DNA of 32,000 nt from Candidatus Saccharimonas sp. (GTDB taxonomy: Bacteria > Patescibacteriota > Saccharimonadia > Saccharimonadales > Saccharimonadaceae). The position numbers were made by a program, and so were the translations under genes. The notes beneath the pieces were generated by a model. It worked only from the letters and a program-made list of their open reading frames with translations. It did no database searches and was not told the origin of the DNA. The stretch spans positions 360,001 to 392,000 of the forward strand of contig CP076101.2 in NCBI GenBank assembly GCA_015256915.3, written 5' to 3'. Below are positions 1-32,000 of the stretch, piece after piece. The number at the start of each line of letters is the position of its first letter. Within the stretch, counting starts at the first letter, position 1.

Positions 1-301
1 CAACCTGAGCAGCACCAGTGATCATGTTTTTAACATAGTCTGCGTGTCCAGGCATGTCAACGTGAGCATAGTGTCGGTTCTTTGATTCGTATTCTTGGTG
101 AGAAGAAGCAATCGTAATACCACGAGCTTTTTCTTCTGGTGCGTTATCGATTTGGTCGTACGCAATTGGTTTGTTAACTTCTGATGGAAGTCGTTTTGCA
201 AGAACTGCTGTGATAGCCGCAGTAAGAGTTGTTTTACCGTGGTCAACGTGTCCCATAGTACCAACGTTTACGTGTGGCTTTGAGCGGTCAAATTCTGCCA
301 T
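1..301 (-). CDS. tuf: Elongation factor Tu, N-terminal ~100 codons; the rest of the gene lies beyond the window start
   Basis: Absent from the ORF track because it runs off the edge. Reverse-complement translation from the ATG at 301..299 reads [37 protein letters not shown]...[13 protein letters not shown]...[20 protein letters not shown]. It carries the G1 motif GHVDHGKT, G2 RGITI and G3 DMPGH. A GGAGA SD lies about 10 nt upstream. Confidence 0.95.
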
Positions 302-336
302 TTTTAGAATTTCTCCTTTTATTAATAATATTATGC

Positions 337-380
337 GCGTCGCACGAGTCACTGTTTTAGCAAAACACACGACGCGACGC
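337..380 (-). promoter_or_regulatory. GC-rich stem-loop at the predicted 5' end of the tuf mRNA
   Basis: gcgtcgc (337..343) pairs perfectly with gcgacgc (374..380). An inner 5-bp stem pairs gtttt (354..358) with aaaac (362..366). The element begins 2-4 nt after the TSS predicted from the promoter at 389..417. No U-tract follows, so it is not a terminator. Confidence 0.45.
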
Positions 381-388
381 TACCTATA

Positions 389-417
389 ATTATACCTAAT
401 CTTCAATATTTTGTAAA
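389..417 (-). promoter_or_regulatory. sigma70-type promoter of tuf
   Basis: On the minus strand: TTTACA (412..417), a 17-nt spacer, then TATAAT (389..394). Confidence 0.65.
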
Positions 418-432
418 GAGGTTTTATAAAAA

Positions 433-1512
433 TTATTTTGAAACTTTATATAAACCCTCATGCCTCTGGTTTTCATAAATCAAAGTTGGAATACTCTTCG
501 TCTTAATTTCTTCATTTACAACTCGAATATTCTCTTTAATACGCTCCTGGATTTCATTACTTTTAGCTTTTTTTGAAATTTCCTCAACTTGCGTATCTGA
601 ATAACCCGCATCTTTAAGCCAGCTTTGCAAAATCTTTTCAGTTTCCTCCGCCGTTGTTGAAGTTTGATTTTCGCCATTAAACTTCTCTTGAAATAAAACT
701 CCTTTTTCATCCTTTTCAGTAAAAATCTTCTCAATAATCATCCATTCAGCCGAAATCTTCTTACCATTTTCAGGTTGAATTCCTCGAACAGCTTCAAGAT
801 ATTTCGAAATCAACTCAGAATTTTTAAACTTTCCATCAATCGGATATGGTAAGAGATGGGTTTTATGATTTTTAAAGAATCCGCTATTTTTCTGATTTAT
901 AAATGAGCGCCGACAAACAATACAACCAGGGTCAAAAATATCAATCGCCACGCTCGCATCTTTCGAAACTTCATTAGAGAACTCACCACGATAAGTTGAA
1001 TTTTTTACAACATAATCTTGCGCATTCCAACTTCGAAACTTTGCAGGCATCGCATTAAAGATCTGCCCCCAATCTGTAAACCATGAAACTATTGGATTTT
1101 CAGTATTTCCGCCATCGATTGAGCAAGCCTCAGTTGAATTTAGTGCACAAGAAGCCGGCCGTTGAATATCACAAGTTCCAAAAACAAATAGCGCTAAGGC
1201 TGATTTAATTACTGTTAGAACCGACCAAATTGTGATTAGAACAATCAAGCCAGCCACCGCCTCAATCGCCCAAGAAACTGGTTTTACCCATTTTTTGTGC
1301 TTCACAATTACTTTTCGAAGAATTGAATTTTTAATTTCATCTTTAAAATTCGAATCGCAAGCACGCAAAGTTACTCTTCGTGAGAAACAATGCATTGATT
1401 TTTTAAACATTTGATTGATTGATTTCGCTTGTTTTTTAAAGCCAAAAAGCTTCAAAGCGGGTGTAAATAACCAAATAATTAGCAAAACTATAAACGCAGC
1501 AATACAAATCAT
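433..1512 (-). CDS. Membrane-anchored thioredoxin-fold thiol:disulfide oxidoreductase (DsbA-like) with a Cys-rich two-TM N-terminus
   Basis: 359-aa ORF with two hydrophobic segments at the N-terminus. It has the CxxC motif FDPGCIVC and a C-terminal SIPTLI block resembling the DsbA cis-Pro loop. Its ATG overlaps the upstream stop as TAATG at 1510..1514. Confidence 0.6.
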   Translation of the reverse strand: MICIAAFIVLLIIWLFTPALKLFGFKKQAKSINQMFKKSMHCFSRRVTLRACDSNFKDEIKNSILRKVIVKHKKWVKPVSWAIEAVAGLIVLITIWSVLTVIKSALALFVFGTCDIQRPASCALNSTEACSIDGGNTENPIVSWFTDWGQIFNAMPAKFRSWNAQDYVVKNSTYRGEFSNEVSKDASVAIDIFDPGCIVCRRSFINQKNSGFFKNHKTHLLPYPIDGKFKNSELISKYLEAVRGIQPENGKKISAEWMIIEKIFTEKDEKGVLFQEKFNGENQTSTTAEETEKILQSWLKDAGYSDTQVEEISKKAKSNEIQERIKENIRVVNEEIKTKSIPTLIYENQRHEGLYKVSK

Positions 1513-2657
1513 TAGCTAAAAATCCTTTCCAAAACTTCTTTTAATTTTACAACATCAGCTTCAGTATTATGTAAGCCAATTGAAATTCGCACTAAGTGTG
1601 GCAGTTTTCGAACCTCTTTTAAATAGTAATGCGCGCAAAAATAACCGCTTCGCACCATAATTCCTTCATCGCTCAAAGCTTGTGCAATCAAGTGCGCATC
1701 AAGCTTATCGTGATAAAAACTAATCACAGGAGCCGGCTTTTTATTTAAAATATTAACGCCCTTTTGGTTTTTTAAAAACTCGAAAATATCTTTCGAAAAC
1801 TCATCAACTCGTGAAGTTTTCTTTTGCTTTTTCAGCCAATCAATCGCTGTTTTTAAAGCAATAATTTCGCCCCAAGCCTGCAAACCTGGCTCGAACAAAG
1901 CATGAATGTGCTCATCACCCAAAACTTCATAAGATTCTTTGGAGACACTTGAAACCATTCCACCACCAACAAAAGAGGTTTTTATAAATTTTGCAAAATC
2001 TTTTCGCACAACCATAATTCCAAGACTCGCCGAATACATCTTGTGCGCGCTCGAAACGATTGCATCAGCTGGAATTTTTTGAAGCAATTCATAGCTCGAA
2101 CCTAGCGCTTGCGCCGCATCGATAATCACAAATCCACCCTGTTTTTTAATTTTCTTTACCAAATCTTTAATGTTTTCAAGTCGCCTTCCATCAATATTCG
2201 AAGCCGCATTAACTACAACCAAAGCTTTCGAAAAATCATTTTCAAGCGAAATCGAGCCATCTTCTTCACGCTCAAGCATGATTCGTTCAATTTGGTGTTT
2301 TTTAGCGAATTCAATCGTTGAAAGAAAAACCGAATTATGTTCAATCTCACTAGTTACCACTTTCGAAACTGGCAATTCAAGTTGCGAAAGCAACAAATTT
2401 AAACCATAGGTTGTATTAAGCGTAAAGCTCACAAAATAATCTTTTTCTTTTAGCTTTAATAAATCTAAAACCACCTCACGAGTTTCTTCAACCTTTTCAT
2501 CAACTTTTCTACCCCAAGCGTATTTTACGCGCTCACCACAAGAGTTAAAATTTAAATAGTAATCATTTAAAGCATCTAAAACTGGTTGCGGGCGCAAAGA
2601 CTGACACGCCGAATCAAAATAATGAGCATTTTCTGGCAAATATTTAAAATCGTCCAA
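1512..2657 (-). CDS. Class V aminotransferase / cysteine desulfurase (SufS/CsdA-like)
   Basis: 381-aa ORF with the PLP-lysine motif SSAHKMYSASLG and the C-terminal catalytic-Cys block VRSGYFCAHY. Length is typical of the family. Confidence 0.8.
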   Translation of the reverse strand: MDDFKYLPENAHYFDSACQSLRPQPVLDALNDYYLNFNSCGERVKYAWGRKVDEKVEETREVVLDLLKLKEKDYFVSFTLNTTYGLNLLLSQLELPVSKVVTSEIEHNSVFLSTIEFAKKHQIERIMLEREEDGSISLENDFSKALVVVNAASNIDGRRLENIKDLVKKIKKQGGFVIIDAAQALGSSYELLQKIPADAIVSSAHKMYSASLGIMVVRKDFAKFIKTSFVGGGMVSSVSKESYEVLGDEHIHALFEPGLQAWGEIIALKTAIDWLKKQKKTSRVDEFSKDIFEFLKNQKGVNILNKKPAPVISFYHDKLDAHLIAQALSDEGIMVRSGYFCAHYYLKEVRKLPHLVRISIGLHNTEADVVKLKEVLERIFS

Positions 2658-2711
2658 AACTCAAACCTCCTTCTTTAACTTTTACCATTTTAACACAAAA
2701 AAACATAGGCG

Positions 2712-2738
2712 TAAAGAAAAACCGCCCAATCTGAGCGG
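2712..2738 (-). terminator. Rho-independent terminator of the 2746..3324 gene
   Basis: Minus-strand RNA ACCGCUC-AGAUU-GGGCGGU forms 7 bp including one G.U pair, followed by UUUUC. Confidence 0.6.
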
Positions 2739-2745
2739 TTAAATT

Positions 2746-3324
2746 TTATGCGAAGGCAATCCGTGTCGCCTGCTTTTTAGCGCGCTCAATCTCGCGAGAG
2801 CGCTTATAATGTTGGTCATGTCGAGTATTAATTCGACGACCATACTTCTTGTCTGTATGCTTAGTTTTTTGAACCTTTCGAATCTGACGATGATCGTCAT
2901 TTTCAGCGATAGATAAGGCTTTAATTACTTGCTGGATTCCCGGAATTACTTCCTTGTCTGCATAATTTAGCACTTCTTGAATTGTTTCCAGATCTTTCAA
3001 TTTCTTATAAATCTTTTCATATTGACGAGATGAAATATTCCTCAAATATTTTTCAGTTTTGAAAATTTCATCAATCAATTCACGTCGGCAGTTTAGCGCA
3101 TCAGCTAGTTGAAGTTCATAAGACTCCAACTCTTCTTTTACAGAACAACTCTCAATTCCTTGAAGCGCTTTTTTTAGTCCTTTTCGTGTTTTACCTTTTG
3201 AAAAATCCCTAGGGATTTCTGGTACTCGCAAAGATTTAACTCTTTTTTGCAATTGCAAAACTTCAGGACTAATAGTTAAAATATCACCATCACTTCTTCT
3301 TTGTAAAACTTCTGTTACCCTCAT
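2746..3324 (-). CDS. Hypothetical coiled-coil protein with a basic C-terminus (192 aa)
   Basis: The long ORF has its own promoter, terminator and a GGAGG SD 9 nt before the ATG at 3324. The track start at 3333 is a TTG lying inside that SD spacing. I recognise no family. Confidence 0.6.
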   Translation of the reverse strand: MRVTEVLQRRSDGDILTISPEVLQLQKRVKSLRVPEIPRDFSKGKTRKGLKKALQGIESCSVKEELESYELQLADALNCRRELIDEIFKTEKYLRNISSRQYEKIYKKLKDLETIQEVLNYADKEVIPGIQQVIKALSIAENDDHRQIRKVQKTKHTDKKYGRRINTRHDQHYKRSREIERAKKQATRIAFA

Positions 3325-3379
3325 AACGAGCAACCTCCTTGAATATTTTTAGTCAAAGTTCTAAGCTAAGACAAATCAT

Positions 3380-3408
3380 ATTTTAACACATAATCGTATT
3401 TTAGTCAA
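3380..3408 (-). promoter_or_regulatory. sigma70-type promoter of the 2746..3324 gene
   Basis: On the minus strand: TTGACT (3403..3408), 17 nt, TAAAAT (3380..3385). Confidence 0.6.
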
Positions 3409-3411
3409 TAG

Positions 3412-3437
3412 AAAATCGCCCTTTCTGAGCGATTTTT
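3412..3437 (-). terminator. Rho-independent terminator of the 3443..3841 gene
   Basis: Minus-strand RNA AAUCGCUC-AGAAA-GGGCGAUU followed by U residues. The CGCUC/GGGCG core is nearly identical to the terminator at 2712..2738. Confidence 0.55.
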
Positions 3438-3442
3438 AAATT

Positions 3443-3841
3443 TTAAGTACTATTCCAGTCATATTCACTAAAAATTCGAGAATTAAGCAACTGTCTAATC
3501 TCTTCCTTTCCTTGTTGCAATTTGCGAATTTCATTGTTAGCTTCTTTATATCTTTTCGAAGCTCTTTTCGAACGACGCTTGCGATAATCAAATTCATCAA
3601 CAAACCATTGATACTCACCACCATCAATTTTACCTTTCCGAAACTGTCTTTTAGCTTTCAAAAGATTACTTTTAGCTTCTTCGTAATCATTCCACTGATC
3701 GCAAACATCGTTCAAAGCCTCACTTCGATTAGAATAAGCTGAATTCATCAATTCACTAATCTCAATATCTTTTTCTGAAAGATTCACAACCCGATGATGA
3801 TCTCGTTCGATATCTTCCATTCTTAAAAGTCTTCCAGCCAT
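3443..3841 (-). CDS. Hypothetical charged/helical protein (132 aa)
   Basis: The ORF is flanked by its own consensus promoter and terminator. I recognise no family, and the SD is weak. Confidence 0.5.
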   Translation of the reverse strand: MAGRLLRMEDIERDHHRVVNLSEKDIEISELMNSAYSNRSEALNDVCDQWNDYEEAKSNLLKAKRQFRKGKIDGGEYQWFVDEFDYRKRRSKRASKRYKEANNEIRKLQQGKEEIRQLLNSRIFSEYDWNST

Positions 3842-3888
3842 AATTTAGACCTGCCTTTAAATTTACTAAGGATAATCCTCGTATCTTT

Positions 3889-3917
3889 ATTCTAATGCCT
3901 AAAATTCAAAATGTCAA
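3889..3917 (-). promoter_or_regulatory. sigma70-type promoter of the 3443..3841 gene
   Basis: On the minus strand: TTGACA (3912..3917), 17 nt, TAGAAT (3889..3894). It lies directly after the stop of the FemAB-like gene. Confidence 0.6.
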
Positions 3918-3918
3918 A

Positions 3919-4929
3919 CTATTTTCGAAAGATTTTGCTCAAAATTGTGCGTAAAAAATAACGTTTGCGATATTCACCAGCATATTCAATCGCCACACCG
4001 CGAAAACCAGCCTTAAAACGCAACAAGCTTGCCTTTGGTTCTGCCGTAATGCCATAAAAATTATATTTCGAAGCTCCCGCACGAATTGCTTCTTTAATCA
4101 TATAATCTTGCAAAAATGTTGAAGCTGGAATTTTGCGATATTCTTGGAGAGTTCCACCCTCAAAATAAACAACTTCATTTTTCGAAAAGATAAACACGCC
4201 AGCAGAAATTAGTTTTCCTTCAAATTCCACACCCATAAAACGCGCTCGCTCACCAAAACAAGTTTTTAAATTATGATAATATTTCTCATCACGCGTGCCA
4301 ACACCGTTTTTTTGGTTTGAACTCTTTAAAATCGCCACAAAATCAGTAAATTCACCCTCTTCAATCTTACGAACATTCACGCTTTTTTTTATTGCCGCGC
4401 GCAAATTTCGGCGTGTAGTTTGGTTATAAGTTGAAGCCACACTATCTTCGCTTAGCCCTGTTAGATCTTTCAAATAAACATGCATGTTTACATCCATATC
4501 AAACTCGTGTTTAAAGCCAGAATAATATTTAAAACCAGCTTTTAGTAGCGGTTTATTCAACCAATCAAGATTATTGCTTTCAATAATTTCAAGCTTATCA
4601 TTACGAAGTGCACGCACCATTTTTGGCAAAATCCGGTAAGAAATCGCTCCATGCTCGCGTGCAAATTCTTCACTCTTAACCAAAAAATCCATAAAATCTG
4701 CTTGCGAAACGCCATTTTGCTCAACCATCACCAAATCGAAACGCTTATTTTTGTTAGAAATCAACCCAGCAACTTCAATATTTTCATCATTTTTTAACGC
4801 CACAAAATAGTATTCTGCGCCGCGCTTCTTGCGCATTTCGGCAAATTCTACACTTTGTAACCAGTCAATGTTTTTATCTTGGCAATAGTTTTGATATTCT
4901 TCTTTTGAAATCTCTACAAGGCTTTTCAT
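3919..4929 (-). CDS. FemAB-family peptidoglycan interpeptide-bridge aminoacyltransferase
   Basis: 336-aa ORF. The C-terminal half matches the FemAB pattern: ...YNQTTRRNLRAAIKKSV...GKLISAGVFIF...VYFEGGT...YNFYGI...LLRFKAGFRG... Confidence 0.75.
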   Translation of the reverse strand: MKSLVEISKEEYQNYCQDKNIDWLQSVEFAEMRKKRGAEYYFVALKNDENIEVAGLISNKNKRFDLVMVEQNGVSQADFMDFLVKSEEFAREHGAISYRILPKMVRALRNDKLEIIESNNLDWLNKPLLKAGFKYYSGFKHEFDMDVNMHVYLKDLTGLSEDSVASTYNQTTRRNLRAAIKKSVNVRKIEEGEFTDFVAILKSSNQKNGVGTRDEKYYHNLKTCFGERARFMGVEFEGKLISAGVFIFSKNEVVYFEGGTLQEYRKIPASTFLQDYMIKEAIRAGASKYNFYGITAEPKASLLRFKAGFRGVAIEYAGEYRKRYFLRTILSKIFRK

Positions 4930-5028
4930 ATATCCTCTATTTTAACACAAAAAAACCAAATTTAAAACCAGACCGATAGCTGTTTTTACTATTCAAAGCT
5001 GGTTTTAAATTTTTTACTTTAGCTAATT

Positions 5029-5466
5029 TTAAGCACCCGCAGGTTTGTTTTCGGTTGGTTTTGGCTCAGTAGTTTTGGCTTTTTCAACCTTTTCAAAGTG
5101 TGCTGATTTTAGTTTATCTTTTAAGGCGTCACCCGCCACAAAACGAACTTTCACACCTTCAATCGAGCTTGCTGTTACACCAGATTCTTTAGCTTGACCT
5201 TTAGATTGAATAGTTGTATGAAAATAACCAAGTTTCCCAAGATGAACACTTTCGCCTCGCTCTAATCGTTTCAAAAGCTCATCTGTTAGTGCTAGCAAAA
5301 CTGCATGCACATCAATATGACTCACCGTAGTTGAGGTTTCTGAAATACTATTAGCGATTTCATCTAGATCAACACGGCCAGATTCAGCTAGTTGAGCGTA
5401 AAACTTTTTTGGCTCTTCTCGTTTTGCAGGGTTTACAAGTTGAACAACTTTATATTTAAGACTCAT
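5029..5466 (-). CDS. HU-like (HU-HIG type) DNA-binding protein
   Basis: 145-aa ORF with a GGAGGA SD. MSLKYKVVQLVNP...FYAQL..SGRVDLDEIA..IS..ST....DV.AVL.AL...L...L..G..V.LG.LG.F resembles the long Bacteroidetes-type HU family. Confidence 0.6.
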   Translation of the reverse strand: MSLKYKVVQLVNPAKREEPKKFYAQLAESGRVDLDEIANSISETSTTVSHIDVHAVLLALTDELLKRLERGESVHLGKLGYFHTTIQSKGQAKESGVTASSIEGVKVRFVAGDALKDKLKSAHFEKVEKAKTTEPKPTENKPAGA

Positions 5467-5497
5467 TCTTCCTCCTTGAAAGGCTTTTGATTTGTTT

Positions 5498-5681
5498 TGC
5501 TATAGCAGTTAATTAAAAATGCTATAGATGATTCTTAAATGTGCTTAGCAAATTTTAAAAAGTGATGTAGCACTTTTGTTGGTTTGCTATAGGGGATTAA
5601 AGATTCCTCCTTTCACCTTACCAAAATCACCAAGTTATTCAATTAAAAGTGCTTGATTTCCTGCTTTAATTATAGCACTTT
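5498..5681. repeat. Cluster of short repeated words in a 265-nt non-coding spacer
   Basis: TGCTATAG occurs at 5498 (as the perfect palindrome TGCTATAGCA, 5498..5507), 5520 and 5585. A 7/8 inverted copy lies at 5670..5677. An 8-bp inverted repeat AAAGTGCT (5646..5653) / AGCACTTT (5674..5681) brackets a TGcTATAAT-like minus-strand -10. A further AGCACTTTT is at 5569..5577. Confidence 0.7.
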
Positions 5682-5731
5682 GAACGGGTTAAGGGCAAGC
5701 GGGATTTACGGTTTCATCATAAAAATTATAG

Positions 5732-7993
5732 TTACTTATTTACTTTTATACATAATTGCCAATGAGTATTAAAATGATCTATGGCACTATTATCATTAAA
5801 ACACTTTTCTAGTATATTCTTAATATCCTCATTGTTCTTACCTGATATGTCAGTTGTTAAATCAAGAATACTACTATGAGAGTTTGCATTAAAAAGTCTC
5901 TTTGCATCCTTATTTTCCTTATAAAAATCTTTTTTGTTAGTAAAAGATATATAATCCTCTATGATACGCCGTGCCACGTTACACATCAATTCAGGCTTAT
6001 CCATTTTGTATAAGAATCCTAGTTCAAACCAAAGAGATTCATATTGATTTTTAAAATCCTCCTTATCTTTTTGTATTTTTTGTATTTTGGTTTTACCTCC
6101 ATAGGACATAAGCTTATAAAAATTGAATTCTTCATAAGGGTTTATAACACTGCCATCACTCTTTAATTTTCGGCGACATTCATTTTTTATGTCACGAGTA
6201 ATATTTAAATAAAATAATACATTATGTGTTAAGATAAGAATCTTATCTTCTTTTTTAGATTTATTAACCTGCTTAACTAGATCCAGCATCTCGTCAACAA
6301 TTAAGTATTGCATTGTATCATCATTTGAATTCATTGGGTCATCAAATACAATAAATTTGGGTTTATTAGAATTATTTTCTGAATCATCTAGACTTTCAAT
6401 AAAATAAAGAAGCGCAACGATATTTTTTTCACCAGTAGATAGTTCCTGAACTGGTCGAGTTTTTTCTTCACCTTCTATTTTTTCCTTAATTTCATAAAAT
6501 TCTCGACCCTGTTCATCTTTACGTTCAAGCGTAAAATTAGTATATTTTTCTAACTTTTTATTAATATTCTTAGCTAGTATTTCTGTATTTTTAGTTTTTG
6601 ATAATTGTTCATTAATTTTTTCTTGCTTTTCCTTTTGCTCTTTCTCATAATCTTCAATATCATCTTTTACTACTTGGATCTCTTCTTCTTTACCATCTAG
6701 ATCACTAATAGCGCTACTAAGCTCTGTCTTAATTTCTTCTATATTTGAATTCCTAATAATTTCTGCAATAGCATTATAGCGAAGCTTTTTTCTAGCTTTA
6801 GTTTTGTTATCTTTTAGGTTTTTAGTGTATTCGTTGTTTTCTTCAACTATTCCGTTATATTCTTCAATCTCTCCGACCAGTTTAGAAGGTAGTTTTTCTG
6901 ATTCATATGATATAGTATCGAATAAATTCTTTTGTTTTTCCTCTAAAGAGTCTTTAAGTTTTTTCAAGAAGTTCTGCTGTTCAAGTTTATTTTTATCTAC
7001 CTTTAGCAAAATCTCACTAATCGAGTTCTTAAACTCTGGATAAAAAACTTCTTCCTTTATAATGATTTTTTCTAATTTATTTTCATAGTTTTTAATTTCA
7101 ATCAACTTATCGCTAAGCTCTTTAGTGAATTTATCAATTTCACTACCAGAAAAATATTTTTCAAGTTTCTGAAGTCGCTCGTTGGTAACTATATTGCCAC
7201 AAAAAGCACAAGTGTCACCAGCACTATGGCAGTCTTTACCAGCTTCAGCAAATTGGCGTTTTTTATTATCATCGTCTAATTCTGCAATTTTTATGCTTGG
7301 TTGAACTGTTTTTAACAATAGGTTTTCAACATCCTCTTGTAAAACTGCAAAATCGATCTCATCTAAAGAGATTTTTTCTACTTCTGGTTTTGGGGTTGAT
7401 TCTATAGTTTCTTTCAATGTTGCTATCTCTTCATCAGATAGAATAGGACTCTTAAGCGCATCTTCAATTTCACCCTGAAAAGAATTCTTATCGTAACCTG
7501 TTGCCTTCTCAACAATTACAGGGTCTTTCATATTAGCAATTTTGCTTGCACTATTGGAATAGAATTTTTGTTCCTTCTTTTCTTTCTTTTGTTTTTCCTC
7601 TTCTAGTTTAAGCTTTTGTGTATATAAGTTTTCGCTTTCATCTTGCGGTTTGACAATTTTAGCCCTTTCAGCATCTATTTTGCCTTGAATGTCGGCAATC
7701 TCGCTCTCATATTCTTTAATAATCTTATCTATTTTTGTATTTTCTTCGCCAAGAACAATAGCATTTAATTTTTGATCATCACTAATAACAGATTCAAACC
7801 CTTGAAAAATATAAGCATCATATCCGTGCTCACCATTACTATTTTGGCTCCTTATTAAATCACAAATGGATGATTTGCCTGTACCATTCTTACCAAAAAC
7901 AAAATTAACCGACTTATCAAAATTAATCGACTCATCTTCAAATCTACTAAATTTATCATTGCCCGAATCTGTATCTTTTAAATCTACTTTCAT
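5732..7993 (-). CDS. rloC: RloC/PrrC-family ABC ATPase with a coiled-coil/zinc-hook insert and a C-terminal anticodon-nuclease-like domain
   Basis: ATPase motifs: Walker A GKNGTGKSS (7868..7894), signature LSTGEK, Walker B IVFDDP, H-loop LTHN. A long heptad-rich insert has a Cx7CxxC apex (CAFC at 7199..7210). The C-terminus carries ARRIIED (5954..5971) followed 27 aa later by NSH (His codon 5876..5878), which fits the Arg/Glu/His ACNase triad pattern. The preferred start is the ATG at 7993, 4 nt after the upstream stop and preceded by GGAG. The track start at 8035 is a TTG inside the upstream gene. Confidence 0.75.
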   Translation of the reverse strand: MKVDLKDTDSGNDKFSRFEDESINFDKSVNFVFGKNGTGKSSICDLIRSQNSNGEHGYDAYIFQGFESVISDDQKLNAIVLGEENTKIDKIIKEYESEIADIQGKIDAERAKIVKPQDESENLYTQKLKLEEEKQKKEKKEQKFYSNSASKIANMKDPVIVEKATGYDKNSFQGEIEDALKSPILSDEEIATLKETIESTPKPEVEKISLDEIDFAVLQEDVENLLLKTVQPSIKIAELDDDNKKRQFAEAGKDCHSAGDTCAFCGNIVTNERLQKLEKYFSGSEIDKFTKELSDKLIEIKNYENKLEKIIIKEEVFYPEFKNSISEILLKVDKNKLEQQNFLKKLKDSLEEKQKNLFDTISYESEKLPSKLVGEIEEYNGIVEENNEYTKNLKDNKTKARKKLRYNAIAEIIRNSNIEEIKTELSSAISDLDGKEEEIQVVKDDIEDYEKEQKEKQEKINEQLSKTKNTEILAKNINKKLEKYTNFTLERKDEQGREFYEIKEKIEGEEKTRPVQELSTGEKNIVALLYFIESLDDSENNSNKPKFIVFDDPMNSNDDTMQYLIVDEMLDLVKQVNKSKKEDKILILTHNVLFYLNITRDIKNECRRKLKSDGSVINPYEEFNFYKLMSYGGKTKIQKIQKDKEDFKNQYESLWFELGFLYKMDKPELMCNVARRIIEDYISFTNKKDFYKENKDAKRLFNANSHSSILDLTTDISGKNNEDIKNILEKCFNDNSAIDHFNTHWQLCIKVNK

Positions 7994-7997
7994 GTTT

Positions 7998-10900
7998 CTA
8001 TTCCATCTCCCTAACTTTTTCTTCAATGAACGCAATTTCTTTTTCGCTCAAACCGTATTTTTTATAAAGTTGCTGGTCGATTTGAGCAATTGATTGCGAC
8101 CAGTCAATGTCAGAGTTGTTGGTAAAGTTTTGAAGAGGGACGTTACGCCAAGTATCTTTCTTATTGCTTTGCGTGATTTTTAGGGTGCCAAGCATTGTGC
8201 GCGCGAATTTAGTTTTTATGTATTTGAGCAAGTTTTCAGCCTCTTCACGGTTGTCAAAAGCTCCAAAACTTATAAATGTTTGCGTATGCCCGACAAGGGG
8301 TTCCCCGACAAGGGGTTCCCCGACAAGGGGTGTAGAGAGAACTTCGCCTATAGCGCCACTTCCATTGCTTCCAGGCAGCATAACTTTAAATTTTCGAAGA
8401 TTTGGATGCTCTTCGATATATTCAGAATTGATATATCGCCACTTGCGCTTATTTTTTATAACGCCAATAAACTTAAAACTATTTTCAAACTTCTTATTTT
8501 CGGTGAAGATATTATCCAAACTAGTTAGAACGGAGCTTGCAACAGTCTTTTCATGCCCTTTCGAAAGCTTCTCTTTTGCTTCAGGAAAATCTTGATGCAT
8601 TTTTTGAGAGAACTTATAACTATCGGTAGAATAATATAAAGAATCAAGAAAATCACTATTTTTATTTTTTTCAAGAACTTTATGCAAAGCAGAATTAAGC
8701 TCTTCAAAATGTGTAAATGTGCCAATTTTACCAAAGTTCTTCTTGGTGTCACGATAAGTTATAGCTACACCACCTTTAATATCAGTATTCGGGAAGACGT
8801 TACTTGAATCTTGCTCATAATAAGCCACCTTTAAATGTTTATCATTTAGCATTTTGGCGTTCCATTTTTTGGGTGTTTTACCAGCATTAAACAAGAATCT
8901 CGCAGGCGTAATAAAGCACACTTTATCTGCAAACTTATAAGCTTCACTCATAAAATAGTTATAAATTGGCTTATCACTAGTGTCTTTAGTTTCCTCCTGA
9001 TACGGCGGATTTCCAATCACAACATCAAATTTCATATTTAGCGGCTCTCCTTTCTTGAACTGCTCGGTTAAATCTTTCTTTTTTAAGTTCTGGCGAGAGA
9101 TTTCAGGGAATCCGCCATAAATATAGTTGGCTGCAATATCATAAACGATCTGGGTTGGCGCAAAACCAAAGAGCTGGTTTTCAAAAATATGCTTTAATCT
9201 TGCCTGCTCATCTGGAATTATATTTGCTAAACCATGGTTGAGCCTTTTGGCGGTTTCGGTTAGGAACAATCCACTTTTAATATGTAAATCACAAAAAGTA
9301 AGGTTCGGGTTAGAGAAAATCCCTGGGTTTTCAGCTTCGAGTATGTTAAGCATTTTGTTTACAACTTCGCGCGGCGTAAAAATTTGATTGCTTTTTTGCG
9401 CTGGAATGTAGCTAAAAATATCTTCTTTTGTTGTATTGTTCAAATAATCAGCAAGCCGTTCGCGTTTCTTTTCGAACTCTTGAATTGCCGCATTAAAGCG
9501 ATGTTTTTCAAAAAAGCCATCGAAGTGAATAATTTCGCCGTTTTCTTCATAATCACCACCATCACGTAGTTCGATAAAATCAGCTTTCGTAAATCGATCT
9601 GGTGCATGGAGCTTGTCACGTTCATTGAATAGCATTTCAAAATCTTCATCACTCACCGCATCTTGTAGATTATCTATAGTAAGGTTCCTAGGATCTTTTG
9701 CCGCCATCACAAAGCTTGGGATTGCTCGTGAGAATGTTCGGAGCTTTTCACGAATAATATCAAGCTCGGTTTTAGCATTATCTTGATAAGCTTGCTCTTC
9801 ACGATTATCAATCATATCGCGGGGTAGTTCTTTTTCAACAAAATCTGCAAGCTCAGCAATTGCCTTAGTTTTTTCTTTTTCTGTTTGAGGCGAATTTTTA
9901 AATTCTTCACTCACAGTTTTGATTTTCTCTACAATTTTTTCTTCAAGTTCTTTGATTTCCTTCTTACTTGGAGCATAAACTTCAACATATTTAGCAATAG
10001 GTTTGCTCAAAATATCTTCGTTAATTGCATCTGTTAATTGCTCCTCAAAGCTATCCATATCTTCTTGCGCACGCTCAAAAGCCTCACGAATTGGCTCGCC
10101 ATAAACCTTTTGTCCCCAAATAATATCGCGATTAACAGAAATTCTTTTTTGTTTTTGTTCATCTCGCTCACGATTATTGGAAATATCACGTTTTTCTTTT
10201 TTATTTGCCGTGCCATCTTCTTTCGAATTTTGCACTTTATTAAGTTTTTTAACGATTTCACTTGGAAGATTAAAAACATTACCAATATCTTTAAATAGTA
10301 AGTTAGTGATAAACCTACGCTTAACAATATCGCTTGCCATTTTAGCTGCGGGCAAAGTTAATACTTGCGAAGCGTCAAGCTCCACCATTTTACCATTTTC
10401 GTCTTGCGAAAGAACTGGAAAGAAATTGAGAAGTTCTGCCACATTTTCTTGCCGCTCACTTTCTGTAATATTACCAATTGCGCTTTTTTCACTTAAAGAA
10501 TTTGCGAGTTTATCATAAATCTCAAGCACACGATAAGGTGAAAAGTCAAAAACATAAGCCGACTTTTTACGATAAAGTTTGCCGTCTTTTTCATATTTAT
10601 ATGGGTTTTGTGCACGGAATATCGCCTGCGTGTAAAGAGTTTCTTTTTTCACATCACTCATCATTAGTACCGCCGACCATTCTTTAACCGTTACGCCCGT
10701 TGTAAGCTGACCAACCGAAAGTGTAATGGTTTTGTCATATTCTTCTATCGCCTTCCTTACGCGCGCTAAAGCTTTTTCATTCTTTTTAAAATCTTCAGCC
10801 TCCTCTTCAAAGTCTTCATTGTCCAAACTTCGGCCATCGCCGGCTGCTAAAATAATTTTATAATTTTCAAAAACTGGGTGTTTTTTAAGCAGCTTTTCCA

Positions 10901-12236
10901 TTGCTTTTGCTGAATTTACGCGATTTCCTACAAACCAAAAAGTATGCTTTAGCTCATTGCGAAGTTCTGGAGTTGAAAACGGATAACCTTCATTCTCGGT
11001 AAGAGTATTTAAAAATCGCCAAATATCAGCTTCACGCTTAAATTCACCCTTTGAATTGGTTGCCAAAAAATCGTTAAATTCAAAAACTGGTGGAATATTG
11101 TCCCCATTTACATCAATACCTTCTTCGATCTGCTTAGCTGTAACATCTGAAATTTTATAATTAAACAACCTTAAATCCGGCATATCTGTGTGATCGCCCG
11201 ATTCTTGACCATTCTTGAGCTCACTCTGTTTTGTTTTTTGCTCATCGAGATAAGTCCAGTTATAAATTTGTTCACTACTAAACTTACCTTCTGCCAAGGC
11301 TTTAAATGGCGTTCCTGAAAGATGAAGCGTAAATTTGCGTTTAATATTTTCAAAAGCCCTGTCCGTTTTATCAGTATCAACTGCTTCATGGGCTTCATCA
11401 ATCACTAATAAATCCCACTCTAGGTCTGCAACCCACTGCAATTTGTCAAAGCTTCCACCAAAAACTTTTGCACCTTTTAAATCTTGCAAACTCAAAAAAG
11501 TTATTTGTTTTTTACCGAAACCTTCAATTTGATTAAACTCTTCACGAGTTAAGGTTTTCTCTTTAATAGAGTCCGCTGTTGAGATAAAATGATAACCGTC
11601 AATAAATTTCTTATAGTCATTATACCAAGAATCGGCAATTGCTGGACGGTTAGTTACGATTAGAGTTTTTGTTGCTCCAAAGCGTTTCATAAAATCATAA
11701 GTTGTTAACGTTTTGCCGAAACGCGGTTTAGCATTCCATAAGAATTCAGCTTTTTCATTTGGATTTTTAAAATCAGTAGTTTGATTACGTTCAGCATATT
11801 CTAAGGTTTGCTCGACTGCATCTTCTTGCTCTGGTCGTAAAATATAGAATTTCTTGCCATTACTATCTACAAAACGGTCTTGACAAAAAGCTTCAAAAAG
11901 TTCTATCGACCTCTCTGGCGTACCATTAAAATAAAACCATTCAGTTCCATGACCTTTATCTTTCGGAATTGCATTTTGCTGATAATAGCGATGAAGCTCA
12001 TGGTCTTTGAACCATTTATTATTATTTTTTCTTGCAGGTCTAATCCATTTTATATCATAGGGTTCTTTATGTGAAGCGGTCTCGTTTTGTTCACGAATTC
12101 GAATTTTAGCATCTTTTCGCTCAGTATAGCCAATTTTTTGCCAGCCATCATTTTGGTGTCTATCTGGCAAAATATATGAATAAATTTGTGGATAAACTTT
12201 TTTAAATGTTTTGATCTGTTTTTTATCATCACTCAT
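7998..12236 (-). CDS. Single-polypeptide enzyme resembling Type ISP restriction-modification enzymes: T5orf172/GIY-YIG-like head, SF2 translocase, N6-adenine methyltransferase (NPPY), C-terminal target-recognition tail
   Basis: 1412 aa. N-terminus: IYSYIL..GWQKIGYTER..IRIREQN...GTEWFYF (KIGYT at 12123..12137). Helicase motifs: PRFGKT (11709..11726), DEAH (11388..11399), LSGTPF, QAIFRAQNP. Methyltransferase: IFTPREVVNKML, DLHIKSGLFL, VVIGNPPYQEE (NPPY at 9000..9011). The C-terminal tail ends ...HTQTFISFGAF..EEAENLLKYIKTKFARTML...DWS...LYKKYGLSEKEIAFIE, as in Eco57I/TaqI_C-type enzymes. Confidence 0.75.
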   Translation of the reverse strand: MSDDKKQIKTFKKVYPQIYSYILPDRHQNDGWQKIGYTERKDAKIRIREQNETASHKEPYDIKWIRPARKNNNKWFKDHELHRYYQQNAIPKDKGHGTEWFYFNGTPERSIELFEAFCQDRFVDSNGKKFYILRPEQEDAVEQTLEYAERNQTTDFKNPNEKAEFLWNAKPRFGKTLTTYDFMKRFGATKTLIVTNRPAIADSWYNDYKKFIDGYHFISTADSIKEKTLTREEFNQIEGFGKKQITFLSLQDLKGAKVFGGSFDKLQWVADLEWDLLVIDEAHEAVDTDKTDRAFENIKRKFTLHLSGTPFKALAEGKFSSEQIYNWTYLDEQKTKQSELKNGQESGDHTDMPDLRLFNYKISDVTAKQIEEGIDVNGDNIPPVFEFNDFLATNSKGEFKREADIWRFLNTLTENEGYPFSTPELRNELKHTFWFVGNRVNSAKAMEKLLKKHPVFENYKIILAAGDGRSLDNEDFEEEAEDFKKNEKALARVRKAIEEYDKTITLSVGQLTTGVTVKEWSAVLMMSDVKKETLYTQAIFRAQNPYKYEKDGKLYRKKSAYVFDFSPYRVLEIYDKLANSLSEKSAIGNITESERQENVAELLNFFPVLSQDENGKMVELDASQVLTLPAAKMASDIVKRRFITNLLFKDIGNVFNLPSEIVKKLNKVQNSKEDGTANKKEKRDISNNRERDEQKQKRISVNRDIIWGQKVYGEPIREAFERAQEDMDSFEEQLTDAINEDILSKPIAKYVEVYAPSKKEIKELEEKIVEKIKTVSEEFKNSPQTEKEKTKAIAELADFVEKELPRDMIDNREEQAYQDNAKTELDIIREKLRTFSRAIPSFVMAAKDPRNLTIDNLQDAVSDEDFEMLFNERDKLHAPDRFTKADFIELRDGGDYEENGEIIHFDGFFEKHRFNAAIQEFEKKRERLADYLNNTTKEDIFSYIPAQKSNQIFTPREVVNKMLNILEAENPGIFSNPNLTFCDLHIKSGLFLTETAKRLNHGLANIIPDEQARLKHIFENQLFGFAPTQIVYDIAANYIYGGFPEISRQNLKKKDLTEQFKKGEPLNMKFDVVIGNPPYQEETKDTSDKPIYNYFMSEAYKFADKVCFITPARFLFNAGKTPKKWNAKMLNDKHLKVAYYEQDSSNVFPNTDIKGGVAITYRDTKKNFGKIGTFTHFEELNSALHKVLEKNKNSDFLDSLYYSTDSYKFSQKMHQDFPEAKEKLSKGHEKTVASSVLTSLDNIFTENKKFENSFKFIGVIKNKRKWRYINSEYIEEHPNLRKFKVMLPGSNGSGAIGEVLSTPLVGEPLVGEPLVGHTQTFISFGAFDNREEAENLLKYIKTKFARTMLGTLKITQSNKKDTWRNVPLQNFTNNSDIDWSQSIAQIDQQLYKKYGLSEKEIAFIEEKVREME
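8289..8331 (-). repeat. 15-bp in-frame tandem repeat (2.9 copies) encoding (PLVGE)n inside the target-recognition tail
   Basis: Plus-strand unit cccgacaaggggttc at 8289..8303 and 8304..8318, plus a 13-nt partial copy at 8319..8331, all identical. It translates as PLVGEPLVGEPLVG. It is markedly GC-rich and uses GGG/CCC/GTC codons within an AT-rich gene. Confidence 0.95.
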
Positions 12237-12250
12237 CTTAAACTCTCCGA

Positions 12251-13129
12251 TTAATCTTTCTTATTTGCTACTTTTAGCCGTGTTTTCTTAGGTGTAAGTT
12301 TTGACGGCGATGCTCGCATCTGACTCATTACATCTGTTAAGTTTTCAAGGTTTGCAGATTTTATTTTCGAATAAGCTTTTTCAATATCTTGAAGTGAATG
12401 TTCTGAAATTTCGAAAGTCAAATCTTCAAAATTAGGCTTTAGATCGAAGAATTTAAGCTCATTTTTCTGCGTTAAAGTATTGCCAACAATAATATTATTA
12501 CTTAGAATTTTATCAATTGTTTCAAGAAAAAAGAACGAGTTTTTGATATTTTTAATATGCTTATAAATGATTTCTTTTAGGCGTTCACGTGATTCTTCAA
12601 CATTATCCTCTTGAATATCCACCGCATAAACATTTGATATTGCCAAAATTAAACAAAATTCATAAATCTCAACCTGAGCCTTTTTGCTTCTAGCATTCTT
12701 TTGCTTTTTTATTTTCGTATAAAAATCCGGAACCGAATTAAGTTTTCGGTTCAAAATTTCTACAAGAAAATTACCATTTCCACAAGTCGGCTCAAAGACT
12801 TTTTTATCTACTTGAGAAATTGTTGGCTCACATAAATCACACATCTGTTTAACAATGAACTCGGGCGTAAAAACTTCACCAAACTTCTTAACGCGCTTTT
12901 TTGACTTAATTAGATTCTCTTTTTGCTTTTGATTATTTTTAATGGCAGTTTTAGAAGTAGGGCTCATTTTTCTTTTACTAGATTCTTTTAGATTCTTAGT
13001 TGAAATTTTAGATTTTTTAGGATTCAAAGATTTTTGCTCTATTAAGCCGCCACCAAGTGAACCCTTATTGCTCGCAAGGTATTTTTTATTATCTTTTGTT
13101 TTATCCTCCGCATTCTCAGCTCTAGCCAT
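12251..13129 (-). CDS. Truncated N6-adenine-methyltransferase-like protein (motifs X, I, II present; motif IV NPPY replaced by NTLT) with lysine-rich tails
   Basis: 292 aa with FGEVFTPEFIV (motif X), FEPTCGNGNFLVEIL (motif I, 12767..12793) and YAVDIQ (motif II). IIVGNTLT (GNTL at 12473..12484) sits where xxxGNPPY is expected. Only ~75 aa follow, so motifs V-VIII and a TRD are missing. The N-terminal ~85 aa and the C-terminal tail are K/S-rich (SPTSK, SPSK, TPKK). Confidence 0.65.
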   Translation of the reverse strand: MARAENAEDKTKDNKKYLASNKGSLGGGLIEQKSLNPKKSKISTKNLKESSKRKMSPTSKTAIKNNQKQKENLIKSKKRVKKFGEVFTPEFIVKQMCDLCEPTISQVDKKVFEPTCGNGNFLVEILNRKLNSVPDFYTKIKKQKNARSKKAQVEIYEFCLILAISNVYAVDIQEDNVEESRERLKEIIYKHIKNIKNSFFFLETIDKILSNNIIVGNTLTQKNELKFFDLKPNFEDLTFEISEHSLQDIEKAYSKIKSANLENLTDVMSQMRASPSKLTPKKTRLKVANKKD

Positions 13130-13138
13130 AATAATTAT

Positions 13139-13167
13139 ATTTTACCAAATTTATCTATTTTTTGCAA
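13139..13167 (-). promoter_or_regulatory. sigma70-type promoter of the three-gene defence operon
   Basis: On the minus strand: TTGCAA (13162..13167), 17 nt, TAAAAT (13139..13144). Only 9 nt separate the -10 from the ATG at 13129, and there is no SD. Confidence 0.55.
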
Positions 13168-13170
13168 AAC

Positions 13171-13196
13171 AAAAACCACCTCCCGAAAGAGGTAGT
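13171..13196 (-). terminator. Rho-independent terminator of fusA
   Basis: Minus-strand RNA ACUACCUC-UUUCGG-GAGGUGGU forms 8 bp including one G.U pair, followed by UUUUUGUUUUG. Confidence 0.7.
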
Positions 13197-13215
13197 TTTT
13201 AAGTTTTCGAAATTA

Positions 13216-15306
13216 TTATTTAGCGTTTCGCTTTTCGATAATTTCTTGTGCAACGTTAGGTGGAACTTCTTCGTATTGCGCAAGCTCCATTGTTGAAGCT
13301 GCACGACCTTTACTCATTGAGCGTAGGTCTGAAGTGTAGCCAAACATATTTGCAAGAGGCACAAAACCTTTAACGAGCTTTGTTCCGCCCATCAAATCCT
13401 CCATAGCGTCGATTCGACCGCGGCGTGAGTTCAAGTCTCCGATTACATCACCCATGAATTCTTCAGGAGTTGTAATTTCAACTTTCATCACAGGTTCAAG
13501 AAGAACTGGGTTTGCTTTCTTGATACCTTCACGAGTTGAAAGTGCACCAGCCAATTTAAAGGCCAATTCGCTCGAGTCGACATCGTGGTAAGAACCATCG
13601 TAAAGTGTAGCTTTAACGTCAACTACTGGGTAGCCAGCAATCACACCGCCTTCAAGCGTTTCAAGCACACCTTGTTCAACTGGTTTGCGGTATTCTTGTG
13701 GCACAACACCACCTTTAATTTCATCAAAGAATTCAAAGCCTTTTCCTGGCTCATTTGGCTCAAAACGAATCCAAACATCACCATATTGACCACGACCACC
13801 AGATTGTTTTGCGTGTTTACCTTGAGCTTCAGCAGTTCCACGAATAGTTTCACGGAAGGCAACTTGTGGCTCACCAACATTAGCTTCAACGTTAAATTCA
13901 CGCTTCATTCGGTCGATCAAGATGTCAAGGTGAAGCTCACCCATTCCTGACATAATTGTTTGACCAGTTTCTTCATCTGTGTGAACTCGGAAAGTTGGGT
14001 CTTCTTCAGCAAGTCGTTGAAGAGCAATTCCCATTTTTTCTTGGTCGGCTTTAGTTTTTGGCTCAACCGCAATCGAAACTGGAGGTTCAGCGAACTCAAT
14101 ACCTTCAAGAATTACACCGTGGTTCAAATCACAAAGAGTTGCACCAGTTGTAACATCTTTCAAACCAACAACAGCGGCAATGTCACCAGCAGCAACTTCT
14201 GAAATTTCTTCACGCTTATCAGCATGCATTCGAACGATTCGTCCGATTCGCTCTTTTTTACCAGTCATTGTATTGAGAACATATGATCCAGCAGTAATTT
14301 TACCACTATAAACACGCACGAATACGAGTTTTCCAACAAATGGGTCGGTTGCAATCTTAAATGCAAGTGCAGAAGTTGGTTCATCTACAGACGGTTTACG
14401 CTCAATAGCTTCACCAGTTTTTGCGTCAGTTCCTTTAATCGAAGAAACATCAAGTGGGCTTGGAAGGTAATCATTAATCAAGTCAAGAACTTTTTCAACA
14501 ATCACACCACGGCCATCACCACCAGTTACTAAGAAGAAGTCACCAGCAAGAACTCGTTTTCGAAGCGCAGCTTTAAGTTCAGGAATTGTAATTGATTCCT
14601 CACCTTCTTCGAAGAATCGCATCATCAATTCATCATCAGCTTCAACCGCATTTTCAACAAGCAATGAGCGTGCGTTTTTAGCTTTTTCAAGCATATCTGC
14701 TGGAATTTCACCAACTTTCAACTCATGGTCAGCGTAGTTATCATAAGTGTAAGCTTTCATGTCAATAAGGTCGACAACACCATTAATTTCTTGTTCGAAA
14801 CCAATTGGCAAGTGAATTGGGAAAGCTTGTTTGCTTAGACGGTCATGAATTGATTTAATAGATTTATAGAAGTCACCACCAGTTTGGTTAATTTTGTTGA
14901 TAAAACAAACACGTGGCACGCCATATTTGTCGGCTTGTCGCCAAACAGTTTCAGACTGAGCCTCCACACCCATTTTACCGTCAAAAACAGTCACGGCACC
15001 GTCAAGAACACGAAGTGAACGCTCCACTTCAGCAGTAAAGTCGATGTGTCCTGGGGTGTCGATAATGTTAATTTTGTGATCTTTCCAGAAACAAGTCACA
15101 GCAGCAGAAGTAATTGTAATACCTCGCTCTTTCTCTTGAGCCATCCAGTCGGTTGTTGCACCATCACCTTCACCACGAACAACACCGATTTTGTGTGTCA
15201 AACCAGTTCGGTAAAGAATACCTTCTGTTGTTGTAGTTTTACCGGCATCAATGTGCGCAATAATACCAACATTTCGGAAATTTTCCAATGGAGTATTTTT
15301 ATTCAT
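13216..15306 (-). CDS. fusA: Elongation factor G
   Basis: 696 aa with [25 protein letters not shown], and full-length EF-G domain III-V motifs. An AAGAGGAA SD precedes the start. Confidence 0.97.
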
Positions 15307-15398
15307 TTGATTCCTCTTAAATTTATTATTTTATTGCTGTTTCACGCTAGTTTTGTTGTTTTTTTCGAAACCAGCACAAAAACAGCGCTTCGCTAACA

Positions 15399-15427
15399 AT
15401 TTTATCATATTTTTTAAAATCTGTAAA
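15399..15427 (-). promoter_or_regulatory. sigma70-type promoter of fusA (about 90-nt leader)
   Basis: On the minus strand: TTTACA (15422..15427), 17 nt, TAAAAT (15399..15404). Confidence 0.6.
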
Positions 15428-15440
15428 GTAAAAATAGCCA

Positions 15441-15466
15441 AAAGAAAAAGCCAGATTTTTCTGACT
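15441..15466 (-). terminator. Rho-independent terminator of the small membrane-protein gene
   Basis: Minus-strand RNA AGUCAGA-AAAA-UCUGGCU forms 7 bp including one G.U pair, followed by UUUUCUUU. Confidence 0.55.
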
Positions 15467-15480
15467 CTATCAGTTAATAG

Positions 15481-15696
15481 CTATCTTTTTAAACAAGCAT
15501 TAACTCGAACAGGAACAGTATTTTTTGGTTTAAAAACTTTTGGAAGCAAAAAGAGCGAAAGCCAAAAAAATCCAAACATAAATATTCCAAAATTCCAACT
15601 TGTCAAATAGGTTAAATAACAAGATAGACTAAAGACTGTAGTAAAGTACAAGAACACGAATAATGGTTCCTTTGCTTCTCTGAATGCTTTTTTCAT
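15481..15696 (-). CDS. Small hydrophobic (2-TM) protein, 71 aa
   Basis: The ORF has its own consensus promoter and terminator. A GGAGG SD (15708..15712) lies 11 nt before the ATG at 15696. The track start at 15714 is a TTG that contains that SD. Confidence 0.55.
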   Translation of the reverse strand: MKKAFREAKEPLFVFLYFTTVFSLSCYLTYLTSWNFGIFMFGFFWLSLFLLPKVFKPKNTVPVRVNACLKR

Positions 15697-15747
15697 AAGG
15701 ATAATTTCCTCCAAATGTTCTATTTTCCACTTTTGAGCGGAATTTCT

Positions 15748-15776
15748 ATTTTATCACAACTTTCGAAGAAAGTCAA
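15748..15776 (-). promoter_or_regulatory. sigma70-type promoter of the small membrane-protein gene
   Basis: On the minus strand: TTGACT (15771..15776), 17 nt, TGaTAAAAT with the -10 at 15748..15753. Confidence 0.6.
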
Positions 15777-15784
15777 TAATGGGA

Positions 15785-16201
15785 TTAAAGCTTCTCCCCG
15801 TTTCTTGCGCGATTCGCCCATTCATCAGCCATTTCATTAAACTCATGACCAGCGTGCCCTTTTAGCCATTTTAGCTCTACATTCGATTTTTTATAAAGCT
15901 CAAAAAGCGGCTTCACAATATCAAGATTCTTAATTTCACCATTTTTCTTCTTCCAGAAATTTTTCTCCCAAGCTGGCGCCCATTTTATTAAAACATTAAC
16001 CCAAAACTCACTATCTGTTAAAATTTCAGCTTCTTCACCATCTAAAATTTCGAAAGCTTTTTTCAAAGCTAATCCTTCCATTCGAATATTCGTGCTTGCA
16101 TTTTCAGCTCCCAAAGCAATCGGTTTTCCGTTTTCAATCACGGCAAAACCACCAGGGCCAGGATTCGGTGAAGCACTTCCGTCCGTAAAAATCGTTCGCA
16201 T
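15785..16201 (-). CDS. rnhA: Ribonuclease HI
   Basis: 138 aa with FTDGSASPNPGPGG, RMEGLAL, LTDSEF and GHAGHEFNEMADEWA, so the DEDD/H catalytic set is present. Its ATG overlaps the upstream stop as TAATG at 16199..16203. Confidence 0.88.
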   Translation of the reverse strand: MRTIFTDGSASPNPGPGGFAVIENGKPIALGAENASTNIRMEGLALKKAFEILDGEEAEILTDSEFWVNVLIKWAPAWEKNFWKKKNGEIKNLDIVKPLFELYKKSNVELKWLKGHAGHEFNEMADEWANRARNGEKL

Positions 16202-16737
16202 TACTTATTTTCCTGATTATTTTGCGGAATAAAATTCTGTACAAAGGCTGAAGTACTTGCTTGATTTTGCATCTTTTTAGCTTTTTTCATTCTTTCGAAA
16301 GAAATCATTGCTAAAACCGCACTAAGAATTCCAACAATCAGCAGTCCACTCGGAGCAACTATTTTAGTAATTTCAAAATCACCCTCAACGGCAGAGTTTG
16401 GGTCTTTTTCATCATAAAAAACTTTCACTTTTTCGCCTCTAACCGGTTCTTCATTCTTTAGCTCTGAATGAAGTTCAATTGTTTCGTTCTCTTTCACTGA
16501 AAAATCTATAACCGCAGAATATCTATATTCACCGGTTTTTTCATTTATAATCTTCTTTTCGAAACCATAAATTTGCCCTTCAGTTTGTTTCCAAGTTTGT
16601 CTTTTTAGAAAATCATTAAAAGGTTTTGCAATCCAAATTGATCCAGCAACAATTAAAATAATCGATAAAATTGCAAAAATAATTCCACGATTTCGAAAAG
16701 CTTTTACGCCAACTTTTTTAGCTTCATTAGAACTCAT
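16201..16737 (-). CDS. DUF3592-like membrane protein (TM, beta-rich domain, TM)
   Basis: 178 aa. An N-terminal TM is followed by TWKQTEGQIYG...YRYSAVIDFSV...GEKVKVFYDEKDPNSAV and a C-terminal TM. Confidence 0.6.
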   Translation of the reverse strand: MSSNEAKKVGVKAFRNRGIIFAILSIILIVAGSIWIAKPFNDFLKRQTWKQTEGQIYGFEKKIINEKTGEYRYSAVIDFSVKENETIELHSELKNEEPVRGEKVKVFYDEKDPNSAVEGDFEITKIVAPSGLLIVGILSAVLAMISFERMKKAKKMQNQASTSAFVQNFIPQNNQENK

Positions 16738-16764
16738 ATATTCTCCTATTTTGTTTATGCTAAT

Positions 16765-16793
16765 ATTGTATCACTTTTCGTTCTTTAACGCAA
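16765..16793 (-). promoter_or_regulatory. Candidate promoter of the DUF3592-rnhA pair
   Basis: On the minus strand: TTGCGT (16788..16793), 17 nt, TGaTACAAT with the -10 at 16765..16770. Confidence 0.45.
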
Positions 16794-16795
16794 AT

Positions 16796-16821
16796 TAAAA
16801 CACCGGCAACGAAGCCAGTGT
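16796..16821 (-). terminator. Rho-independent terminator of rpoBC
   Basis: Minus-strand RNA ACACUGGC-UUCGUU-GCCGGUGU forms 8 bp including one G.U pair, followed by UUUUAAUUU. Confidence 0.65.
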
Positions 16822-16831
16822 TTTAAGTTTT

Positions 16832-19800
16832 TTATTCTTCTACTATAGAATCGTTAGTTTCGTTTTCAAATTCTTCTTTAGTTTCAACAGGTTCAGATTT
16901 TGTGTTAACCCGAGCGCCAGTTCCAACAGGAATTTTACGTCCGATAATCACATTTTCTTTTAATCCACGAAGTTTATCAATTCGGCCAGAAGTTGCTGCG
17001 TTAATCAAAACACTTGTTGTATTTTGGAAAGATGCAGCAGACAAGAAACTGTCGCTGAAAATTGAAACTTTTGTAATTCCAAGAAGTTGTTGTTTAAATT
17101 CAGCAGGTTTTTTACCTTCAGCTTCAAGAAGTTTATTTTCTTCAACAACGGCAGCTTTCGAAACTACATCGCCAATGATAAACGATGAGTCTCCGGCATC
17201 TTCAATTTGAACTCGGCTGAACATTTGACGAACGATGATTTCAAGGTGCTTCGAAGCAATATCTTGACCTTGAGCAGCATAAATTCGCAAGATTTCGTTC
17301 ATAATATAGCGTTGAGTTTCTTCAACACCCTTAAATTCCATTAGGTCACGAAGATTGAGCGAACCAACAGTCAAACGGTCACCAGCCTGCACAACATCGT
17401 TTTTCGAAACAGCTAGGGCCGCAACATTTGGAATTTCGTAGCGAACTGGGTTTACATTTTCGCCATCTTCAGTTTGTCGTGGTGTAATTTGAACAATATT
17501 CATATTGCCATCTTCCCAGATATCAACCACACCAGAAACTTCAGTCATATAAGCTTGTCCCTTTGGTGAACGAGCTTCAAGAAGTTCTTCAACACGTGGC
17601 AAACCTTGTGAAATTGCACCAGAACCAGCAACACCCGAACTGTGGAATGTATTCAAAGTTAGCTGTGTTCCAGGCTCACCAACAGATTGAGCAGCAATCA
17701 CACCAACCGGTTCGGCTGGATCAACAAGAAGCCCAGTTGCCATATCAATTCCGTAAGACTTTTGAGGAATTCCTGCAAGGTCTGGAGTTGAAAGAACGCT
17801 TTGAATTTTAACTTCTGTAATGTTTTCATCTTTTTCAATTGCATCGGCAATTTCTCGAGTGATTAGTTGATCAGCCTCAATATATCCAGGAACAGCTTCA
17901 GCCGTAAATCGACCATAAAGTCTATCACCGAATGAAATCATTGTCTCTTCACTTTCTGAGCGATAAATCGCAAATCCTGGATCAACTTCATTAGCTCTAT
18001 CCTCAACAGAAAATACATCTTGAGCCACATCAACAAGACGGCGAGTTAGATAACCAGAATCGGCAGTTTTAAGCGCAGTCGAAATCAAACCTTGACGCGC
18101 ACCACGAGTTGCCACGAAAGCTTCAAGCGAGCTCATTCCGTGAGTGTAGTTTGAGCGAATTGGAAGCTCAATTTCACGGTTAGTTGCATCCACCATAATT
18201 CCAGTCAAACCAGAAGCAAGACGAATGTTAGTTGCATTACCACGTGAACCAGAAACAGCCATTAATCCAACAGGCGAATCTGCACCTTCATGAGCTACAC
18301 GCTCAGAGATTTCATCAGAAACTTCATCAATAACCTTGTGCCAGTTATCAATAATTAAGTTATAGCGTTCTTGATCAGTCAAAAGACCTTGATCATATTG
18401 CTCCTGAATCAAAGTTGTTTTAGCGTCACCACTAGCAATAATTTGAGGGATTTTTTCACTTTCGTAAACCGTGTAATCTTCCTTACCGATCGACAAACCA
18501 GATTTTGTAACAAATCGGAATGATAAACCTTTAATTTTGTCAGCAATTTTCACAGTCATTTCAGCACCATAATGTGCAAACATATCGGCCAAAATTTTGT
18601 TAATTTGCTTCTTAGTTTGTGGGTTGTTGTCGAATGGATAATCTTCTGGTAATAATTCGTTAAATAGCACACGGCCAAGAGTCGTATTTCGAATCTCACC
18701 TTTTACGAACACACGAATTGGTGTTTGAAGCGCAATTTCACCTTTATCATAAGCCATTTCGGCTTCAAAAACATTAGCGAAAGGACGCGGTTTTTTGTTC
18801 ATTTCAGAATGCTTGTCGTAAGTGATGTAGTAATTTCCATAAACAACATCCTGATCAACAGAGAGCACAGGTTGACCATCTGCTGGCTTTAGCAAGTTGT
18901 GAGAAATACTCATTAAGTCACGAGCTTCTGCCTGAGCAGCATCAGAAAGTGGCAAGTGAACCGCCATCTGGTCACCATCGTAATCGGCATTAAATCCATT
19001 TGCTACAAGTGGGTGAAGCTGAATAGCTTTACCTTCAACAAGTTTTGGCTGAAAGGCCTGAATCGAAAGTCGGTGCAAAGATGGAGCACGGTTCAAAAGA
19101 ATGTATTTTCCTTCAACTACAGCATCCAAAGCATCCCATACTTCTGCTTCACGAGCATCAATCAAACGAGTTGCCGAACGAATATTATGCGCATATTCTT
19201 TTTCAATCAACCAAGAAATTACGAATGGTTTAAAGAGTTCAAGTGCCATTTGTGTTGGCAAACCACACTGGTGGGCTTTCAAAGTTGGACCAACCACAAT
19301 AACTGAACGACCAGAGTAGTCAACACGTTTTCCAAGCAAGTTTTGGCGGAAACGACCTTGCTTACCTTTTAACATATCGCTCAAAGATTTAAGCTTTCGG
19401 CGACCGCCGGCAGTATTAACTGAGCGACCGCTTCGTGATGCATTATTGTCAATTAGCGAATCAACAGCTTCTTGAAGCATTCGCATTTCATTACGCTTAA
19501 TTACCATTGGAGCATTAAGTTCGATCAATTTCTTCAAACGATTGTTTCGGTTAATTACTCGACGATACAAATCATTTAGATCTGACGTTGCAAATCGACC
19601 ACCAGTCAATTGTACCATAGGTCGCAAATCTGGAGGAATCACAGGAAGAGCTGTCAAGCATAAACTCCCCGGCTTAATTCCAGCAGCTTTCATTCCTTCG
19701 ATTGTTTTTAGTCGTTTAAGAATTTTCTTCTCTCGCTGACCTCTTGCTTTTTCAGATTCTTCTTTCAAGCTTTCGATAAGCTCATCAATATCAATTTCGT

Positions 19801-20539
19801 CAAGCAAAGTTTTAATTGCTTCACCACCCATGCCAACTTCAATGATATCTTCATACTCTTCAGGAAGATTTCGAAAATCAGTTTCGCTCATTAGCGAACC
19901 TTTTACAAAACTATCAAGTTGATTCTTTTTCGAAACATAATTTGCGTTAAGCTCTTCAATTTCTTTAGTTTGTGCTTCAGCCAATGCTTTAATATCAGCG
20001 CCAGCTTCTTCGGCAGCCTTTTCATAGCGAATTTTAATTGCCATTCGAGCAGCTTTATCTTCAGCTTCAAGGTCGGCAATCATTTGATCACGTTTTTCTT
20101 CATCAACATTAAGAATTACATAACTTGCAAAATAAACAACACGTTCGATATTTTTAACTGTCATTCCAAGAAGAAGGCTCATTGCACTTGGAGCTCCACG
20201 CATAAACCAAATATGCGCGATTGGAGCTGCTAAAGAAATATGGCCCATTCGTTCACGGCGAACGATCGATTTTGTTACTAACTCACCATTTTTATCAACG
20301 GCAGCTTCACGAGAACGAACACCCTTTAGTTTATTATCATAAGGGTTAATATCTTTAGTTGGTCCAAAGATTTTTTCACAAAACAAACCATCACGCTCAG
20401 GTTTTTGAGTTCGATAGTTGATAGTTTCTGGCTTAGTCACTTCGCCGTAAGACCAGCTCAAAATATCTTCTGGGCTAGCAACTGCGAGGCGAACTGCATC
20501 GAAATCAGCAATCTGGTTTGAATTCACCACTTTCGCCAT
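16832..20539 (-). CDS. rpoC: DNA-directed RNA polymerase beta' subunit
   Basis: 1235 aa with the NADYDGDQMAVH catalytic loop and bridge-helix and trigger-loop blocks. Its ATG directly abuts the rpoB stop. Confidence 0.97.
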   Translation of the reverse strand: MAKVVNSNQIADFDAVRLAVASPEDILSWSYGEVTKPETINYRTQKPERDGLFCEKIFGPTKDINPYDNKLKGVRSREAAVDKNGELVTKSIVRRERMGHISLAAPIAHIWFMRGAPSAMSLLLGMTVKNIERVVYFASYVILNVDEEKRDQMIADLEAEDKAARMAIKIRYEKAAEEAGADIKALAEAQTKEIEELNANYVSKKNQLDSFVKGSLMSETDFRNLPEEYEDIIEVGMGGEAIKTLLDEIDIDELIESLKEESEKARGQREKKILKRLKTIEGMKAAGIKPGSLCLTALPVIPPDLRPMVQLTGGRFATSDLNDLYRRVINRNNRLKKLIELNAPMVIKRNEMRMLQEAVDSLIDNNASRSGRSVNTAGGRRKLKSLSDMLKGKQGRFRQNLLGKRVDYSGRSVIVVGPTLKAHQCGLPTQMALELFKPFVISWLIEKEYAHNIRSATRLIDAREAEVWDALDAVVEGKYILLNRAPSLHRLSIQAFQPKLVEGKAIQLHPLVANGFNADYDGDQMAVHLPLSDAAQAEARDLMSISHNLLKPADGQPVLSVDQDVVYGNYYITYDKHSEMNKKPRPFANVFEAEMAYDKGEIALQTPIRVFVKGEIRNTTLGRVLFNELLPEDYPFDNNPQTKKQINKILADMFAHYGAEMTVKIADKIKGLSFRFVTKSGLSIGKEDYTVYESEKIPQIIASGDAKTTLIQEQYDQGLLTDQERYNLIIDNWHKVIDEVSDEISERVAHEGADSPVGLMAVSGSRGNATNIRLASGLTGIMVDATNREIELPIRSNYTHGMSSLEAFVATRGARQGLISTALKTADSGYLTRRLVDVAQDVFSVEDRANEVDPGFAIYRSESEETMISFGDRLYGRFTAEAVPGYIEADQLITREIADAIEKDENITEVKIQSVLSTPDLAGIPQKSYGIDMATGLLVDPAEPVGVIAAQSVGEPGTQLTLNTFHSSGVAGSGAISQGLPRVEELLEARSPKGQAYMTEVSGVVDIWEDGNMNIVQITPRQTEDGENVNPVRYEIPNVAALAVSKNDVVQAGDRLTVGSLNLRDLMEFKGVEETQRYIMNEILRIYAAQGQDIASKHLEIIVRQMFSRVQIEDAGDSSFIIGDVVSKAAVVEENKLLEAEGKKPAEFKQQLLGITKVSIFSDSFLSAASFQNTTSVLINAATSGRIDKLRGLKENVIIGRKIPVGTGARVNTKSEPVETKEEFENETNDSIVEE

Positions 20540-23500
20540 TTACGCTTCCTCCTTAATTTCTTCAATTTCATCAATATCTTGAATATTCATATTGTCTTCA
20601 AATTCACCGTCAGATTCATCTCGAACAGTTTCGAAATTTTCATCTTCTTCGATTATTGAACTCTCCGCATCTTTATTTCGTTCTGCAAGAAGTTCATCAG
20701 CGTCAATGCTTGAAGCATGTTGATCAAGCAAATCAACACGCAACCCAAGACCTTGCAATTCTTTCACAAGCACATTGAATGATTCTGGTAATTTTGGACC
20801 AACAATTTCATTATTTTTAATGATACTTTCGTAAGCTTTTGAACGACCAACGACATCGTCAGACTTAATTGTGAGCATTTCTTGAAGCATGTTAGCAGCA
20901 CCGTAGGCTTCCAAAGCCCAAACTTCCATTTCTCCAAATCGCTGACCACCATTTTGAGCTTTACCGCCCAAAGGCTGTTGAGTAACCATTGTGTAAGGGC
21001 CAGTTGAACGAGCGTGGATTTTATCGGCAACCAAGTGGTGAAGCTTAATCATATGCATAAATCCAACAGTTGTTCGTTGTTCGAATGGTTCACCAGTTTG
21101 ACCATCAAATAATTGAACTTTTCCATCTCGAGGAACGCCTGCGGCTTCAAGTTCATCACTCAAAGTTTTAGCATCGACACCGTCATATGAAGGAGTTGCA
21201 ACTCGGTAGCCTTGAGTTTTTGCAGCCATTCCAAGGTGAACTTCAAAAAGCTGACCAAGGTTCATACGTGAAGGCACACCAAGCGGCGAAAGAATTACAT
21301 CAATCGGAGTTCCATCTTCCATAAATGGCATATCAGCTTCTGGCAAAATTTTTGCAACAACACCTTTATTTCCGTGTCGTCCAGCCATTTTGTCTCCAAC
21401 CATAATTTTGCGAGCCTCAGCTACAAAAATCTGAATTTGTTTAAGCACGCCAGCACGCATTTCATGACCATTTTCTTTCGAAAAGATTTTTACACCAATA
21501 ACTTTTCCAGAACCAGTATTTTTCATTCTTTGAGAAGTATCACGAACATCTTTCGCTTTTTCACCAAAGATTGCACGCAAAAGTCGTTCTTCGCTCGAAA
21601 GTTCTTGTTCACCTTTTGGAGTAATTTTTCCAACAAGCACATCGCCAGGTTTCACCTCTGAACCAATTTGAACGATTCCGTCTTCATCCAAATGTCGCAA
21701 ACTATATTCGCTAGCGTTTGGAATATCACGAGTAACAACTTCTGGCCCAAGCTTAGTTTCACGAACTTCAACCATATAATCTTTAATATTGATATTTGTT
21801 AGCATATCGGTTTTAACAAGACGGTCAGAAATAATCACAGCGTCGTCCATATTGAATCCACCCCAAGACATAAATGCCACACGGAGGTCACGGCCAAGAG
21901 CAATTTCCCCATCCTTAATACTTGCACCTTCCGCCAAAATATCACCTTTTTTAACTTTTTGGCCACGAGAAACTACAACTTTTTGATTATAACATCGGTC
22001 GTCAGCAGTTTTTTCGAAATGTTTTAGTTCGTATTTTACTGTGCCAGATGCATATTTAACCTCAACAGCAACAGAATCAGCACGAATAACTTCACCATCA
22101 TCTTCAGCAACAATAATTTGACTTAAGTTTCGCGCAATATCAGCTTCAACACCAGTTCCAACAGTTGGGGCTTCATTCCAAAGAAGTGGAACGGCCTGCT
22201 TCTGCATGGCTGAACCAGTTAAAGCACGGTCGATTCGGTCGCGTTCAGCAAAAGGAATAAGCGATGCTGCTGCACCAAGAACCTGCCTGTGAACGGCGTC
22301 CATGAACGTTACTTCGCTTGAACTCACCTGCGAAGGAATTAAGTTCTTTCGAGCAGAAACCTGAGATTCAACAAAGCTTCCATCTTCGTTTAATTTTGAA
22401 CCAGCATCAGCAATAATTTCGTGCATCTCATGATCAGCGTCAAGATAAACAACTTCGTCAGTAACTCTTCCGTCTTTAACCCGAAGATACGGAGCTTCAA
22501 TAAAGCCATATTCGTTAATTCGGGCAAAAGTTGCGAGGTTTGTTACGAGTCCAACGTTTCCACCTTCTGGAGTTTCAACAAGACAAATTCGGCCATAATG
22601 AGTTGGGTGGCTGTCACGAACTTCAAGACCAGCACGGTCACGAGTCACACCTCCAGGGCCCATTGAACTCAAACGGCGCTTGTGAGAAAGTTCTGAAAGT
22701 GGGTTAGTTTCATCCATAACCTGAGCAAGCTGTGATCCAGCAAAAAATTCACGCACTGCAGCAACAACTGGGCGAGCATTCACTAATTGGCCAGGAGTTA
22801 CAGTTTCAATATCAGTCATCGACATTCGGTCCATTGCATTTCGTTGCATTCGAAGCATACCAACACGGAATTGTCGCGCAACAAGCTCACCAACCAATTT
22901 AACTCGTCGATTATCAAGACTATCGATATCATCAACTTCACCCTGCGAATTATTCAAGCGAATAACTTCTTTAATAATTTCAAAAAGATCTTCCATTTGG
23001 AAAGAACGATTTTCAGTTGTGTTTGATGTTTCAAGCTTCAAACGTTTGTTAATTTTGTATCGACCAACGCGACCATAATCAAACCTCTTAAAGTCGAAGA
23101 ACATTCGTTCAATCATATTTCGGGCATTTTCAATAGTTGCCAAATCTCCTGGGCGAAGGCGGCGGTAAACCTCAATCAAAGCTTCATTTGGGCCAGCTGA
23201 TTGATCTTTTTCGAGAGTTGATTGAATAAACTTAACATCTCCGTTATCAACATCAGCAAAAATCTCTCGCATTTCAGCGTTAGTCATTCGACCAAGTGCA
23301 CGCAAGAAAGTTGTTACTGGAAGTTTTCGACGACGGTCAATTTTCACGTAAATCACACCAGTTTTAGGGTCGGTTTCAAACTCTAACCAAGCGCCACGAA
23401 CTGGAATCAATTTTGCGCCATAATATCTTTTTCCATCACTTCCGGTTTCAGCATTAAAATAAACACCTTCAGAACGAATCAACTGCGAAACAATAACACG

Positions 23501-23887
23501 TTCAGTTCCGTTAATGATGAAAGTTCCTTGGTTTGTCATCCAAGGGTAGTCACCAAGGTAAATTTCTTGTTCTTTAACTTCACCAGTAACTTTATTTGTA
23601 AGCTCAACTTGAACATGTAGCGGAGCTTCAAAAGTTAAATTATTTTCTTTCGCAAAATCTTTTGTTGTTTTTGGAGCTTGAAATTCATAGCTCTTAAATC
23701 GTAGAGCTAATTTTTGACCAGTATAGTCGTCAATTGGGTTAATCTCTTCGAAAATTTCGCTCAAACCGTTATCAACAAAATCTTTCCAAGATTCTTTTTG
23801 GTGAGCGATTAAATCTGGGGTTTCAAGAATAGCGTCTTCTTTCGAAAAGAACGCTCGTCCTGCAGCATTAAAGTGCTTTTTTGCCAT
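20540..23887 (-). CDS. rpoB: DNA-directed RNA polymerase beta subunit
   Basis: Conserved beta motifs are present throughout (e.g. ...GRHGNKGVV..., ...MNVGQ-like LGQLFEVHLG). The preferred start is the ATG at 23887 (MAKKHFNAAG...), 4 nt after a GAGGAG SD. The track start at 23992 is a GTG with no SD. Confidence 0.95.
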   Translation of the reverse strand: MAKKHFNAAGRAFFSKEDAILETPDLIAHQKESWKDFVDNGLSEIFEEINPIDDYTGQKLALRFKSYEFQAPKTTKDFAKENNLTFEAPLHVQVELTNKVTGEVKEQEIYLGDYPWMTNQGTFIINGTERVIVSQLIRSEGVYFNAETGSDGKRYYGAKLIPVRGAWLEFETDPKTGVIYVKIDRRRKLPVTTFLRALGRMTNAEMREIFADVDNGDVKFIQSTLEKDQSAGPNEALIEVYRRLRPGDLATIENARNMIERMFFDFKRFDYGRVGRYKINKRLKLETSNTTENRSFQMEDLFEIIKEVIRLNNSQGEVDDIDSLDNRRVKLVGELVARQFRVGMLRMQRNAMDRMSMTDIETVTPGQLVNARPVVAAVREFFAGSQLAQVMDETNPLSELSHKRRLSSMGPGGVTRDRAGLEVRDSHPTHYGRICLVETPEGGNVGLVTNLATFARINEYGFIEAPYLRVKDGRVTDEVVYLDADHEMHEIIADAGSKLNEDGSFVESQVSARKNLIPSQVSSSEVTFMDAVHRQVLGAAASLIPFAERDRIDRALTGSAMQKQAVPLLWNEAPTVGTGVEADIARNLSQIIVAEDDGEVIRADSVAVEVKYASGTVKYELKHFEKTADDRCYNQKVVVSRGQKVKKGDILAEGASIKDGEIALGRDLRVAFMSWGGFNMDDAVIISDRLVKTDMLTNINIKDYMVEVRETKLGPEVVTRDIPNASEYSLRHLDEDGIVQIGSEVKPGDVLVGKITPKGEQELSSEERLLRAIFGEKAKDVRDTSQRMKNTGSGKVIGVKIFSKENGHEMRAGVLKQIQIFVAEARKIMVGDKMAGRHGNKGVVAKILPEADMPFMEDGTPIDVILSPLGVPSRMNLGQLFEVHLGMAAKTQGYRVATPSYDGVDAKTLSDELEAAGVPRDGKVQLFDGQTGEPFEQRTTVGFMHMIKLHHLVADKIHARSTGPYTMVTQQPLGGKAQNGGQRFGEMEVWALEAYGAANMLQEMLTIKSDDVVGRSKAYESIIKNNEIVGPKLPESFNVLVKELQGLGLRVDLLDQHASSIDADELLAERNKDAESSIIEEDENFETVRDESDGEFEDNMNIQDIDEIEEIKEEA

Positions 23888-23914
23888 TTTTCTCCTCGCA
23901 TTTAAAGTGTTATT

Positions 23915-23973
23915 AGAATCGGCCCGAAGATTCTCCGCCTGCGACTTTCGAAATTTTGCCATCAATTTCGAAG
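23915..23973 (-). promoter_or_regulatory. Structured rpoB 5' leader (two hairpins)
   Basis: Hairpin 1 pairs agaatc (23915..23920) with gattct (23929..23934). Hairpin 2 pairs ttcgaaatt (23947..23955) with aatttcgaa (23964..23972). Both stems are perfect. Confidence 0.4.
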
Positions 23974-24009
23974 TAAATTTCTCCGCAAGCACACTACTTC
24001 TTATCGTTC

Positions 24010-24038
24010 ATTTTAACATATTTTTTAAAAAAAATCAA
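24010..24038 (-). promoter_or_regulatory. sigma70-type promoter of rpoBC
   Basis: On the minus strand: TTGATT (24033..24038), 17 nt, TAAAAT (24010..24015). Confidence 0.6.
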
Positions 24039-24062
24039 TAAAAAACCGCTATTTAAGCGGTT
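24039..24062 (-). terminator. Rho-independent terminator of the 53-codon gene
   Basis: aaccgct (24044..24050) pairs with agcggtt (24056..24062) around a 5-nt loop. A U-run follows on the minus strand. Confidence 0.65.
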
Positions 24063-24066
24063 AAAA

Positions 24067-24228
24067 TCAATGGCTGATTAGCGAAGCATAATGATCTTGC
24101 TGCAACTTCGCTTTTTCACCTGCTAAAAGTGCTCTGTTTTCATCTGCGCCAATAGATTTACTTTTTGGCTTTTCGTGATGATGAAATCCAGTTTTTAGAA
24201 CTTGTTCAAATAAATCTTTCGCTGTCAT
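24067..24228 (-). CDS. Unannotated small protein, 53 aa (MTAKDLFEQVLKTGFHHHEKPKSKSIGADENRALLAGEKAKLQQDHYASLISH)
   Basis: It falls below the ORF-track size cutoff. A GGAGG SD lies 7 nt before the ATG at 24228 and the stop is TGA at 24067..24069. It has its own consensus promoter (24276..24304) and terminator (24039..24062). Confidence 0.6.
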   Translation of the reverse strand: MTAKDLFEQVLKTGFHHHEKPKSKSIGADENRALLAGEKAKLQQDHYASLISH

Positions 24229-24275
24229 ACAAATGACCTCCACTCCAAAAAATATTTTTTACCTAAGGCTTATAT

Positions 24276-24304
24276 ATTTTACGCCTTTTCAGTAAAAAGG
24301 TCAA
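24276..24304 (-). promoter_or_regulatory. sigma70-type promoter of the 53-codon gene
   Basis: On the minus strand: TTGACC (24299..24304), 17 nt, TAAAAT (24276..24281). Confidence 0.6.
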
Positions 24305-24351
24305 CACCTTGATTTTTTAATGTTTTCTGAGTGCGTTAGAAGGAACTTAAA

Positions 24352-24990
24352 ATGAAGAAAATTATAAATAAAATCTTCGTTTTTTCTGCGATTTTTATCG
24401 CTTCAATTTTTATTCTTACCTCAAACAAGGCTTTTGCGCAAGATTTCCTGCCAGAAGCAGCAAAGATTTCAAATACTACTGACACGTTCAAAAAGTTTTT
24501 CGAAAAAGGTAAATCTTTCTCGAAAGATAAGTGGAGTAATTTTCAAACTGTTCGAGATAATTATTTCGAAGAGTCGATAGAGGCAAAAGGATTAACTTTT
24601 GTCGATAAAAATGGTAATCAAGTTGAGAAAGCTTATTTCTCAATCTCATCAAAGCTTAGGATTAATCCTATAATAAAAATTGTAGACGAAGACGGAAATG
24701 ATGAAGTGGAAGTTTCGTCTTGGCAAGCTCGTGGCGAAAAATCTCAATTCCTTTTTATTGATACTGTCGGTTTTACTCGCGCTAAAACAAATTTCACTTC
24801 TGGCGATAATTTATTGTTACCCAAAGATAATTATTATGTTTTAGCGCTCAGAATTAAATCAAATGGAGAAAAAAACTCCCAAGAGATCTGGCCAGTGCCA
24901 GTTTCGAAAAATGAGTTTAAGCGGCTTAAGGCATTAAAAAAATCCGCCATTGGCGAAGAAGTTAAGCCAATTGACGGATATAATTACTAA
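24352..24990 (+). CDS. Secreted hypothetical protein (signal peptide ...SNKAFA/QD)
   Basis: 212-aa ORF with an AAGGA SD. The N-terminus MKKIINKIFVFSAIFIASIFILTSNKAFAQD is a typical Sec signal peptide. I recognise no family. Confidence 0.65.
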   Translation: MKKIINKIFVFSAIFIASIFILTSNKAFAQDFLPEAAKISNTTDTFKKFFEKGKSFSKDKWSNFQTVRDNYFEESIEAKGLTFVDKNGNQVEKAYFSISSKLRINPIIKIVDEDGNDEVEVSSWQARGEKSQFLFIDTVGFTRAKTNFTSGDNLLLPKDNYYVLALRIKSNGEKNSQEIWPVPVSKNEFKRLKALKKSAIGEEVKPIDGYNY

Positions 24991-25000
24991 TAACTTATAA

Positions 25001-25026
25001 TAGTCTCGTTCGTGAGGCTATTTTTC
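25001..25026 (+). terminator. UUCG-tetraloop hairpin terminator of the secreted-protein gene, overlapping the clpP stop codon
   Basis: Plus-strand RNA UAGUCUCG-UUCG-UGAGGCUA forms 8 bp including two G.U pairs, followed by UUUUUC. The clpP stop (cta, 25018..25020) lies in the 3' arm. Confidence 0.55.
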
Positions 25027-25617
25027 TTGCTTAATTATTTTATCAGCTAAGCCGTATTTTACGGCCTCCTCAGCGCTCATCCAATAGTCTCGCTCCATAT
25101 CGTTTTTGAGTTTTTCCAAATCCTGACCACTATTTTTGGCCAAAATTTGTGCAAGTTTTTCTTTAAGCAATAAACTTTCTTTTAGGTCAATTTCTTGATC
25201 TGTAACTTTTCCGCGCGTACCACTTGATGGCTGATGAATCATTACTCGAGAATTCGGTAAAATTGCACGCTTACCTTTTGTTCCAGCCGCCAGCAAAAAT
25301 GCCCCCATCGAAGCTTGCAAACCAATCCCAATTGTTTGTACATCTGGTTTGATAAATTTAATCGTGTCATAAATCGCCAAACCATCATAAACACTTCCGC
25401 CAGGACTATTAATGTAAAGTTTAATATCTTCATCTGGATTTTCGAAAGCCAAATGAAGAAGTTGCGCCACCACGACATTCGCCGTGTGTGAATTCACATC
25501 TTCGCCCAAAAAAATAACTCGTTCTTTTAAAAGTCGCGAATAAATATCGAACGCTCGCTCACCTCTATTAGTCTCTTCAACAACCGTTGGAACTAAATAA
25601 TTCTCTGTTTTTCGCAT
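25018..25617 (-). CDS. clpP: ATP-dependent Clp protease proteolytic subunit
   Basis: 199 aa with [11 protein letters not shown] (catalytic Ser) and MIHQPS (catalytic His). An AAGGAG SD overlaps the end of clpC, with a 9-nt gap between the genes. Confidence 0.95.
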
Positions 25618-25626
25618 TTTAACTCC

Positions 25627-28113
25627 TTAATCTTTCGAAACTTCAATTATAATTTCACCATTTTTTGCAATCGCCACAAATTGCGTTCCTTTTGATGGAT
25701 TTTTTACCAAAATTTCCTCGGCTATTTTGTGCTCAAGCAAATCCTCAATTGCGCGCCTAAGCGGCCTTGCCCCATTTTTAGCATCATAGCCCTTTTCAAT
25801 AATAAAATCCTTCGCTGATTTTCGAACTTTCAAATTCAAACCTTTTCGAAGCAATCGATTATTTAAGTCAGATAAAAGAATATCAAAAATCTTGCCAATT
25901 TCAGTTTTTGAAAGTGATTGAAATGTAATAATTCCGTCGAATCGGTTTAAAAGCTCAGGTTTTAGAACTTTTTCAAGAGCCTTTCGAGCAAATTTTTCAT
26001 TTTTTGAATGATTCTTTTTTGAAGAACTTTCCGCCTCAAACCCGAGCGATTTTTCATTCATCATTTCGCTTGCGCCAAGATTACTTGTTAAAATTACAAC
26101 AGTATTTTTAAACGAAACTTTTCTACCTTGCGAATCTGTTAACTCACCATCTTCTAAGAGTTGCAAAAGTAGATTGAAAGTATCTGGGTGAGCTTTTTCA
26201 ATTTCATCAAAAAGCACTACGGAATATGGCTGACGGCGAATTTTCTCTGTTAAAGTTCCGCCTTCACCATAGCCAACATAACCAGCTGGCGCACCCAAAA
26301 GTTGCGAAGTTTTATGTTTTTCGCCAAATTCGCTCATATCAATTTTAATTAAAGATTTCGAACCGCCAAAGACCTCGTTTGCAAGCTGGCGTGAAAGTTC
26401 GGTTTTTCCAACACCAGTCGGACCAAGAAAGATAAACGAACCAATTGGACGATTTTCATCTGAAATCCCAGATTTATTGCGGCGGATTGCTTTCGAAATT
26501 TTCTCAATCGCCTCACTTTGGCCAATCACCTTTTTCGTAAGGTGTTTTTCAAGATTTTGTAGAATTTTTGCCTGATTTTTTGAAATTTTTTGAACCGGAA
26601 TATTCGTTTTTAAAGAAATCGCTCGCGCTACATAATCGCTCGTTAAATTAATTTTTTTCGAACTTTTTGCTTTTTGCTCCTCTTCACTAAGTTTTTTTCT
26701 AAGTTGTGAAATTCGCGTTTTATAGAGAGCCGCGTCTTCAAAGTCTTCGTTTTCTGCCGCTCGAATTTGCTTTTCATTTAATTTTTCAATCTCACGCGAG
26801 AATTCTAAAATTTTATTCGGTTTCGACACCTTCTCGCTCGCAGCTAGCGCACCAGCCTCATCTAAAATATCAATAGCTTTGTCTGGCATTTGGCGGTCAA
26901 AAATATACCTCGCGCTCATATCAACGATTTCACCCAAAACTTCATCAGAAACTTCAATATTATGATATTTTTCATATTTTTCTCGCAAACCTTTTAAAAT
27001 ATCAATCGTTTCATTCAAGCTTGGTTCTTCAACCTGAACAGATTGAAAACGCCGATTCAATGCAGAATCTTTCTCAATCGATTTTTTAAATTCATCAAAA
27101 GTTGTGGCACCGATTAGTTTAATTTTTCCACGAGCGAGCGCTGGCTTTAAAATATTCGCCGCATCCATTGCGCCTTCCGCCGAGCCAGTTCCTGCTAAAA
27201 GATGAATTTCATCAATAAATGCAATTATTTCTTGATGTTTTTCAAGCGCTTTAATTACATTTTTTAGCCGCTCTTCAAATTGACCACGAAATTTCGTACC
27301 AGCCAACATTCCAGCTAAATCAATTTCAAAAATTCGCTTTCCAATTAGTTGTGATGGGACTTGTTCTTTCGAAATTTTTTGAGCAAGAAGTTCAACTACA
27401 GCGGTTTTTCCAACTCCAGCCTCACCAATCAAAACTGGATTTGATTTCGTGCGACGAAGCAGAACCGTAATTAATCTCTGGACTTCAGTTTCACGCCCAA
27501 TTACTGGATTAAGTTCGCCATTTTTAGCTTTTTCTGTCAAATCTTCACCAAATTTCTTCAAAATTGCAATTTCACGGCTGGATTGTTGCTTCTCTGAATT
27601 CTTTCGAAAGCTTTTTTGCTCAATTTCATCAATTCCATCAGCTGAATTTTCGTTCGAAAATAAAATATCAAAAGCATTAACTAACCCCTCAATATCAGCC
27701 CCAGTTTGCCGAAGCACAACCTGCAATTTTAAATCTTTTTGCTTTAAAATTGAGAAAAGTAGGTTTTTTGTGCCAATTTCATTATCGTCACCAGAAATTA
27801 AACTCGCCATTTTTAATGCAAAAACTGCGCGGTCGGTTAAAGCTCGCACATTTGGATCTGCAAAATCTGGCAGACTTTTCGAAATTGGCGGATTTTCAAC
27901 AAAAAAATCATATAAATCTTCAAATTTTAAGCCGTATTCATATGCTAAAGTTGCCGCCGAAGATTCGCGATTTGCTAAAATTCCTAACAAAATATGTTCA
28001 ATTCCAATGTAGCCAGTTTTAAATTTACGAGAGAAGAATTCTGCTCGCTCCAAACTTTTGTGCGAATTTTCACTCATTCGCGAAATAATTTCTTGAAAGT
28101 CTTCAGGTATCAT
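25627..28113 (-). CDS. clpC: Clp ATPase, ClpC type
   Basis: 828 aa with a Clp_N repeat ([11 protein letters not shown]), D1 GEAGVGKTA and D2 GPTGVGKTE. It has a short middle domain with the UVR-like [18 protein letters not shown] and the ClpP-docking tripeptide LGF. Confidence 0.9.
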
Positions 28114-28119
28114 AACTCT

Positions 28120-28148
28120 ATTTTATCATACTTTTAGCACTCTTACAA
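28120..28148 (-). promoter_or_regulatory. Promoter of clpC-clpP; the -10 ends 6 nt before the ATG
   Basis: On the minus strand: TTGTAA (28143..28148), 17 nt, TGaTAAAAT with the -10 at 28120..28125, then agagtt and the ATG at 28113. Confidence 0.55.
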
Positions 28149-28160
28149 TATGAGTGCTAA
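28134..28160. promoter_or_regulatory. CIRCE operator (HrcA binding site), perfect consensus
   Basis: TTAGCACTC (28134..28142), 9 nt, GAGTGCTAA (28152..28160). This matches TTAGCACTC-N9-GAGTGCTAA exactly. It covers the -35 and spacer of the clpC promoter. Confidence 0.85.
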
Positions 28161-28176
28161 TAATTTCTTATTTTAT

Positions 28177-28205
28177 TTGACTTTTTAGGCTTTTTTATAT
28201 ATAAT
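28177..28205 (+). promoter_or_regulatory. sigma70-type promoter of ogt
   Basis: TTGACT (28177..28182), 17 nt, TATAAT (28200..28205). The ATG at 28218 is 12 nt downstream and there is no SD. Confidence 0.6.
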
Positions 28206-28217
28206 TGTCATATTAAA

Positions 28218-28724
28218 ATGCGTGAACTAAAACTTTCTAAAATCCAAACGCCACTTGGCGAAATGACGGCAATCGCTCATGACGATGCTTTGGTTTTTTT
28301 GGAATTTCAAGATAATGAAAATTTCGAAAAAGATTTAGCTCAAATTAAAGAGTTTTTTGAAGTTGAAAATATTGAAGAAGGCGAAAATCTACCAATTAAA
28401 CAGATACGCATTGAACTTGAAGATTATTTTAAACACCCTTTTGCAGGTTTTAAAACACCAATCGAAATGATTGGAACAGATTTTCAAAAACAGGTTTGGG
28501 AGGAGCTTCAGAATATTCGCTCCGGCTCAACCTCAACATATTCTGAAATTGCCGAAAAAATTGAAAATCCTAACGCCGTTCGTGCGGTTGGCAACGCTCT
28601 GAACGCGAATAAGCTTTCCATAATTATTCCATGCCATCGAGTTCTTACGAAAGATATGGATTTTGGTGGTTATAACGGAGGACAAAACCGTAAAAGCTGG
28701 CTTCTTCAGCACGAGGGAATTTAA
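28218..28724 (+). CDS. ogt: Methylated-DNA--protein-cysteine methyltransferase
   Basis: 168 aa with the active-site motif IIPCHRVL and the helix-turn-helix block TYSEIAEKI..PNAVRAVGNA. Confidence 0.9.
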   Translation: MRELKLSKIQTPLGEMTAIAHDDALVFLEFQDNENFEKDLAQIKEFFEVENIEEGENLPIKQIRIELEDYFKHPFAGFKTPIEMIGTDFQKQVWEELQNIRSGSTSTYSEIAEKIENPNAVRAVGNALNANKLSIIIPCHRVLTKDMDFGGYNGGQNRKSWLLQHEGI

Positions 28725-28749
28725 AAAAAACGCTCAACTAGAGCGTTTT
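28723..28749. terminator. Bidirectional terminator between the convergent ogt and GalU-like genes
   Basis: aacgctc (28729..28735) pairs with gagcgtt (28741..28747) around a 5-nt loop. An A-run lies on one side and a T-run on the other. Confidence 0.65.
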
Positions 28750-28752
28750 AAT

Positions 28753-29703
28753 TTAGAGGCTTTCGAAGTATTTTATAACTTCTTTCAGATCTTTGATATA
28801 TTTGTTACAGTTTCCAGAAGCCATCATCATTGCCGGAACCGCCAAAGCGTAGTCATAGCAATTTCCAGTATCGCAATATAATCCGTTAATACGAACTGCA
28901 TAGAATTTCATTCCATCATTCATTGCATTTTGTACAGGAATCTGATACATTAGCTCGCCATTTCCGTCAAACTTTTTCTCGTAATCACTCATATATTTAA
29001 TGAGTTTATTTTCGAAAATTGCTCCACGAACACTTGCGAGCTCACTTTTAGCATTTTCGAAACCTGGTTTTTCGTCGATTTTTTCAACCTCTAAGACCAA
29101 ATTGTCGTCTTTGTATCGCGGACGATGAATGATTTCACCCACTACAATTGCATACTTTTCGTATTCATTATCATTCTGCACTTGCTTAACCGGCAAAATA
29201 CTTCCACCAAACTTTTCATAAGCTTCAAAAATTTGCTCGAATTCATTTTTACCAACTGTTGCAAAGTTATCATCTGGGAAAAAGTAAGCAAAATCACTCT
29301 CACCAATGAAATCAATAACTTTAGGTGTGCTGAGTGGAGCTTGATTACCGTAGAATTTGCAATCTTGTTGGATAAATTTTGCTGGAGCTAAAAACTCAAG
29401 TCGTTCAACTTTTTCAGCAAAATCATGTTTGCCCTTACTTCGAAGTTCTTCGACAATTGCTTTTTTACTTTCGAAAACACTTTTTATTGAAGTTTTTTCA
29501 GGACTAATAACGATTGCAATATTTTTAACCGGTATTCCAGCTTGAACTAGTTTTTCCACCAAAACCACAATCGAATTCTGCAAAAAGCTTTCAAAAGGTA
29601 TTGGTAGTAATTCTTTGGCGAATCCTGTAGTCGCTGGATATCCACGCGTACCATTTCCTGCCGCAGGAATGATGACTTTCAATTCTTTACGTTTCTTTCG
29701 CAT
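28753..29703 (-). CDS. Sugar-1-phosphate nucleotidyltransferase (GalU/UDP-glucose pyrophosphorylase-like)
   Basis: 316 aa with the N-terminal motif KVIIPAAGNGTRGYPATTGFAKELLPI and a GGAGG SD. Confidence 0.7.
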   Translation of the reverse strand: MRKKRKELKVIIPAAGNGTRGYPATTGFAKELLPIPFESFLQNSIVVLVEKLVQAGIPVKNIAIVISPEKTSIKSVFESKKAIVEELRSKGKHDFAEKVERLEFLAPAKFIQQDCKFYGNQAPLSTPKVIDFIGESDFAYFFPDDNFATVGKNEFEQIFEAYEKFGGSILPVKQVQNDNEYEKYAIVVGEIIHRPRYKDDNLVLEVEKIDEKPGFENAKSELASVRGAIFENKLIKYMSDYEKKFDGNGELMYQIPVQNAMNDGMKFYAVRINGLYCDTGNCYDYALAVPAMMMASGNCNKYIKDLKEVIKYFESL

Positions 29704-29755
29704 ATCTAAATGCCTCCTTTTTTAAGTACTTTGGTCGCCCAAAGCCAATGCAATA

Positions 29756-29784
29756 ATTATAACACGAGAAAAGCTAGCAGTCAA
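29756..29784 (-). promoter_or_regulatory. Promoter of the GalU-like gene, nested in the nusA terminator
   Basis: On the minus strand: TTGACT (29779..29784), 17 nt, TGtTATAAT with the -10 at 29756..29761. The -35 lies in the stem/loop of the terminator hairpin. Confidence 0.55.
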
Positions 29785-29795
29785 CCCTGCTAGCT
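29768..29795 (-). terminator. Rho-independent terminator of nusA
   Basis: Minus-strand RNA AGCUAGCAG-GGUUGA-CUGCUAGCU forms a perfect 9-bp stem, followed by UUUUCUCG. Confidence 0.7.
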
Positions 29796-29805
29796 CTTAA
29801 AATGT

Positions 29806-31002
29806 TTATTGTTCTTCTCCGCCGAATTTCTCGCGGTCGCTTTCATCTCCGTCGAGGTTTTCAACAACTTCACTTTCAGTCGCTTCATTTAAAGCACTGA
29901 ACAAGCCATCTTCAACATTTCCACGTGGTTTTTTTTCGGTAGATTTAGCAAGTTCAATATCAAGCTCATAGCCCGTTAGTCGACTTGCAAGGCGAACATT
30001 CTGCCCAGCGCGACCAATTGCAACACTTTGTTGATCTTCACTCACAAGCACAGTTGCTCGTTTGCGTTCGTTTTCACCAGTTTCTTTAATTTGAACTTCA
30101 ACAACTTCTGCAGGACTTAACGCCTCACGGATAAATTCGCTTGGGTTTTCGCTCCAAGTTACAATATCAATTTTTTCACGTTCACCAATTTCATTCATAA
30201 CAGATTGAACTCGCACACCACGACTACCAACAAAAGTTCCAACTGGATCAACACCGTTCATAATTGAACGAACCGCCATCTTAGTTCGGCGACCAGCCTC
30301 ACGAGCAATAGCCACAATTTCAACCATTCCAGTTTCTAGTTCTGGCACTTCTTGTTCGAAAAGAATTTCAACGAATTTAGCATCTGCACGTGAAAGAATC
30401 AACTCCGGTGCACGACCTTCACGTTCAATTTCTTTAATAAGAACTTTAATCCGCTGGCCAACACTAAAATATTCACCATTAATTTGTTCGCGGAGTGGCA
30501 TAACTCCATTTGCTTTTCCTAAATCAATTCTCACAAATCGTTGGTCAATTTTCGAAACCGAACCACTTACGATAGTACCAACTTTATCTTCGAATTCTTC
30601 AAGAATAATCTCACGTTCAGCTTCACGGAGTCGTTGCAAAACAACTTGCTTAGCAGTTTGGGCGGCCACACGACCAAAAGTTTCAACTGGGAATTTCTCT
30701 TCAACAATTTCGCCAATTTCAGCATTTGCATCAAGTTTTTTTGCATCTTCAAGAGAAATCTCGTTATTAATATTATAAGCTTCTTCGCCGTCAACAACTT
30801 CATATTGAACAAAAACTTCAGCATCACCAGTTTGAGTATTTAGCTCTGCTCGAACATTTTGGTCACGATTTCCGTTCTCGCGTCGCCAAGCAGCCGCAAT
30901 CGCCATTTCAATAACTTCTAAAACTTTTTCTTCTGGTAAATTTTTTTCAGCTGCAATTGTTTTTGCCGCCAACATCATTTGTTTAATATTTAAATCTTCC
31001 AT
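29806..31002 (-). CDS. nusA: Transcription termination/antitermination factor NusA
   Basis: 398 aa with an S1 domain (GTIVSGSVSKIDQRFVRIDLG...) and two KH domains (DPVGTFVGSRGVRVQSV, AIGRAGQNVRLAS). Confidence 0.93.
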   Translation of the reverse strand: MEDLNIKQMMLAAKTIAAEKNLPEEKVLEVIEMAIAAAWRRENGNRDQNVRAELNTQTGDAEVFVQYEVVDGEEAYNINNEISLEDAKKLDANAEIGEIVEEKFPVETFGRVAAQTAKQVVLQRLREAEREIILEEFEDKVGTIVSGSVSKIDQRFVRIDLGKANGVMPLREQINGEYFSVGQRIKVLIKEIEREGRAPELILSRADAKFVEILFEQEVPELETGMVEIVAIAREAGRRTKMAVRSIMNGVDPVGTFVGSRGVRVQSVMNEIGEREKIDIVTWSENPSEFIREALSPAEVVEVQIKETGENERKRATVLVSEDQQSVAIGRAGQNVRLASRLTGYELDIELAKSTEKKPRGNVEDGLFSALNEATESEVVENLDGDESDREKFGGEEQ

Positions 31003-31062
31003 TTTATCCTTTCGAAATAATTTCTTATGAAAAATGCCGACCTGGTGGCCGACTACCTTTCA

Positions 31063-31091
31063 ATTTTAGCACAATTTATTTTTTTCGTCAA
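31063..31091 (-). promoter_or_regulatory. sigma70-type promoter of nusA
   Basis: On the minus strand: TTGACG (31086..31091), 17 nt, TGcTAAAAT with the -10 at 31063..31068. Confidence 0.6.
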
Positions 31092-31095
31092 GCTT

Positions 31096-32000
31096 CTAAT
31101 TTAATAAAGTTAATCTTTGGTATTTTTCAAGTGATTTTGGCTTTTCTCTCAAATATTCTTGCCAATATTTTTGATTTTCGAACAAAAAATCCACCGCAGA
31201 TTGTGCTCGCGAAATCATTTTTGTGTCACCGATACTTGCGAATTCCAGATTAATTTCTCCACTTTGTGCCTTGCCGTAAATTTCACCAGCACCACGAAGT
31301 TCTAAATCCTTTTCCGCCAAAATAAATCCATCATTGGTTTTCGAAATTTCTTGGAGCCTCTGTGGCGGTTTTGCATTTGAGCTCATTACAAGATAACAAA
31401 AAGCATCACCACCACCACGACCAACTCGCCCACGAAGCTGATGAAGCTGTGCTAAACCAAAACGATCCGCGTTCTCAATAACAATTACACTCGCATTCGG
31501 AACGTTAATTCCAACTTCAATAACGGTAGTTGAAAGCAGAATATCAGCTTTTTTTGCCAAAAAATCTGCCATTATTTGCTCTTTTTCTTCCGACTTCTTT
31601 TTACCATGAAGCTGTAAAATTCTAAATTCCTTAAAATCACGCTTTAATCGTTTAAATTCTGCCTCAACACTTTTAATTTCCTCGTTTTTTCCTTCTTGAA
31701 TTGCCGGAACAATTACAAAAACTTGCCGTCCATTCGAAATTTCATCTCTAATCCTTGCATTCATCGGCGCACGAGAAGCTGGTGAGATGATTTCAGTTTG
31801 AACTGGCTTTCTCCCTTCAGGCTTTTCTTTCAATATTGAAATACTCAAATCACCAAAAAGTGTTAATTGTAACGATCTTGGAATTGGCGTAGCAGTCATT
31901 GCAAGTAGATGTGGCATTTTTTGGTGAGATTTTTCAAGAATTTTTTGCCTTTGAGCAACACCAAAACGGTGCTGTTCATCAATAATCACCAAACCGAGAT
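31096..32000 (-). CDS. recG: ATP-dependent DNA helicase RecG, C-terminal part; the 5' end lies beyond the window
   Basis: Motifs VIIDEQHRFGV (motif II), MTATPIPRSL and QLHQLRGRVGRG (motif VI). The reading frame stays open to position 32000. Confidence 0.88.
   Translation of the reverse strand, partial: LGLVIIDEQHRFGVAQRQKILEKSHQKMPHLLAMTATPIPRSLQLTLFGDLSISILKEKPEGRKPVQTEIISPASRAPMNARIRDEISNGRQVFVIVPAIQEGKNEEIKSVEAEFKRLKRDFKEFRILQLHGKKKSEEKEQIMADFLAKKADILLSTTVIEVGINVPNASVIVIENADRFGLAQLHQLRGRVGRGGGDAFCYLVMSSNAKPPQRLQEISKTNDGFILAEKDLELRGAGEIYGKAQSGEINLEFASIGDTKMISRAQSAVDFLFENQKYWQEYLREKPKSLEKYQRLTLLN

Follow-up and report, generated by a model that had tools for sequence, protein, structure and literature searches.

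Closest described systems

Type ISP enzymes such as LlaGI and LlaBIII carry, in one chain and in this order, an Mrr/PD-(D/E)xK nuclease, an SF2 translocase, a linker, a gamma-class N6-adenine methylase with an NPPY motif, and a C-terminal specificity region. Type III systems (Mod/Res) have an internal specificity region in the Mod-type methylase and a C-terminal PD-(D/E)xK nuclease. The one studied system whose domain set resembles that of the present locus is DnmA-YeeB-YeeC of Bacillus subtilis, with homologues in Vibrio crassostreae, which brings together an N6A methylase, an SF2 helicase, and a T5orf172 nuclease; no restriction or phage defence was seen with the B. subtilis system (PMC9973331). 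Elsewhere, T5orf172 domains have been proven to be nucleases (PMC8263062), and a list of the nucleases found in N6A systems includes them (PMC4738411).

PrrC, a protein of ~400 aa found invariably within Type Ic hsd loci, is a latent anticodon nuclease encoded within the EcoprrI restriction-modification operon, where it serves as a backup defence. In RloC (Geobacillus kaustophilus, Acinetobacter baylyi), a long helical insert bearing a conserved CxxC divides the ABC ATPase head, and the C-terminal region has the triad Arg-x3-Glu...Ser-His, which PMC2610378 defines for PrrC/RloC anticodon nucleases. Genes of the RloC/PrrC kind linked to restriction-modification loci—an occasional arrangement in the case of RloC—have already been described (PMC2610378, PMC3710099).

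Layout of the locus

In the window (the whole 32,000-nucleotide stretch of DNA analysed), which comes from a Saccharibacteria genome, three genes on the minus strand, ORF1, ORF2, and ORF3, follow the EF-G gene, and a reading-frame check bore out the co-directional arrangement originally proposed, with gaps of 14 nt between ORF1 and ORF2 and 4 nt between ORF2 and ORF3. The anatomy of the locus, the conservation of its motifs, and the linkage of its genes are direct observations. The features are as follows.

13178..13193, minus strand: short G+C hairpin and T-run directly after the EF-G stop codon, read from the sequence (the scan lists the palindrome on the plus strand)
13139..13167, minus strand: candidate sigma-70-like promoter before ORF1 (TTGCAA, 17-nt spacer, TG-TAAAAT), consensus match
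12251..13129, minus strand: ORF1, 'A' subunit, 292 aa (ORF call, Pfam, motifs, model)
7998..12236, minus strand: ORF2, 1412 aa, 'C' part (T5orf172 nuclease and helicase) fused to 'B' part (methylase and specificity region)
11925..12182, minus strand: ORF2 residues 19-104, T5orf172/GIY-YIG-like nuclease domain (Pfam, conservation in 60 C proteins)
10317..11843, minus strand: ORF2 residues ~132-640, SF2 helicase/translocase (Pfam ResIII, conservation, motifs)
9447..10316, minus strand: ORF2 residues 641-930, charged helical linker (composition, alignment)
8757..9446, minus strand: ORF2 residues 931-1160, gamma-class N6-adenine methylase core (Pfam Eco57I, PADLOC, alignments)
8397..8756, minus strand: ORF2 residues 1161-1280, hypervariable block, putative target-recognition region (comparison of homologues)
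8289..8331, minus strand: ORF2 residues 1302-1316, 15-bp in-frame tandem repeat (TPLVG-EPLVG-EPLVG)
5732..7993, minus strand: ORF3, 753 aa from ATG, RloC-like ABC ATPase with coiled-coil insert and C-terminal nuclease region
7199..7231, minus strand: ORF3 residues 255-265, CH-x5-C-x2-C, putative zinc hook at the apex of the insert
6221..6439, minus strand: ORF3 residues 519-591, ABC signature STGEK, Walker B FDDP, H-loop THN
5876..5971, minus strand: ORF3 residues 675-706, R675-x3-E679-x26-S705-H706, match to the PrrC/RloC anticodon-nuclease triad

The hairpin and T-run are likely to form the EF-G terminator, as judged from the sequence. The promoter that had been placed behind this terminator agrees with the consensus at 9 of 12 positions and has the TG element; it is a consensus match only, in an AT-rich region where 41 sigma-70-like sites were observed against 27 expected. 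ORF2 and ORF3, 4 nt apart, appear to be co-transcribed. We read the locus as a two-part defence operon, with ORF1 and ORF2 as Part 1 and ORF3 as Part 2, at a probability of about 0.6.

ORF1 and ORF2 as a fused A/B/C cassette

ORF1 begins with a disordered, Lys-rich stretch (residues 1-72), and then shows gamma-class N6A-methylase motifs X (GEVFTP, 84-89), I (FEPTCGNGNF, 112-121), II (YAVDIQEDN, 168-176), and III (IIVGNTLT, 213-220). The catalytic motif IV (NPPY/DPPY) was not found in its sequence, and the Pfam match (E 2e-6) extends over the N-terminal part of N6_Mtase only, in agreement with the original prediction of a truncated methylase-like protein. The structure model is a half Rossmann fold, best matched by the adenine methylase CamA. 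The family consensus likewise keeps motifs X and I-III and is devoid of NPPY. The A family numbers 1160 clusters at 50% identity (E<=1e-10).

In ORF2, the nuclease domain gave a marginal T5orf172 match (E 6e-4, 20.6 bits against a gathering cut-off of 20), with the residues IYSY (18-21), KIGYT (34-38), RIREQ (46-50), and TEWF (98-101) conserved across the 60 C proteins. The helicase (ResIII, E 7e-17) contains motifs I (PRFGKT, 171-176), II (DEAH, 280-283), III (SGTP, 307-310), V (TGVTV), and VI (QAIFRAQN). The linker, with 66 D+E and 52 K+R per 290 aa, is the counterpart of the C-terminal part of free-standing C proteins. The methylase core (Eco57I, E 4e-21; PADLOC MTase_II and REase_MTase_IIG) has motif X (IFTPREV, 952-958), a variant motif I (FCDLHIKSGLF, 981-991), and motif IV (GNPPYQ, 1075-1080). 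All four of the ORF2 motifs first quoted (PRFGKT, DEAH, SGTP, and NPPY) are thus in place, and the GIY-YIG-type residues, helicase motifs I-VI, and NPPY are kept in 48-60 distant homologues. Among the Pfam families anticipated for the locus, T5orf172, ResIII, Eco57I, and the AAA_13 family of ORF3 were matched, but Helicase_C and TaqI_C were not obtained with ORF2. A resemblance to Hma had also been raised for comparison; no Hma model matched.

Compared with 114 close homologues, ORF2 is mostly more than 0.9 identical, falling to 0.79-0.9 in the flanking blocks and to 0.3-0.6 in residues 1161-1280, and mosaic matches were seen in loci L002 and L005. Since variation among near-identical homologues concentrates in this block, as would be expected of a specificity domain in restriction-modification, the block is read as the specificity region.

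Across many phyla, an A or A' protein adjoins the ORF2-family gene in 73 of the 74 evaluable genome loci, making ORF1 the most faithful partner of the family rather than an odd third component. An ORF3-type gene is absent from 79 of 80 loci, and the conserved unit is therefore ORF1 plus ORF2: the domain calls behind the original three-gene module hold. Most members of the family are split, with the methylase gene separate from the nuclease-helicase gene, giving cassettes of a ~220-aa half-methylase (A, ORF1-like), a ~500-aa methylase (B), and a ~840-aa T5orf172-helicase (C). The family occurs on 92 plasmid records, with two-gene versions of the cassette on small plasmids (e.g., the 10-kb pRS5 and E. 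faecium p211b-a), and the neighbours of the cassettes include HerA, Gabija, Fic, GmrSD, TIR, and resolvases. Judging by their N-terminal sequences, the genes inserted between B and C include toxin-antitoxin, MNT/HEPN, RhuM-like, and Bro-N-like genes. ORF1 and ORF2 together are probably a fused representative of this widespread, experimentally uncharacterised, ATP-dependent restriction-modification-like cassette.

The proposed likeness to Type ISP enzymes stands for the order of domains in ORF2, but not for family membership, because Pfam searches gave no Mrr nuclease, ISP_coupler, or Type_ISP_C match and no sequence match was obtained with the PDB chains of LlaGI and LlaBIII or with the true ISP enzyme from L171. 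The nuclease is T5orf172/GIY-YIG-like, a conserved extra subunit (ORF1) is present, and most relatives are split. With Type III systems, the split members share the gene order of methylase followed by helicase-nuclease, a ResIII-type helicase, and a probably asymmetric target; the cassette differs in having a gamma-class methylase with a C-terminal specificity region, an N-terminal GIY-YIG-like nuclease, and a half-methylase subunit. DnmA-YeeB-YeeC, which in Fusobacterium likewise adjoins an ORF3-type AAA_13 gene, shows no significant BLAST similarity to ORF2. Its methylase is MmeI-like (~900 aa), its helicase and T5orf172 are separate proteins in another order, and it lacks a half-methylase subunit.

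ORF3, an RloC-like ABC ATPase

The mechanically called reading frame of ORF3 has its start at a TTG (position 8035). Full-length matches were obtained with Pfam AAA_13 (E 3e-99) and PADLOC PDC-S06 (model PDLC04897, E 8e-218), the latter itself a candidate system of which ORF3 is a member with no detected difference. The motifs GKNGTGKSS (34-42), LSTGEK (518-523), IVFDDP (548-553), LTHN (588-591), RRIIE (675-679), and NSH (704-706) are all there, and in the family alignment Walker A, CxxC, the signature, Walker B, the H-loop, and R-x3-E-x26-SH are invariant. With all the sequence hallmarks of RloC present, the original assignment holds. One detail does not: the apex is not Cx7CxxC, the actual spacing being C255-x6-C262-x2-C265, of which C262 and C265 are invariant and C255 is not conserved, with H256 nearly invariant. 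A relative in L006 gave a weak Rad50_zn_hook match.

The likeness to RloC is one of sequence hallmarks, and the Glu-His spacing of 26 is shorter than that in PrrC (31) or in the RloC definition (36-52; PMC2610378). A structural search with the model of the C-terminal domain gave no significant match. PrrC, for its part, is without a coiled-coil or zinc-hook insert. ORF3 accompanies another kind of enzyme than the Type Ic systems of PrrC, in only some lineages. The composition had been thought undescribed; the two-layer theme itself is a known one, linked RloC/PrrC genes being on record and this very family being listed in PADLOC as PDC-S06.

Proposed mechanism

From these features, we infer what each of the three proteins does biochemically and how ORF2 and ORF3 might influence each other. 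In this scheme, the hypervariable C-terminal region of ORF2 would read a short asymmetric DNA site, and the NPPY methylase would mark host adenines there. On unmarked DNA, the helicase would translocate and bring the N-terminal GIY-YIG-like nuclease to cut, as in Type ISP or Type III systems. ORF1, with SAM-binding motifs X and I-III retained and the catalytic loop absent, would most likely be a SAM-binding regulatory or assembly subunit for the methylase lobe, a role that we infer entirely. ORF3, with its RloC-like ABC ATPase, putative zinc-hook coiled coil, and C-terminal Arg-Glu-His nuclease region, may respond to restriction failure or sensed DNA damage by cutting tRNA anticodon loops, and infection would be aborted.

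Relation of ORF3 to restriction systems

The order ORF1-ORF2-ORF3, with gaps of 4-45 nt, is seen in the window, L095 (at a different chromosomal site), L104, and L105/L106. It recurs in three lineages that diverge from one another, where ORF3 is 42-55% identical, and two chromosomal sites are represented. This recurrence favours the original reading. Only one of the 80 ORF2-family genome loci has an ORF3-type gene. All ORF3 relatives of 53-100% identity with visible context lie behind an A-C::B cassette; at ~43%, the cassette precedes ORF3 in L105/L106, but not in an Enterococcus relative, which stands alone near Mrr and TcpE genes. Fusobacterium relatives abut a cluster of MmeI-like methylase, helicase, and T5orf172 genes, and others abut Type I genes, BREX genes, and one true Type ISP enzyme, while most relatives have no ORF2-type neighbour. 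Thus, ORF3 is a promiscuous restriction-linked accessory and, given its near absence from ORF2-family loci, not a core member of the cassette.

How closely the two parts cooperate can be read in two ways. ORF3 may be a self-contained abortive-infection gene in a variable defence slot 3' of ORF1-ORF2, sharing transcription only, a possibility that we put somewhat short of even odds. In the nearest relatives, one and the same chromosomal site differs in what occupies this slot: AAA_13 in the window, an ATPase of the AAA_15/AAA_21 type in L005, a nucleotidyltransferase of the SMODS type in L002, or no gene at all; the solitary Enterococcus gene and the modelling of PDC-S06 by PADLOC as a single-gene candidate point the same way, and defence genes that share their orientation are commonly found embedded in modification-based systems (bioRxiv 10.1101/2024.01.29.577857). 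However, 4 of 50 ORF3-relative clusters directly adjoin A-C::B cassettes, two further clusters adjoin MmeI-type methylase/helicase/T5orf172 systems, and modification-system genes lie next door in roughly a third, above the expectation for random placement.

The tighter coupling originally proposed, in which ORF2 would bind ORF3 and keep it latent until phage anti-restriction inhibits ORF2 and frees ORF3, we consider slightly less likely than this. PrrC/EcoprrI offers a precedent (PMC2610378), and the 4-nt gap with apparent co-transcription, the recurrence of the gene order, and the placement of close ORF3 relatives behind A-C::B cassettes are consistent with it. Against it stand the 79 loci without ORF3, the unrelated genes in its slot in L005 and L002, and the occurrence of relatives alone or with at least five kinds of modification system, which argues against a specific protein-protein fit. 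Furthermore, ORF2 is interrupted in some assemblies (a nonsense mutation in L081, a frameshift in L087), and an identical, intact ORF3 is retained there; for RloC itself, self-regulation and activation by DNA breaks have been reported (PMC3874168, PMC3710099).

For Part 1 of the two-part operon, it is improbable that ORF1-ORF2 are inactive in restriction and amount to a methylase of the orphan or epigenetic kind, its helicase-nuclease being a relic or put to another use, as has been proposed for DnmA-YeeB-YeeC of B. subtilis. The B. subtilis result and the broken ORF2 copies would fit such a state. Against it, motifs of both the nuclease and the helicase are kept from phylum to phylum, hypervariability is seen in the specificity region, family members occur on plasmids and in defence-island settings, and the Vibrio DnmA-YeeB homologues do affect phage sensitivity, as cited in PMC9973331. 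A DarB-like role for ORF2, as the anti-restriction methylase-helicase of a mobile element, might be suggested by its joining of methylase and helicase in one chain and by its plasmid homologues, but is scarcely credible: tblastn against 50,697 phage records gave no DarB-like match (of the 10 records that matched, a single one covered 80% or more of ORF2, and none was from a P1-like phage), the gene is chromosomal in many strains between EF-G and HU/FemAB, and the protein carries a nuclease domain at its N-terminus together with a specificity region that swaps.

The tandem repeat downstream of the hypervariable block varies from 1 to 3 copies among ORF2 homologues of 96-100% identity.

Organization of the locus

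The three co-directional minus-strand genes (ORF1, ORF2, and ORF3) lie between an EF-G gene and an HU-family gene and are separated by gaps of 14 nt (ORF1/ORF2) and 4 nt (ORF2/ORF3), confirming the original prediction with respect to the three reading frames, their motifs, and their tight spacing.

Features of the locus (window positions)
5029-5466, HU-family gene flanking ORF1-ORF3 on one side
5732-7993, minus strand, ORF3, 753 aa counted from its ATG
7998-12236, minus strand, ORF2, 1412 aa
12251-13129, minus strand, ORF1, 292 aa
13167-13139, TG-extended sigma-70-like site ahead of ORF1, a consensus match only
13216-15306, EF-G gene flanking ORF1-ORF3 on the other side

The source is an oral Saccharibacteria (TM7) organism, with near-identical contigs carrying the label Candidatus Saccharimonas or Nanogingivalis. 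The G+C content of the three genes is 0.335, compared with 0.368 for the whole window. A short hairpin followed by a T-run was found past the EF-G stop codon; promoter and terminator scans were little informative, however, with promoter-like sites exceeding those of shuffled sequence throughout this AT-rich region (41 found, 27 expected). A terminator-like hairpin (8-bp stem, T-rich tail) inside the ORF1 coding sequence (12730-12752, minus strand) is probably due to chance, since such sites are fewer than in shuffled sequence. Neither tRNA genes nor Rfam families were detected in the window, and thus no linked tRNA or RNA component.

ORF1 and the half-methylase family

ORF1 had been predicted to be a truncated, catalytically dead methyltransferase-like protein, and the comparisons bear this out: the motifs of the SAM pocket are kept and the catalytic NPPY/DPPY motif is missing. 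The consensus of the A family—that is, of the ~220-aa ORF1-like proteins—contains motif X (GEVFT), a canonical motif I (FLEPACGxGNFL), motif II (YGVELLxDN), and motif III (NIxxGDALT), with NPPY or DPPY absent throughout. In Pfam, ORF1 matches only the N-terminal third of N6_Mtase, with MmeI_Mtase sub-threshold (17.2 bits; cut-off, 27), and a sequence search of PDB chains returned only weak matches to methylase N-termini. The AlphaFold model (mean pLDDT, 78; residues 1-72 disordered) has a half Rossmann fold of three strands plus a hairpin. Among PDB entries, it matches the CamA adenine methylase best (probability ~0.99, E 0.025); LlaBIII and LlaGI appear lower in the list, through their methylase lobes. 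The consensus and the three-stranded model together indicate that ORF1 is a SAM-pocket-bearing, catalytically incomplete half-methylase. Residues 1-72 (12914-13129) constitute a Lys-, Ser-, and Asn-rich extension, predicted to be disordered, that is missing from the ~220-aa A proteins of other phyla.

The A family comprises 1160 clusters at 50% identity (E<=1e-10), with members nearly all 150-260 aa in length. In loci without a BLAST-detectable ORF1 homologue, the upstream gene encodes A', a divergent relative of A with the same landmarks (AEVFTP, LEITCGEAPY, and YGFEWNGDSL). Using profile HMMs, A or A' was found to adjoin ORF2-family genes in 73 of the 74 evaluable loci. ORF1 is thus the signature subunit of the entire ORF1-ORF2 family.

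Domains and catalytic motifs of ORF2

Pfam matches in ORF2 are to T5orf172, a family of the GIY-YIG clan (residues 19-104, marginal), ResIII (residues 132-311), and Eco57I (residues 1050-1148, with NPPY at 1076-1079), and one close homologue additionally matches MUG113. Helicase_C and TaqI_C, both of which had been expected, were not detected with Pfam. In PADLOC, the only models matched by ORF2 are those of restriction-modification methylases, with the matches confined to the C-terminal 360 residues, and a sequence search with ORF2 and ORF3 against PDB chains found nothing. In many other genomes, the content of ORF2 is divided between C, a ~840-aa T5orf172-helicase, and B, a ~500-aa methylase. 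The GIY-YIG-type landmarks IYxY, KxGYT, RxxEQ, and EWF, as well as helicase motifs I, II (DExH), III, V, and VI, are conserved across 60 C proteins and present in ORF2. Likewise, 48 B proteins conserve motif X (EVFTPP), a variant motif I (FLDPxxKSGVFL), GNPPYQ, and a C-terminal LYxKYGLTxEEIxFIE tail. Motif I of ORF2 (xKSG, with DL for DP) could be read as a dead SAM pocket complemented by ORF1; this was rejected as evidence, because the KSG variant is conserved in all of the B proteins and because M.TaqI likewise carries a single glycine at this position. Elsewhere, nuclease activity of T5orf172 domains has been proven (PMC8263062), and N6A restriction-modification systems are listed as having such domains among their nucleases (PMC4738411).

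Forms and distribution of the A-B-C cassette

Screening one genome per species revealed more than 552 loci with an ORF2 relative; 80 of these, drawn from many phyla, were examined. Most have the ORF2 content split into two genes in reversed order, B (~500 aa; ORF2 residues 932-1412) and then C (~840 aa; residues 14-700 plus a linker), with A ahead of both. The window carries this A-B-C cassette in its fused form, A followed by C::B, and fused C::B also occurs in Firmicutes, Desulfobulbaceae, Victivallales, and others. In a third form, seen in Firmicutes and Actinobacteria (L009-L016 and L019; for example, L014 9992-13255 and 13252-14268), the chain is broken exactly before the NPPY-bearing beta-strand 4, the second protein starting with 'MKFDVIVGNPPYQ'; this ~340-aa second half aligns over the full length of a PADLOC 'Type II MTase' model (348 positions). 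It follows that two N-halves of a methylase—A and the one attached to the helicase-nuclease—and a single catalytic C-half are present in every locus. In free-standing B proteins (for example, L037 9989-11491 and L065 9995-11527), ~45 residues with conserved cysteines (YCSK ... CxFCGA) are inserted between motif II and NPPY; the fused forms lack this insert, which may be a zinc ribbon.

In other genomes, genes for HerA, Gabija, Fic/SoFic, AriA-like ATPases, GmrSD, a TIR effector, and resolvases flank the cassette, interspersed with housekeeping genes. Many loci of Bacteroidales and other lineages (L028, L036, L043, L045, L053, L056, L058, L059, L070, L074, and L077) have an additional 0.6-1.2 kb of embedded genes separating B from C; from their N-terminal sequences, assigned by eye and not by profile search, these encode HigBA-like pairs, an MNT/HEPN pair, and RhuM-like and Bro-N-like proteins. 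Similar embedding has been reported for Type I, BREX, DISARM, and Hma systems (bioRxiv 10.1101/2024.01.29.577857). The ORF1-ORF2 family is also carried on 92 plasmid records (39 Enterococcus, 9 Lactococcus), many of them from enterococci and dairy lactic acid bacteria; the 10-kb Pediococcus plasmid pRS5 has no large cargo other than A' and the fused enzyme, and E. faecium p211b-a likewise carries a pair.

Specificity region and sequence variation

Among 114 homologues 76-100% identical to ORF2, identity exceeds 0.9 over most of the protein and drops to 0.3-0.6 within a block with sharp boundaries at residues 1161-1280 (8397-8756). Two mosaic loci, L002 and L005, differ from the ORF2 of the window only within this block. 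Judging from the alignment, this is the pattern of specificity-domain swapping. Downstream of the block lies a perfect 15-bp in-frame tandem repeat (8289-8331; residues 1302-1316, TPLVG-EPLVG-EPLVG), and homologues 96-100% identical to ORF2 have one, two, or three EPLVG copies, giving proteins of 1402, 1407, and 1412 aa, respectively. In Type I HsdS, changes in repeat number alter the spacer of the recognition site; by analogy, the copy number of the ORF2 repeat could tune specificity. Taken together, the specificity swapping, the defence neighbours, and the precedent for the nuclease domain suggest that the ORF1-ORF2 pair may behave like a restriction-modification system.

Comparison with named systems

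The Type ISP enzymes, to which ORF2 had originally been likened, share with it an SF2 translocase, a gamma N6A methylase, and a C-terminal specificity region in one chain, and the likeness holds at the level of domain order. Type ISP enzymes begin, however, with an Mrr-like PD-(D/E)xK nuclease, whereas ORF2 has T5orf172 instead, with no Pfam match to Mrr at its N-terminus. ISP_coupler and Type_ISP_C gave no match to ORF2 at E<=0.01, although the same models did detect a true Type ISP enzyme at another locus (L171), to which ORF2 shows no significant BLAST similarity; nor was there a PDB sequence match to LlaGI or LlaBIII. Since the homology-based tests of membership failed, ORF2 was rejected as a member of the Type ISP family.

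The DnmA-YeeB-YeeC system consists of an MmeI-like methylase and separate helicase and T5orf172 proteins, and ORF2 shares with it domain families only. ORF2 has no match to the MmeI family in Pfam and no significant pairwise BLAST similarity to YeeB-like and YeeC-like proteins of Fusobacterium; homology is not claimed, because pairwise similarity is undetectable. DnmA-YeeB-YeeC of B. subtilis, the only studied system with the same repertoire, showed no restriction and no phage protection, whereas its Vibrio homologues did protect against phage (PMC9973331).

A DarB-like anti-restriction protein, the reading named in the original prediction as a refutation, was not borne out and was rejected: a tblastn search of 50,697 phage records yielded only 10 with a match to ORF2, none P1-like. 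Hma, also proposed for comparison, comprises the helicase HmaA, the m5C methyltransferase HmaB, and the ATPase HmaC (PMC8565338); this identity was rejected, as none of the three proteins matches a PADLOC Hma model at E<=0.01 and the methylase here is of the N6-adenine (NPPY) type rather than m5C. Membership of MADS, through its MAD2 methyltransferase, was dismissed with ORF1 scoring 32.9 bits against the antiphage_MADS2 cut-off of 720 (NCBIfam).

Sequence hallmarks of ORF3

Over its full length, ORF3 matches both Pfam AAA_13 (E 3e-99) and PDC-S06, a PADLOC candidate of which it is a member (PDLC04897; E 7.9e-218, residues 2-746 on profile positions 4-724 of 727). RloC is defined by ABC motifs, a CxxC zinc hook in a coiled-coil insert, and a C-terminal Arg-X3-Glu-X36-52-His, often with Ser ahead of the His, with the corresponding PrrC triad being R320, E324, and H356 (PMC2610378). 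Across 38 ORF3 homologues of 36-95% identity, the ABC motifs (Walker A, G34-K40; signature, S519/G521/E522; Walker B/D-loop, D551/D552; and H-loop, H590), C262-x2-C265, and R675-x3-E679-x26-S705-H706 are invariant. The cysteine pair lies inside an insert of ~420 residues, in which E, K, Q, and L are abundant and proline is scarce; all of the originally quoted motifs were found in the sequence except the spacing of this cluster, which is C-x6-C-x2-C and not Cx7CxxC. Rad50_zn_hook was matched only weakly, in the ORF3 relative at L006.

ORF3 has all residues of the RloC triad, but its Glu-His spacing (x26) is shorter than both the published x36-52 and the x31 of PrrC. With respect to the HEPN-type fold expected of an RloC nuclease domain, a model of residues 600-753 (pLDDT, 79) has no significant match in the PDB, with only weak, recurrent matches to the HEPN protein AbiV (TM 0.36-0.43, E>2). 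Because all of the residues are present but the spacing is shorter and no structural match is significant, ORF3 is called RloC-like only, on its sequence. PrrC itself, a ~400-aa ABC-ACNase without an insert that resides in a Type Ic hsd locus, was ruled out by the 753-aa length and long insert of ORF3 and by the lack of hsd genes in the window.

Linkage of ORF3 to restriction genes

Viewed from the ORF2 side, ORF3 is not part of the system, as an AAA_13 protein was found with the family HMM in only 1 of the 80 ORF2-family genome loci (L006, with the AAA_13 gene upstream of A' and C::B) and the gene following ORF2 varies. In the closest relatives, at the same EF-G/FemAB site, this gene is an AAA_15/AAA_21 ABC ATPase in L005 (14224-15645; 473 aa, 3 nt after ORF2) and a SMODS/nucleotidyltransferase gene in L002 (14246-14842); in L001, where the cassette sits in another gene neighbourhood, a housekeeping BacA gene (14439-15278) comes directly after. 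At its 3' end, the operon has a slot for variable accessory genes.

From the ORF3 side, a metagenome scan for relatives yielded 80 loci in 50 clusters at 80% identity. Four of the clusters adjoin A-C::B cassettes. All ORF3 relatives of 53-100% identity with a visible gene context lie directly behind such a cassette. At L095 the A-C::B-ORF3 cassette is located between pheS and pheT, not after EF-G, and at L106 an ORF3 relative of 42% identity (gap, 6 nt) accompanies A and C::B of 45% and 50% identity. Two further clusters adjoin MmeI-like methylases, the Fusobacterium one having a methylase, helicase, and T5orf172 set: at L099/L100 (8001-16067), an ORF3 relative (~38% identity) is followed after 17 nt by genes for an MmeI-like methylase, a ResIII helicase, and a T5orf172/MUG113 protein, and the same type of arrangement recurs at L129, L131, L137, L139, L143, and L148. 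This cluster is of the DnmA-YeeB-YeeC type, so the same AAA_13 family is found with two unrelated methylase-helicase-T5orf172 architectures. Other immediate neighbours include HsdM, HsdS, HsdR, N6_N4 methylases, PglZ, and BrxL, and some relatives stand alone, as in Enterococcus. At L171, a 1572-aa true Type ISP enzyme (4138-8856) is encoded 114 nt upstream of an ORF3 relative (8971-11166); one sequence of the neighbour set, taken to be this enzyme, matches Type_ISP_C and ISP_coupler in Pfam. The originally proposed pairing of an RloC-like protein with a Type ISP enzyme therefore exists, but at L171 and not in the window.

With neighbours spanning A-C::B, MmeI-like, Type I, BREX, and Type ISP genes, or none, ORF3 belongs to a promiscuous, restriction-linked gene family, as described earlier for RloC/PrrC-like ABC-HEPN proteins (PMC2610378, PMC3710099); this linkage also agrees with the origin of the PDC candidates of PADLOC. 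One ORF3 subclade is repeatedly attached, operon-tight, to the A-C::B cassette. This attachment may reflect either physical guarding or co-transcription only. In several metagenome assemblies, ORF2 is interrupted and ORF3 unchanged: a nonsense change cuts off the nuclease domain in L081 (5773-9996), a +1 frameshift lies in an A5 run at codon 1340 in L087 (1368-5607), and ORF2 is also broken in L091 and L093 (3953-7998). These copies could be real pseudogenes or assembly errors; the causes traced were limited to a nonsense change, a frameshift in an A-run, and a scaffold gap, and do not amount to systematic phase variation. Whether a broken ORF2 beside an identical ORF3 fits guarding or co-transcription depends on what the remaining ORF2 fragment does.

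Proposed function and significance

ORF2 is best read as a fused member of a widespread, probably ATP-dependent, restriction-like family with an obligatory half-methylase subunit, which in a Saccharibacteria lineage would have acquired an RloC-like abortive-infection accessory. Of the two-layer immune module originally proposed, a restriction-like ORF1-ORF2 pair and an RloC-like gene are retained, but not the Type ISP identity or the place of ORF3 as a core component. The locus varies a known two-layer theme and is not a categorically new system, the ORF3 linkage adding one further partner type for an anticodon nuclease that backs up restriction. Strains for comparison occur naturally, in which the cassette is accompanied by ORF3, by a different accessory, or by no such gene. 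The ORF1-ORF2 family is the more interesting object: its annotation is generic only, no characterising paper was found, and PADLOC v2 and NCBIfam both lack a system-level model dedicated to it. If active, it would represent a further ATP-dependent restriction class, with a GIY-YIG-type nuclease and an obligatory, catalytically dead half-methylase.

A more specific proposal, which we consider improbable, is that A (here ORF1) serves as the alternative SAM-binding N-half of a splittable methylase and switches the state of the enzyme, with ORF3 monitoring that enzyme in the Saccharibacteria subclade. Exchange of N-halves, or docking of A onto the methylase lobe, could switch between a modification-only and a restriction-competent state; if true, such switching would be a control principle undescribed for restriction-modification enzymes.

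The locus occupies ~7.4 kb of a very small Saccharibacteria genome, which is relevant to the phage pressure on these episymbionts and to what hinders their genetic manipulation. With respect to its surroundings, in the region 13216-16737 an RNase H gene and a gene for a 178-aa protein of unknown family, not rpsL/rpsG, precede the EF-G gene. Related contigs have EF-Tu ~13 kb downstream of EF-G; the defence cassette, HU, FemAB, and a cysteine-desulfurase-like gene occupy the intervening stretch.

Follow-up and report, generated by a model that had tools for sequence, protein, structure and literature searches.

Domain organization of L

Position 7998..12236 on the minus strand of the window, a 32,000-nt stretch of Candidatus Saccharimonas sp. 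DNA, is one open reading frame that starts with ATG and encodes 1412 amino acids. What kind of enzyme is this protein, hereafter L, and how did its single chain arise? [quoted passage not shown] In the latter, a nuclease, an SF2 helicase-like ATPase, a linker or coupler, a gamma-class N6-adenine methyltransferase, and a C-terminal target-recognition domain (TRD) follow one another in one polypeptide (PMC3874165, PMC4666363). Indeed, the domains of L run in this order: a T5orf172 head, an SF2 helicase, a helical linker, an N6-adenine methyltransferase with an NPPY motif, and a TRD. The motif strings quoted in that annotation (IYSY, KIGYT, TEWF, FGFAPTQ, and NPPY) were all located in L. The features of L, all on the minus strand, were as follows:

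7998..12236, minus strand: large protein L, 1412 aa, single chain (ORF list; Pfam T5orf172, ResIII, and Eco57I; PADLOC REase_MTase_IIG, E=3.4e-42)
11862..12236, minus strand: T5orf172 (GIY-YIG clan) nuclease-type head, aa 1-125 (Pfam, conservation, AF2 model, BFVD matches)
10167..11843, minus strand: SF2 helicase/translocase, aa 132-690 (Pfam ResIII, E=7e-17; weak SNF2 match)
11709-11717, minus strand: Walker A GKT of the helicase, aa 174-176
11388-11399, minus strand: DEAH of the helicase, aa 280-283
9417..10166, minus strand: linker, aa 691-940, long alpha-helices then a small beta-hairpin (AF2 model of aa 690-1412)
9036..9416, minus strand: methyltransferase N-half (mtN), aa 941-1067 (family consensus; alignments to DrdV and PglX/BrxX)
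8757..9035, minus strand: methyltransferase C-half (catalytic part), aa 1068-1160, beginning MKFDVVIGNPPYQ (Pfam Eco57I, E=4e-21)
9000-9011, minus strand: NPPY, aa 1076-1079, invariant in diverse relatives and close homologs
8001..8756, minus strand: TRD, aa 1161-1412 (methyltransferase and TRD fold matches; strain variability)
8289..8331, minus strand: 2.9 perfect tandem copies of a 15-bp unit, coding for (PLVGE)n (Tandem Repeats Finder)

The PADLOC class assigned to L groups it with the Type IIG restriction enzyme-methyltransferases. We consider it likely that L is a single-chain, ATP-dependent enzyme of restriction-modification type that is partnered by a smaller protein, S, and that originated by fusion of R and M genes. 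Its family comprises 840 clusters at 50% identity, from many phyla and from Firmicutes plasmids. Literature searches found neither a published account of this family nor a biochemical study of any member; the family is widespread and apparently unstudied.

The motor and linker

All ATPase motifs of the predicted SF2 motor are intact. In addition to GKT and DEAH, these include SGTP (307-310) and QxxFRAQ (537-543); GKT, DEAH, SGTP, and motif VI do not vary among 47 diverse relatives or among the close homologs. The linker occupies the position of the Type ISP coupler. In the AF2 model of aa 690-1412 (pLDDT 88.6), the chain is wholly helical up to about aa 870.

The methyltransferase and its partner S

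The modelled gamma-class N6-adenine methyltransferase fold is complete in L, with the invariant NPPY and a C-terminal TRD. The closest structures to this region were CamA (E=6e-13), LlaBIII (5e-9), M.BseCI, LlaGI (3.5e-8), BrxX, and DrdV. Only this methyltransferase/TRD fold links L to LlaBIII and LlaGI, and it is closer to CamA.

The initial annotation had also doubted the methyltransferase motifs, noting the absence of the motif II acid, and this doubt was justified. Motif X of mtN reads FTPREVV. Motif I is atypical (DLHIKSG, with Lys987 replacing the usual first Gly), as is motif II (FGFAPTQ, 1023-1029, with Ala1026 replacing the usual acid). In residue alignments, Ala1026 and its counterpart in the separate methylase proteins of the family were both aligned with the Asp of PglX/BrxX. 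Across the 47 diverse relatives, the consensus is DxYxKSGLY for motif I and YGxAPT for motif II; in family relatives and close homologs alike, K987 and G989 vary little or not at all, and APT is retained. Because neither the acid of motif II nor the first Gly of motif I is present, SAM binding and methylation by L remain putative.

The gene directly upstream of L, which did not figure in the initial annotation, bears on this question. It encodes S and lies 14 nt from L, downstream of a promoter-like site:

12251..13129, minus strand: partner protein S, 292 aa, truncated methyltransferase-like (Pfam N6_Mtase; kept in related loci)
13139..13168, minus strand: candidate promoter, TTGCAA, 17 nt, TAAAAT, with TG (consensus scan and reading of the sequence)

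The promoter-like site is just upstream of S, past the terminator hairpin of EF-G, and is the probable start of the operon. The N6_Mtase match of S covers profile positions 20-107 only. Following a Lys/Ser-rich N-terminal tail, S has intact motifs X (GEVFTPE), I (EPTCGNGNFL), and II (YAVD), while motif IV is degenerate (GNTLT, lacking PPY). The same pattern holds for the S family: in 68 sequences, motifs X, I, and II are canonical and (D/N)(A/G/T)L replaces (D/N)PP(Y/F). S and L thus mirror each other, S having SAM-binding motifs without NPPY and L the reverse. S most likely binds SAM and assists the methyltransferase module without being catalytic itself, and might act in assembly, in SAM dependence, or in the control of restriction versus methylation.

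The mirrored losses raise the possibility that L cannot bind SAM alone and serves as a site reader and base-flipping sensor, with methylation requiring S or being absent; in the latter case, the system would perhaps follow another targeting rule. This complementary degeneracy, NPPY with a Lys motif I and an Ala motif II in L and the opposite in S, is conserved. Moreover, S is found in 62 of 65 complete loci, and in L015 and L019 it forms one chain with the NPPY half. We nevertheless regard this possibility as unlikely. The altered motifs are under strong purifying selection, which suggests a working, if unusual, cofactor pocket, and AlphaFold gives a complete methyltransferase fold for L alone. 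Finally, S retains a beta-4-like segment of its own, making simple strand complementation unlikely.

The T5orf172 head

The similarity of the predicted head to T5orf172 is beyond chance. In a Pfam search with the isolated head (aa 1-131), T5orf172 was matched at E=6e-6 and 27.1 bits, above the gathering cut-off of 20 bits, and MUG113 at E=4.8e-5; with the whole protein, the T5orf172 match was marginal (E=6.4e-4, 20.6 bits). This family was also matched by 53 of 70 diverse heads from relatives of L. The initial annotation had seen no PD-(D/E)xK block upstream of the helicase. There is no room for one, because the helicase begins at aa 132, right after the head, whose end is at about aa 125. Nor did Pfam, NCBIfam, or PADLOC find such a domain elsewhere in L, and the AlphaFold model of aa 690-1412 contains helices, the methyltransferase fold, and the TRD only.

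The Tyr/Lys/Arg/Glu set expected of a T5orf172 domain is intact in the predicted head, whose motifs are IYSY (18-21), KIGYT (34-38), and TEWF (98-101). In 70-116 diverse family members, Y19, K34, G36, D78, and E99 never vary, and R46, H82, and W100 are each retained in at least 90%. These eight residues are unchanged in 114 close homologs, except for one D78N. The residues corresponding to the catalytic Tyr, Arg, and Glu of GIY-YIG enzymes are thus kept family-wide and by every one of the 114 close homologs. With these positions and its membership of Pfam T5orf172/MUG113, the head resembles the T5orf172 nuclease Odn/Gp88 of ICP1 and the GIY-YIG restriction enzymes Eco29kI, Hpy188I, and Cfr42I; a Lys replaces the second Tyr (KIG rather than YIG), as it also does in Hpy188I. 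Odn and the GIY-YIG restriction enzymes owe their specificity to their own DNA-binding parts and require no ATP, whereas the head of L is part of one chain with a motor and a methyltransferase/TRD.

For the AF2 model of the head (pLDDT 89.2; topology beta-beta-alpha-beta-alpha-(beta)-alpha), the best matches among the predicted viral proteins of BFVD were proteins with a T5orf172 domain (probability 1.00 in Foldseek, E 3e-4 to 7e-3, TM about 0.5). In Foldseek, no solved structure matched it significantly, GIY-YIG nucleases included. A profile comparison with an approximate I-TevI sequence gave no match either. Consequently, the case for nuclease chemistry draws on the Pfam family and clan and on one characterized T5orf172 enzyme. 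That enzyme, ICP1 Odn, is a proven DNA endonuclease, and mutation of its conserved Glu (E180A) abolishes activity (PMC8263062).

The head could instead be a DNA-binding or regulatory module that does not cleave, in which case S and L might, for example, make up an epigenetic methylase coupled to a motor, or else exclude DNA in a BREX-like manner. In keeping with such a role, T5orf172 was once annotated as DNA-binding, as the UniProt names of the Foldseek matches record, and the head model matched no solved nuclease. Headless helicase-methylase relatives still keep S, so the nuclease must be dispensable for some function of the module, and the DnmA cluster of B. subtilis acts as an orphan methylase (PMC9973331). 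The conservation of the catalytic equivalents argues against a non-cleaving head, as does the finding that Odn cannot cleave without the equivalent Glu (PMC8263062). In addition, some strains carry frameshift alleles that kill the motor and leave the methylase ORF intact, which resemble the loss of a toxic restriction function. Overall, we consider a non-cleaving head improbable.

Origin of the single chain

The same modules occur in three layouts: as three genes (S, methylase, and T5orf172-helicase), split inside the methylase, and fused in a single chain. A T5orf172-helicase that is a protein of its own, beside a separate methylase, is encoded by 35 of 65 complete loci. Residue Met1068 marks the fusion point in L: in split relatives, the separate gene has its start codon at this position, as in the homolog L007, whose 334-aa protein begins MKFDVIIGNPPYQ. 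Of 115 family representatives whose N-terminus is complete, 114 carry the T5orf172 head, which is therefore ancestral in the family; no other nuclease domain, including a PD-(D/E)xK head, was seen in the relatives examined.

The initial annotation had proposed that the cleavage module was swapped on a Type ISP enzyme, that is, that L belongs to the LlaGI/LlaBIII lineage with its Mrr-type PD-(D/E)xK head replaced by T5orf172. T5orf172 does fill the nuclease position, the domain order of L is that of the published Type ISP definition (PMC3874165), and the model aligns structurally, over its C-terminal two thirds, with LlaBIII and LlaGI. The proposed derivation did not hold up, however. Neither phmmer nor a 47-sequence family profile found LlaGI or LlaBIII in the PDB, where the only significant sequence matches were DrdV and a PglX-type methylase, and CamA is the better structural match. 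The ancestral head, the predominance of loci with separate genes, and the conserved subunit S, which has no counterpart in Type ISP enzymes, also speak against a swap, to which we assign only a slight probability. Because the head is ancestral, separate-gene forms exist, and no sequence link to LlaGI/LlaBIII was found, the chain of L is most likely the product of a fusion between R and M genes within a distinct family and reached the Type ISP layout by convergence.

Type III enzymes (Mod and Res) resemble the three-gene relatives, in which a methylase with its TRD is separate from a nuclease-helicase matching Pfam ResIII. The nuclease of Type III Res is a C-terminal PD-(D/E)xK domain, whereas that of the L family is an N-terminal T5orf172; L further differs in the extra S and in its fusion into one chain. 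The nearest published analogue of L is DnmA-YeeB-YeeC of B. subtilis, which showed no restriction activity (PMC9973331). This set of a methyltransferase, a DEAD helicase, and a GIY-YIG protein (YeeA/DnmA-YeeB-YeeC) was proposed in 2009 to be restriction-modification-like, with single-strand modification (PMC2731913), and Vibrio homologs affect phage sensitivity (PMC9973331). Both systems combine an N6-adenine methyltransferase carrying its own TRD with an SF2 helicase and a T5orf172/GIY-YIG domain (YeeB and YeeC by description). In the B. subtilis system, these are three separate proteins, whereas the head of L is fused N-terminally to the helicase. Moreover, the B. subtilis methylase is MmeI-like, whereas that of L is Eco57I/CamA-like and unmatched by Pfam MmeI_Mtase, and L has the extra protein S.

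Proposed mechanism

By this account of L as a fused restriction-modification enzyme, a short, asymmetric site would be recognized by the TRD and methyltransferase, whose NPPY pocket would sample the target adenine. On host DNA, m6A would protect such sites; an unmethylated one would license ATP hydrolysis, upon which the motor would travel along the DNA or reel it in. Having only one active site, the T5orf172 domain would probably nick one strand at a time. A double-strand break would then take two enzyme molecules or repeated nicking; a GIY-YIG-type, one-strand cutter would fit the collision model of the Type ISP enzymes.

Mobility and strain variation

The S/L module is mobile: among related Saccharibacteria, its place in the chromosome differs, and it is also carried by 92 plasmid records, 23 of them conjugative and 23 mobilizable. 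The 10-kb pRS5 is one of these plasmids. P1 DarB provides a comparison for a helicase-methylase that protects incoming DNA, and the plasmid records would suit an anti-restriction or establishment factor of this kind, but such a role is very improbable for L given its nuclease-type head, its PADLOC grouping with the Type IIG enzymes, strain-level TRD swapping typical of sequence-specific restriction-modification enzymes, and the chromosomal location of the module in Saccharibacteria and many other genomes.

Among 114 close homologs, the mean identity of the TRD was 0.68 (minimum 0.22), versus 0.93-0.96 for the other domains. Such strong variation from strain to strain fits a working restriction system, as do the mobility of the module and the frameshift alleles that kill the motor. 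The TRD also contains the (PLVGE)n repeat, which lies in a low-confidence loop (pLDDT<50 at residues 610-616 of the aa 690-1412 model); its 5-residue unit is present in 1 to 5 copies in related strains, as counted in the homologs.

Architecture of L and its N-terminal domain

The large single-chain protein L is encoded by an uninterrupted ORF that begins with ATG, and all of the sequence strings quoted for it in the initial annotation were found there. The gene upstream encodes a small methyltransferase-like protein, S. The features of the two are as follows.

Features of L and S (gene coordinates and strand, or residues of L)
12251..13129 (-): S gene, 292 aa, ending 14 nt upstream of the L gene
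7998..12236 (-): L gene, 1412 aa
L aa 19-104: T5orf172 domain (Pfam, whole protein; E = 6.4e-4, 20.6 bits, cut-off 20)
L residues 18-21: IYSY
L residues 34-38: KIGYT
L residues 98-101: TEWF
L aa 132-311: ResIII (Pfam, E = 7e-17)
L residues 1023-1029: FGFAPTQ, motif II
L aa 1050-1148: Eco57I methylase (Pfam, E = 4e-21)
L residues 1076-1079: NPPY, motif IV, (D/N)PP(Y/F), invariant in the family and in close homologs
8001-8756 (-): target-recognition domain (TRD) of L

The initial annotation had described the N-terminal head of L as T5orf172-like. Profile matches better than chance, residue conservation and the predicted fold all bore this out. The isolated head (aa 1-131) scored 27.1 bits against Pfam T5orf172 (PF10544; E = 6e-6), above the gathering cut-off of 20, and 24.3 bits against MUG113 (cut-off 22.3). 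Similarly, Pfam T5orf172 matched 53 of 70 diverse heads of the family. Residue conservation was counted in an alignment of 116 heads, each representing a 50%-identity cluster.

Conservation of head residues (heads with the residue, out of 116)
Y19: 115
K34: 115
G36: 116
R46: 111
D78: 115
H82: 109
E99: 114
W100: 110

Apart from one D78N substitution, these residues were constant in 114 close homologs from Saccharibacteria. Specifically, the Tyr, Arg and Glu positions of the GIY-YIG clan (Y19, R46, E99) are kept across the family and were invariant in the 114 close homologs.

In the GIY-YIG arrangement, the half-motifs lie on the first hairpin, the Arg on the first helix and the Glu before the last helix. 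The AlphaFold2 model of the head, based on a 70-sequence alignment (pLDDT 89.2), comprised the elements E17-22, E32-38, H43-53, E61-67, H78-87, E100-102 and H107-119. Its first hairpin bears Y19 and K34-G36, its first helix R46, and E99 precedes the last helix. The predicted head is thus a small alpha/beta domain of the T5orf172/GIY-YIG kind, with a hairpin carrying the half-motifs, an Arg helix and a conserved Glu. The best Foldseek matches among predicted viral structures (BFVD) were T5orf172-domain proteins (probability 1.00, E from 3e-4, TM ~0.5). A Foldseek search of the PDB with the head model gave no match at E < 0.7, and no solved GIY-YIG nuclease among its matches. The head profile gave chance-level matches only against PDB sequences, and none to the I-TevI catalytic domain in an hhalign comparison, which had low power with a single sequence as template.

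The active site is a variant one: Lys34 occupies the position of the second Tyr, and Gln50 stands four residues after the Arg, at a position that is His or Tyr in most GIY-YIG enzymes. The second-Tyr position is likewise Lys in Hpy188I. Assignment of the head as a T5orf172 domain is solid; its nuclease chemistry is predicted by analogy, from the Pfam clan and from the literature on Odn, a T5orf172 protein of phage ICP1. Odn cuts DNA in vitro, and its conserved-Glu mutant, E180A, is dead (PMC8263062). Metal-dependent DNA cleavage, demonstrated for Odn, would by the same analogy be the activity of the L head.

Motor region and search for a PD-(D/E)xK domain

The initial annotation had seen no PD-(D/E)xK block upstream of the helicase. 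Indeed, no PD-(D/E)xK domain was matched in L by Pfam, NCBIfam or PADLOC, and the head ends at approximately aa 125 while the helicase motifs start at 132, leaving no space for such a domain upstream. Within the helicase region (132-690), each family-invariant residue belongs to an SF2 motif (K175, D280/E281/H283, G308/T309, Q537/R541); judging by sequence, a PD-(D/E)xK domain is probably not hidden there. An AlphaFold2 model of aa 690-1412 (pLDDT 88.6) showed long helices to approximately aa 870 and a small hairpin, followed by a methyltransferase fold, which is complete, and a C-terminal domain. All of its strong structural matches were methyltransferases with recognition domains. The ATPase motifs are intact. 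In Type ISP enzymes, ATP drives translocation and cleavage follows collision between head-to-head sites, a behaviour that L may share.

No NCBIfam model was found for L. PADLOC assigned it to the Type IIG restriction enzyme-methyltransferases (E = 3.4e-42) via the C-terminal part and the helicase, not the head.

Methyltransferase of L

The methyltransferase lacks two canonical elements of the gamma-class N6-adenine enzymes: the SAM-binding motif I FxGxG, which in L reads DLHIKSG with Lys987 replacing the first Gly, and the acidic residue of motif II. The initial annotation had missed the latter residue by eye in FGFAPTQ, and rightly so: in a residue-level alignment, Ala1026 stands opposite the Asp of PglX/BrxX, as does the equivalent Ala of the separate methylases of the family. 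The atypical motifs occur family-wide (consensus DxYxKSGLY and YGxAPT) and are invariant in close homologs; judging from this conservation, they are a peculiarity of the family and not decay.

The fold is that of the gamma class, as the model (pLDDT 88.6) contains a complete Rossmann-like methyltransferase followed by a TRD. Searched against solved structures, the model of aa 690-1412 ranked its matches as follows, with BrxX/PglX and DrdV below LlaGI.

Structural matches to the methyltransferase/TRD of L
CamA: E = 6e-13
LlaBIII: E = 5e-9
M.BseCI: E = 1.2e-8
LlaGI: E = 3.5e-8

At the sequence level, the only PDB proteins recovered by phmmer with the whole protein and by the family profile were DrdV (1.4e-5) and a PglX-type protein (3.5e-4).

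The partner protein S

The initial annotation, which dealt with L, had overlooked a conserved partner gene. S matched only the first third of the Pfam N6_Mtase profile. It carries motif X (GEVFTPE), a canonical motif I (EPTCGNGNFL) and motif II with its acid (YAVD); motif IV is degenerate, with GNTLT at the NPPY position. In an alignment of 68 S proteins, EVFTP, LEPxCG(E/D)G(N/P)F and YG(I/V)(E/D) were conserved, with (D/N)(A/G/T)L in place of motif IV. S shares homology with the motif X-I region of Type I methylases and, weakly, from cross-matches of domain HMMs, with the N-half of the L methyltransferase (mtN). Its N-terminal tail is rich in Lys and Ser.

In related Saccharibacteria, where the pair occupies a different chromosomal site, S again directly precedes L; it also lies upstream of L on Enterococcus and Pediococcus plasmids. 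Of the 65 complete loci, which come from many phyla, 62 have kept S.

Distribution, gene layouts and probable fusion

Searching 1.84 billion cluster representatives with aa 1-1200 of L yielded 840 relatives at E ≤ 1e-30. The head was present in 114 of the 115 representatives with a complete N-terminus, 87 of them detected by BLAST and 27 more by the head HMM. Full-length homologs (40-46% identity) occurred in 92 plasmid records, among which Enterococcus, Lactococcus, Pediococcus and Lactobacillus predominate; the adjoining gene there is annotated "N-6 DNA methylase". A scan of one genome per species gave 78 loci, from Saccharibacteria, Bacillota, Actinomycetota, Bacteroidota, Pseudomonadota, Spirochaetota, Chloroflexota, Cyanobacteria, Planctomycetota and Verrucomicrobiota, and including one Woesearchaeota bin. 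Layouts were assigned by mapping the domain HMMs onto these loci.

Gene layouts of the scanned loci
Fused single chain: 24 loci, S in 22
Separate methylase (mtN and the catalytic C-half, mtC) with a separate T5orf172-helicase-linker protein: 35 loci, S in 34
Split inside the methyltransferase (head-helicase-linker-mtN with a separate NPPY/TRD protein): 6 loci, S in 6
Incomplete: 12 loci

Head and helicase formed one protein in all 65 complete loci. In one split locus, L007, the separate protein has 334 aa and begins MKFDVIIGNPPYQ; its start point corresponds exactly to Met1068 of L, where L reads MKFDVVIGNPPYQ. A PADLOC model of 348 positions, MTase_II PDLC03375, is equivalent to this C-half. 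The series of three-gene, split and fused layouts argues for gene fusion within the family as the origin of the single chain. The pieces also combine otherwise: a split locus (L015:3092-5059) and an incomplete one (L019:3014-5032) encode S and the NPPY/TRD half of the methyltransferase as one fused protein, which shows that the three methyltransferase pieces behave as modules that are shuffled separately. At both loci, the atypical mtN remains at the end of the helicase protein.

In two relatives, L087:4538-8309 and L088:409-4228, S is short (156-159 aa) and precedes a helicase-methylase that lacks the T5orf172 domain. No separate T5orf172 gene lies directly upstream of these headless relatives, and Pfam detected no other nuclease head (PD-(D/E)xK, HNH or PLD) among seven divergent or headless relatives. 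Between motifs II and IV, the stand-alone methylases of three-gene loci (for example, L023:4004-5458) have a conserved insertion with Cys residues, GKCxYCGA.... This insertion, absent from L, may be a zinc-binding element.

Variation among close strains

Domain identities to L were calculated for 114 close homologs.

Identity to L by domain
Head: mean 0.93
Helicase: mean 0.96
Linker: mean 0.95
mtN: mean 0.95
TRD: mean 0.68, minimum 0.22

The C-terminal fifth is entirely different in some of the homologs (P0001-P0120). The far greater variability of the TRD suggests that specificity domains are exchanged between strains, for which such a pattern is expected. The TRD also contains a perfect 15-bp tandem repeat of 2.9 copies (8289-8331 (-)), which encodes (PLVGE)n in a loop modelled with low confidence; closely related strains have one to five copies of this 5-residue unit. 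In EcoR124I/II, the TAEL repeat alters the length of the recognised spacer. The (PLVGE)n repeat recalls it.

Some related strains carry a disrupted allele. In L086:6001-10253, a 2-bp GC insertion lies just before Walker A, equivalent to window position ~11745 (-). The gene is thereby split into a 177-aa T5orf172 head ORF and a 1234-aa remainder without GKT, in which the methylase part is intact. Such disrupted alleles resemble ones in which restriction would be lost and the methylase retained. Phase variation was rejected as an explanation, as the L086 change is not one in a repeat tract.

Relation to known restriction systems

L resembles the Type ISP enzymes in that all activities are predicted in a single chain that runs from nuclease through helicase-like ATPase and methyltransferase to TRD. 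Type ISP enzymes are defined as single polypeptides with this order and an N-terminal Mrr-like nuclease (PMC3874165). L differs from them in its T5orf172 head, which stands in place of the Mrr-family PD-(D/E)xK (PD-QxK) domain. Type ISP enzymes are self-sufficient, with no accessory subunit; L may need S, which is present in 62 of 65 complete loci. Searches of all PDB sequences by phmmer and with the family profile did not recover LlaGI or LlaBIII (4xqk, 5ffj), nor any Type ISP, HsdR or nuclease relative of the whole protein. The likeness to LlaGI and LlaBIII is at the level of fold, is confined to the methyltransferase/TRD, and is weaker than that to CamA. Since L has neither an Mrr-like nuclease nor sequence homology to LlaGI/LlaBIII, it would work like a Type ISP enzyme but does not belong to that family. 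Thus, of the initial proposal that a Type ISP enzyme had exchanged its PD-(D/E)xK nuclease for a T5orf172/GIY-YIG head, the layout and the kind of head hold, but the swap history does not.

The nearest published idea is that of Morgan et al. (2009), who described nuclease-free MmeI-like methylases flanked by a GIY-YIG protein and a DEAD helicase, with which they were proposed to act jointly (PMC2731913). The cluster has been named DnmA-YeeB-YeeC; no restriction was found in B. subtilis, and effects of Vibrio homologs on phage sensitivity are cited (PMC9973331). In that cluster, the helicase and T5orf172 genes are separate and the methylase is MmeI-like, whereas the L family has head and helicase in one protein, an Eco57I/CamA-like methylase, with no MmeI_Mtase match in L, and S as an additional protein. 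Dunin-Horkawicz et al. (2006; PMC1564403) reported a putative HsdR into which a GIY-YIG domain is inserted. We found no published description of the L architecture in the literature on T5orf172/GIY-YIG with helicase or methyltransferase, Type ISP enzymes, the lactococcal plasmidome or Saccharibacteria restriction-modification.

Based on these comparisons, the S/L system is predicted to be a widespread, uncharacterised variant of ATP-dependent restriction-modification, unusual in the complementary motifs of its two proteins.

Proposed mechanism and implications

The functional statements that follow are predictions throughout. The TRD and methyltransferase of L would recognise a short asymmetric site and, in host DNA, mark it by m6A. 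Where a site is unmethylated, L would move along the DNA by ATP hydrolysis, and the T5orf172 domain would then nick. Because GIY-YIG domains have one active site, a double-strand break would need two L molecules or repeated nicking. This scheme resembles the translocation-collision of Type ISP enzymes (PMC3553950, PMC4666363). The simplest reading of S is that of a non-catalytic partner that binds SAM.

A bolder reading, which we consider improbable, is that S and L represent a distinct, unnamed type of ATP-dependent restriction-modification, in which a motor-tethered nuclease of the GIY-YIG type is combined with two complementary, individually incomplete methyltransferase modules for methylation or self-recognition. 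S would bind SAM and be unable to hold adenine, the NPPY pocket of L would hold adenine beside a non-canonical cofactor pocket, and S, as an obligatory subunit delivering or sensing SAM, would switch the system between methylation and restriction. With their complementary loss of motifs, S and L pose a concrete, testable question on the mode of SAM binding or sensing.

To our knowledge, all characterised ATP-dependent translocating restriction enzymes (Type I, ISP and III) cut with PD-(D/E)xK domains. PMC3874165 is consistent with this. The L family would add a motor-coupled nuclease of the GIY-YIG type, with a single active site, and would make it testable how the nicking of strands is coordinated to give a double-strand break. 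Together with the fusion point at Met1068, the natural series of three-gene, split and fused forms makes visible a stepwise assembly of single-chain restriction enzymes, and the modular, hypervariable TRD could supply new specificities. As the family is large and widespread, from Enterococcus, Lactococcus and Pediococcus plasmids to human oral Saccharibacteria, it may affect the phage resistance, plasmid flow and genetic tractability of its hosts.

Genomic neighbourhood

The gene directly downstream of L encodes an AAA_13 ATPase (5732-8035 (-), likely true start 7993; Pfam E = 3e-99), which matched the PADLOC candidate system PDC-S06 (E = 1e-217). PrrC/RloC anticodon nucleases accompany restriction systems, and we take the C-terminal RRIIE...NANSH of the AAA_13 protein to resemble their Arg-Glu-His motif. 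The gene was nonetheless rejected as a part of the system, as related Saccharibacteria have S and L elsewhere without it. The next gene encodes a DNA-binding protein of the HU-HIG family (5029-5466 (-), Pfam E = 1.4e-34). The block of S, L and the AAA_13 gene lies between this gene and that of EF-G (13216-15306), inside a housekeeping region.
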